Source: an uncultured archaeon (GTDB lineage: Archaea > Asgardarchaeota > Lokiarchaeia > Sigyniarchaeales > SOKP01). From it: DNA of 41,446 bases. Position numbers and translations under genes: made by a program. The notes below the pieces were generated by a model that was given only the letters and a program-made list of their open reading frames with translations, was not told where the DNA came from and did not search any database. The stretch lies in the NCBI GenBank assembly GCA_964486045.1, contig CAZALK010000026.1, positions 1 to 41,446 on the forward strand, read 5' to 3'. This document shows positions 1 to 41,446 of the stretch, piece after piece; the stretch's first letter is position 1, and the number at the start of each line of letters is the position of its first letter.

Positions 1-165
1 AATGCCACGTAACGAGCTAAAATAAAAAAAATAAAGATTAGATTAAAAATATATGAAAAAAAAAAATTATATATTATTTGTATCTATTCATTAAATTCAA
101 TGAATATTTTAGATCCTTTGCTAATGTCATAAAGTTGGGAGCAGTTGATATGAATGTTCCCAAGA

Positions 166-1881
166 TTACCTAACTTTCTTACTAATTTTGTTTTTCTGTT
201 TACTCATCAGTGATTGCTTTAAATCTTCAGCCAATTCCCCTAATTTATTTGCTGTTGCTGTGATTTCTTCAATTGATGCTGTTTGTTGTTCTGCTGAAGC
301 GCTAATTCCTTGCATGCTAGTATAAGTCTGATGAATTTTATTAACTATACCGACAACTTTTTCTTTAGAATTACGTACAGCGTTCTTTGATTCTTCAGCT
401 AATTTTCTTACTTCATCAGCGACCACAGCAAATCCTCTTCCGTGTTCACCTGCTCTACCTGCTTCTATGCTCGCATTCAAGGCTAATAAGTTAGTCTGCT
501 CTGAAACACTAGTGATTATATTCATAATATTACTTATTTCCTTGGATGCTTGCATGATTTGTTGAGTGATCTCTGTCATTTCAAGGGTTGACATTGCAAT
601 TTCTTCTGATGCAGCGTTTACTTCACTCGAGCTTGCTGCAAGTTCAGTAGCCATATTAGATACATTTACACTAACATTCGAAGCACTGTCAATAACTCCT
701 TTCATAGTCACAATACTATCGTCTAGTAATGCTAATTCATCTGAAGTCCTTTTCTTGAAAGTTTTTGAGGCTTGTTGACCTTCAACTTGTTGGGTTATTG
801 CTAATACTTTTCTAATTTTTTGTGTAATGATGTTTGCTAATACAAAGCTTATGATAAAACAAATACTCATCGGAATTATCAATATCATTGCAATAAGTCT
901 CTCTCTCTCTATTCTCACCATGCTGTCTGAAGTTTTCTTGGTTAAACTTTCGCTACTCACTGTATAAAAATTACTTATTGCCTCTTGGTATAAGGTTTTG
1001 TTTCCAGCGTATGGCCCAGTAAGAACATTTAATATCTCAACAGCGTTTATTTTAGATTCTGAGATAAACCATATTTCCATATTAATAAGATCAACATTAG
1101 CAGCATCTATTCCTTGGAACCATGTTTGAACAGTTGCAGTATAATTCGCCGTAAGGGCTATTGCTTGACTTAAGTTCCCATCTAATTGATTTGCTGCTTG
1201 ATTGTAAGTTGCATCCAATTCTGTATTAAATGGTTCAAATAATAATCCTTGCATTGAACCAGTTAGTAATGCATCAAGATATCTAATATTTTCAGCAGTT
1301 TTGGTAAGATTTAAAGCCCAATTAACTTCCCAAGGAGTAAAACTCGAAAAATTTGCTGGAGTAATCATAATATTTACCCAATCATAAAACAGATTCATAA
1401 AACCAGCATAAATAGATTTATTCGCAGTATATGGACCGTACCATACATCGGTTATCTCATGATGATTATGATGAGCCACACCAAATATCCACTCTTCCAT
1501 TGCTATTAAAGCATCATTGGCATCAGAAACATCGTCAAAATATTGCCATTCTTCATCTGTAGCAAGATTTTTTGCTGCCGCAAGCGCTGCATCTAGTTGA
1601 TCCGCATATCCAAGATAAATATCCCAAATAGTCTCATTCATTGGATCAATCACAAAATCTTTCATTGCTCCTGTAAGTCTTGCATCCATTAATAGAATCT
1701 CGTCTGCGAGTTTAACCTTCTCCATGTGGACGTTAATTAGATTATTTAGTTCATTTTTATTATTCTCATTTGAGCTTAAGTTTAAGAATATAAGGACCCC
1801 AAAAACTAATCCGATGATTGCAAAAATAGCTGAAAATTTTACTCGTAAAGATCTTCTTGTAATCCATTTGAAACCTATCAT
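166..1881 (-). CDS. Methyl-accepting chemotaxis-like receptor: TM, tandem duplicated extracellular helical sensor, TM, HAMP-like linker, short MCP signalling domain
   Basis: Hairpin-tip motif [35 protein letters not shown]; two hydrophobic segments; internal repeat in the extracellular part. Confidence 0.9.
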
Positions 1882-2233
1882 TTTCTTAAATCACCATTAA
1901 ATTATTTTTTATGGTATTCCTATTTTGGGTGTAAAAATATTTTTTTATAATAAAATACCATTATTACATATAAAATCATTTTTTTGGTTAAAAACTTTTA
2001 TTTATTTAAATAATTGTTATTTTTTTGGACAACAATAATTAGTTTTGATAATATTTATTGAATTTTTATATTAATGTTTGTTTAAGAAATTTATAGGATT
2101 TACCTGCTCACAATCAAACACCATGAATACTTAGATGGTGTGATATTTTAGGATTAGTGGATTTAGTAATAATTGTGATAATAATAAAAAAAAAAACAAT
2201 GTAAGAAGGGAAATTTTTTATCTTCCCTAAGTT

Positions 2234-3064
2234 TCAGTTATCAGATTTCAAAGAGTTTTTTAAATTCTCTGCTAAAGTTCCTAACTTATGTGCAGTTGCG
2301 GTGACTTCTTCCATTGATGCGGTTTGTTGTTCCGCTGATGCACTTATTCCTTCCATCGAACCAAATGAATTATTAATTTTGTCAATTACATTATTAATTT
2401 TTGCATTTGTTTCGCGAACAGCTGATTTTGATTCTTCGGCTAATTTTCGGACCTCATCAGCTACTACGGCAAAACCCCTTCCTTGTTCACCTGCTCTTCC
2501 TGCTTCAATACTTGCATTTAGGGCTAATAGGTTTGTTTGATCAGAAATATTAGTTATAATCCCCATTACATTTCGTATATCATTAGTTGCGTTTATTACT
2601 CCTTGAGTCTCAGTCGTCATATCTTGGGTAGATGCTGCAATTTCTTCTGATGCCGCGTTCACTTCACTAGCACTTGCAGCTAATTCATTTGCAATGTTTG
2701 CAACATTTAAACTCGCATTAGAAGCAGCATCAATCATCCGTTTCATATTTTCTGCATTCTTTTCAAGTTTTTGTCCAAGGAAAGGAATCACAGTAAAAAA
2801 TAACGCAGCTACTCCGACAAACAAACCAAAACTTTCACCAAAAGCATCAGCATAATCTGCATCCCATAGCATCCATTTATCAAGAAGATTCCCTAATGTA
2901 TATAATGCACCCCCAAATAGAGAAAATACATATATTGCATTTGTTGGGGTTCTCCTCTTATAATAAATAAATAGTGCGATAAAAGTTCCTATAATGAAGA
3001 AGATCATTCCTACTAAATTAAATCCCCCATCTCGAAAATCAGCAGGATCAATTTGAGCCAACAC
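2234..3064 (-). CDS. Methyl-accepting chemotaxis-like protein with about 3 N-terminal TM helices
   Basis: [35 protein letters not shown]; hydrophobic N-terminus; GGTGA SD upstream of GTG. Confidence 0.9.
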
Positions 3065-3391
3065 TTATTTTTTCACCATCCCGCTTTTTTCATAAATGAG
3101 TTTGGGTTGTTTGGGTAATGATCCCCTTAAAATTTTGGTATAGTATTCATATATAGCAGCGGCAAACATCGAAATCCCTGCTACCATAGCAAAAAAGTGC
3201 TCCAAAAAATTAAACTCATCTGGCGCAATAAAAGCTTCTAAGTTTGTAGCTAAAAAGGTTAAAAAGAGAGCATAATAACCTGGTGCCCACTTCATAATGT
3301 CCCTTCTTTTTTTTAAGAGATAAGGAGAAAATGCTACGGGAATAGATAAGATTATTAAAACTATTAATTCATTAATTTCTAAACTTGGCAT
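3065..3391 (-). CDS. Small 3-TM membrane protein, probably co-transcribed with the MCP gene
   Basis: Hydrophobic ORF abutting the MCP start; ATG at 3391 preceded by AAGGAG, preferred to TTG at 3424. Confidence 0.75.
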   Translation of the reverse strand: MPSLEINELIVLIILSIPVAFSPYLLKKRRDIMKWAPGYYALFLTFLATNLEAFIAPDEFNFLEHFFAMVAGISMFAAAIYEYYTKILRGSLPKQPKLIYEKSGMVKK

Positions 3392-3881
3392 ATATCTCAG
3401 CTCCTTTATTACTTTTTTATTCAATTTTTTTCTTTTTGATTAATCTTCTCTATAATTTTTAGAGAAAAACATTATAATAAATAAAGTAATTTTGGTATAT
3501 AAATGCTTTTTTTTCCACATAAATTCGAGATAATGCACATAATCAATATTTTGTTGTAAAAACCTATACAAAATATGAAAAAGCAATTATCCTAACAAAT
3601 TCTCTGTGAATTCAAAAGCAGATATAAAGACGCTATATTTTTAACAAAGTTATTTAGAAGGATTAGAAATATGAGTGGTTCTTGAAAAATTCAAAACCAT
3701 TTTTACATTTTATTTAGGAATAATTTTAAAAAGAAAAATATTTAAATAAACAAAATCTTTAGTTTTATGTAAAAACTTTAAAAAAAGATACTTTTCTGTT
3801 AAATATTATCAATTCTTACGATATAAATAAGAGAATTACACATAAAGTTTAATTTATGAAATAAAATAGAAAGTCTTAGGG

Positions 3882-6620
3882 ATGGAGAAAGTGGGGACTA
3901 AATTTAAACAATATAGTAAAGACACCTTAAATAACACAAATGATAGTAAGGAATTAAAGCAAGAATTAGAGGATTTTAAAGAGAAATTCAGCGTTTTATT
4001 TAACGATGCTACCAGTGGAATAGCATTTCATAGGATCGTGTATGACAATCAAAAAAAGCCTATCAATTATATAATTACAGATATAAATCCAAGGTATGAA
4101 AAGATCTTAGCTATTAAAAGAGGAAATGTTATAAATAAATTAGCTACAGAAGTGTATAACGTTGAAAAACCTCCGTTTTTAAAAGCTTACTCTAAAGTAG
4201 CAGAAACACAAAAATCGCTTTCTTTTGAGTCATATTTTCAACCAATGGAGAAATATTTCAAAATTTCGGTTATTTCTCATAAAAAAGGTGAATTCATTAC
4301 TGTGTTCGAAGATATATCACAACGAAAGATATCAGACCAAAAATTAAAAGAATCAGAGGAAAAATATAGATTAATTACAGAAAACGCAAACGACTTAATA
4401 TCAATACTAGATAAAAGATATAAATATGAATATGTTAATGAACAAACTTATAAAAAAATCCTGGGTTACTCTAAAAAGGAGTTAATTGGGAATTCAGCCT
4501 TAAAACTTATACATACTGAAGATTTTACTAATTTTATTAAATCTTTTTGGGGAAAAAATGAAGTTGATGAAAGAATAGTAGAATTAAGGATTAAACATAA
4601 AAATGGACGTTGGGTATGGCTACAGGTTAACTACAAACGGTATAGAAATAATAAAAATGAAAAAAAATTCTTGTTAGTATCTAGAGATATTACACTTCAC
4701 AAAAATGCTGAAAGGAAATTAAAAGACTCCGAAGAAAAATATCGTTCCTTATTTGACAATATGACTGCCGCATTCGCGTATCATGAAGTAATTGTCAATG
4801 AGAATAACAAACCAATAGATTATAAATACCTTGAAGCAAACCCTAGTTTTGAAAATCTTACGGGTTTAAAAGCAGAAGAAATAACTGGAAAAACTGTTAC
4901 TGAAATCTTACCCGGAATTGAGAATGATCCTGCTGATTGGATTGGAAAGTTTGGAAATGTAGGTCTTACAGGGATCCCATTGACAGTAGAAGATTATTCA
5001 GAACCGTTGGATAAATGGTATAAGGTTTCAGGTTATTCACCTAAGAAAGGCTTTTTTGCTGTCACTTTTACCGAGATTACTGAACAGAAAAAAGTAGAAC
5101 AAAAATTAAGAGAGTCTGAGGAAAAATATAGAGAACTGGTAAGTGATGCAAATAGTATTATCTTAAAATGGGGTACTGATGGAATTATTTCATTCATAAA
5201 TGAATTTGGTGAGGTTTTTTTTGGATACTCTAAATCTCAACTTGTTGGAAAGCATGTTATAGGAACTATTGTCCCAAAAACAGAAACTACTGGTCGTAAT
5301 TTAGAAAGTCTAATGAAAGAAATTTGTGATAATCCTGAGAAATACAAGAATAATGTTAATGAAAATATCACTAGATACGGTAGAAAAGTATGGATATCGT
5401 GGACAAATAAAGCGATAAAGGATAATAATGGAAATCTAATAGGGATTTTATCTGTTGGAAATGACATGACTGAGAGCAGACGCGCTTCACTTAAAATAAA
5501 GGAATCTGAAGAAAAGTTTAGAACGATTACAGAGCAATCTTTTATAGGGATAGCTATCTTAAAGGATTTTAAGTTTAAATATATCAACCAACAATTTGCT
5601 GACACACTCGGATATACTAATAAAAAGATTTTAAAATGGAGACCAAAAGAATTTTTCAAGGTTATACATCCTGAACATCGAGAAAGGGTGATGGAAATCG
5701 CAGAAAGAAAATATTTGGGTAAGGACGAAATAGTGACGGATGTACAATTTAGAATTATAAAAAAAAACAAGGACGTGGCGTGGTTAGAAATAATTTCTAA
5801 AATTATCCCATTCAAAGGTGAATCGGCTGTATTAATTACAACTTTAGACATTACTGCAAATAAAAAGGCAGAAAAACTCATTCTAAAAGAAAACAAAAAA
5901 TTGGTTGAACTGAATAAGATGCGAAAAGATATTATTACTCGGGTCTCACATGAGTTAAAAACGCCCTTAACTTCTATCTACGGGGCTTCTCAAATCCTTC
6001 TACAACACTTCAAGCCACAAATAAGTGGAGAAGTGCAAAACTTTATTGAAATTCTGTATAGGGGGGCTCTAAGGTTAAAAAAACTAGTTGAAAACTTAAT
6101 TGATGCTTCAAGGATTGAATCCGGAAAACTAGAATTAAATTTAAAAGAATTTAATTTAAGTACAATAATAAATGAATGTGCCCATGAAATGATGTACCTT
6201 ATCAATAACCGCAAACTTACACTGAAACTAGATCTTCCTAATAGATTAAATTTCAATGTAGATAAAATTAGACTCCAACAAGTAATTACCAACATTTTGT
6301 CTAATGCTATTAAAAATACACCGTTAAATGGAAAAATAAATGTGGTTCTTGCTGACAACCCCAAAAATATCGATATTTTAATAAAAGACACAGGAGTAGG
6401 GATAACTCAAAAAGAAAAAAAACTATTATTTGAGAAATTTGGTAAAATTGAAAGATACGGTATGGATTTAGGGGTCGACATTGAAGGATCAGGCTTGGGT
6501 CTATTTATTTCAAAGGAAATTGTGGAGTTACATGGCGGTGAAATTCTCGTAGAGTCTCAAGGAAGAAACCAAGGAACCTTATTCATCGTAAGATTATGGA
6601 AACATGAAAATTTAAATTAA
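3882..6620 (+). CDS. Cytoplasmic multi-PAS (about 5) sensor histidine kinase
   Basis: Repeated ESEEKYR linkers between PAS domains; H-box SHELKTPLTSI; N-box NILSNAIK; G boxes DTGVGI and GSGLGL. Confidence 0.95.
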   Translation: MEKVGTKFKQYSKDTLNNTNDSKELKQELEDFKEKFSVLFNDATSGIAFHRIVYDNQKKPINYIITDINPRYEKILAIKRGNVINKLATEVYNVEKPPFLKAYSKVAETQKSLSFESYFQPMEKYFKISVISHKKGEFITVFEDISQRKISDQKLKESEEKYRLITENANDLISILDKRYKYEYVNEQTYKKILGYSKKELIGNSALKLIHTEDFTNFIKSFWGKNEVDERIVELRIKHKNGRWVWLQVNYKRYRNNKNEKKFLLVSRDITLHKNAERKLKDSEEKYRSLFDNMTAAFAYHEVIVNENNKPIDYKYLEANPSFENLTGLKAEEITGKTVTEILPGIENDPADWIGKFGNVGLTGIPLTVEDYSEPLDKWYKVSGYSPKKGFFAVTFTEITEQKKVEQKLRESEEKYRELVSDANSIILKWGTDGIISFINEFGEVFFGYSKSQLVGKHVIGTIVPKTETTGRNLESLMKEICDNPEKYKNNVNENITRYGRKVWISWTNKAIKDNNGNLIGILSVGNDMTESRRASLKIKESEEKFRTITEQSFIGIAILKDFKFKYINQQFADTLGYTNKKILKWRPKEFFKVIHPEHRERVMEIAERKYLGKDEIVTDVQFRIIKKNKDVAWLEIISKIIPFKGESAVLITTLDITANKKAEKLILKENKKLVELNKMRKDIITRVSHELKTPLTSIYGASQILLQHFKPQISGEVQNFIEILYRGALRLKKLVENLIDASRIESGKLELNLKEFNLSTIINECAHEMMYLINNRKLTLKLDLPNRLNFNVDKIRLQQVITNILSNAIKNTPLNGKINVVLADNPKNIDILIKDTGVGITQKEKKLLFEKFGKIERYGMDLGVDIEGSGLGLFISKEIVELHGGEILVESQGRNQGTLFIVRLWKHENLN

Positions 6621-6624
6621 AAAG

Positions 6625-6699
6625 TGGGCCAGGCAGGATTCGAACCTGCGACATCCCAGTCCGAAGCCGGGCACCCTATCCAGGCTAGATTACAGGCCC
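6625..6699 (-). tRNA. tRNA-Arg(TCG)
   Basis: Cloverleaf GGGCCTG...CTGGCCC-A; anticodon loop CT-TCG-GA; T-loop GGTTCGAATCC; A20 present; one U6.U67 mismatch; no encoded CCA. Confidence 0.95.
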
Positions 6700-6868
6700 A
6701 TAATTGAGCTAAATTTGATACTATCCTAAGTTTAATTCTTAAAAAATAAAATCAATTAGGTTATAATATTTTCATCTTTTATTTCAAAAAAATATTTGCT
6801 ATGATAAATACAGAAATCATATTCTAAATTGCAAATTGGAATAAAAATGCTGAAGTAAAATGTAGAAG

Positions 6869-7300
6869 TTATCTTATTTTTATCCCATTCTCTACATATT
6901 TTATAAATAATCTAAATATTTTAGTAAATCTTAAACCTTCACCCAGATTACCATCGACTTTGATTTTCCCTTTCATGAAAGCATCCGTTCCTTCCATTTC
7001 GCGTTTAAGAATTTTAATAAAAATGTCTTTTGTATATTTGACTCTAAATGTGGCGCTTCTATTAATCCCCTTCTTGTAGATTATCGAACCATTAGAAACT
7101 TTAAACCAGAAGTTAAAATTTATATCAGTCAATAAGATTTGATAAATATCATTGTAATCTATAATTTCTTCTTTTAGCTCTTCTGTATTCCTAACAAGAT
7201 TTACCCCAAAACTTATGACTCTATCTAATGCTGTAATGAATTCCTCATCGGTTTTTCCTAAGTCGTGGAGAACCGAACTGAAACTTTTTGAATCGAGCAT
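6869..7300 (-). CDS. SCP2 sterol/lipid-binding domain protein
   Basis: C-terminal DAFMKGKIKVDGNL motif typical of SCP2. Confidence 0.85.
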   Translation of the reverse strand: MLDSKSFSSVLHDLGKTDEEFITALDRVISFGVNLVRNTEELKEEIIDYNDIYQILLTDINFNFWFKVSNGSIIYKKGINRSATFRVKYTKDIFIKILKREMEGTDAFMKGKIKVDGNLGEGLRFTKIFRLFIKYVENGIKIR

Positions 7301-7488
7301 ATATACCTATGACAAAAGATAAACTAAAATAATATTGTTATACCCATATAATCCTTATTATCTACATTGCCTTTAACCAATATAAATGTTTCCATTAGAG
7401 TATTAGATGTCCACTTGCTTTTTAAACGCAAAATTTTTATATTTTTATTGATTTAGTACTCTTAATTTTTGAAAAATAATTTTAAATT

Positions 7489-7598
7489 GCGGCTATAGTG
7501 TAGCCCGGTCCTTAAGTATCAAAATTCTGTCTACTTAGCCGAAAGCATTCGGGACTGTCACTCCTGCGACGCGGGTTCAAATCCCGCTAGCCGCGCCA
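7489..7598 (+). tRNA. tRNA-Asp(GTC) with a 32-nt non-canonical D-loop intron (7512-7543, position 20b/21) and encoded CCA
   Basis: Acceptor stem GCGGCTA/TAGCCGC; anticodon loop CT-GTC-AC; T-loop GGTTCAAATCC; BHB with helix CGGT/GCCG, bulges CCT and AAA, inner helix TAAGTA/TACTTA. Confidence 0.93.
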
Positions 7599-7614
7599 TT
7601 TTAAATAATAGCTT

Positions 7615-8136
7615 CTAGATCTCCAGATTCCATTTTTGAATTACATCTGGTTCTTCTCGTGGCCAATCATTTAAGTCATAAAATAAATCCAAATAGTTAC
7701 TTTTCTTATTAGCAATATGAAATTTTTGGTTTTTATAAAAATCTTCAAATAAGTGTTTTCTATAAGTTTTAAGTAGTAATACTCTACAACCACTACTTGA
7801 TCTTATGTCAAAAGATAATTTTTTAGCTAGTGAGATCATCAAACTTCCATAACCCTTACGTTGATATGCCATTTGAACTCCTAATTGTCCCATTAATTCT
7901 GCAGACCAACTTCTCTCTTCGCCTTTTAATGAACAATACAGTTTAGAATTACTTAAAGTAAAAAATCCAACCAAATTGTTTTGTTGGAATAAAAGGTAAG
8001 ACATTGAATTCCCAAATTCCACATCTTCATACATTTTGGAATGGAAATATTCATTAATCTGGTCATCTCCGCAGTCAAATTCTAATCCCGGTAATACGTT
8101 GGTAACTTTTTTTAGTGTAAACTCACTTGAAATCAT
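7615..8136 (-). CDS. GNAT acetyltransferase, AtaT/TacT toxin-like subtype
   Basis: N-terminal FDCGDDQINEYF; acetyl-CoA motif LMGQLGVQMAYQRKGYG; GCRVLLL...FY...F. Confidence 0.75.
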   Translation of the reverse strand: MISSEFTLKKVTNVLPGLEFDCGDDQINEYFHSKMYEDVEFGNSMSYLLFQQNNLVGFFTLSNSKLYCSLKGEERSWSAELMGQLGVQMAYQRKGYGSLMISLAKKLSFDIRSSSGCRVLLLKTYRKHLFEDFYKNQKFHIANKKSNYLDLFYDLNDWPREEPDVIQKWNLEI

Positions 8137-8750
8137 TTTTGTAACTTTTCAATTACGCGTTTTAGATATTTTTTTGATACTTTGAAATCCTCATCAAATT
8201 TTGAGGATTTAACAAATCCCACCCCATCATTAGTAAGTTCTACTTGTGAAACCGCTTTAGGAAATTTTCCTTTTATTGTAGATTCTTCTGAAACTAAAGA
8301 ATATTTGGAAAATTCAGGATATTTCCTATATATATCACCTAGTAGCTTTCCTATACTTGATTTTGCATATTTTATTTTCCACTTAGTAATCTCTGAAATC
8401 ATCCTTGGATCTTCTTTTTTAATAAATGCTAATGCCTTTTCTTTTTCATTTTTTGATAAACCATACAAAATTTCTTGACCAGATTCTTTGAAATCAATAG
8501 ATTTTTGATGAAATAGGTCATTCACTCTCACAGCTAATAATGTACTATAAGGTCCGAAGTGGTAGGGAAAAAACTCAGCAATGTTATCTAAATGGTAAAA
8601 GAAATTCCGCCAAATTAAAAAAAATTCTTTAACTAACCTTGTTCTCCCCTTAATTGGTTTAAAATTATCTAACGCAAATAAGATCATTAACCATTTATCA
8701 ATGAACTCTCTTTGATCCTCATTCATTTCTTTTTTTGCCGTCAAATTCAT
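8133..8750 (-). CDS. Panacea/SocA (DUF4065)-like winged-helix protein, putative antitoxin
   Basis: IKGRTRLVKEFFLI...FFPYHFGPYS...LLGDIYRKYPEF pattern; ATGA overlap with the GNAT gene. Confidence 0.65.
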   Translation of the reverse strand: MNLTAKKEMNEDQREFIDKWLMILFALDNFKPIKGRTRLVKEFFLIWRNFFYHLDNIAEFFPYHFGPYSTLLAVRVNDLFHQKSIDFKESGQEILYGLSKNEKEKALAFIKKEDPRMISEITKWKIKYAKSSIGKLLGDIYRKYPEFSKYSLVSEESTIKGKFPKAVSQVELTNDGVGFVKSSKFDEDFKVSKKYLKRVIEKLQK

Positions 8751-8753
8751 TTT

Positions 8754-9953
8754 TCACACCATATTTGGAAATCTTTCTTGAATACTACTTAAATTATCTT
8801 GAATAAATCTTTTTTGATTAAAATATATTTGTACTTCATCATTATCAATAGAATTCCTTATATTAACAAATTCTCTATTAGCATTAAAAGAATTATGGAC
8901 TTCCAGGATTCCTCTTCCATAGGAAGCCGTTAATTGACGAACTAATTCATTAATATTTCTTGCATTTCTGCAAGCTGGACAATTGCAAAATAAATTTACC
9001 CCAAAATTATTTCGTATATCACTTGTATTTATAAACCCTAAATATGAACTTTCAAAAATATTTTTATTTTTTATGATTGGGGGAATTATCGGTTGCTGAG
9101 TTTGAGTAGAAGGAATAGATATTCCTACAGGGGTAGGCATTAGACCTCTTGATGCTAAAGAGCTCTGTTGTCTAGCCATAAAAAATGCCCCATATTTATA
9201 CGCTTTTCTTTTAATTATAGTATCAATACCGTAGAGAGTATCTAAGTGTGATTCTGAGATTCCAAACCATGATTTTTTTACATCGCATAAGTGGATCCAA
9301 ATATCACTTTCATTATCATTAATAACTTCTACTAAACTATCTAAATATTTTCTTCCAGAACCTGTCATTCTGAATCCTATTGCATCTATATTTCTTGATA
9401 ATAGCCAATTTACTTTTTGTAATAATATTCTCTTTCCTTGATTTAAAGATAATACAGGCATAAGATTTACGAATCTTCCCGTCTCATAATGATCAATAAC
9501 ATGCTTTATAGCATCGTCTAAATAATTAATCCATGCTTGACTAAAAGATCTTAAAGTTGGATCTGGAATAGTAACTATATCAGAGCAATTCGCTTCTATT
9601 TGTGCATTGATTAGAAATCTTAGAGCATCTTGGCTGATAATTTTTTGATTTATACGAAATTGGATTACAGTTGGGATATTTCTCCTTGATTTACCTTTTA
9701 TACTATTTATTAACGCATTTAAAGCATTATTATCAAATCGAGTATTCTGATCTATTTTTAGATCGGAAACAATTTCATGAATTCCAATATTTTGATTAAT
9801 TGCAGATCTTAACACACCTTCTCCTTTTCTAAGATAACTTCTTTCAGTGTGATTTAAACCCATTCTGGGTGTTTCAATGATACTACCATTTATATTTAAT
9901 TCACCCATTCGCGCTCCACGATCAGTGTGTTCTATAGTAAAATCAAAAGATAT
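8754..9953 (-). CDS. Degenerate tRNA-guanine transglycosylase (TGT)-fold protein; probable ATA start at 9953
   Basis: N-terminus FTIEHTDRGARMGELNINGSIIETP; SDIVTIPD; IWIHL; GIDTI; Zn site CNCPAC...HN; lacks DSGG. Confidence 0.7.
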   Translation of the reverse strand: MSFDFTIEHTDRGARMGELNINGSIIETPRMGLNHTERSYLRKGEGVLRSAINQNIGIHEIVSDLKIDQNTRFDNNALNALINSIKGKSRRNIPTVIQFRINQKIISQDALRFLINAQIEANCSDIVTIPDPTLRSFSQAWINYLDDAIKHVIDHYETGRFVNLMPVLSLNQGKRILLQKVNWLLSRNIDAIGFRMTGSGRKYLDSLVEVINDNESDIWIHLCDVKKSWFGISESHLDTLYGIDTIIKRKAYKYGAFFMARQQSSLASRGLMPTPVGISIPSTQTQQPIIPPIIKNKNIFESSYLGFINTSDIRNNFGVNLFCNCPACRNARNINELVRQLTASYGRGILEVHNSFNANREFVNIRNSIDNDEVQIYFNQKRFIQDNLSSIQERFPNMV

Positions 9954-10202
9954 TTAATTTCACCCAAAAATCTGAATTTTTCTAATTCTAATAATATACA
10001 TTGATGTTATTAAATATTAACCTGTTTATATAGGTCTTATATCAAATCAATTTTTAATTTATAAACAAAAAAATTTTTTATAAAAATTTAAGGATATTTA
10101 AAATACACAATACAACTCTATAATAAAAACCGAATTATTACTACTGGGTTTCACTTGGAAAATAGAAAATCTTTCCAACGTTTTCAGATATTTTAATGTT
10201 AG

Positions 10203-10273
10203 GAATTTTTGGATTTTCTATTTATTTATTTCGGGATTCATTTACTAAAAAAATAAAAAAATTAAGTTAAAAT
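10203..10273. repeat. Left arm of ~70-bp imperfect inverted repeat
   Basis: Reverse complement matches 11346-11415 (core TAGTAAATGAATCCCGAAATAAATA). Confidence 0.85.
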
Positions 10274-10822
10274 TTTCTTGGTCCTGTGATAAATTTATAT
10301 CTTACAATTGGCAACTGCTTTAAATTATTTAAAAATCAGCTAAAAATATAAAAAAAAAGTAGATATAAATAGAAAATATGTTAAACAGAGAGGTTCCCGT
10401 TTCTACTTTGTTTATCTAACACTATTAAGTGCATAAGGTAATGAACTTAAAGTGAAAAAAAGATGGTTTTTGGACAATTAAAGGAAGGTGGACATTAATT
10501 TTAGTGATTTTCAACCCAAAACTCCTTTAATAGCAATTAAAAATAAGTATTTATAATACTGGGATTTCTATTTAATCAAATTTAGCCATCTTATCAAATT
10601 TATGAAATATTAAAAACTCTTAATCCTAGATATTATCCTTTAAATTTTTAGATTTATTTCACTTTATACAGTCTCGGCAATTTATCAAAATGCTACAAAT
10701 AAAACCTTTTTATACTAATAAATCCTTTTTATATTGTTATTTTCAAGAATATTCAGATATAATTTCAACAACATAAAATTGAAAAATAATTCAAAAATTA
10801 TATAAAAAGGTTGAAAATTAAA

Positions 10823-11303
10823 ATGGTAGACGAAGCATTATTAAAAGAAATAAAAGCTGCTCAAGACGCAGGGGCATCTAGTGCATCTGTTGACACTATG
10901 ATGAAATCTTTTGAATTTATCAAGCAAATCTCCACCGAGAATGAGGACTTGAAGGAGGAGCTCGAAGATATGCAAATAACCATCCAGATGGTAATCACGG
11001 ACGCAGATAAGAAATTCTGGCTCTCAGTAAACGAAGGTAAATTAGATTTTGGTGATGGAGATGTAGAAAATCCTTCATTCACGATGTCTTCTACGCTGGA
11101 AGTGGGAGCTGGAATACTTATGGGTGAGGTAGACGCTACTTCCGCATATATGGCTGGCGACATTACAGTTGAAGGCAATCTCCAAGACGCAATGGCCTTT
11201 CAGGAAGCTTAGATAAGTCAAAAATTTTTGTGGTCTCCACACTAAGCCTGAAATCATAGAACTGGCCTTGGAAGCGTACGAAGACCTTGTCGAAGATCTT
11301 TAA
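10823..11303 (+). CDS. SCP2 sterol/lipid-binding domain protein; join(10823..11206,11253..11303), 144 aa if spliced, 129 aa unspliced
   Basis: SAYMAGDITVEGNL SCP2 motif; frame resumes after the 46-nt insert as IIELALEAYEDLVEDL-stop; T-run terminator follows. Confidence 0.85.
11207..11252 (+). other. Candidate BHB/BHL-type mRNA intron (46 nt) containing an in-frame TAG
   Basis: Central helix CAGG(11201-04)/CCTG(11247-50); bulge AAG; inner helix CTTAG/CTAAG; 3' AAA; cutting after nt 2 of each triplet restores the frame. Confidence 0.8.
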
Positions 11304-11335
11304 CAACAGCAGAGACGACCTCCAGAATAACCCAT

Positions 11336-11371
11336 TCTTTTTTTTATTTTAACTTAATTTTTTATTTTTTT
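11336..11371 (+). terminator. Archaeal poly-T terminator after SCP2 exon 2
   Basis: Several long T runs 35-70 nt after TAA 11303. Confidence 0.5.
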
Positions 11372-11415
11372 AGTAAATGAATCCCGAAATAAATATATAG
11401 AAAATTTAGAAATTC
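11346..11415. repeat. Right arm of ~70-bp imperfect inverted repeat
   Basis: Inverted copy of 10203-10273. Confidence 0.85.
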
Positions 11416-11473
11416 GTAAGTTCAGAGCCATTCAAGATTTAAATATGCGATTTACCTTTACTTAATTAAAAGC

Positions 11474-11608
11474 ATGCAAGAATTCAAGGTAAACGATTAT
11501 ATCACATTGAGACTCGAAGGGAAGAATACGGTTATTTATGTTGCGGGAGAGAAGTTTCGGCAATGTAAGTATTTACTAATAAACATACTGGTCGATACTG
11601 GTCGATGA
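11474..11608 (+). pseudogene. 44-aa remnant resembling the N-terminal leader domain of Lokiarchaeal LRR proteins
   Basis: MQEFKVNDYITLRLEGKNTVIYVAGEKFRQCKYLLINI; ends at tandem 10-bp duplication ATACTGGTCG x2 (11585-11604). Confidence 0.6.
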
Positions 11609-11711
11609 TCCATGATTTATATGGGTGATATGACTTTATTCATTTAAATTTATTCATTTAAAGAAGAGTTTAATTAAGATAATTGGAAGTAAAAAAGATA
11701 GATGTAGAAGG

Positions 11712-12236
11712 ATGTACGAGGAATATTGCGAATATTGTGACAAAGCGATCTATCATGAATACTACCTTGACCACTTAGTAGATTGCATTAATAAGCACAT
11801 AGAAGACACTATAGAAAGGATAGAAATATTTTGTGAGTTAGATTGGTATTTCTTATTTGATGATACTGAATTCCCCCCACCTAACCCATTAAGTACCACC
11901 ACAAATATGATTATTAACTGTCTTAAAATTAAAACCGTAGATGTTCTAAGAAATGGAGAACGAAAAGAACTCGCTATTAAATTTTGTGCAAAGATTAGAC
12001 AAGCATTAATGGAAGAGATTCGTAGATTGAGGAGAAGACACGAAAGCCCCAATTCTTATTTAGCAGGATTAATGGGATTTTTTAACATATTAATAAAAAA
12101 CGATTGTGAGTCAATTATTCCTGAAGAAATCAAGTTTGTGAAAATGGTTGTATCTGCCAATGCAGATTTAGTGGAAGACATCCGACATCGTTTATCTGGA
12201 GAGATAGGGTATGACTCAGATAAGCTATTTCTTTAG
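11712..12236 (+). CDS. Hypothetical protein with N-terminal C2HC zinc finger
   Basis: CEYCDKAIYHEYYLDHLVDC = CX2CX11HX3C. Confidence 0.7.
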   Translation: MYEEYCEYCDKAIYHEYYLDHLVDCINKHIEDTIERIEIFCELDWYFLFDDTEFPPPNPLSTTTNMIINCLKIKTVDVLRNGERKELAIKFCAKIRQALMEEIRRLRRRHESPNSYLAGLMGFFNILIKNDCESIIPEEIKFVKMVVSANADLVEDIRHRLSGEIGYDSDKLFL

Positions 12237-12439
12237 AATCAAAGCAGAATTTTTATTTCGAGGAGTATCAAAACATATAAAAAAGATTAATCTCCTTGAT
12301 ACGATATTACTCCTATATTATTAAAGCTTATTACATAATTCTGTAAAATTTTAGTAGAAAATGCTAAAAATTATATCCTTGAATTATTACTATTCTTCAA
12401 AGAGAACATCTTGACAAAATTAGGAGCTATACCAGAGAG

Positions 12440-13057
12440 ATGATTATGAATCAATTGTTAGAAGCTACGAGTAATCTTATAGAGCAGCAATTCAAGGTTC
12501 CTGGTAAAGACATTATAATTGGTAGAACTCCGGAAGTTTCTGTAAAAATTAGCAATTCAGGTCAAATCATAAAAAAATTTAAAGATTTATTCAACTCTAA
12601 TTTACAATTATTTATTGAGGGAAAATATCTACAATTTCTGAATCTATTTAAAAAAATCAAGGGAGTAGATGAAAATTATATCAATGAGATCTACCAAGAT
12701 CTAGAACTTAAGTTAGAACATTTAAAGGATACTGAAAACATCAGTAAAGTTGTTCTATATGCCATTGTATTAAATTCACTAATTTCAGGTATTAGAGATC
12801 TAAATTTTGCAGAAACATTAAAAGAAATAAAAACCCGTGTTAAAAATAGAATCTCTACAAACGACAGTCAAATTCAGGAGGAATTGGACAAACTCTTCAT
12901 GATAAATGATGATAATGTCTCAATCTTGTACAATATTACATACCTTGATACTTTAGCTGAATCATTTAATTATCGAAAGGTTGCCCATATTTGTAAGATA
13001 CAAAAGAGCAAATTTATCAATCGAATTGTAAACTTAATTATTTCTCCAAATAATTAA
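12440..13057 (+). CDS. Hypothetical helical protein
   Basis: 205-aa ORF; no motif recognised. Confidence 0.7.
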   Translation: MIMNQLLEATSNLIEQQFKVPGKDIIIGRTPEVSVKISNSGQIIKKFKDLFNSNLQLFIEGKYLQFLNLFKKIKGVDENYINEIYQDLELKLEHLKDTENISKVVLYAIVLNSLISGIRDLNFAETLKEIKTRVKNRISTNDSQIQEELDKLFMINDDNVSILYNITYLDTLAESFNYRKVAHICKIQKSKFINRIVNLIISPNN

Positions 13058-13074
13058 GGAATTCTTTTAAATTG

Positions 13075-13833
13075 TTAAGTTTCATGTAAATTCTTAACTA
13101 AGATATCTGTAAGAGTATTTAAAACTAAATCCCTCAACTCAAGATCTTGAATTCTAATCCTGTCTGAAAATTCAATTTGTATTGCTTTACTATTAGGGAT
13201 TTGAGAAGCACCATATTCTTTCGTTATATAACCTCCAGTTAATACATACTCTTTTCTCTTAGGATGACCAGGAGCTATAGGAATATTCAAATCTATAAAA
13301 TTTTTGATAATCTTCCCACGAAGGTTATCTTCCCAATATTTTTTAAGTATTGGGTTATAGAAGAAAGATTCTAAATTATTCGTTCCTAGAATTATCTCCA
13401 CGTCTCGAAAGCCTGGTGGACGTTTTGCTTTTTCAAAACCATGGATGTCAATCAGTAGAGAACGCGCGAATAATTTTAGATTGTCCATTACATATTCTTT
13501 AATTTTTTTATGATAAATGGTATAGATCTCTTTAGCAATACCTGAACTTTGAATATACGCTTTTGTTTTCTCCCGATTCAAATCAATTTTACTACGACGT
13601 ACTTGAGAAATTACATAAGAAGGGATTCTATTTTCTAAATTTTGTTTTTTAAATTTCATTTTAATTCTCTCAATTAGCATTTTAGCGATTTCTATAGTTC
13701 TCCCATCTGTTCCTAAGATACCCTGCAATCTTTTTGGGATATTCTCGCATTCTAATGTTCCCCCATGGGGTACAGAGATGATTAAAGGTATCGTGCCTTT
13801 TTGAAATTCAACGTAATCTTTCAAATCTATCAT
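13075..13833 (-). CDS. N-formylglutamate amidohydrolase family protein
   Basis: PLIISVPHGG; RSKIDLNR; LLIDIHG; GGYIT; AIQIE. Confidence 0.85.
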   Translation of the reverse strand: MIDLKDYVEFQKGTIPLIISVPHGGTLECENIPKRLQGILGTDGRTIEIAKMLIERIKMKFKKQNLENRIPSYVISQVRRSKIDLNREKTKAYIQSSGIAKEIYTIYHKKIKEYVMDNLKLFARSLLIDIHGFEKAKRPPGFRDVEIILGTNNLESFFYNPILKKYWEDNLRGKIIKNFIDLNIPIAPGHPKRKEYVLTGGYITKEYGASQIPNSKAIQIEFSDRIRIQDLELRDLVLNTLTDILVKNLHET

Positions 13834-13891
13834 TTCACTAAAAAGTAATAATAAAAAAAGATAATTAAAATTTCATTAAATGAAAGAGGAG

Positions 13892-14341
13892 TTAAAAAAG
13901 AGTAAAATATCTAAGGACGATAAAAACACTAATCCACACTCCAAATCCAATTATTCCAAAAGTGTAATATGCAAATGAATTCCTTTCCTTTTCAAAGGTA
14001 ATATAGGCGAATATCCAGGTACCAATTCCCCCAATAACTCCAAATAAAACATCCGTAAACATATTTTGCCAACTATCTGGCCTATCTTCAAATTTCCAGC
14101 CTAAATCTAGGAATATTATATTTTCCATGATTTCCCAAAGTACCGCAAATATCACTGTAAGAATAAAAACAAAAAGCAACGAAAAAATGGGGACCTTACC
14201 TTTTTTCTTTGGAATCGTGTAAAACAACGAAAAGAATAAAAATAGACCAATACCATAACAGATATGACCTATGGAATAAAAATCTAACCAAGAGATGCCT
14301 ACTTCACTAATCTCTGTGGCAAACAACCAATTAAGTAACAT
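13892..14341 (-). CDS. 4-TM membrane protein with D..S..H / WE..E / DS..N...D motifs (DUF2585-like)
   Basis: LDFYSIGH; LWEIMEN; DSWQNMFTD. Confidence 0.65.
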   Translation of the reverse strand: MLLNWLFATEISEVGISWLDFYSIGHICYGIGLFLFFSLFYTIPKKKGKVPIFSLLFVFILTVIFAVLWEIMENIIFLDLGWKFEDRPDSWQNMFTDVLFGVIGGIGTWIFAYITFEKERNSFAYYTFGIIGFGVWISVFIVLRYFTLF

Positions 14342-14485
14342 AATTTACCCCTATTATCCGTTTTTTAGATAATTTTTGTTAGAATTTTTTAATATTGTAA
14401 AATAACCAATGATAAATTTAGTTAAAAAATATTGTAATATATAACATTTTATCATTCATCGAATAATGTTTTAGGTAATCTATAC

Positions 14486-15766
14486 TTGAAAAAAATCGCT
14501 TTCGTAATTTATTATCATCGACACAATTTTTTTAGCTTAAATGCTATTGCTGGTGCGCTCGAAACAGATATAGTATTTGAAAGTATTAATTTTTACTTTG
14601 TAAAATCTGTAGATGATCTCATGGAAACCCTTAAAGATTTAGTTAAATCTTACGAAAAAATAGTAGTGGGGATTTCTTTCTTCACTTCCCAACTTTTTGA
14701 AATTCAAGACTTGGTTCAAAAGATAAAAAATAAACACGAAAAAAGATGCTTGAGTATCGCCGGAGGTTCTCATCCAACAGGAAATCCTTTAGAAACCCTT
14801 AAAATGGGATTTGACATAGTAGTAGTTGGTGAAGGTGAGGCAACAATAATAGAAGTCATGCAGAAAATCAACACTAACGAAGAACTGAGGGATGTAGAAG
14901 GTATAGCGTACTTAAATGAAGAAAATGAATACATTTATACAGGGAAACGTGGATTAATTAATTTAAATAATTATCCCCCTTTCCCTTTAAAAAATACTAG
15001 ATATGGGGCTATTGAAATAACAAGAGGTTGTCCTTATGTATGTTATTTTTGTCAGACACCTTATATTTTAGGAACTACCCCGAGACATAGAAGTATTGAA
15101 CAAATTTGTAAATATGTTCACGAATTGCATCTACACTATGGAGATCTTACAGATGTAAGATTTATAACTCCAAATGCATTTTCATATGGTTCCAAAGATG
15201 GAAAAAATCTAAATTGGGGAGTCCTTGAAAATTTACTTATAAATATAAGGGAAATTATTGGTGAGAAAGGAAGGATATATCTTGGGACGTTTCCATCTGA
15301 AGTTAGACCTGAGCATGTCACCCAAGATACCCTTAATTTAGTTTTAAAATACGGCAATAACGATAATATTACTATTGGGGCACAATCGGGGAGCCAAAGA
15401 ATCTTAGATTTATGTCATAGAGGGCATACTGTTGAAGATATTTATCGAGCTGTTGAATTAACAATTAACAATAATCTAAGAATTAATGTAGATTTTATTT
15501 TTGGATTACCAGGAGAAAATGAGAATGATGTTGTATTGACAATAGAAATGATGAAAAAATTATCTGATAAGGGAGCAAGAATTCATGCTCATTCTTTTAT
15601 ACCCTTACCTCAAACTCCTTTTTCAAGGGAACCTGCTGGCAGGATAGCTGGGATTTATAAGAAAGAAGTTAATATTCTAATTTCAAAAGGATTAGCTTTT
15701 GGGAATTGGGAAGAACAAGAAAGACTCGGAATAAAAATCGCTAAATATCTTAAATCCATAAAATAA
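14486..15766 (+). CDS. B12-binding domain radical SAM protein (TIGR04013-like)
   Basis: AGGSHPT; GEGE; EITRGCPYVCYFCQTP (CX3CX2C); FPSEVRPE. Confidence 0.9.
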   Translation: MKKIAFVIYYHRHNFFSLNAIAGALETDIVFESINFYFVKSVDDLMETLKDLVKSYEKIVVGISFFTSQLFEIQDLVQKIKNKHEKRCLSIAGGSHPTGNPLETLKMGFDIVVVGEGEATIIEVMQKINTNEELRDVEGIAYLNEENEYIYTGKRGLINLNNYPPFPLKNTRYGAIEITRGCPYVCYFCQTPYILGTTPRHRSIEQICKYVHELHLHYGDLTDVRFITPNAFSYGSKDGKNLNWGVLENLLINIREIIGEKGRIYLGTFPSEVRPEHVTQDTLNLVLKYGNNDNITIGAQSGSQRILDLCHRGHTVEDIYRAVELTINNNLRINVDFIFGLPGENENDVVLTIEMMKKLSDKGARIHAHSFIPLPQTPFSREPAGRIAGIYKKEVNILISKGLAFGNWEEQERLGIKIAKYLKSIK

Positions 15767-15778
15767 TCACATAATTTA

Positions 15779-16639
15779 CTACTTAACAATTTGTACAGTT
15801 TGCCCATTTATTTCAATGAATTCTTCTTTCTCTAATTGAGAAAGAACGAACATGAGCTTTTTTTCGGGAGGCTTTTTCAGAATTTGCTCAATTTCAGATA
15901 TTTTAAGATTGTTATTTTTTACTAGTAATTTCAACACTTCTCCTCTTATCTGTCTATTCGAGCCTTTAAACGGAGATTGTCTACGATAATGAGCACTTTG
16001 TTTATTTAAACTTGGGTATGATTTCTTGAGCATGACCCCATAATCCATTAAAGCATAATACCACTCGCGAGGGTTTGTTTTATCAATAGTCTTTTCTACA
16101 ATTTGGAAAATTACTTTATCAGTTATATTCTTCTTATTAGGGAAAAAAAAGTAAATGTAGACTCTTCTAATATTAGTCTCAATAAAAACAGTAGGTTTAT
16201 TAAAAGCAAAAGCTACAACTGAAGATGCTGTGTTATGTCCAATTTGTGGAAAAGATTTTAATATTTCTATTGAATCAGGTAATTTACCATGATATTCGTG
16301 AATAGTAATATCCGCTATTTTTTTTAAAGCTTTTGCCCTTCGATTATATCCTAATCCTTGCCAAGCTCTAAGAACATCTTCAAGTGAAGCTCTTGACAAA
16401 GTTAAAAAGTTTGGAAATTTTTCTATAAAATTGAGGAATTTTTCTATAACTCTTCCTGTTTGAGTTTGCTGAAGCATAATTTCTGAAACTAAAACTTTAT
16501 ACGGTGTTAAATTTTGCCTAAATGGAAAATCTCTTCTATGAGATCTATAAAAACTATGAATTATTCCTCTGAACTGTCTAATAAGTTCTGCTGAAAGTCC
16601 ACTATTTCGATGAAGTTTATAGAATTCTGAAATGAGGAT
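15779..16639 (-). CDS. mutY: HhH-GPD A/G-specific adenine glycosylase (MutY-like, no FeS cluster motif); probable ATC start at 16639
   Basis: In-frame upstream extension FYRSHRRDFPFRQNLTPYKVLVSEIMLQQTQ; WQGLGYNRRA; ETNIRRV; ALMDYG. Confidence 0.85.
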   Translation of the reverse strand: MLISEFYKLHRNSGLSAELIRQFRGIIHSFYRSHRRDFPFRQNLTPYKVLVSEIMLQQTQTGRVIEKFLNFIEKFPNFLTLSRASLEDVLRAWQGLGYNRRAKALKKIADITIHEYHGKLPDSIEILKSFPQIGHNTASSVVAFAFNKPTVFIETNIRRVYIYFFFPNKKNITDKVIFQIVEKTIDKTNPREWYYALMDYGVMLKKSYPSLNKQSAHYRRQSPFKGSNRQIRGEVLKLLVKNNNLKISEIEQILKKPPEKKLMFVLSQLEKEEFIEINGQTVQIVK

Positions 16640-16749
16640 GAATCTTCGCCTACCGAATTTTTAACAAATTTTCAAATATAATAGTAAATATGTTTCTTTA
16701 TATCTAATGTAAATTAAAAACCTAATTAAAAGTAGTACGAAATATCACC

Positions 16750-17385
16750 GTGTACCTCTTCTTTTTAATATGTTTATTTGGGATAATAGCAGAATTACCT
16801 ATATATTTTTTGTCAGTTGAACATTTAAAGTTTCAAGAGAAATATGGGGAAAAAAAAGGATTGAAAATAACCAAAATTTATGGTTTAATTTCTGGATGGG
16901 GTTTTTTTATATTTTTATTCGGCATCTGGATCTCATATCAACCCAAATTTGAAATCCCTATTTTTCTATATAATTTGAATCTTTTAGGTTATTTAATTCC
17001 TCTTTTTCATTTAACAATGTCAATTCCTTTAATTTTAATAGGTGGTTGGTTTGGAATTGTGGGTGTAAAGAAAGTTACCTTAAAAGTCGCTGAAACTCAT
17101 AGACCAAAAGAAGTTATTAAAACAGGAATTTATTCCAAGATTCGTCACCCACAATATTTTGGGGCAATTTTGGCTCACATTGGCATTTCATTTCTCCTTT
17201 CCTCATTATATTCCATGTTATCAACTCCAATAGTAGTATTTGTTATTTATCTCTTCTCATGGAAAGAAGAAAAAGAATTAGTGAGAGAGTTTGGAAAAGA
17301 ATACGAAGATTATAAAAAGACAGTCTCTATGTTAATACCACGAGTAAGATCTAAAACTGCAGAAGAGAATTTAGAGCACAATTAA
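16750..17385 (+). CDS. Isoprenylcysteine carboxyl methyltransferase/PEMT family membrane protein
   Basis: TGIYSKIRHPQY; EEKELVREFGKEYEDYKK. Confidence 0.88.
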   Translation: MYLFFLICLFGIIAELPIYFLSVEHLKFQEKYGEKKGLKITKIYGLISGWGFFIFLFGIWISYQPKFEIPIFLYNLNLLGYLIPLFHLTMSIPLILIGGWFGIVGVKKVTLKVAETHRPKEVIKTGIYSKIRHPQYFGAILAHIGISFLLSSLYSMLSTPIVVFVIYLFSWKEEKELVREFGKEYEDYKKTVSMLIPRVRSKTAEENLEHN

Positions 17386-17495
17386 AATTTTTCCTCTGAC
17401 GTAAAAAGTGTGTAAAATATATAATAATCAATAATAAATATCAAAAACCCATCTAGAATTTATAAAAAAGACATTTACATTTTCTAAGCAATAAC

Positions 17496-17825
17496 ATGCC
17501 TGGCGATAAAGTTGAGATAGAAGATTTAGAGGCATTTATTGACGGTTTAATAACTTCTTTTGATACTCTAGGAGATATTAAACTTGATCAGGCCAAAGGT
17601 TTTCAAATACAGCTAGCAAGGGCTATTTCAGATTTGAGAACAAAAAGAACAGATAAAATAGAACCTCTTCCTAAGCATATTGGGAAAGTAGATCTAAAAG
17701 CGTTATTATTAAGTGAGTTAGAAACTCTTCAAGAAGATTTAGACTCTTCTGATTACAACCGGAGAAGCAAATTTAAATTAGTAAAAAAAATTGCTTTGGT
17801 ACGAGAGCAAATAAATTCAATATAA
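17496..17825 (+). CDS. Hypothetical protein
   Basis: 109-aa ORF upstream of tatD. Confidence 0.7.
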   Translation: MPGDKVEIEDLEAFIDGLITSFDTLGDIKLDQAKGFQIQLARAISDLRTKRTDKIEPLPKHIGKVDLKALLLSELETLQEDLDSSDYNRRSKFKLVKKIALVREQINSI

Positions 17826-17870
17826 ACTCTTTTTTTTTAATATACTTAAGAAAAAGAAGAGATTTTTGAA

Positions 17871-18626
17871 ATGTTAATTGATATCCATTGTCATGCTAAT
17901 TTGTATTTACCTTTAGACGAAATTATTAGCGAAGCTCAGAAAGCAGGAGTTGAAAAGATCCTTGCTGTTTCCATTAGCTTCATTAGTTTAGAAAGGATTT
18001 TAGAAATATCTAGGAGATTTGACGAAATATATCCTGCGTTAGGTATTCATCCAGAGGAAGTGCAAATGAATAAAGATATTGAAACACAATTAGATTCAGT
18101 ACTTAATATTATTAAAAGAAATAGGGAAAATATTTGTGCTATAGGTGAAATTGGTTTAGATCATCATTTCGTTAAAGATAAAGAACTGTATCCTTTACAA
18201 ATAAAAATATTTGAAAAAATGCTCTCACTTGCACAAGAACTAAAATTACCTGTAAATCTCCATACAAAAGGAGCAGAAAAAATTGTTTTTGATATGCTTC
18301 CGTCTTACACTATTCCAAACATAAATATTCACTGGTATTCAGGGTCAGAAGAATTTTTAAAACTCGGTATTGAAAGAGGTTACTTTTTTTCTATTACACC
18401 CGCCATTAGTTATTCACCTGCTGTAAAGAAAACGGTTTCTATGGTTAGTAAAAAACATTTATTATTAGAAAGCGACGGTCCAGTGAAATATTCTGGGAAA
18501 CAAGGTACACCAGCAATGATTAGAGATGTTTTAGAGACAATATCAAAAATGAAGAAAATTCCTGCTAATGAATTAGAAAATCAAATTTATGACAATACTA
18601 AGAAATGCTTTCCAAAAATCTTTTGA
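17871..18626 (+). CDS. tatD: TatD family nuclease/hydrolase
   Basis: DIHCH; LGIHP; GEIGLD; NLH; IHWYSG; LLESDGP. Confidence 0.93.
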   Translation: MLIDIHCHANLYLPLDEIISEAQKAGVEKILAVSISFISLERILEISRRFDEIYPALGIHPEEVQMNKDIETQLDSVLNIIKRNRENICAIGEIGLDHHFVKDKELYPLQIKIFEKMLSLAQELKLPVNLHTKGAEKIVFDMLPSYTIPNINIHWYSGSEEFLKLGIERGYFFSITPAISYSPAVKKTVSMVSKKHLLLESDGPVKYSGKQGTPAMIRDVLETISKMKKIPANELENQIYDNTKKCFPKIF

Positions 18627-18640
18627 AATCTTAGATTTAA

Positions 18641-19639
18641 TTAAATTATATCCCTTATTTCTTCAGGAAATGTTTCACCTTTACTTTTCATTAGAGATAA
18701 CATTTCCTTTGTTTCAGATATTGTATTACCATAAATATGGAGTGAATTACTAAAATCTAGATAGTGACCGATTTCAACATTTAACTTCTCAGCAATATCC
18801 TTCTGAATTCGTATCATACCATTTACGTTTGCTTCCCAAGCTCTAAATAAGTCTCGACTTCTCCAAGTTGTTTGCATAATTAATTTTCCTTCTTTAATTC
18901 GCATAAAAATCCTCTGGAGACATGGTGGATCAACATGAAATGGATCCACTAACGGTCGCCATGTTATTGCCTGCGCCCTGCGTGAGTAGGGTTTTTCTTT
19001 TAATTTTTGAATAATATATTCAATTTGATTAATTCTAGGAAAGCTCAAAACAGCAATAGGGATATTTTCTATGCGTAATTGATCAGAAATCTTTTTATCT
19101 AAATCTAATTCAATATCATTATTGATTTTCCAAATATTCGATTCAGGAGTACTTCTAATTTTATCTGCCCTTATTAACTTTTTATGATTTTTTACAAACT
19201 CATTATCAACAATTTCTAAATCATAATTCTTATGAATAGAATCCTCAAGAGAAAATGGAGCATAATTAAATATTCTATCGTGATAGGAATAAGGATAACT
19301 CACACCAGATTCATATAATAAATGATCATTAATTCCATGCATGATTTCTTCAATATATCCACTCTGGACGGACCCAATCAAATAAGTATCTGCCATACAT
19401 CCAAAAACCTCATAAGAATTACCGTATTTTGATTTAATCTTTAAAATTTTATCCTTACGCATTATCGGATTGCTTAATGGATCAGTTATTTCTATCAATG
19501 CAGTAGCGTCTTTCGAAGGAGGGTCATCTGCTTTATCATATTCAGTTTTTATATCATCACCGTTATATAACACTTGAACGATAGCAGAAAGCCAAGCATC
19601 CCGAATATTGGTCTTAGAAATATAAAAAACTTTTGCCAT
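18641..19639 (-). CDS. thyA: Archaeal thymidylate synthase (ThyA family) with internal insertions
   Basis: YSYHDRI; SRRAQAITW; PPCLQ; WRSRD; NSLHIY. Confidence 0.85.
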   Translation of the reverse strand: MAKVFYISKTNIRDAWLSAIVQVLYNGDDIKTEYDKADDPPSKDATALIEITDPLSNPIMRKDKILKIKSKYGNSYEVFGCMADTYLIGSVQSGYIEEIMHGINDHLLYESGVSYPYSYHDRIFNYAPFSLEDSIHKNYDLEIVDNEFVKNHKKLIRADKIRSTPESNIWKINNDIELDLDKKISDQLRIENIPIAVLSFPRINQIEYIIQKLKEKPYSRRAQAITWRPLVDPFHVDPPCLQRIFMRIKEGKLIMQTTWRSRDLFRAWEANVNGMIRIQKDIAEKLNVEIGHYLDFSNSLHIYGNTISETKEMLSLMKSKGETFPEEIRDII

Positions 19640-19816
19640 ATTTACACACTTCTAAAAAATTTGATTTCTACAATAAATTAATTATTAAACATATAATAAA
19701 ACGTGGTTGAGAGTCAGAATTTAATAATTGGCTTTTGTTTTAGATAAGTTTATAATATCAGAATATTGATTATTTTATTGAAAATTTACTATAAGTTGAA
19801 AAAGAAGGTAAATATA

Positions 19817-19963
19817 ATGGGTTTTGGAAAGAAATTGAAAAAAGGCATAAAGAAAGGCATTAAAAAAGCAGTAAAGGAAGGAGCAGGTGAAATTAAAGAT
19901 ATGGCAACTGATGCAATAGACGACGCTAAAGATACAGCTAAGGACGCTATAGACGACGCATAA
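19817..19963 (+). CDS. 48-aa small protein with basic N-half and acidic repeat C-half
   Basis: ATG preceded by GAAGGT; T-rich tract follows the stop. Confidence 0.65.
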   Translation: MGFGKKLKKGIKKGIKKAVKEGAGEIKDMATDAIDDAKDTAKDAIDDA

Positions 19964-20093
19964 ACTACTTTTTGAAAAGTATCATTTTTTTTTATTTATC
20001 TGCTTTTTCTTTTATTAATCATAACGCTAAATTTTAAATTCTTATAACATATTAAATTAATAGAAAATATCAAATAAAGAGTTTCACGTCATT

Positions 20094-20381
20094 ATGAAGT
20101 TAAATCTTGAATTTTCTCCACCTTTTAATGAAGTTACTAAAAAATTATTTGATTCCTTTGAATTTGAGGAGGAGTTGACATTATCAGAATTAATTGAGTT
20201 TTTTGGGAAAAAATTTGAAGGTTTTAGTGAACTAGTCTGGGAAAATGGAAAAATAGGGATTTTTAATAAGTTTTTATCGATTATAATAAATGGTAGAAGT
20301 TATCAACATGACAAGTTCTTAGAAACTAAGTTAAAAGATGGAGATCAAATAGTCTTTATTTACATTTATTTTGGTGGTTAA
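20094..20381 (+). CDS. MoaD/ThiS/SAMP ubiquitin-like protein
   Basis: IIINGR...ETKLKDGDQI...C-terminal GG. Confidence 0.88.
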   Translation: MKLNLEFSPPFNEVTKKLFDSFEFEEELTLSELIEFFGKKFEGFSELVWENGKIGIFNKFLSIIINGRSYQHDKFLETKLKDGDQIVFIYIYFGG

Positions 20382-20429
20382 TTTCGAGTTCTTCCTTCAT
20401 TCAGCAAACGAAAGGGTAGAAGTCGTATT

Positions 20430-21464
20430 CTAAATTGATATCAAGAAAATTATCCATATTCCAAATCCCGTGAAGATTGGGTTCAAAATATTATCAGATA
20501 TATTTTTAGCAAATAAATCTACTAACAAAAACGATATTGTGGCTACAATTGCCATTATGAGTATTTTTACTATGGAGACAGGCATCCATGGGTGATATAT
20601 GAATGAAATAATAATAACAATTAAGAATGTTGATACACCACCAGCTATAAAGCCTTCTATTGTTTTATCCGAATTTTTCCTTAGACTATGTTTCCCAAAT
20701 TTTTTTCCAATTACACATGCAGCAGCATCAGCGCCTGTTGCAATTAAAACAACCATCCCCAAAATCGGAAAGGGTGTAAATAAAAAAGGTATAAATGATA
20801 AAACCAAAGGTGTAGAGGCAATGAAGGTATTTTGTTCTTCTTGTCGCATCCCCAAATACCACTTCCTTGCCCATTTTGGGAGAATATAAAACATATTTAA
20901 TCGAGCTAAATCTCCAATTTGAAACATGATAACAAAACCAAAACCAATAGTAACAATTAACCAATATGAGAAACTATAACTATCTAAACCCAGTTGAGGC
21001 AAAACTCCAATATCATCTAAAATTAGGCCTATTGTCCAGAAGAAGAATATCACAAAACAAGTAAAAAGATGTAAAACTTTCCTTTTCCATTCACTCTTCA
21101 AATCATTTACATAATTTTCATTAAATTCTTCACAGTATTTACTGTAATCTCTCTCTGCCATAATTTCAGGATTTCTTCTCGCAGTAAGTCCAATCTGAAA
21201 TAGCACAATTATCCATATTCCTATTTCAATAATTAAAAGTGTTGATGTAAACAACCATAAAAAATTCAATGATTCCTGGCTTAGGGAGGGAGAGTGAAAT
21301 TGGAACATAAAAGGAAACAAGATTCCTGCAATAAAAAATAAAACACCAATTAAAATCTCGTTTATGAATAAGTTATTTTCAATTTTCAATTTTCTATTCT
21401 TTAGTGTATAAATAAAAGTTAAGATTGAATATCCAATGAAAATTATAACGGTTGGTAGGTACAT
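20430..21464 (-). CDS. SEC59/phytol/dolichol kinase-like CTP-dependent membrane kinase
   Basis: RKVLH; ADAAACVIGKKFGK; KTIEGFIAG; ISDNIL. Confidence 0.8.
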   Translation of the reverse strand: MYLPTVIIFIGYSILTFIYTLKNRKLKIENNLFINEILIGVLFFIAGILFPFMFQFHSPSLSQESLNFLWLFTSTLLIIEIGIWIIVLFQIGLTARRNPEIMAERDYSKYCEEFNENYVNDLKSEWKRKVLHLFTCFVIFFFWTIGLILDDIGVLPQLGLDSYSFSYWLIVTIGFGFVIMFQIGDLARLNMFYILPKWARKWYLGMRQEEQNTFIASTPLVLSFIPFLFTPFPILGMVVLIATGADAAACVIGKKFGKHSLRKNSDKTIEGFIAGGVSTFLIVIIISFIYHPWMPVSIVKILIMAIVATISFLLVDLFAKNISDNILNPIFTGFGIWIIFLISI

Positions 21465-21499
21465 TTTATTGTGTATAAATATTGATTATTCTTAAAATA

Positions 21500-22606
21500 T
21501 TATGGAATCCAAGATAAAAGTATCGTATAATAATCTAAATTAAAGAAGAATCGCATGAATATATAGACAATGCTGCACCCAATTGGTATCAATAAGTTAT
21601 CTGATAAATTAAAAGGTTTATTGGTAAGTATATCAAAAATCATATATACAATGGAAAAAATTAGGGACCAGAAAATACCAATAAACAAAAAGCATATCAC
21701 AAAAGAAACCAATGTACCCGTTATTGTGCCTTCCCATGTTTTATTCTTATTCCATAAAATTCTTTTTTTCCCATATCTTATTCCAATTTGACTGGTTATC
21801 ATATCACTAATTGAACTAATCCCTAATATAGCAAAAAATATCATTGGGGGAGAAATCAAAGCAGCAAACATCTGTCCAATCGCAAAAAACAAATAAGAAC
21901 CATAATTTTCTTGCTCCTTTTCTGTTAAATATATCATAGTAAAGAAGTTAAAAGGAAATGAAACGTAATTTGATTTTCGCGTAAATTCATTTGCTAATAT
22001 ACACAAACATACTAAATAAAAAAAGAAAAATAATAGATAATAAAACCAACCAAATGAGAAAAGAACTTCGATAATAGATGCTGGTTTATTTATTAAATTT
22101 AAATACTGTAAAAGCATGTTATTTTCTTCAGGAATCATTCCAGATGAAGAACCTGTTACTAAATTTACTACAAATAATCCCCCATACCAAATTACAAATA
22201 AAAAAATAAAAATAAAGATGTGATTTATTTTTCTAAGTGAGTCTTTTTTAGCCTTACTCCATCCTTTTCGTTTTCTTTCTAATTTTTTAGTTATTTCAGA
22301 AAAGTTCCTCTTAGTTTTGTATTTGTAAATAAAAACCGTTAGAGTTGAGATTAGAATCAGGATGCTGGGAAAAAGTAGGGGTATACCTAGTAATAAAAGC
22401 CATAAAGGGACGAAAAAAGGTTGCAATTCAACTTCCTGATTCATCAGCAATAGAAATAATAAAATTTGGGTAAACACGAAAACTAAAGCACCTAATGCAA
22501 TAAAGTTATTTTGAATATCCAATTTGTGAGAGAGATAAATAAAAACAACAAGGATAAGAAAATAAGACATAACAATAATGAAAAACCAAAAGTAAAAATG
22601 ATCCAT
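21500..22606 (-). CDS. Second SEC59/phytol/dolichol kinase-like membrane protein
   Basis: RKINH; SDMITSQIGIRYGK; KTWEGTITG; LSDNLLIP. Confidence 0.8.
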   Translation of the reverse strand: MDHFYFWFFIIVMSYFLILVVFIYLSHKLDIQNNFIALGALVFVFTQILLFLLLMNQEVELQPFFVPLWLLLLGIPLLFPSILILISTLTVFIYKYKTKRNFSEITKKLERKRKGWSKAKKDSLRKINHIFIFIFLFVIWYGGLFVVNLVTGSSSGMIPEENNMLLQYLNLINKPASIIEVLFSFGWFYYLLFFFFYLVCLCILANEFTRKSNYVSFPFNFFTMIYLTEKEQENYGSYLFFAIGQMFAALISPPMIFFAILGISSISDMITSQIGIRYGKKRILWNKNKTWEGTITGTLVSFVICFLFIGIFWSLIFSIVYMIFDILTNKPFNLSDNLLIPIGCSIVYIFMRFFFNLDYYTILLSWIP

Positions 22607-22769
22607 AACAAATCATAAATATTCTGTATTCTAATTAGATCTGTAAATAATTATTAATTAATAATATATTTTTTTTCACTGATCCTCGATATTTAATTCA
22701 AAATAATCAAACTAATTAAATTTACATTAAAACTCTACTTATTATAAGTTAATCTTTAACTCCACTTTA

Positions 22770-23384
22770 ATGGATAAAGCATTGAGAAAAATTATTTTAG
22801 CTTCAAAATCTATCGATCGAGCTGAGCTCTTAAGTCGTATTGGTATTCCTTTTGAAGTTCTGGTTTCGGATATTGATGAAGAAAAGTTTAAAAAGAAGAT
22901 TTCCGATCCAATTTTATTAGTGAAAGAATTAGCAAAAGCAAAGCTGCTTTATGTAAAAGAAGAACTGGTTGAGAAAAATTCACAAGCATTAATTATCGCA
23001 GCAGATACTGTTGTAGAATTAAAAGGTTTAATCATAGGGAAGGCAAAAAATCCAAAAGAAGCTTTTAAAATACTAAAAAATTTAATGGGAAAAGCTCATA
23101 ACCTGATCACAGGAATTGCGATTACCAGTACTGATGATCCAAAGATTATTATTGACCATACCGTCACATTAGTTGAATTTCTTACACTTTCTGATGCTGA
23201 AATAGATAATTATGTAAAGACTAATGAATGGAAAGGGCGTGCGGGTGGTTATTCTATAAATGATAAAGCAAGTCTATTCATTAGTAAAATAGATGGATCT
23301 TCTTCAAATGTAATAGGACTACCAATGCATAAATTATATGAGATATTAAAAACTGATTTTAAAATAAGTTTGTTTCAGACTTAG
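22770..23384 (+). CDS. maf: Maf family nucleoside triphosphate pyrophosphatase
   Basis: IILASKS..R; IIAADTVV; IIGK; GRAGGY; NVIGLP. Confidence 0.93.
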   Translation: MDKALRKIILASKSIDRAELLSRIGIPFEVLVSDIDEEKFKKKISDPILLVKELAKAKLLYVKEELVEKNSQALIIAADTVVELKGLIIGKAKNPKEAFKILKNLMGKAHNLITGIAITSTDDPKIIIDHTVTLVEFLTLSDAEIDNYVKTNEWKGRAGGYSINDKASLFISKIDGSSSNVIGLPMHKLYEILKTDFKISLFQT

Positions 23385-23395
23385 AAATCTGTTTT

Positions 23396-23566
23396 TTAAC
23401 TTTCTGAAATTTTTCTCCAAACTTTTAAATTTTCATAAAATCTTAAGATTTTTTCAAATTTGTTTATTATATTCTCATAATAATCTCTATCTGCATAAGA
23501 CAATCGAGATAACTTTTTTGCTAGAGTAATTTCACTCTTATAGCGATTAATTTTTTTATCAATCAC
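23396..23566 (-). CDS. Small hypothetical helical protein (56 aa, GTG start; below the ORF-track cutoff)
   Basis: VIDKKINRYKSEITLAKKLSRLSYADRDYYENIINKFEKILRFYENLKVWRKISES fills the maf-DUF1028 gap. Confidence 0.5.
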   Translation of the reverse strand: MIDKKINRYKSEITLAKKLSRLSYADRDYYENIINKFEKILRFYENLKVWRKISES

Positions 23567-23672
23567 ATGGTTTTTTCAAATAAGGTCTTATTTAAAGTGA
23601 AAAAATATCGTGATAATACTTCAGAATAATATTAATCATTAAAATAATAAAAGTCTGTAGTAAATACTGCGC

Positions 23673-24533
23673 TTATTTTTGCTTTAACCTAGAAATATAT
23701 CTAAATAGTGACCCCCATATATACTCATCTTCTCTCTCCTTAACTTCAAAATTATTTGTACCTAACCAATCGCTCAAAGCCCTTCGAGTAGCATCATCAA
23801 ATTCTCCTTTTATATCTCCTTTATAAAATCCATCAATAATTAGTCTTTCTCTTACCGTTTTCATAACTTCTCCTTCGAGTTTGACAATGTCCTTGGGATC
23901 ATCTCTAAGAAGTAAACACATATCATAGATTTCAAAAACCTTTCGCAACTCTTTAATTGGATTGGGATGTTCATCTACTCTTATATCTATATATCTATCT
24001 GTTCCTCCATCATACGCACCTTTTTCCCTTACGATGAGAATTGCTGCCGATTCCATCCCTCTTTTATCTCCCCCCTTTTCTTGACCAGCTTCTAATGCAG
24101 CAAAGAGTTTTTCAATTAAATCCCCTTTGGTTTTTTGAAATGATTTAAACATAGCCTTAACTACTCTTTCTGAATCTAAAATATTACCTTGGCATGCAAA
24201 ATTCTCCCCAACAATATGACCTGCCCAATCAAAACAACTACTCCCTGTAAATGATGCCGCATGACCAAAAGAATCAACAACACCAACTTGTCTTCTTTCC
24301 CTCAATTCGTCATCTTTGATTAAACTTTGAATAGTTTCTTCTGCTGATAATCCCTTCCCTAATAATTCTAATCCTTTCGGACCATAGCTAGTATTAGCAT
24401 GTGCTTGAGTAGCTATACAACCCACTCCTGCTTTTGCAAAGGGAACAACAGCTCCTACTGCCACAAATTTAGATTGAACAGCAATACCCCATCCATTATT
24501 TTTTGGATCAAATGCTACTATTGAAAAAGTCAT
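23673..24533 (-). CDS. DUF1028 Ntn-hydrolase with C-terminal peptidoglycan-binding-like domain
   Basis: MTFSIVA start; ATQA; CQGNIL; GGDKRG.ESAA; DIRVDEHPNP. Confidence 0.88.
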   Translation of the reverse strand: MTFSIVAFDPKNNGWGIAVQSKFVAVGAVVPFAKAGVGCIATQAHANTSYGPKGLELLGKGLSAEETIQSLIKDDELRERRQVGVVDSFGHAASFTGSSCFDWAGHIVGENFACQGNILDSERVVKAMFKSFQKTKGDLIEKLFAALEAGQEKGGDKRGMESAAILIVREKGAYDGGTDRYIDIRVDEHPNPIKELRKVFEIYDMCLLLRDDPKDIVKLEGEVMKTVRERLIIDGFYKGDIKGEFDDATRRALSDWLGTNNFEVKEREDEYIWGSLFRYISRLKQK

Positions 24534-24711
24534 AAGTATTAATTTTGTTCGAAAGCTAAATAACGTTATGATTAGGATTGAGGCTCTTGAATCTAAGTCA
24601 ACCAAGATTTATTTCTTAAAAAAACAACTTATAAATATAAGATTCGCGTAATGAAATTATTAAATACCTTTCAAATTTTATAATACAAATTAGTAAATAA
24701 AATGGTGTAGA

Positions 24712-25047
24712 ATGGCAAAACATTATAAAAATCAGCAATTAATGAAATTGTTAACAATTGTCGGCGCAATTGTAGGGTTACTCACACTGATTCTCGGGTT
24801 AGCGAATATTGAGAATTATGCATTTGTAGATCCATTAGTAACCTTCAATGAGGTTATAGTTTTCATCATGGGTTTAGTTATCGTCGTTTTAACATTCTTA
24901 GTTGGACTTAAACCTGATGACCCGATACCTTTCCACTGGATCGTATTATTAATTTTAGGCATTCTCTTAATAGTCTTTGGAGCAGGAATTTGGGCAGGAA
25001 TATTGTTAATAATAGCGTTTCTAATAGGATTAATCGAAGATCTATAA
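24712..25047 (+). CDS. Small multi-TM membrane protein
   Basis: Four hydrophobic segments; GGTGT upstream. Confidence 0.75.
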   Translation: MAKHYKNQQLMKLLTIVGAIVGLLTLILGLANIENYAFVDPLVTFNEVIVFIMGLVIVVLTFLVGLKPDDPIPFHWIVLLILGILLIVFGAGIWAGILLIIAFLIGLIEDL

Positions 25048-25161
25048 AATAAAAAGAAAAATCAATTAAAATTACCTAATTTTTTCACTTTTTTAGTCTG
25101 TATGCTAAGGTCAACTGATATTAAATAAATTATTTATTTTTTTTTTAATTATTATTTATAC

Positions 25162-26034
25162 TTACATTCTAGCTCTGTTCAAGAAGAAATTGATTATTTC
25201 CTCAGCAATGTTAAAATCTGTCACTTCTTGAAGAGCTGTAAATCCTGGAATTGAATTTACTTCTAATACGAGATAACCGCGTTCGCTTTCAATTATATCA
25301 ACTCCAGAAATTTCAGTTTTAGTTATCTGAGCTGTTTTGATTGCAATATCTTTTAACTCATCTGAAATTTCTAATGGTTTTGCTTTAGCTCCCGCATAAA
25401 TGTTTGTTTTCCAATTATCACCAACTCTACACATACCAGCTACAGCTTTGCCACCTAAAACCAAAATTCGAATATCCCGGTTATGATGCTCGATAAATTC
25501 TTGTAAATAAAAAACCTTGTTAAGCCGACCGAGAGAATATATTACATTCTCAGCAAATGCTCTATCATTCAAGTGAGTAATTCCAACTCCCTTTGATCCA
25601 AAAAGTGGCTTTAAGATGCAATCTCCACCCAATTCTTCAAAAGCTTCTAGAGCGGAATTAGGATCCTCACATATAACTGTTTTGGGTGTTGGAATTTGAT
25701 GTTTGTCTAAAAATACTGAAGTCAAAAATTTGTCACTCGCAATTTCTAAAGATTCCCTGGAGTTTATTAGCTTAACATCGCATTCTTCAATTGCTCTTAA
25801 AACATCAAGCCTAAAAAAAATCTTTTGAGTAACTCCCGCACCAAAACCTCTTACTAAAGCAGCTCTTGGTTCAAGGTTTTTAAATCTGTCTTCAAATTTG
25901 TCTTCAAATGAGACTGAAATCTTCACTGATGAAGGTATAAAATATTCTACTTCAAAACTCTTTTTGTTTAATTCCTTCGTTAAGAGTTGAACTTCAGGAT
26001 CAGAAGGATTTGGAGTAATTATCATTGATTGCAT
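25162..26034 (-). CDS. RimK-family ATP-grasp alpha-L-glutamate ligase (MptN/CofF-like)
   Basis: DKFLT; ILKPLFGSKGVG; YLQEFI; DIRILV; WKTN; LEVNSIPG. Confidence 0.9.
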   Translation of the reverse strand: MQSMIITPNPSDPEVQLLTKELNKKSFEVEYFIPSSVKISVSFEDKFEDRFKNLEPRAALVRGFGAGVTQKIFFRLDVLRAIEECDVKLINSRESLEIASDKFLTSVFLDKHQIPTPKTVICEDPNSALEAFEELGGDCILKPLFGSKGVGITHLNDRAFAENVIYSLGRLNKVFYLQEFIEHHNRDIRILVLGGKAVAGMCRVGDNWKTNIYAGAKAKPLEISDELKDIAIKTAQITKTEISGVDIIESERGYLVLEVNSIPGFTALQEVTDFNIAEEIINFFLNRARM

Positions 26035-26114
26035 TGCAAACTCACCTTAAATAAATTACTTAGTTAAACAATAGCATTAATTTTTAAATAAATTTAATTT
26101 CTTATAAAATATAT

Positions 26115-26738
26115 ATGAAATCAATGGATCTTGAGGATAAAGGATCTGAGATTGAAAATTTAACACAAATGCTTAGTAAAATTCAGAATATTTACTATAA
26201 AAAGAAAGAACAACTTGAAGAACTACAGAATGAAATTTCTGAATTAAAAGAAGTTTTAAATTTCCTTAATTCCATGATTTCGAATAAATCTTTTCAAAGC
26301 GCAGATATAATTTACTCAAAAACTTTACAAGAGGGCAATGAAAAGCAGGTTAAAAACCAATATTTCGTAGATGATATTCCTTCCGAAAGAGTAAAAGATA
26401 CTAATATTAAAAGAAAGATTTTTTCTAAAAGCGATAATAAGGATTCAAAATTATTGTGTATCTTGAATTTTTTGGATCTCAAGAAAGTACAGATAAAAAT
26501 TCTCAACCCGATGGAGAGTAAGATTAGAGAAACATCAGAAAATTTCATACATACTTTTTTAAAAGAAGGTCTTCTAAAGATAAAAGATAACAATCCTAAA
26601 TTAGACTTAAAATATGATTATTTTAAAAATACGGATGTAATTGAACAAATAATTGTTACAAATTTAAAATCAATGGCAGAATATGACTTGATTACTTCTC
26701 AAATGAGAGAACTCTTAACAAAACAAATAATTTCTTAG
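26115..26738 (+). CDS. Hypothetical protein with N-terminal coiled coil
   Basis: Heptad pattern KEQLEELQNEISELKEVLNFL. Confidence 0.7.
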   Translation: MKSMDLEDKGSEIENLTQMLSKIQNIYYKKKEQLEELQNEISELKEVLNFLNSMISNKSFQSADIIYSKTLQEGNEKQVKNQYFVDDIPSERVKDTNIKRKIFSKSDNKDSKLLCILNFLDLKKVQIKILNPMESKIRETSENFIHTFLKEGLLKIKDNNPKLDLKYDYFKNTDVIEQIIVTNLKSMAEYDLITSQMRELLTKQIIS

Positions 26739-26881
26739 AGTTATTAGATCATTAATTTTAACTTGACCTAACCTTTTGATGTGCAAAAAATTATATTGAG
26801 ATAATATATTGTTTAATTAAAGTAGGAAAAATTAATTATTCATCAATCCTATTTAATTTTATCAAAATTATTTAAACAAAT

Positions 26882-27703
26882 GTGTCTATTTTGACAAAGA
26901 AAAACTCTTGGTTACAAATGCCCAAACTTCACTCTAAATTCCATGATGCTAAGTTAGAAGGCGTTTTAATCAAAAAATCAATAGATTTATTAACCGGAAA
27001 TAAAGAAGATACTCCATCCTTCTTATTCCTCTCAGGAGCCTTTTTTGATGTTAAATCTTTTGCTTATTCTGGATTAAGAGCATGGAAAGGTGCTGTAAAA
27101 CCCACAGTTTCAAATGGGGGGAGGAGACCCGTATTAGAAGCTACCTTTGCATCACTATCCGTCTATTTAAGTTCACTCCTCGCGTTACAATCAGACTTTT
27201 ATTTTGCGTATGATGAGATAAAAGAGATTTTAATCGAAAAAAAAAGGGAGGATCTCTGGTCAATAGTTTCAGAAAAACTCCCATTCATTTCTGTACCTCC
27301 AAAAGAGATGTATGGTTCTCAAGTATCCCCAATTTCTCCTTATTTCGTGATAAAACAAGATGAAGAATTAACTTTAGGTGAAATTTACCCCTCAACTTAT
27401 CTATCTAGCATTATAGAAAATATTAAAACAAGATTTTTCGTGTTTTACCAATATCAAGGATATTCGGCCTTTGGATTTTTTAATTCATTACCGAACCTTT
27501 CGAGCTTTGGATTTGAAGAACAAGCACGCGATTTTAATGATGAACCTACATCAGATAATTTAATAAAGTATTTGAAAAACGCTAAAAATATAAAAGAAGT
27601 CTTAATTGCGCTTATTAGTTCACATAATAACGCATTACTCGAACAATTTTTAATCCCCGATTATGAGTTACTCTTAAATAAGCTACTGGAGGGTGAAGCA
27701 TAA
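26882..27703 (+). CDS. Hypothetical protein translationally coupled to the GTPase
   Basis: TAATG stop/start overlap with the next gene. Confidence 0.75.
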   Translation: MSILTKKNSWLQMPKLHSKFHDAKLEGVLIKKSIDLLTGNKEDTPSFLFLSGAFFDVKSFAYSGLRAWKGAVKPTVSNGGRRPVLEATFASLSVYLSSLLALQSDFYFAYDEIKEILIEKKREDLWSIVSEKLPFISVPPKEMYGSQVSPISPYFVIKQDEELTLGEIYPSTYLSSIIENIKTRFFVFYQYQGYSAFGFFNSLPNLSSFGFEEQARDFNDEPTSDNLIKYLKNAKNIKEVLIALISSHNNALLEQFLIPDYELLLNKLLEGEA

Positions 27704-28338
27704 TGGTTAATATAGGATTGTTAGGAGATGTAAGTGTAGGAAAAACTAGTTTACTTCGTCTTTTTGTACGATATCTAAAAAAAGGGGATATTGAAAAGGT
27801 AGAAGGAGGTGCGAAGTGTTCCGTAGTTAAAGCTGATTTTTCTGGTGAGGCAACTGTACCGGGGGGAGAAAAAGAGGATGCTCTTAACGAAAAAGAAACA
27901 AAAACCATCCACCCTAACCGAATTGTGTTTCGGGAAGATAAAACTAACAAAGCACACACGATCTTCGCGCCAGGTGGTGATAGAGCCCGTGCAGTCGTAA
28001 AAATGGGAATTATTACTATATCACGAATCGCTACGCAAATTATTGCTGTTTTTTCACTCGATAGAGATTTAGATCCTCAATTTGAGTTTTTCAACGATGT
28101 AAGATTTTTTCCTGATAAAATTTATGTCTGTATCAATAAAGTTGATTTAATTGAAGGAGATAAGGAAAAAAAAATTGAAGAGATGAAGAAACAAATTCAG
28201 GACTTTTTTGAAGCTCGAAAGATTGCAGTTAGAGAAGTCTTCATTACTTGTGGAGAAACAATTGATACATTTGATGATGTTGAAAAATACAATAATCGAG
28301 TAGCTGAGATGATATTAGAAATCACAACAAAAAATTAA
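27703..28338 (+). CDS. Small Ras-superfamily-like GTPase with atypical G3
   Basis: G1 GDVSVGKTS; G2 Thr in TKTI; FAPGGD at the G3 position; G4 NKVD. Confidence 0.85.
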   Translation: MVNIGLLGDVSVGKTSLLRLFVRYLKKGDIEKVEGGAKCSVVKADFSGEATVPGGEKEDALNEKETKTIHPNRIVFREDKTNKAHTIFAPGGDRARAVVKMGIITISRIATQIIAVFSLDRDLDPQFEFFNDVRFFPDKIYVCINKVDLIEGDKEKKIEEMKKQIQDFFEARKIAVREVFITCGETIDTFDDVEKYNNRVAEMILEITTKN

Positions 28339-28368
28339 AGTTTGGAACTTTCTTATTTTTCCGTTTAA

Positions 28369-28896
28369 TTAATCCTGGTTTTCTTGTTTTAATTTCAACG
28401 CTAACTTTATAAAGAGTTTGTTAAGATCTAACTGATATCCTATAAGAGGAGTTAATTTTACTTGTCCTAAATCATCATCAATTTCGATATATCCTCTCTT
28501 TCGTAATTCCTTTAAATCATCAAAAACAGTTTTTTTATTTCTTAATTTTTCTATCTCATGAATTTTTCCTATTCCCATGTTTCGAAGGCAGCATATCAAA
28601 ACATAGAATAATGTTGCAGCAAGTCTTGGTTTACCCATAAAAGGATTTGCAGAAACTAAGTCCGATGTAGCCATTTCAAATGCAATATACCAGCGAGAAC
28701 CGAGAGGATTAAACCGAATTTGAAGTCCCAACGGTTCAATGTAATTTGATAATTGAATGATAAAATCTTGAAAAAATATAGATTCATTTTTACCATTTAT
28801 GTTTAGCATCTTAATTATTTCCTCTTTAGTTGCACCTATTTGATATTCATTTCCTTTTTTACTTAATAAATGCATTAAAATTGTGAGATCATTCAT
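28369..28896 (-). CDS. Tandem winged-helix protein, KITE-like (ScpB/Nse1/Nse3)
   Basis: QLSNYIEPLGLQIRF...WYI; second WH unit DLKELRKRGYIEI...VKLTP. Confidence 0.5.
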   Translation of the reverse strand: MNDLTILMHLLSKKGNEYQIGATKEEIIKMLNINGKNESIFFQDFIIQLSNYIEPLGLQIRFNPLGSRWYIAFEMATSDLVSANPFMGKPRLAATLFYVLICCLRNMGIGKIHEIEKLRNKKTVFDDLKELRKRGYIEIDDDLGQVKLTPLIGYQLDLNKLFIKLALKLKQENQD

Positions 28897-29242
28897 ATTT
28901 TTAACCCTTATTTATATATATAAAAAATTCGTCTCTTTTTGATATTTAATTTTTCCCTAATTTAACTAAAAAACTTCGAAATTTTTATAGTATTAAATAA
29001 AATACCAAGAATTAAATGTATGTATATTAAAAATATTTGAGAATTGGTTTTTATATGTTAAAAAAAAAAACTTTGTTGAATTTAAAGAATTAAATGAGTT
29101 TAATAATCTTATTGGCTTAAGACTTTCTTCCAATCCTACTAAACTATGAAATAATGATATTTGGATATTATAATGAAAAAAATTTGTAATATATATAAAT
29201 TAGTTTATATAATAATAATTTGAAAGAAAAATCTCGGGTAAA

Positions 29243-29839
29243 ATGACAAATTTTGCAGCTTTTTTAATCGGAATCAATGATTATGATTATTGTGAAGAAT
29301 TAAATTTAGATTATGCTGTGCATGATGTTGAGAGTTTTAAAGAGGTTATTACATTTTACAAACCATTTGATATTCCGAATCGTAATATATTTGATATTAC
29401 AAGTAAGTCGGAGAAAAACCCTTCTAAATCTAACATTTTAAAACTTATACATACAAATTTACAAAAATCTCATAAAGGTGTCGTTTTTTACTTTTCTGGA
29501 CATGGCTTTTCATTAAAAGGAATTCCATATTTAAAACCTTGTGATTATAAAGAAGATGAGAATGGAAATCCTATATTAGATACTGCAATTTCAGTTAAGG
29601 ATTTGTTAGATACATTTGATTTAAATAGTGAGAAGATTATTTTTATAATTGATGCATGTCGCTTAGAATATGATGAAAATGAAAATTTTGATAAAAATTT
29701 AGCAAGTTGTTTTCCTAATTATACTGATATATCAAAATATAAAGTTTTATTACAAGCTTGTTCTTTCGATGAAGAAACCTTTGAAAATTCAGAATTAGGT
29801 CAGGGAATATTCATGATAATAAAAGATCATAAGTTTTAA
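29243..29839 (+). CDS. Caspase-family (peptidase C14) domain protein, probably C-terminally truncated
   Basis: AFLIGINDY; FYFSGHG (His); IIDACR (Cys); ends just after GQGIF. Confidence 0.85.
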   Translation: MTNFAAFLIGINDYDYCEELNLDYAVHDVESFKEVITFYKPFDIPNRNIFDITSKSEKNPSKSNILKLIHTNLQKSHKGVVFYFSGHGFSLKGIPYLKPCDYKEDENGNPILDTAISVKDLLDTFDLNSEKIIFIIDACRLEYDENENFDKNLASCFPNYTDISKYKVLLQACSFDEETFENSELGQGIFMIIKDHKF

Positions 29840-30021
29840 TTTTACATCAAGATCAAATTTTACCTTTGGTTTTTATATATTATTAAAGTATAAAAAATGA
29901 AGTACTCCCCAATCAAGAATCAAAAATGAGTTTTTTAAAGTTAGATATTTTAAAAATTGTATAATGATGGACTCTAAGTCTTTAAAAGATTTGACTTTCA
30001 ATTTTCTTTTCTTACAAAACT

Positions 30022-30366
30022 CTAATCTTCAATTTCGTAAACATAATCAAAATCCTCAATGAAGTCAATAAAATCCTTTAATTTCTCTTTCTTAATTACA
30101 CATTCGACATGAAATTCAATATAATGTATTTGGTCTTTGTTCCACAATATTAATGGAAGAAATAATGGGGCTATGCTTTTATTGCAATATCCGCAGATTG
30201 ATGAGCCCATATAATATTCTCTTAATGAATAATTATCTAAATCATCAAGTATAATTTTAGCTTCTGGTTTTAAAAAATCTTTAAATGGGTCAAATCCTTC
30301 CTGAAACTCTAATTTTTCACGTTTTGAATATTTGGAGACCGCAATATCATCTTTATGATTCAACAA
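30022..30366 (-). CDS. Hypothetical protein with CxxC...HxxC
   Basis: CGYC and FHVEC; GAGGGT upstream. Confidence 0.6.
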   Translation of the reverse strand: MLNHKDDIAVSKYSKREKLEFQEGFDPFKDFLKPEAKIILDDLDNYSLREYYMGSSICGYCNKSIAPLFLPLILWNKDQIHYIEFHVECVIKKEKLKDFIDFIEDFDYVYEIED

Positions 30367-30510
30367 CCATCATACCCTCTTTTTAGATTTGTATAGGTAT
30401 TTTATATTAATTGTCTCCTTTTATGAGAGCCGTAGCGATGATATACTTAGAAGATCCTGCGTTTTTTCGTGATTCTCACTTATTTTACTATTTAGGTGGA
30501 TTTAAAAAAA

Positions 30511-30732
30511 CTATAACTCATTTTCTAATAATTTCTTTTTCTCTTCATCAGTAAACGAATTTGCCACTCCTCCTAACTCCTGCTGAGATAAGATATCTTC
30601 ATCAGTTATCACACCAAGAAAATCTTTGTCAAAATCTAAATCACACTCATGGCAATGGATTGAGTCTTCAAATTCTATGATGCTTTCATTTTGACATCGG
30701 GGACAGTGATAATCTGTCATTTTATTTTTCAT
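30511..30732 (-). CDS. Small zinc-ribbon protein
   Basis: CPRC...CHEC; paralog of 34071-34337. Confidence 0.7.
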   Translation of the reverse strand: MKNKMTDYHCPRCQNESIIEFEDSIHCHECDLDFDKDFLGVITDEDILSQQELGGVANSFTDEEKKKLLENEL

Positions 30733-30947
30733 TTTTCTCACACTTATCAAGTTTTAAACTATTAAAAGATCGTGATTTTTGCCTTATTTATCCAACTTTG
30801 GGATATTATCAAAATTGAAATTTGGATTTATTACTTTATAAACTTTAATTATTGAATAAAATGTAATTTTTCATGTATTTATAGATTTTGTCCTAGTAAT
30901 TGTCCTAATGCATTAATTTTATATTTAAGAGAATCAGTCTTAGAATT

Positions 30948-32639
30948 ATGACAAAAATTAATATCATCCCTGAAAAAATACCACATCAATTCTGGGAAAG
31001 AAACCAATATCAAGATATTATCCTTTATGCATTGGGCATTCATGGCCCACTGAAACGAGAGGAATTTATAAATAATAGAGATAGGGGTATAAGCAACAGA
31101 ATGAATAAGAACACATTTCACAAATGGGCTAAAAAGTTAAAAAGCAATAACTATATAAACGTTTCTCGGGAAAGGAAATATAGTATTTATATAATCACCA
31201 ATTTAGGAGTGAAATTATTGATAAAAAGATTAAGATCCTACAATCTAGACATAAAAACAATTCTAAATTTAGAGCGAAAATCGACATCTAAAACAACTAC
31301 TCAAAACACTCAGTTCCTTAGAGAATATGAAATAGAAAATGAAGATATTATGATCGAGTTTCTCAAACTCAAAAATGAAATAACAAGGGATAAATTAAAA
31401 CTTTTTTCTGAGGATCGGTTTAATAGAGCCATCTTATATCTAATTCTAAACCATCCGAGGTATTTTAATAATTTTAAGAGCGTAAACATTCCAATGGATG
31501 ATTTTATTGAGAAATATGGTAATGATATTTTATCCAAAGATGAATTAAAATGGTTTCTTCGCAAACTTCTTAGGAAAAAAAATACAACAATATCATTTTA
31601 CAAATTAAACTTAATAAAAAGAGGGATTAACTTATATTTTAGATCTACTGAGGAATATGGTGGCATTTTTGAAATAACTATCCAGTCATTACTAAGAGAT
31701 CATTATTACTTACAACATGTTTACAATGGCAAACTCCCAGAAATCATTATTAATGAAATATGTGAAGAAGCCTTAACAACGCTAATTAATAAATATCATT
31801 TATTCCACAAAGATCTTGAACCCTCCTTATATGACACTATAAAGTATTATTTATTAACACTTACCAAAGATCTTCAAAAGAAAGCGTTCATAAAGAGCTT
31901 TGGGTTGCATGAGATCCCCACGTTAATCTTGACATCTAAACTTTTCGATTATGAAAGACTGGATTATTTACAAAAACGAACTTTATTCCATCTTGAGGAA
32001 GCTGATAATGCCCTTTTACCCTTTGAATACAGAAAGCATATCAAATTTGCCAATAAATTCATTAAAAAAGCAATAGATTTCGACAAAGATGATCCCTATA
32101 ATTACTCACTAAAAGCCCAAATCTTGTATTTTAAGGGGGAATATGAAAAGGTGTTGGAAACAATAAACAAAGCTATCGAACTAGAACCCAAAGTAGCTCA
32201 ATTTTATTCAGAATTAGCTTTCTTTCTAAGATGGCAGAATAAACACGAAGAGGCTTTAGATGCAATAAATAAAGCCATTGAAATAGAACCAGAAATAGCG
32301 AAATATTATTCAGATTTGGCGATAGTTTATTGGTCTTTAAATCAACATGAAAAAGTATTAGATGCGTTAAATTTAGCTTTAAAAAAAGACCCTCAGAATT
32401 TCGATTATTATATAAGAAAAGTACATTGTTTAGCACATGATTTACGGAAGCATAAATTAGCATTAAATGTTTTAGAAAGTTTATCCCAACTTAAACCAAA
32501 AAAAATAGAATTGTTTGAGATTTATAAAACCAAAGCAGGAATTTTGCTTAGTATGGAGAATCGTGAAGCGGCACTCAATATAATTAGAAAAACTAGGCAT
32601 TTATACCCCAATAAAGAAATTTTTCCTAATTTACACTAA
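30948..32639 (+). CDS. Winged-helix N-terminal / TPR C-terminal protein
   Basis: NTFHKWAKKLKSNNYI...YIITNLG; repeats of INKAIELEP..A..Y. Confidence 0.85.
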   Translation: MTKINIIPEKIPHQFWERNQYQDIILYALGIHGPLKREEFINNRDRGISNRMNKNTFHKWAKKLKSNNYINVSRERKYSIYIITNLGVKLLIKRLRSYNLDIKTILNLERKSTSKTTTQNTQFLREYEIENEDIMIEFLKLKNEITRDKLKLFSEDRFNRAILYLILNHPRYFNNFKSVNIPMDDFIEKYGNDILSKDELKWFLRKLLRKKNTTISFYKLNLIKRGINLYFRSTEEYGGIFEITIQSLLRDHYYLQHVYNGKLPEIIINEICEEALTTLINKYHLFHKDLEPSLYDTIKYYLLTLTKDLQKKAFIKSFGLHEIPTLILTSKLFDYERLDYLQKRTLFHLEEADNALLPFEYRKHIKFANKFIKKAIDFDKDDPYNYSLKAQILYFKGEYEKVLETINKAIELEPKVAQFYSELAFFLRWQNKHEEALDAINKAIEIEPEIAKYYSDLAIVYWSLNQHEKVLDALNLALKKDPQNFDYYIRKVHCLAHDLRKHKLALNVLESLSQLKPKKIELFEIYKTKAGILLSMENREAALNIIRKTRHLYPNKEIFPNLH

Positions 32640-32901
32640 AACAATTCAAATCTAAAATATAAATTAGACTTCACGCTTCTACACCCTTTCTTCAATTAAA
32701 AGGGGTATATAGAAATATATCCCCCATAGAAAATACTTTATAATACTTTACAAGGATAAAGATATAAACAACTGAAAAAATCTGCTACCCTTCTACTGTT
32801 TATGTTAAATTTGCAGCAAATCCGTGTATTTCTTATAGTTTCGTATTGATGTTTTTAAAAACAAGTCATAATGAGGATTACATTGGGGGAAAAATGATAG
32901 A

Positions 32902-33297
32902 ATGATTTATGAAACAATCTTCAAAAAATTAAGGAAAATGATTGATTTTGATGAATTGAAAAATAAAGCACATCTGAAATTTACATCTAAAGGTTTTATG
33001 GATCTAAATTTCGATTATTTAGGTGCTGAAGATGATGGATGTTTTAAAATTGCACTGTCTCATAATTATATCCAAAATCGTGATTTAATATGCGATCCGG
33101 ACATGGAAGTTCTGATTCATCAAAAAATGAAAATGGCTGAAGCCATGACTTATCAACAAAATAACCTAGGCATTTATAGAATAGTTTATTCTGAAGACCG
33201 AAAGAAAGTTAATCTTATTGCTAAAAAAGAGCTAAATAATTTTCTAAATAAATGGTTAAGCAACTTATTAACACAAAATTACAGCTTATCAAATTGA
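32902..33297 (+). CDS. DUF1249/DUF6908-like protein
   Basis: GFMDL; LSHNYIQNRDLICDPDME; LNNFLNKWLSNL. Confidence 0.75.
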   Translation: MIYETIFKKLRKMIDFDELKNKAHLKFTSKGFMDLNFDYLGAEDDGCFKIALSHNYIQNRDLICDPDMEVLIHQKMKMAEAMTYQQNNLGIYRIVYSEDRKKVNLIAKKELNNFLNKWLSNLLTQNYSLSN

Positions 33298-33344
33298 ATT
33301 TTTTAAAAGGTTATAAAAATAACTATTGAATGCTCTTGGTTTTC

Positions 33345-33380
33345 TACACTCAATTAAGAGATTTAGTTGTCATTTTTATA
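33345..33380 (+). promoter_or_regulatory. 36-bp motif ending in TATA-like TTTTTATA, copy 1
   Basis: 32/36 identical to 36270-36305. Confidence 0.6.
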
Positions 33381-33403
33381 ATTATAGAATAAAAATATAA
33401 TCG

Positions 33404-33889
33404 ATGATAGATTCTGATTTAGATTTTGAACCAGAAGGCAGGAAGGTTAATGAATTAAAAGATTATGCTAGAAGACACAAATTAACTGGATACTCTTACT
33501 TAAGAAAGCAGAAACTAATTGAATTAGTCAACAAAGATATGAAAGAAAAAGCAAAAAGCTTATTGTCAAAACTACAAATAGCCATCTTCTTAGAAATCGT
33601 CAATCTCTATTGCAACGGAAAAGATTACGAATATATCGTCGGTGTCAATAGCGATTTCTTAGCAGATAGAATTAACATGGAAGAAAAAACGATTATGGAA
33701 GTATTAAAGCCTCTGGAAAAAAAGGATTTTCTAATTGGTGAGGCTGAAACTTATTGGAGAACGCCGTTCAACAGAGAAACAGGTCAATTTGGAAAAAGAG
33801 AGACTATACATACGCATAAATGGAAAATAACGGAAAAAGGTAAAAAACTTGCAAATGCAATATTAAGCCCCAAAAAAATTAAATGGTAA
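33404..33889 (+). CDS. Rho-N/HEH-like domain fused to a winged helix; putative DNA-binding protein
   Basis: KVNELKDYARRHKLTGYSYLRKQKLIELV; WKITEKGK. Confidence 0.7.
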   Translation: MIDSDLDFEPEGRKVNELKDYARRHKLTGYSYLRKQKLIELVNKDMKEKAKSLLSKLQIAIFLEIVNLYCNGKDYEYIVGVNSDFLADRINMEEKTIMEVLKPLEKKDFLIGEAETYWRTPFNRETGQFGKRETIHTHKWKITEKGKKLANAILSPKKIKW

Positions 33890-34070
33890 ATCTTTAGGCT
33901 CAGGATTAAAATTAGCGTTAGCTTGCTTTGTATTTTATTATAATTTAAAGCAGAAGGGTAATGAGTGTTCTTATAAATTTTTTACAAATAAACTAACACA
34001 TATGTAAAACTTATATTCCCATTATTATTAGTAAAATTTAATCAATAAAGACAAATTGAATGTGCGTAGA

Positions 34071-34337
34071 ATGCGATATTATTGTCCTAGATGTGGGAAT
34101 AAAAAAATTGTCGAATACCCAAAGAGTTTTGAATGCCCCAACTGTTTAGATAATGAAGGATTTCCTCTTGAATATGATAAAGAAGATTTCAATACAATAA
34201 AAAATAAATCAGAAATTTTGTCTGTAAGAGAAAAACTAGCTTTTCTTAACACCGTTAATGAAGAACTTAAAGATCCGGAAAAACGCAAAAGATTTTTAAA
34301 GTCAATTGAAGACGATTTGGAAAAAGAAAGTTATTAA
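34071..34337 (+). CDS. Small zinc-ribbon protein
   Basis: CPRC...CPNC; EILSVREK. Confidence 0.7.
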   Translation: MRYYCPRCGNKKIVEYPKSFECPNCLDNEGFPLEYDKEDFNTIKNKSEILSVREKLAFLNTVNEELKDPEKRKRFLKSIEDDLEKESY

Positions 34338-34477
34338 AATTATATCTACTGTTGACATATTCCCCTGTAAGATATTTTAAGAGAAAATTTTGGAGCTATT
34401 ATCACATTAAGTAAAAAGGATAAAAATAAAGTGAGGTCTCTCCTATCTTTAAATATTATTATAGAGATATTATAATC

Positions 34478-34594
34478 ATGAGTAAAAAAATTAAGAGAGC
34501 TAAAAAGGTTTCTAAAGTCAAAAAGGTTAAAAAAATTAAAAAAATCAAGAAAGTACCTGAAGCAAAAAAGACCGAAGAAGTTGACACAGTATAA
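34478..34594 (+). CDS. 38-aa lysine-rich peptide
   Basis: MSKKIKRAKKVSKVKKVKKIKKIKKVPEAKKTEEVDTV. Confidence 0.5.
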   Translation: MSKKIKRAKKVSKVKKVKKIKKIKKVPEAKKTEEVDTV

Positions 34595-34643
34595 TTTTTA
34601 GAGAAACTTAAAGTCTAGTTTATTCTTTATAGGAGAGCAAAAA

Positions 34644-35360
34644 GTGAATCATAATTATAAACAAGATCTAAAAAATCATTTAATTAAAGAAAAAAAAGAA
34701 AAATTAAGCGAAAAATCAGTAGAAGCAATTATTAAAGAAAACCTCTATATTATTGAAGAAAAAAGTTTTACCTTAAGGGCAGTAATAAGTCCTGCGGATT
34801 ACCCATATCATGAACAATTAGATTTTAATCCATTTGAGTTTACTAATTTCTTTAACCAACTTTTAATGAGAAGCTATAGTCTAAATAAGGAAACTCAGCC
34901 AATTATCTTTTTTGATCAGCAAGGATCAATAATCGATTATTCCGCTTTTCTCATACCAATTATTCCTAACAAATGGATGAGTTTAAGAAAAAGGAATAGA
35001 TATAATAACATATTAATCAAAAATGATGGGGTTCTATTGTTTATTACTTCACAGAATGTTGAAATAGATAATAAGTATATGTTAGATTTAGACTCTTTAT
35101 CCCTCCAGTTAGAAATCTTCTTCTCTCATATTATTCCAGAAATCTATGAAAACATGAATTATGAAGACAGATTAAAAATTAAAATTGAATGTTTTGGTTT
35201 AAGAAAATGTTATATTCAGGATGTGGATCATCTTGAAAAGATTAAACCACTAAGAGGTACATCGAGCAGATTTAGTAGATCTTATATCTTAAATCTTCAA
35301 AATCCCATCGCAATTTACAGAATAATTATTAATGATATGCGAAGACTATTTGAATTCTAA
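34644..35360 (+). CDS. Hypothetical protein
   Basis: 238-aa ORF; AGGAGAG upstream of GTG. Confidence 0.7.
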   Translation: MNHNYKQDLKNHLIKEKKEKLSEKSVEAIIKENLYIIEEKSFTLRAVISPADYPYHEQLDFNPFEFTNFFNQLLMRSYSLNKETQPIIFFDQQGSIIDYSAFLIPIIPNKWMSLRKRNRYNNILIKNDGVLLFITSQNVEIDNKYMLDLDSLSLQLEIFFSHIIPEIYENMNYEDRLKIKIECFGLRKCYIQDVDHLEKIKPLRGTSSRFSRSYILNLQNPIAIYRIIINDMRRLFEF

Positions 35361-35526
35361 AGTGACGAGAATATAAATTTTAATTTTATTTAGATCAAGA
35401 ATTTGCGTCTCGAATATTGATAGAAGAGATTTTCAAGGGCTATGAGCCACTTTGTTACATAAATTTTTTTTCCCTTAATGGCTCCCATTAACTCTTAATT
35501 TCCTTCATAACTCTTCTTTAATTTGC

Positions 35527-35829
35527 TTATTTTACAGTACAAATTAACTCTTGCTTTATTATTGCTTTTTTAAAGATAATTTCATAAATAGGCCGAGTGT
35601 TAGGTTCTTTTTCTATTGTTCCTGAACAAAGAACTGCTACAAAGTCTTTTGATTCTTCATGTATTTTCCCTACACACCATAAAGTAAAAAGTCTTTTAAA
35701 TATTTCTTTTGGCTTATTCCATGTCTTACCATGATCATAATGTTCGAAGTAATAAATTTTATCTCCAGGATTGATCATCTTTATTTTTACCTCCGGTTTT
35801 TTAATTCCACTCAAAAATATTATTTGCAC
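35527..35829 (-). CDS. Hypothetical protein
   Basis: Directly downstream of the wHTH gene; an internal ATG (MINPG) preceded by GGAGGT may be the true start. Confidence 0.6.
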   Translation of the reverse strand: MQIIFLSGIKKPEVKIKMINPGDKIYYFEHYDHGKTWNKPKEIFKRLFTLWCVGKIHEESKDFVAVLCSGTIEKEPNTRPIYEIIFKKAIIKQELICTVK

Positions 35830-35833
35830 CAGA

Positions 35834-36055
35834 TTATTCCGGTTTATTGGTATTTTCCATTTTATCCCAATTAATCATTTCCCGCCACGGAATAGGATAA
35901 TAATTTCCTTTTACCATTCCATCTTTCACGAGCTTCTTCAAATAACGATTAACTTTCCTCATAGAGAATTTTACTTTTCTACTTAATTCATTAATAGTAA
36001 GCCCGGGATTCTGATCTATTATTTCATACAAAAAATACCTTTTTTCAAAAGTCAA
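35834..36055 (-). CDS. Small winged-helix DNA-binding protein
   Basis: IDQNPGLTINELSRKV..SMRKVNRYLKKLVKDG. Confidence 0.75.
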   Translation of the reverse strand: MTFEKRYFLYEIIDQNPGLTINELSRKVKFSMRKVNRYLKKLVKDGMVKGNYYPIPWREMINWDKMENTNKPE

Positions 36056-36269
36056 AACTAAAAACCCTATCTTTTTTCTTTTTTGTTTTTATTCCTAATT
36101 AATTTTTTTTATCTATTTATTTAAAGTTAGGATCTTAATTCTGTTTACAACTATTAAATACCACATTTTTAGGTTTATAACAAATAAACTTAGAAAGGGT
36201 ATAAATTGTGAACCAAACCGTATTAGTTTCTAACCTATAAACAAGATATTCAAATAACTCTTAAAATCT

Positions 36270-36305
36270 TACACCCAAATAAGAGATTTAGTTGGTATTT
36301 TTATA
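36270..36305 (+). promoter_or_regulatory. 36-bp motif ending in TATA-like TTTTTATA, copy 2
   Basis: 32/36 identical to 33345-33380. Confidence 0.6.
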
Positions 36306-36358
36306 CATAAAAAAGAAAATGTATTTGCATAAAATGTTAAATAAAAATTGCATTTGCG

Positions 36359-36607
36359 GTGTTAAAGTTGGTCGAATTTGTTATTGAAGCAAAGAAAATA
36401 GATAGAGAGACCGACTTAGACATTAATTTATTAAAACAATATATAAATCGTTTAGAAGTTAAACTCAAAGGAAGTAGAAAGATAATGTATTCTGATATTA
36501 TTAATCTAATAGCAAGAGAAGAAAACATAGGAGAGAACGTTAGCAAATTGATGAGATGGTGTGGAACTAAAATCAAACGAGGGATTTACTATATTAATGA
36601 TTATTAA
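36359..36607 (+). CDS. Hypothetical protein
   Basis: 82-aa ORF downstream of the repeated motif. Confidence 0.55.
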   Translation: MLKLVEFVIEAKKIDRETDLDINLLKQYINRLEVKLKGSRKIMYSDIINLIAREENIGENVSKLMRWCGTKIKRGIYYINDY

Positions 36608-36988
36608 AAAGCAAAATGATATAAGAGATCAGCTTAAAATTTACTATTTTTCTTAGTAATAAGTGATAAAAAAACAGCACTTAGGATTTAGCCCTACTCA
36701 TCTTTTATCTCATGGTATTTACAATTTTTATTGATTCAATAGTTGTTTGAAACTTTATAAAACTTTAAAATTATATAAAAAACCAAAAGTCTTTCCACCC
36801 TTTAGATTTAAATTTTTGTTCAACCTCAATTTATGGAACTCCGCTATAATAATCCTTATGTAAATAGCATCCTAATAGATTGTGAGACTAAGTTAGCCTA
36901 GCTACAAGCGTGGTAAAAAAATCTGCGGGAAAATATTATTACACCCTTGAAAGGATCTACGTATAGAATGATTGCAACAACAAAGGGA

Positions 36989-37108
36989 GACTCCTGCCAA
37001 CAAGACGCAAAACCGCGTCGGAAAAATACAATAGGGGGAGGAGGGCGAAATCAGAGTGTAAGAATTTACACTACCAAAAGACAAAAATCCAGGGTGTGGG
37101 CAGGAGTC
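36989..37108. ncRNA. Candidate structured non-coding element
   Basis: Closing stem GACTCCTGCC/GGCAGGAGTC; internal hairpins GACGC/GCGTC and AGTGTAA/TTACACT. Confidence 0.35.
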
Positions 37109-37552
37109 ATTGCTTTTATGTTAATTTAAGGTTGGATATAATTATGCTTATTGAGAGCATGTATGTTAGACTTTATTCTTTAATACAATTAAAATTTAAC
37201 AAAATGATTTTTTCTATAGTTTTATTAATATTACATATTAATTTTTCAATATTAAAAGGTTTTCCTTCAAAATTAACACCGGTTGACATTGGGACATCAG
37301 TAAATAAAGAGAGATCTAACTCAACGTAATAAATTTAGACATAATTTTAAATTTTAATAAAGAATAAGTTTTAAGACCATCAAAAAATCTTGTGAATAAT
37401 TCGATCTTAAGTCATTTCCTAAAATTAAGGGCTGATAAATTTGTTAAAAGCTAAAACTTTAGCAATTAGGTTAGGAGAAAATATTGAGATCAAATTAAAT
37501 GCCTGGTTATTAGGTTAAATACTTAGATAAGAATTCAGAATTTGTTAATGTT

Positions 37553-38071
37553 TCATGGTTGCACAACGCAACTAACCGTAACATTTCCCTCCTTAAAATC
37601 TATGAACTTTTCAAGAATTTTATTTACTGTTTTAATATAGTCACCTTTTCGCCCAATCGCAATGCCCCTTTCTTTGTACGATAAAACCGTAATACACACC
37701 TCCGGTATGGCTTCACCTTCTATAATAAACAGATCTTAGATGTAGATATTCGGAAAAAATCTATGTGTTAAATTAACTAAAACATCCTCCAAATAAATAA
37801 AGAGAATCTTTTTATGTTTGATACTACGACGAAAAGCGTCTATATATTTATTTACTTCGGCATATTCTTTACCGTCAATAAAGTAAAATATAAAATTATA
37901 TAAAATTAGAACGAATTTAGGAAACACGTTAGTTTGTTCATGGAAATATTTAAAATATAAGAGTTCCTCATTAGAAAACTTATTAATATTTATTCCCACT
38001 TCTTGATATAAAATAGGGTCCTGATAAGAAATATTGACATTCCTTTCAATGTAAAGCGTGAAATCACTCAT
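37553..38071 (-). pseudogene. Divergent archaeal NusA-like KH protein interrupted by an in-frame TAA (37738-37736)
   Basis: Frame continues past the stop to RGIAIGRKGDYIKTVNKIL (KH GxxG motif). Confidence 0.65.
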
Positions 38072-38191
38072 TTTTATTATCTTTATTTTTTAACTAATTA
38101 ATTATCCAACTATTTCGTTAAAAATATTAAAAGTCCTCTAAAGATTCATTTCTTTTTCATTTTAACTGACACCCCACTTGTAGGGGTTTTT

Positions 38192-38214
38192 ATATTAGAT
38201 TTTAAATCTAATAT
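38192..38214. promoter_or_regulatory. Perfect 11-1-11 palindrome between divergent genes (operator-like)
   Basis: ATATTAGATTT-T-AAATCTAATAT. Confidence 0.45.
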
Positions 38215-38274
38215 TAATACTCTTAAAGTGCAAAAAAATATCGTATAAAATTAGAATCTAAAGGGGTTTAATGA

Positions 38275-38877
38275 ATGGGTCAATATTACGGAATTTATAA
38301 TTTAAATAAAAAAGAATATATGAATCCGCATAAATTTGATGATGGAGCTAAGTTATTAGAATTTGCTTGTAGTCAAGATGGCATCCTTACCCCATTAACA
38401 ATTCTTTTAGCACACGGTAACGGACGCGGTGGTGGAGATTTAAATATAGTATCTCATAGAAGTAAATTACGTAAATCTGAGATTGACACTAATTTCTTTA
38501 GATTTGAATCAGAATGGGAAAATAGTGGTGAGGTGCATTGGATTACAGTCCCAAAAATAGTTGGGAGTTGGAGCGGAGATAGAATTGTTATCTCTGGCGA
38601 TTATGACGATAGAGGCGTGTTTATAGAAGATGGTAGAAAACTAACACATAATGAGCTTAAACAACTTGAAAATCATTATACCGATATTTCACATTTTAAG
38701 TCTACTAAAGGTCTTTGTTTAATGGCCTATGCGGAATATTTGGGTTTTTATAAGGATGTCAGTGAAGATATTCTTAAAGCTATGATGGTTGACAGTTATT
38801 TAAGACACAGCATAAAAGAAAGCGGGATCTCTTTAAGACCAGATACCATTCTTTATTGCGATAAGTTTCGGGGATAG
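38275..38877 (+). CDS. Conserved hypothetical protein (MGQYY...W.GDRI..GDY type)
   Basis: MGQYYGIYNLNKKEY; GSWSGDRIVISGDY. Confidence 0.75.
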   Translation: MGQYYGIYNLNKKEYMNPHKFDDGAKLLEFACSQDGILTPLTILLAHGNGRGGGDLNIVSHRSKLRKSEIDTNFFRFESEWENSGEVHWITVPKIVGSWSGDRIVISGDYDDRGVFIEDGRKLTHNELKQLENHYTDISHFKSTKGLCLMAYAEYLGFYKDVSEDILKAMMVDSYLRHSIKESGISLRPDTILYCDKFRG

Positions 38878-39100
38878 AAAGACTTCCATCACCACTTTTT
38901 ATATTCTCTTCCCAAAATTATAGAGCACTATTCTCAGCAATTCTATATTTAACTTTTTTCTGAAGAACATAATTTCTCAACAGTAGTAAAAAAAGGACTT
39001 TTTATTCTCAAATTTGAACTTAATTTCAGTATAAAATCGAAGAAATGAAGAAAGAAAAACTTGTTAGAGGATTTAATGAATCTTTAAAAAGGAAATCGGA

Positions 39101-39331
39101 ATGAAAATTACTGTATTGTGAGATTATTATAAACAAAATGAAAATCTACCATATTGTATGGCCCGGATGATTGAATGGAAATCAGGAGGTGTGACACTCA
39201 AGCAAAAATTCCTTGATCCATCTAAAAATCAAAAATTTAATTTCGAAAGTGAAGATGATTTAGAATGTTTACTCGAATTAATATATGGACATTACAAATG
39301 TTTAGAATTCTGGAATGCCATTAAAAAATAA
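39101..39331 (+). pseudogene. Small ORF with an in-frame TGA at codon 7 (or a 57-aa ORF from ATG 39158)
   Basis: MKITVL-stop-DYYKQNENLPYCMARMIEW... runs in one frame to TAA 39331. Confidence 0.35.
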
Positions 39332-39408
39332 CAGTAATATTATGAATTGACTGGATTTGAAAGGGATTAAAAGTATGAAAGGGAATTTTAAGAAGTGGTG
39401 AGAGTCTA

Positions 39409-40457
39409 ATGGTCAGAAATATATTAATATTTTCGCTAAGGATTATTATGAATTCGGTCTCTTAAGGGGTCAAGAGTCAAAAAGACAAATCAAAGCAACC
39501 AATCGGCTAATAAACGCATTTATTAAGGTCTACAATCTTTCTCTTGAGCAATTTCTATATTATGCTAAAAAATACACAATTCCAGATGATTATAAAGCAG
39601 AGATTCAAGGTCTTACGGAGGAAACTGGGCTTACTTATGAACGGATTTTATTACAGAAAACATGGATTGATACTTATTATGGAATTCTACAACCATTAAA
39701 TGTTGTGAAAGAAAATATTGGTGCATGCACTAGTTTTGTTGTTAGAAAGGAGAAAAATCAATATATACATGGTCAAACGATGGATTTTGGGTTAGTTTTC
39801 CTTCCATCATTAAATTGGCTCAAATATAAAATATCAGGAAAAAAACCGGTGTTTTGTCTTAGCTTGGGATGTAGTACTTTTCCGATGGGCATGAATTATG
39901 ATATGGCTTGTACACTTAATCTTGTCCAGACCCAGGATATGGGGGAGTTTAGGATCCCTACAAGCATTAAATCTCAGATAGCATTTGAATATTGCAGAAA
40001 TCCTTTAGAGTTTTTTAGAATTATGACGGGATCATATTGCGGCGGGTGGAATTATATCTATTCTGATAGAGAAGGTAATCTTTTTTCTTTTGAAACAAAA
40101 CCCTTTATAAACGCCATTTTTTATCCAAATGATGAGGATTACATTGTAAAAACAAATACTTTTCAAGCTAAGCCGTTAAAAAGATCTCTCCTTGATCCAC
40201 ACTACTCACTCAAACGACAAACAAAAACAGAAGAGCTAATTAAAGAAAAATTATCTAAAAAGGAAGAATTTAAAATCGCTGACGGTATGGAAATTCTTTG
40301 CGATAATGATGGTACTGAAGCAAGTGTATGTCGATTTTCAGATCAGAATGATTATTTGAAAGTATGTACAGAAGCATATTTCTTGACAAATGGCAAAGAA
40401 GGATTTTATGGAATCGGTAATCCAGTTAATGATTCATGGGGACGGATTCAATCTTAG
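39409..40457 (+). pseudogene. Peptidase C45 (acyl-CoA:6-APA acyltransferase-like Ntn hydrolase) with a frameshift just after the ATG
   Basis: GACTSF nucleophile motif; HGQTMD; open frame extends about 100 codons upstream of 39705; SD-preceded ATG 39409 is 1 nt out of frame. Confidence 0.7.
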
Positions 40458-40898
40458 TTTTACAAATCTAATTTTTTCTAAATCATAATATATTATAAAA
40501 TGGAACATTATGATATAAACGAGATGTAAATAAAGAATCCCAAATAAACGTTTTAATAAACTCAAGTAGAGAAAAGAAGAGAAGAGAAAAGAAATCTGAG
40601 CCGAAATAAAATAATCAGGGAGAGATTAAACTCAATCGAGTTTAATAGAGGGCGAAATCCAATGATGGCCCAAATTATCTTTATATAAATTTCCCTTCCT
40701 AGTTATTATTGAGATATTCAAATATTAATATATTTACTTTTTTAAAAGATATCTTGACTTCTTAAACGTAGATTTATATGTATAATTCATCTTTATTTCA
40801 ATAAGTAGAAGACAAAACATTTTGAAATTTTAATGAAAATAGACGCGTAGAATATCTGAAAGGATTATTATTTGTCGAAGTGGGAAAAAAGATAAAAA

Positions 40899-41162
40899 TT
40901 GAAAGAGATCACACATAAACGATTAGTGGGATTATACGGTTCTTATTCAATAGATTCTGATAACTTACAAAAACTCGAATCTTCATCAGTAGAACCAGAT
41001 GAAAAGAACAGAAAGGAGCTAGGTAAGGGTATGTTCGAAGCGATAATGAATTCAATCGGATGGTTAGCTGACCATACTATTAAAGCAAAGGAATTTTCGA
41101 TCCAATATATCAATAAAGCCTCTGAAGCTTATAATTCTGGTGATCAGTATTGGTCTCGTTAA
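40899..41162 (+). CDS. Hypothetical protein
   Basis: 87-aa ORF with TTG start. Confidence 0.5.
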   Translation: MKEITHKRLVGLYGSYSIDSDNLQKLESSSVEPDEKNRKELGKGMFEAIMNSIGWLADHTIKAKEFSIQYINKASEAYNSGDQYWSR

Positions 41163-41446
41163 AAAAGAAATAGAAATGATTAAGCATAGGATTTTAGAAT
41201 TCGTAGTTGAAAATGGAACTATTACAATAACAACTTTATTAAATAAGATAAAAAAGGGAATTGAGAACACACTTTCACCTTAAACTAGTTAAGATCTTTA
41301 TAGCAGAGTTAATGTCTGAAGATAAGGTTTGCATTTAGACATATAATCTTCGAAAGTTTTATTTTTCGAAGTTAAGTCCAAATTATAAAATTGTAGTAGA
41401 GAATAAAATTAAAGATATTGATAGGAAAATTTATTATACAAAATTA

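Follow-up and report, generated by a model that had tools for sequence, protein, structure and literature searches.

A mobile three-gene cassette of Asgard archaea with a pseudo-TGT, a candidate Panacea-type antitoxin and a candidate GNAT toxin

VcaA(DUF4065)-VcaT has been validated as a toxin-antitoxin (TA) pair and acetylates Gly-tRNA (PMC9177977). In multidomain PanA proteins the appended modules neutralise, and Panacea has been proposed as the sensor of cues yet unknown (Ernits et al., PMC10440598). Only small subsets of PanAT loci were found to have a third gene, and such genes were judged not to be general (Kurata et al., PMC8832971). TGT proteins have also been reported from other multigene systems. 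BRC systems carry GNAT and TGT genes inside BREX-like operons and are proposed to modify DNA (PMC12839542), and Cap10 of type IV CBASS has a TGT fold with D73/S74/D122 and the catalytic D248 (bioRxiv 10.1101/2025.04.06.647259; PDB 9NTN).

The cassette studied here is a three-part variant of Panacea-type TA systems. As in VcaA-VcaT, with its clade C GNAT, and in PanA-PanT, a Panacea-type antitoxin candidate is located directly 5' of an AtaT-like GNAT gene. PanA-PanT, in which ZBD, PAD1 and Phd-C are neutralising modules joined to the Panacea core, also shares with the cassette family the swapping of partners and the use of appended modules. Unlike these systems, the cassette is archaeal and includes an obligate gene for a TGT-fold protein (pseudo-TGT), and its winged-helix (WH) protein, with GPY in place of GPV, does not attain the cut-off of Pfam SocA_Panacea. 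The toxins of AtaRT, TacAT and KacAT are the closest solved relatives of the cassette toxin (E 3e-19) and share FDCG, QxxGxG and Tyr with it. However, those are GNAT-DUF1778 type II systems, whereas the antitoxin of the cassette does not belong to the RHH/DUF1778 proteins; its resemblance to a strand-helix neutralising segment is limited at most to the final 18 residues of the tail. The best structural match of WH is the C-terminal domain of DarG (DarTG, 7YK3), which was solved in complex with its toxin, but the cassette has no macrodomain, NADAR domain or ADP-ribosyltransferase.

For the TGT-fold protein, Cap10 presents the same theme of a TGT fold repurposed as the protein-binding part of a defence operon; however, Cap10 needs the QueC-like Cap9 and a CD-NTase and keeps its catalytic residues, and none of these is present in the cassette. 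The TIM barrel, the CxCxxC..H zinc subdomain and the N-terminal R..TP signature are shared with ArcTGT, bacterial TGT, QTRT2 and DpdA. In contrast to ArcTGT, TGT and DpdA, the cassette protein has no DSG(G), nucleophile Asp or PUA and is sporadic and mobile. QTRT2 is also non-catalytic, but its partner is an active TGT. Genes of type IV CBASS (CD-NTase and Cap9), Dpd (DpdB/C) or BRC (HerA, PglZ and BrxC) were not found among the three cassette genes, and PADLOC gave no match for the TGT-fold family save one chance-level HerA. No paper describing a pseudo-TGT with a Panacea core was found in the literature searched, which left most subscription journals outside its coverage. The feature is real and conserved, and apparently undescribed in that literature. 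The first-pass annotation of this DNA had not recognised the combination as a described system; this still applies to the TGT-fold partner, but not to the Panacea-GNAT pair, which has been validated (PMC9177977).

Layout of the cassette and its insertion site

The window, i.e., the whole stretch of DNA analysed, comprises 41,446 nucleotides from an uncultured archaeon of the Lokiarchaeia. The cassette consists of three minus-strand open reading frames (9953-8754, 8750-8133 and 8136-7615), which encode in this order the pseudo-TGT, WH and the GNAT. The first two are separated by a 3-nt gap and the last two overlap in ATGA; the GNAT stop codon and the CCA of a tRNA gene (7489-7598, plus strand), which is convergent with the operon, are 16 nt apart. 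The tight operon had been recorded with these same spacings in the first-pass annotation, and its overall span there (7615-9953) agrees. The features are as follows.

8754..9953, minus strand: pseudo-TGT, 399 aa from an ATA start (384 aa if the ATG at 9908 is used); from the sequence
9960..9965, minus strand: GGGTGA ribosome-binding motif 5' of the ATA start; from the sequence
8133..8750, minus strand: candidate Panacea/SocA/DarG-C-like winged-helix antitoxin (WH), 205 aa; from PADLOC, the DarG model and the fold match
8136..8285, minus strand: candidate GNAT-neutralising C-terminal tail of WH, about 50 aa; present only at GNAT-type loci
7615..8136, minus strand: candidate AtaT/TacT/KacT-type GNAT toxin, 173 aa; from the PDB profile search and motif residues
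7489..7598, plus strand: tRNA-Asp(GTC) with a D-loop intron, a host gene and insertion site outside the cassette; from ARAGORN and congeners
7605..10151, no strand: inserted segment, approximate extent; from DNA identity to loci L005 and L057 and absence in 10 congeners

The synteny search proposed with the first-pass annotation recovered the triad in the same order at 88%, ~60% and ~30% identity in Loki- and Heimdallarchaeia. The dN/dS values of the three genes ranged from 0.11 to 0.27, indicating purifying selection on each. Because of this conservation and these dN/dS values, the cassette is not a chance arrangement.

The TGT-fold gene was found in 8/400 Asgard genomes and in 1/53 congeners, many of which are incomplete MAGs. 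In 10 congeners the tRNA-Arg/SCP2/tRNA-Asp block is present and the cassette absent, and in nine of these a second SCP2 gene lies within 0.15-0.8 kb. The tRNA-Asp(GTC) carries a D-loop intron of 32-35 nt and was assigned to Asp by ARAGORN only once the intron was removed. The cassette DNA is 92-93% identical to that of L005 (7619-10013), at another site, and of L057 (8159-10151), at the same site. The copy at L001 is located within an AbiTii/HNH/methylase island, and the neighbours across the copies include AbiTii, HNH, methylases, integrases, IS elements, MazEF and HEPN. The cassette is therefore a sporadic mobile insertion, and its mobile, defence-island context supports the defence side of the first-pass reading. 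The tRNA 3' end has no second copy in the genome as an att direct repeat, no integrase or recombinase gene is present in the cassette, and the insert does not stand out in composition (GC 0.29-0.30 versus 0.31). Searches of phage and plasmid collections and of viral structures gave no relative; a single viral contig matched WH, without a TGT-fold gene.

Since copies sit at other sites, beside a tRNA-Arg (L003) or without any tRNA (L001 and L005), the tRNA gene can be regarded as the insertion site only. A functional partnership of the cassette with tRNA-Asp was rejected because the adjacent tRNA varies or is missing and congeners keep the tRNA without the cassette.

The TGT-fold protein and its catalytic positions

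There is no ATG at 9953, and the TGT-fold gene most likely starts there with ATA behind GGGTGA. Both are kept in L005 and L057, and L003 has ATG at the same position. The N-terminal extension contains a conserved first strand, and 9953 is preferable as start to the ATG at 9908 because Arg15 of this extension is kept in 30 of 32 rows.

The AF2 model, built from 40 homologues (pLDDT 87.9), is a TIM barrel with a Zn-binding CxCxxC..H subdomain, as is characteristic of the TGT superfamily fold, in which it was also placed by Foldseek (E 6e-12). It matched ArcTGT (1IQ8) with a VIA Z of 23.9 (rmsd 4.1, 309 aligned), bacterial TGT with 23.8 (3UNT/6FV5 being among the TGT comparisons, Z 22-24) and QTRT2 with 22.1, followed by Cap10 (15.1) and DpdA (14.8); unrelated barrels reached 13 or less. 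The hhalign comparison of the family with an ArcTGT-type profile gave 96.7%, and the Pfam TGT match was below the cut-off and confined to the Zn region. The zinc site noted earlier (CxCxxC...H) was recovered as C323/C325/C328/H353, kept in 37-40 of 40 family members. The SDIxxxD motif stood in part: SDI...D is present (SDIVTIPD, D131), with a spacer of four residues rather than three. The nearest Atlas clusters are without names and ~90% archaeal.

The first-pass annotation had read by eye an absence of DSGG and a GIDTII in place of GxDxFD, and both readings were borne out by profile alignment and column counts. GIDTII aligned to GCDLMD of ArcTGT, with Ile247 on the nucleophile Asp. At positions 246-248, the end of strand beta8, the nucleophile Asp was found in 0/40 and 0/32 family rows; the column holds S/T/A/I/C/N across 40 rows, Ser being commonest (22/40) and Ile occurring in the subclade of the cassette. 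No row has an Asp in columns 95-101 of strand beta3, where the acid/base Asp of DSG(G) would be expected in the register of the AF2 model. Judged from the aligned sequences, then, the family lacks both catalytic aspartates. The protein does not align as an intact ArcTGT or DpdA, and the loss of both residues suggests that base exchange would be impossible for it. Together with the structure matches, these results support the non-catalytic TGT fold suggested at first. A replacement of the housekeeping ArcTGT/ArcS was rejected: ArcTGT and ArcS-like genes are present separately in the host genome, and the cassette protein, of only 399 aa and with a gene in just 8/400 genomes, has no PUA domain as in ArcTGT (TgtA).

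Apart from the catalytic positions, E60, Q118, D131, H221, H236 and D244 are kept in ~90% or more of the 40 members at ~20% identity, D131 being at the position of the guanine-reading Asp of TGT. The near-invariance of these residues and of the Zn ligands argues for selection on a TGT-fold pocket. The same conservation could also mark a different catalytic site, in which case the protein would be a remodelled active enzyme (acting on base, nucleotide or protein) or the main effector, with WH and the variable gene as regulators or back-up toxins. The predominance of Ser at the nucleophile position, the TGT-fold gene without WH in Bathyarchaeia (see below) and the defence role of the TGT fold in Cap10 would agree with such an enzyme. 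We consider it doubtful, since the nucleophile position varies as a catalytic residue would not and no precursor genes of the QueC/QueD/QueE type are annotated in the neighbourhoods read. Far less probable is a DNA-modification module, DpdA-like or with a GNAT and TGT as in BRC systems, that would mark self DNA. GNAT and TGT do occur together in BRC systems, for which DNA modification was proposed (PMC12839542); however, the catalytic Asp is absent here, the fold is closer to tRNA TGTs (Z ~24) than to DpdA (Z 14.8), the cassette holds no HerA/PglZ/BrxC or dpd genes, and its GNAT is of the tRNA-toxin type.

A constant core with exchangeable toxins

The WH protein is a Panacea-type antitoxin candidate lying outside strict Pfam membership. 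It matched PDC-M19A in PADLOC (E 4e-11), a check suggested with the first-pass annotation, and the DarG model was matched by 7/10 of its relatives. The DarG C-terminal domain (7YK3) was its top fold match in both structure searches (Z 9.3, rmsd 4.4, 145 aligned), and a 35%-identical Heimdallarchaeum relative carries the UniRef name SocA-like Panacea. The Panacea-like reading is thus supported, although the WH of the cassette matched no Pfam model, SocA_Panacea (PF13274) included, and 1/10 relatives matched the latter at E 0.034. PF13274 occurs in ~20% of the members of its Atlas neighbours. In its motif FPYHFGPYS, where FPYxxGPYS is conserved, GPY stands in place of the GPV of Panacea.

The C-terminal tail of WH follows the pattern DDGxGF ... 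EIxL plus a helix and is mostly of low pLDDT (low over residues ~156-190, then a short helix). Tails of this type are confined to GNAT-type loci, the same loci from which the tail profile was built. The last 18 tail columns matched solo partner genes of other Asgard GNATs with a probability of 15% and a score of 19.5 against 10.8 for the best of 200 column shuffles, a match that any amphipathic helix might give. The tail did not match DUF1778, and that identity was dropped.

The GNAT of the cassette is likely a translation-blocking toxin candidate, as judged by its profile and motifs. When a profile of 16 orthologues was searched against the PDB, the top 15 matches (E 3e-19 to 3e-12), KacT being one named, were all, as far as the entry names and codes show, GNATs of the TA-toxin type; other GNATs scored no better than 7e-5. 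FDCGD, the AcCoA-binding QxxGxG (Q92/G95/G97) and Tyr134 are intact, position 134 being Tyr in 13/16 and Phe in 3/16 orthologues. Accordingly the protein is nearer to TA-type GNATs than to others, as was proposed for an AtaT/TacT-like enzyme, and its neighbour is a winged-helix protein rather than the RHH (DUF1778) partner usual in GNAT-RHH pairs.

What stays constant beside the TGT fold is the antitoxin, not the GNAT. Among 21 distinct tail-bearing WH proteins, the TGT-fold gene is upstream in 18/18 and the GNAT downstream in 17/17 loci where the contig reaches. Of the 16 evaluable loci found by way of the TGT-fold gene, 13 have WH next to it, the three exceptions being one pseudogene and two loci of a Bathyarchaeia clade. 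In this large clade the TGT-fold gene lies beside a 106-aa Cys-rich gene, without WH or toxin, at a chromosomal site that is fixed and adjoins prefoldin/SMC genes, which makes a WH-independent role of the TGT-fold protein possible. Elsewhere in archaea the third gene beside TGT-fold and WH encodes a two-helix membrane (2-TM) protein (Thor-, Hodarchaeota, Methanomassiliicoccales and others; 9/32 paired loci), a DUF4258-like protein, a DUF3368 PIN, ParE or a Zn ribbon. The appendage of WH changes with it: an N-terminal Zn ribbon accompanies the DUF4258-like protein, UPF0175 the DUF3368 PIN and a different tail ParE, and there is none with the 2-TM protein. The core is thus shown to consist of the TGT-fold and WH proteins, and the toxin, together with the appendage that would neutralise it, to be exchangeable. 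Since the GNAT loci belong essentially to a single clade, the coupling of tail and GNAT counts as one event.

These patterns bear on two further explanations. One is that the cassette is an ordinary PanA-GNAT pair, VcaAT-like, and that the TGT-fold gene travels with it as a separate passenger or an accessory without contact to the pair. A Panacea-GNAT pair does function as a two-gene TA, third genes are restricted to small PanAT subsets (Kurata et al., PMC8832971), and the complex prediction given below is weak. Nevertheless, the TGT-fold gene is present in all 18 evaluable GNAT-type loci in tight translational arrangement, and it has stayed with WH while the effector (at least five types) and the gene order have changed. 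The TGT-fold and WH trees are congruent (distance-matrix correlation r 0.91), which speaks for co-inheritance rather than contact; the WH tree is a quick version with long branches at L127, L099 and L093. WH homologues often occur with no TGT-fold gene (85/400 genomes). On balance a passenger gene appears unlikely.

The other explanation, close to the tRNA-centred module of the first-pass annotation, is that the dead TGT binds tRNA and passes it on to the GNAT, or acts as a sensor of damaged tRNA. It would suit the nearness of the fold to tRNA-binding TGTs, including the non-catalytic QTRT2, the basic cassette protein (pI 9.1) and the action of the GNAT and several alternative effectors on translation or RNA. 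However, the same core occurs with 2-TM as well as RNase-like and ParE effectors that would need no tRNA adaptor, a PUA domain is absent, the family pI extends from 5.6 to 9.7, and the neighbouring tRNA is the insertion site. AtaT-type GNATs, moreover, work without an adaptor. The tRNA-adaptor idea is weakened by these points and by the variable or absent tRNA neighbour, and we regard it as quite unlikely.

For the preferred reading, in which the pseudo-TGT acts on the antitoxin, contact between the two proteins is weakly predicted. The TGT-fold/WH complex had an ipSAE of 0.60, whereas the highest of three controls gave 0.00, and the prediction was classed as weak. Of the solved and the mismatched pairs, 58/80 and 2/110, respectively, attained the mark, but only 7/80 solved pairs and both mismatches did so with scores of 0.60 or under, and predictions in this range are wrong more often than right unless the prior is good. 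At least 36% of contacts recur between runs, and the partner pLDDT is 67 or higher.

Proposed function and significance

The most favoured reading, to which we assign a probability of about 0.5, is a mobile three-part TA module: the tail of WH would hold the GNAT in check, and the pseudo-TGT would bind to the Panacea-like core as its regulator or as a sensor. The GNAT would acetylate aminoacyl-tRNA and so block translation, as suggested by its AtaT/TacT homology. WH would serve as the antitoxin whose C-terminal tail binds and blocks the GNAT, in view of the co-occurrence of tail and GNAT and of the PanA precedent. By binding the Panacea-like core, the pseudo-TGT may control WH, either through stabilisation of the antitoxin or by relay of a cue that frees the toxin. 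The outcome could be that a cell under stress or infection stops growing, or that the host becomes addicted to the element.

Regarding the cue, a tentative reading, which we hold to be the less probable one, is that the pseudo-TGT is a pattern receptor whose purine pocket binds a virus-linked ligand, whereupon the Panacea-like core would free the attached toxin. The ligands that come into question are 7-deazaguanine-modified DNA or base, and cleaved or hypomodified tRNA. If true, the cassette would represent an archaeal antiviral system not yet described, and Panacea antitoxins would have their first identified upstream cue.

The role of Panacea when another module neutralises was left open by Ernits et al. 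(PMC10440598), and the pseudo-TGT, which may be a trigger partner of Panacea-type antitoxins, is a concrete candidate for the partner concerned. The cassette offers a three-gene test system whose GNAT has a standard LC-MS read-out. After Cap10, it is a second case of a TGT fold recruited into conflict systems, here without the catalytic residues, and it points to tRNA-acetylating toxins in Asgard archaea.

Sequence features around the tRNA-Asp and SCP2 genes

The following features were recognized in the window at and beyond the cassette insertion site.

7489-7598: tRNA-Asp(GTC), its D-loop interrupted by a non-canonical intron
10199-10271 and 11347-11419: 73-nt inverted repeat, one copy on each side of the second SCP2 gene
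11205-11250: about 46 inserted nucleotides, bounded by short inverted ends, inside the SCP2 gene
11464-11600: degenerate short fragment resembling the N-terminus of the Lokiarchaeial LRR-protein family

ARAGORN overlooked or miscalled the tRNA-Asp(GTC); nowhere else in the genome is there an Asp(GTC) arm of this pattern. The second SCP2 gene is found in both orientations among the congeners, being oriented as in the window in four comparison loci (L159, L160, L166, and L167) and flipped in others (L161-L164, L168, and L057). Together with a comparable repeat bordering the gene in L166, this suggests that the second SCP2 gene and its flanking repeats form an invertible segment. The SCP2 gene is cut short by the insertion of about 46 nt, which occurs once in the genome; the ORF encodes 133 aa versus 148 aa in relatives, and the lost C-terminus is encoded downstream in a different frame. 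Further copies of the LRR-like fragment were seen elsewhere in the genome.

GNAT, WH, and TGT-family genes in other genomes

AtaT-like GNATs were also present in about 29 further Asgard genomes (L174-L198), many of them directly 3' of unnamed genes of 46-150 aa. These short genes share an E-x-x-L-T/S-x-x-E-A motif, had no Pfam match, and are candidate minimal GNAT antitoxins. A WH homologue of about 320 aa occurred in 29 of 31 genomes of the Heimdallarchaeum family (L131-L143), where it is apparently conserved and not mobile. Loci with TGT-family genes were as follows.

L035:7941-10286 (genome G324): TM-type cassette, with a 2-TM protein as third gene
L039:7883-9208 (genome G135): second TGT-family gene, 441 aa, DSGG present
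L041:6599-8110 and L199:3097-4610: TGT-fold loci of the Bathyarchaeia clade

A run of co-oriented genes adjoining the TM-type cassette resembles an integrated viral genome or element. The DSGG-bearing gene of L039, next to HerA/NurA-like and ATPase genes, probably marks a DNA-acting (DpdA-like) locus and is unrelated to the pseudo-TGT cassette.

The Bathyarchaeia clade

The pseudo-TGT family includes a large Bathyarchaeia clade of about 95 clusters, which carries neither antitoxin nor toxin. The TGT-fold gene is instead partnered by a 106-aa Cys-rich gene, and the pair occupies a constant site with prefoldin genes on one side and SMC/Scp on the other. This clade could possibly be a domesticated form of the TGT-fold family.

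What the first reader, a model, noticed from the sequence alone, without database searches (positions are those of the whole stretch)
11192..11303. Candidate tRNA-type (BHB/BHL) intron in an Asgard protein-coding gene: splicing would switch the C-terminus of an SCP2 lipid carrier
Seen: the ORF stops early (AFQEA-TAG). CAGG(11201-04) pairs with CCTG(11247-50), followed by the 3-nt bulge AAG and inner helix CTTAG/CTAAG. AAA(11251-53) lies on the other side with a looser outer helix ATGG/TCAT, so the motif is relaxed (BHL-like). Applying the EndA rule (cut after nt 2 of each triplet) removes 11207-11252 (46 nt) and joins GAA to ATC, giving GNLQDAMAFQEIIELALEAYEDLVEDL. The paralog at 6869-7300 ends GNLGEGLRFTKIFRLFIKYVENGIKIR; both have 18 residues after the Phe (144 versus 143 aa). 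Established: EndA-spliced archaeal mRNA introns are rare, the main example being cbf5 in Thermoproteota; eukaryotic HAC1/XBP1 mRNAs use non-spliceosomal cleavage plus tRNA ligase to change a C-terminus. Inference: Asgard mRNA splicing by tRNA machinery, possibly regulating a lipid-binding protein. Caveat: TTT(11198-200) can pair with the AAA and compete with the cleavable fold, which could weaken the call or act as a switch.
Basis: partly seen in the sequence, partly recalled or inferred. Interest (0 to 1): 0.95.

Follow-up and report, generated by a model that had tools for sequence, protein, structure and literature searches.

The report
tRNA-type intron inside Asgard SCP2 gene
A 46-base insert that breaks a lipid-carrier (SCP2) gene of a Lokiarchaeial (Asgard) archaeon has the fold and cut sites of a tRNA-type intron, and comparison with about 50 relatives indicates it must be cut out of the RNA to make the normal protein; this kind of mRNA splicing is published for only one gene, in other archaea.

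Summary
The SCP2 ORF (10823-11212) stops at AFQEA-TAG. Removing 11207-11252 (46 nt) gives ...AFQEIIELALEAYEDLVEDL, which is exactly the C-terminus of 45 uninterrupted same-genus orthologs.

Six different inserts (46, 50, 54, 42, 32 and 32 nt) sit at this same codon boundary in other genomes and metagenome contigs. All keep a 4-bp exon-intron helix, a 3-nt 5' bulge and an inner helix:
- 48 of 48 pair cells are standard, against 4-23 when the register is slid.
- 5 of 8 pairs show changes on both sides.
- Cutting after the second bulge base restores the frame in every case.

Exon 2 stays under purifying selection: 15 of 48 nt differ between two carriers, with one amino-acid change. The genome encodes two EndA paralogues and RtcB. 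Its essential rpoA' gene carries a similar 30-nt insert with an in-frame stop.

Best reading: a relaxed bulge-helix-bulge (HBh'-type) intron, removed constitutively by EndA and RtcB. A regulatory C-terminus switch has no support. The 3' bulge is not thermodynamically favoured and has no adjacent outer helix.

No RNA data could be found, so splicing itself is inferred. The scan has reported such introns before on other Asgard DNA. I found no publication on them in Asgard mRNAs.

The parts
10823..11206 (+). Exon 1 of the SCP2 gene (codons 1-128, ...GNLQDAMAFQE)
   Evidence: Pfam SCP2 PF02036, E 4e-14, residues 33-128 matching profile positions 1-98 of 101. It is 73-89% identical to 47 same-genus orthologs.
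11207..11252 (+). 46-nt intron. The boundaries can slide within the repeated GAA (11204-06 and 11250-52) without changing the product.
   Evidence: Absent from 45 of 48 genus orthologs, whose sequence is continuous exactly here. Single copy in the genome. Present in independent Logan contigs of DNA run X1.
11253..11303 (+). Exon 2: 16 codons (IIELALEAYEDLVEDL) plus the TAA stop at 11301-03
   Evidence: Identical in protein to the commonest ortholog C-terminus. Compared with the G005 carrier, 15 of 48 nt differ but only 1 residue; no neutral simulation out of 20,000 reached this. It forms the second half of the last helix (residues 120-142) in the AF2 model of an intronless ortholog, pLDDT 93.8.
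11201..11204 (+). Central helix, 5' strand (exon CAGG)
   Evidence: Pairs with 11247-50. It covaries with the intron across carriers: CAGG/CCTG, CAAG/CTTG and CAGG/CTTG (G.U).
11247..11250 (+). Central helix, 3' strand (intron CCTG)
11205..11207 (+). 5' bulge AAG; predicted cut after 11206
   Evidence: The geometry and the ortholog-defined junction coincide.
11251..11253 (+). 3' 'bulge' AAA; predicted cut after 11252. It can instead pair with UUU 11198-200, and no adjacent outer helix exists.
   Evidence: the BHB-constrained fold is -10.6 kcal/mol against a minimum of -13.7
11208..11212 (+). Inner helix, 5' strand (CTTAG). It contains the premature stop TAG at 11210-12.
   Evidence: Pairs with 11242-46. 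G005 has the compensated pair CTCAG/CTGAG; other carriers use GAAU/AUUC and AUUU../..AAAU.
11242..11246 (+). Inner helix, 3' strand (CTAAG)
11229..11241 (+). Apical hairpin of the intron (UGUGG-UCU-CCACA)
   Evidence: RNAfold. G005 has GCG...CGC at the same place, a compensated change.
11338..11345 (+). Oligo-T run downstream of the exon-2 stop, a likely archaeal terminator (inferred)
   Evidence: A T-run at the same distance follows the stop in nearly all orthologs. This suggests the transcript extends through exon 2.

Best explanation
The 46 nt at 11207-11252 are a tRNA-type (bulge-helix-bulge, relaxed HBh' form) intron in the pre-mRNA of an SCP2 lipid-carrier gene of a Lokiarchaeial/Promethearchaeota (Asgard) archaeon.

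Proposed mechanism. The last exon-1 bases (CAGG) pair with the intron's 3' end (CCUG) to form the 4-bp central helix. A 3-nt bulge (AAG) and a 5-bp intron helix lie on its 5' side, and AAA lies on its 3' side. The host's two-subunit splicing endonuclease EndA cuts after the second base of each triplet. RtcB then joins the exons. The mRNA then encodes the full 144-residue protein, whose last helix is otherwise cut in the middle.

Splicing is most likely constitutive. The intron is a dispensable, evolutionarily unstable passenger rather than a regulatory device.

Shown: the insert, its geometry, its covariation, the exact restoration of the ortholog sequence, selection on exon 2, and the presence of the enzyme genes.
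Inferred: cleavage, ligation, and that the spliced form is the one translated.
For: 1. The predicted spliced product is identical to the C-terminus of the uninterrupted orthologs in 45 of 48 genus genomes.
2. Six distinct inserts occupy the same FQE|II codon boundary: G000 46 nt, G005 50, JGI contigs 54, 42 and 32, G061 32. They fall into three unalignable types. In the BHB register all give 48 of 48 standard pairs, against 4-23 of 48 when the register is slid. Five of 8 pairs change on both sides. One of these is an exon synonymous change (CAG to CAA) matched by an intron C to U change, with a G.U intermediate.
3. Shuffled inserts meet the geometry only 1-2 times in 10^4.
4. Lengths of 46, 50 and 32 nt are not multiples of three, yet the rule of cutting after bulge base 2 restores the frame each time.
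5. Exon 2 is under purifying selection: 15 of 48 nt differ between G000 and G005 with 1 amino-acid change, and none of 20,000 neutral simulations reached this. Whole-gene dN/dS is about 0.05, the same as for intronless genes.
6. The intron splits the last helix (residues 120-142) of a confident model.
7. G000 encodes two EndA paralogues. One resembles the crenarchaeal catalytic subunits, with the loop region and the Tyr/His/Lys positions aligned. It also encodes RtcB. Asgard EndA is reported as (alpha-beta)2 with the L1 loop, which is linked to cleavage of relaxed motifs (PMC5829648).
8. The essential, single-copy rpoA' gene of the same genome has a 30-nt insert of the same geometry with an in-frame stop inside the CxGHFGH|IELARP motif. 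G017 and G045 share it with compensatory changes, and 25 other loci lack it.
9. The insert is present in independent contigs of the DNA run at depth about 264.
Against: - No RNA evidence. The only RNA run holding related sequence carries an intronless relative's form.
- The 3' cut site is not in a predicted bulge. UUU 11198-200 pairs with AAA in the minimum-energy fold. That fold also prefers a GAA-bulge register, which would give the wrong frame. The BHB-constrained fold costs 0.8-3.1 kcal/mol more.
- No outer helix adjoins the 3' site, so the strict hBHBh' motif is not met.
- The truncated ORF already covers Pfam SCP2 positions 1-98 of 101.
- One metagenome allele (L097) is truncated two codons further on by a plain nonsense change, so a short protein may be tolerated.
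- A T5 run inside the intron (11225-29) might terminate some transcripts.
- My own genome-wide BHB-plus-ORF scans gave no excess over frame-shifted controls, so they add no support.
Confidence: 0.85

Rival explanations
1. Inert insertion. The insert is simply a disruptive insertion, the 129-residue truncated SCP2 is what the cell makes (or the gene is dying), and nothing is spliced.
For: The truncated ORF still covers Pfam SCP2 positions 1-98 of 101. A nonsense-truncated allele without an intron exists (L097). G000 has six further SCP2-family matches that could compensate. No spliced RNA was seen.
Against: Exon 2 keeps its frame, length, stop and protein sequence in all six carriers despite about 30% nucleotide divergence. 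Helices are maintained by compensatory changes, including exon-intron ones. Three unrelated insert types all obey the EndA cut rule. rpoA' cannot be dispensable, yet it carries the same kind of insert.
Confidence: 0.05
2. Regulated switch. Splicing is conditional, as in HAC1/XBP1, and toggles between a short and a long SCP2. The UUU:AAA pairing would act as the switch.
For: The competing fold exists and is more stable than the cleavable one. Unspliced RNA would give a defined short product with an early stop.
Against: The read-through peptides differ completely between carriers. The intron is absent from 45 of 48 orthologs. The UUU:AAA pairing is not conserved: one carrier has UUC and another faces AUA. 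No Ire1-type RNase domain was found, though that search had no positive control. The same kind of intron sits in rpoA', where a truncated product has no plausible use.
Confidence: 0.05
3. Translational bypass (T4 gene 60 type). Ribosomes take off at GAA 11204-06, skip 46 nt and land at GAA 11250-52.
For: Matching take-off and landing codons (GAA/GAA) flank the gap in five of the six carriers. A hairpin and a nearby stop follow the take-off site. The gaps of 46-54 nt resemble the 50-nt gap of gene 60 (gene 60 features recalled from memory).
Against: In G061 the codons do not match (GAG versus GAU). In rpoA' they do not match either (CAU versus UAA). The stop is not directly after the take-off codon in G000. 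Covariation of the exon-intron helix is explained by BHB recognition, not by hopping.
Confidence: 0.03
4. Assembly or sequencing artefact, or a small multi-copy mobile element (MITE) caught in one assembly.
For: The window comes from a metagenome-assembled genome with 7.8% estimated contamination.
Against: Independent Logan contigs of run X1 show the insert with 0 differences at depth about 264. Related inserts occur in several unrelated metagenomes, including LAZR01002753.1. The insert is single copy in G000, and there is no consistent target-site duplication.
Confidence: 0.01

Closest known systems
cbf5 pre-mRNA intron of Crenarchaeota (Aeropyrum, Sulfolobus, Desulfurococcales; Yokobori et al. 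2009, PMC2738675, and the earlier work it cites)
   Same: A short BHB-type intron inside a protein-coding gene, presumed to be removed by the tRNA splicing endonuclease. It is gained and lost between lineages, and it is missed by gene callers.
   Different: Different gene (SCP2), different phylum (Asgard/Lokiarchaeia) and no sequence relation. Here the same codon boundary holds three unalignable intron types, a second site (QDA|MAF) is used in relatives, and carriers are scattered over the gene tree. Splicing of cbf5 was shown experimentally; here it is not.
Archaeal tRNA/rRNA BHB introns, including the heavily interrupted tRNA genes of Asgard archaea (PMC11291895; bioRxiv 10.64898/2026.10.13.758758; EndA types in PMC5829648)
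   Same: The same recognition geometry (4-bp helix, 3-nt bulges, cut after bulge base 2), half of the motif built from exon sequence, and the same enzymes.
   Different: The host RNA is an mRNA. The reading frame has to be restored, and translation can compete with splicing. The 3' site lacks the outer helix that the anticodon stem provides in tRNA.
HAC1/XBP1 unconventional mRNA splicing (Ire1 plus tRNA ligase)
   Same: Non-spliceosomal endonuclease cuts plus RNA ligase (RtcB in metazoa) change the C-terminus of the encoded protein.
   Different: Ire1 recognises twin 7-nt loops, not a BHB, and the event is a regulated stress switch. No Ire1-type domain was found here (weak test), and there is no sign of regulation.
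Phage T4 gene 60 translational bypass
   Same: A gap of about 50 nt with a hairpin and a stop, flanked by identical codons.
   Different: The codon match fails in G061 and in rpoA'. Helix covariation involves the intron's 3' end, which a hopping ribosome would not need.

Membership tests
Archaeal BHB (EndA-spliced) intron | 4-bp central helix between the two cut sites | tested here: met
   CAGG 11201-04 pairs with CCUG 11247-50. It is kept in all six carriers with the types G-C, A-U and G.U at pair 3.
Archaeal BHB (EndA-spliced) intron | 3-nt bulge on the 5' strand followed by an intron helix (h') | tested here: met
   AAG 11205-07 followed by CUUAG/CUAAG. All 24 inner-helix pair cells across the six introns are standard, and all four inner pairs change on both sides.
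Archaeal BHB (EndA-spliced) intron | 3-nt bulge on the 3' strand closed by an outer exon-exon helix (strict hBHBh') | tested here: not met
   AAA 11251-53 is followed by UCAU, which has no partner next to the central helix. The minimum-energy fold pairs AAA with UUU. The motif is therefore the relaxed HBh'/BHL form, which is reported to need (alpha-beta)2 or epsilon2 EndA (PMC5829648).
Archaeal BHB (EndA-spliced) intron | Cutting after the second base of each bulge yields the functional RNA | tested here: met
   It gives the exact intronless ortholog sequence in all six site-A introns, and in the rpoA' inserts of three genomes.
Archaeal BHB (EndA-spliced) intron | Host encodes a splicing endonuclease able to cut relaxed motifs, and an RNA ligase | tested here: met
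   Two PF01974 paralogues (C7:36595-36819 and C10:137165-137410) and RtcB (C1:512216-513523). The C7 protein aligns without a gap to the A. pernix catalytic subunit across the loop region. Enzyme activity was not tested.
Archaeal BHB (EndA-spliced) intron | The intron is actually absent from mature RNA, or is cleaved in vitro | not testable with these tools
   No RNA run of this organism was found. Run X13 holds only a relative's intronless form.
SCP2 sterol/lipid carrier family (PF02036) | Match to the Pfam model above the gathering score | tested here: met
   53.2 bits against a cut-off of 21.3. The AF2 model of the ortholog is an alpha/beta fold with a long C-terminal helix. Lipid binding was not tested.
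HAC1/XBP1-type regulated unconventional splicing | Ire1 kinase/RNase and conditional splicing | tested here: inconclusive
   PF06479 was not found in G000, but the search had no positive control. Conditionality cannot be tested without RNA.
Programmed translational bypass (T4 gene 60 type) | Matched take-off and landing codons in every carrier | tested here: not met
   GAG versus GAU in G061; CAU versus UAA in rpoA'.

The most novel reading that the evidence does not exclude
This intron is one of a population of mobile, EndA-spliced introns that colonise ordinary and essential protein-coding genes (SCP2 at two sites, rpoA', probably uL11 and others) in this Lokiarchaeial genus. They turn over quickly, possibly by recombination or a homing-like spread. 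Observations pointing that way:
- Three unrelated intron types reuse one codon boundary.
- Carriers are scattered over the gene tree.
- An allele identical to the window's gene over nt 1-370, except at one site, carries a different intron, and it diverges sharply from the window exactly from the intron site onward.

That would make routine mRNA splicing part of normal gene expression in close relatives of eukaryotes.
Probability: 0.4. Interest if true: 0.9.

Novelty: new member of a known kind. Interest (0 to 1): 0.8.

Why it matters
Endonuclease-spliced introns in archaeal mRNAs are published for one gene, cbf5, in Crenarchaeota. In six full-text searches on BHB or mRNA introns in Asgard archaea and Lokiarchaeia I found papers on Asgard tRNA introns only.

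A well-supported case in an Asgard SCP2 gene, together with a parallel case in the essential rpoA' gene of the same genome, has three consequences:
1. Gene callers truncate or split real genes in these genomes. The deposited proteins of 127-139 residues are examples.
2. The tRNA splicing machinery of the closest archaeal relatives of eukaryotes very probably also works on mRNAs.
3. Presence/absence polymorphism among close relatives gives a natural system for studying how protein-coding introns are gained and lost in a prokaryote. That bears on the old question of where mRNA introns and splicing-dependent gene expression came from.

It is directly testable by RT-PCR or metatranscriptomics on the source sediment or on cultured relatives.

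Tried and rejected
1. RNA evidence. Two run searches found one metatranscriptome (X13) with a small share of the words. When laid, its contig is a relative's intronless form (loose end at 11202 reading AGAGATTATTGA...). The same form is seen in DNA run X3, so it says nothing about splicing. X2 laid nothing.

2. Genome-wide census. Two scans of G000 looked for the BHB geometry whose excision fuses two open frames. One required at least 4 inner pairs and at least 7 Watson-Crick pairs of 8; the other required at least 6 inner pairs with G.U allowed. Neither gave an excess over controls with the 3' cut shifted by 1-2 nt (for example 832 against 799-861). The AT-rich genome gives too many chance hairpins. 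The first scan's filter would also have excluded the rpoA' intron. This is no evidence for or against a dense system.

3. Simple +1/-1 frameshift. It is impossible: TAG 11210-12 in frame 0 and TAA 11214-16 in the exon-2 frame leave no open path.

4. TAG read-through or pyrrolysine. Frame 0 runs into TAA eleven codons later and never reaches the exon-2 frame.

5. MITE or repeat. The insert is single copy in G000.

6. The alternative register favoured by RNAfold (GAA bulge, GCUUAG/CUAAGC). It would remove 48 nt and give ...AFQDHRTGLG, unlike any ortholog.

7. MAFFT alignment of the six introns (A2). It did not keep the 5' inner strand in register, so pair counts were made by script instead.

8. 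A single origin of all site-A carriers is rejected on the gene tree (p-AU 2e-5). G000 plus G005 alone is not rejected (p 0.088). The number of gains is therefore left open.

Full report
**What is in the window.** The + strand carries an SCP2-family gene starting at ATG 10823 (Pfam PF02036, E 4e-14). The frame ends at TAG 11210-12 after ...GNLQDAMAFQEA. Downstream, in the +1 frame, 11253-11300 reads IIELALEAYEDLVEDL followed by TAA.
- CAGG 11201-04 pairs with CCTG 11247-50.
- AAG lies at 11205-07.
- CTTAG 11208-12 pairs with CTAAG 11242-46.
- AAA lies at 11251-53, and TTT 11198-200 can pair with it.

No frameshift or stop read-through can link the two frames. TAG in frame 0 and TAA 11214-16 in the exon-2 frame overlap the only possible crossing point.

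**The predicted splice product is the real protein of the relatives.** The window is contig C26 of a 5.18-Mb genome (G000). Source names given to near-identical proteins place it in Promethearchaeota/Lokiarchaeia. One related contig is LAZR01002753.1.
- In the 54 genomes of the genus, 48 have the ortholog.
- In 45 of them the gene is uninterrupted, 144 codons long, and ends ...AFQEI[IV]EL[AS]LEAYEDL[VIA]ED[LM].
- Deleting exactly 11207-11252 from the window yields ...AFQEIIELALEAYEDLVEDL, the commonest of these C-termini.
- The DNA alignment shows a clean 46-nt gap in the orthologs at this point.

**Other carriers, and covariation.** Two further genus genomes are interrupted at the same FQE|II boundary: G005 (50 nt) and G061 (32 nt). 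Truncated database proteins of 127-139 residues led to further metagenome contigs. A pattern scan of metagenome contigs added more. Together these give inserts of 54, 42 and 32 nt at the same boundary.

The six inserts fall into three types that cannot be aligned internally: 46/50/54 nt, 42 nt, and 32/32 nt. All share the same architecture:
- four exon bases (CAGG or CAAG) paired with the four intron bases that precede the last two intron bases (CCUG or CUUG);
- a 3-nt bulge (AAG, AGU or AAA);
- an inner helix (CUUAG/CUAAG, CUCAG/CUGAG, CUUA/UAAG, GAAU/AUUC, AUUUU.../...AAAAU);
- a 3' triplet (AAA or AUA).

Counted in that register, 48 of 48 pair cells are standard pairs, against 4-23 of 48 when the 3' partners are slid by 1-3 bases. 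Five of the eight pairs show changes on both sides. In the central helix, the synonymous exon change CAG to CAA is matched by C to U in the intron, and a G.U intermediate occurs in a third sequence. Shuffled versions of each insert meet the geometry 18-46 times in 200,000.

Lengths of 46, 50 and 32 nt are not multiples of three. Even so, cutting after the second base of each triplet restores the frame and the ortholog sequence in every case.

**Selection on exon 2.** Between the G000 and G005 carriers, exon 2 differs at 15 of 48 nucleotides but at only one residue. That residue is V/A, which also varies among intronless orthologs. None of 20,000 random-substitution simulations gave so few protein changes without a stop. 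Whole-gene dN/dS is about 0.05 for carriers and non-carriers alike, with synonymous sites near saturation.

An AlphaFold2 model of an intronless ortholog (pLDDT 93.8) has a single C-terminal helix spanning residues 120-142. The intron sits at codon 128/129, so the unspliced product would lose about 60% of that helix.

One caveat applies. If the introns entered each lineage only recently, part of this conservation predates them. However, the homologous 46/50/54-nt introns have themselves diverged strongly, which argues for a long residence.

**Machinery and a second, essential host gene.** G000 encodes two EndA paralogues.
- The C7 protein is closest to the catalytic subunits of the heterotetrameric crenarchaeal enzymes (PDB 3p1z_B, 3ajv_B, 2cv8, 2zyz_B). 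The assignment of those entries to organisms and subunits is from my memory.
- It aligns without a gap through the loop region and keeps the Tyr/His/Lys positions.
- The C10 protein is closest to the M. jannaschii enzyme.
- RtcB is present.

Published work reports that Asgard archaea have the (alpha-beta)2 enzyme with the L1 loop, which is linked to cleavage of relaxed motifs (PMC5829648). It also reports that their tRNA genes are heavily interrupted (PMC11291895; bioRxiv 10.64898/2026.10.13.758758). ARAGORN finds only 31 tRNAs in G000, 20 of them with called introns.

Following an earlier first-reader note, I checked rpoA'. The universal CxGHFGH|IELARP motif of the single-copy gene is interrupted at C13:44101-44130 by 30 nt containing an in-frame TAA. 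The geometry is GGAC/GUCU, bulges AUU and AAA, and a 9-bp inner helix. G017 and G045 carry the same insert with compensatory changes: exon GGA to GGG with intron U to C, and inner pair 3 as G.U, U-A or A-U. Twenty-five other genus loci are continuous. An RNA polymerase subunit cannot be dispensable, so the organism must remove such inserts. This raises the prior for the SCP2 case.

**Weak points.**
- Splicing has not been seen. The only RNA run with related sequence holds an intronless relative's form, which is also present in DNA runs.
- The motif is not the strict hBHBh'. There is no outer helix next to the 3' site.
- RNAfold prefers to pair UUU with AAA. It also prefers a GAA-bulge register that would give a wrong product. 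The BHB-constrained folds cost 0.8-3.1 kcal/mol more.
- The UUU:AAA pairing is not conserved (UUC in one carrier, AUA in another), so it looks like a by-product of the Phe codon rather than a switch.
- The truncated ORF still covers almost the whole Pfam model. One metagenome allele (L097) is cut short two codons later by a simple GAA to TAA change. A short protein may therefore be tolerated, or that contig holds an error.
- My genome-wide scans were too noisy to count such introns.

**Regulation.** Nothing supports a HAC1/XBP1-like switch. The peptides added by reading into the intron differ in every carrier, and the intron is missing from most orthologs. No Ire1-type RNase domain was found, although that search had no positive control. 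Constitutive removal of a neutral or selfish insert is the simpler reading.

**Translational bypass.** This reading is attractive because GAA flanks the gap on both sides. It fails in G061 (GAG versus GAU) and in rpoA' (CAU versus UAA).

**Evolutionary pattern (partly followed).**
- On a tree of the spliced coding sequences, the site-A carriers fall in at least three clades. Forcing the three genus carriers into one clade is rejected (p-AU 2e-5). G000 plus G005 alone is not rejected (p 0.088).
- A second intron site (QDA|MAF, 30 nt, relaxed motif) occurs in other metagenome alleles.
- One of these (L098) is identical to the window's gene over nt 1-370 except at one site. It lacks the site-A intron, carries the site-B intron, and differs at 11 of the last 57 coding bases.
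- This sharp boundary at the intron could reflect recombination or co-conversion accompanying intron gain or loss. It could also be a chimeric metagenome contig, although the same protein is on two contigs.

**Verdict.** The core interpretation, a tRNA-type intron in an Asgard mRNA, is supported by exact ortholog restoration, covariation, selection on exon 2 and the presence of the enzyme genes. The regulatory extension is not supported.

The closest known case is the crenarchaeal cbf5 pre-mRNA intron (PMC2738675). This is a new member of that kind, in a new gene and lineage. Earlier agents of this scan reported similar introns in radA, cbf5 and EF-1alpha of other Asgard genomes, and first readers flagged several in this genome. 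I found no publication describing them in Asgard mRNAs in six full-text searches on that question.

Noticed in passing
G000 contig C13:44101-44130 (outside the window; locus L064 1753-1782): rpoA' is interrupted inside the CxGHFGH|IELARP motif by a 30-nt insert of BHB geometry with an in-frame TAA. G017 (L067) and G045 (L069) have the same insert with compensatory changes, and 25 other genus loci are continuous. In G022 and G059 the BLAST alignment breaks at the same query position, with about 85-94 nt between the pieces. I did not inspect those two.
   Followed up: partly
Metagenome loci L098-L106 (e.g. L098:1071-1100): A second intron site in the same SCP2 gene: a 30-nt insert between QDA and MAF, five codons upstream of the window's site. 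It has a 3-4-bp central helix and a relaxed motif. Removing it restores the 144-codon protein. It is not present in the window or in the 54 genus genomes.
   Followed up: partly
L098 against window 10823-11303: The spliced coding sequence of L098 equals the window's at 369 of the first 370 nt, then differs at 11 of the last 57 nt, starting right at the intron sites. The flanking genes also differ. This is either recombination linked to intron turnover or a chimeric contig.
   Followed up: partly
L097:733-800 (JGI Ga0452215_371708): An ortholog without an intron is truncated by ATT GAA to ATG TAA two codons after the intron site (protein ends AFQEIM). The rest of exon 2 is still intact in frame. 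It is a very recent nonsense allele or a sequencing error.
   Followed up: no
G000 contig C5, about 238,700-238,740 (locus L112): The ribosomal protein uL11 gene changes frame between ...GPTGINV and (I)KDVVDEINSQT across a 25-28-nt insert with a stop. I could not settle a BHB register by hand.
   Followed up: partly
G000 whole genome: ARAGORN finds only 31 tRNA genes. Twenty have called introns, several with odd anticodons or positions. This fits heavily and non-canonically interrupted tRNA genes that standard tools miss.
   Followed up: no
Loci L011, L046, L047, L053, L055 (G012, G056, G064, G057, G043): Five genus genomes carry two tandem copies of this SCP2 gene about 0.8 kb apart. The second copy ends ...ELAGEALEDLLED(L).
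   Followed up: no
window 11225-11229: A T5 run lies inside the intron and could act as a weak archaeal terminator for unspliced transcripts. The other intron versions lack it.
   Followed up: no
window 35357-35394 (+): My noisy scan flagged a 38-nt BHB-like segment whose removal would join a 251-codon open frame to a 31-codon one. It was not checked against homologs and may well be chance.
   Followed up: no
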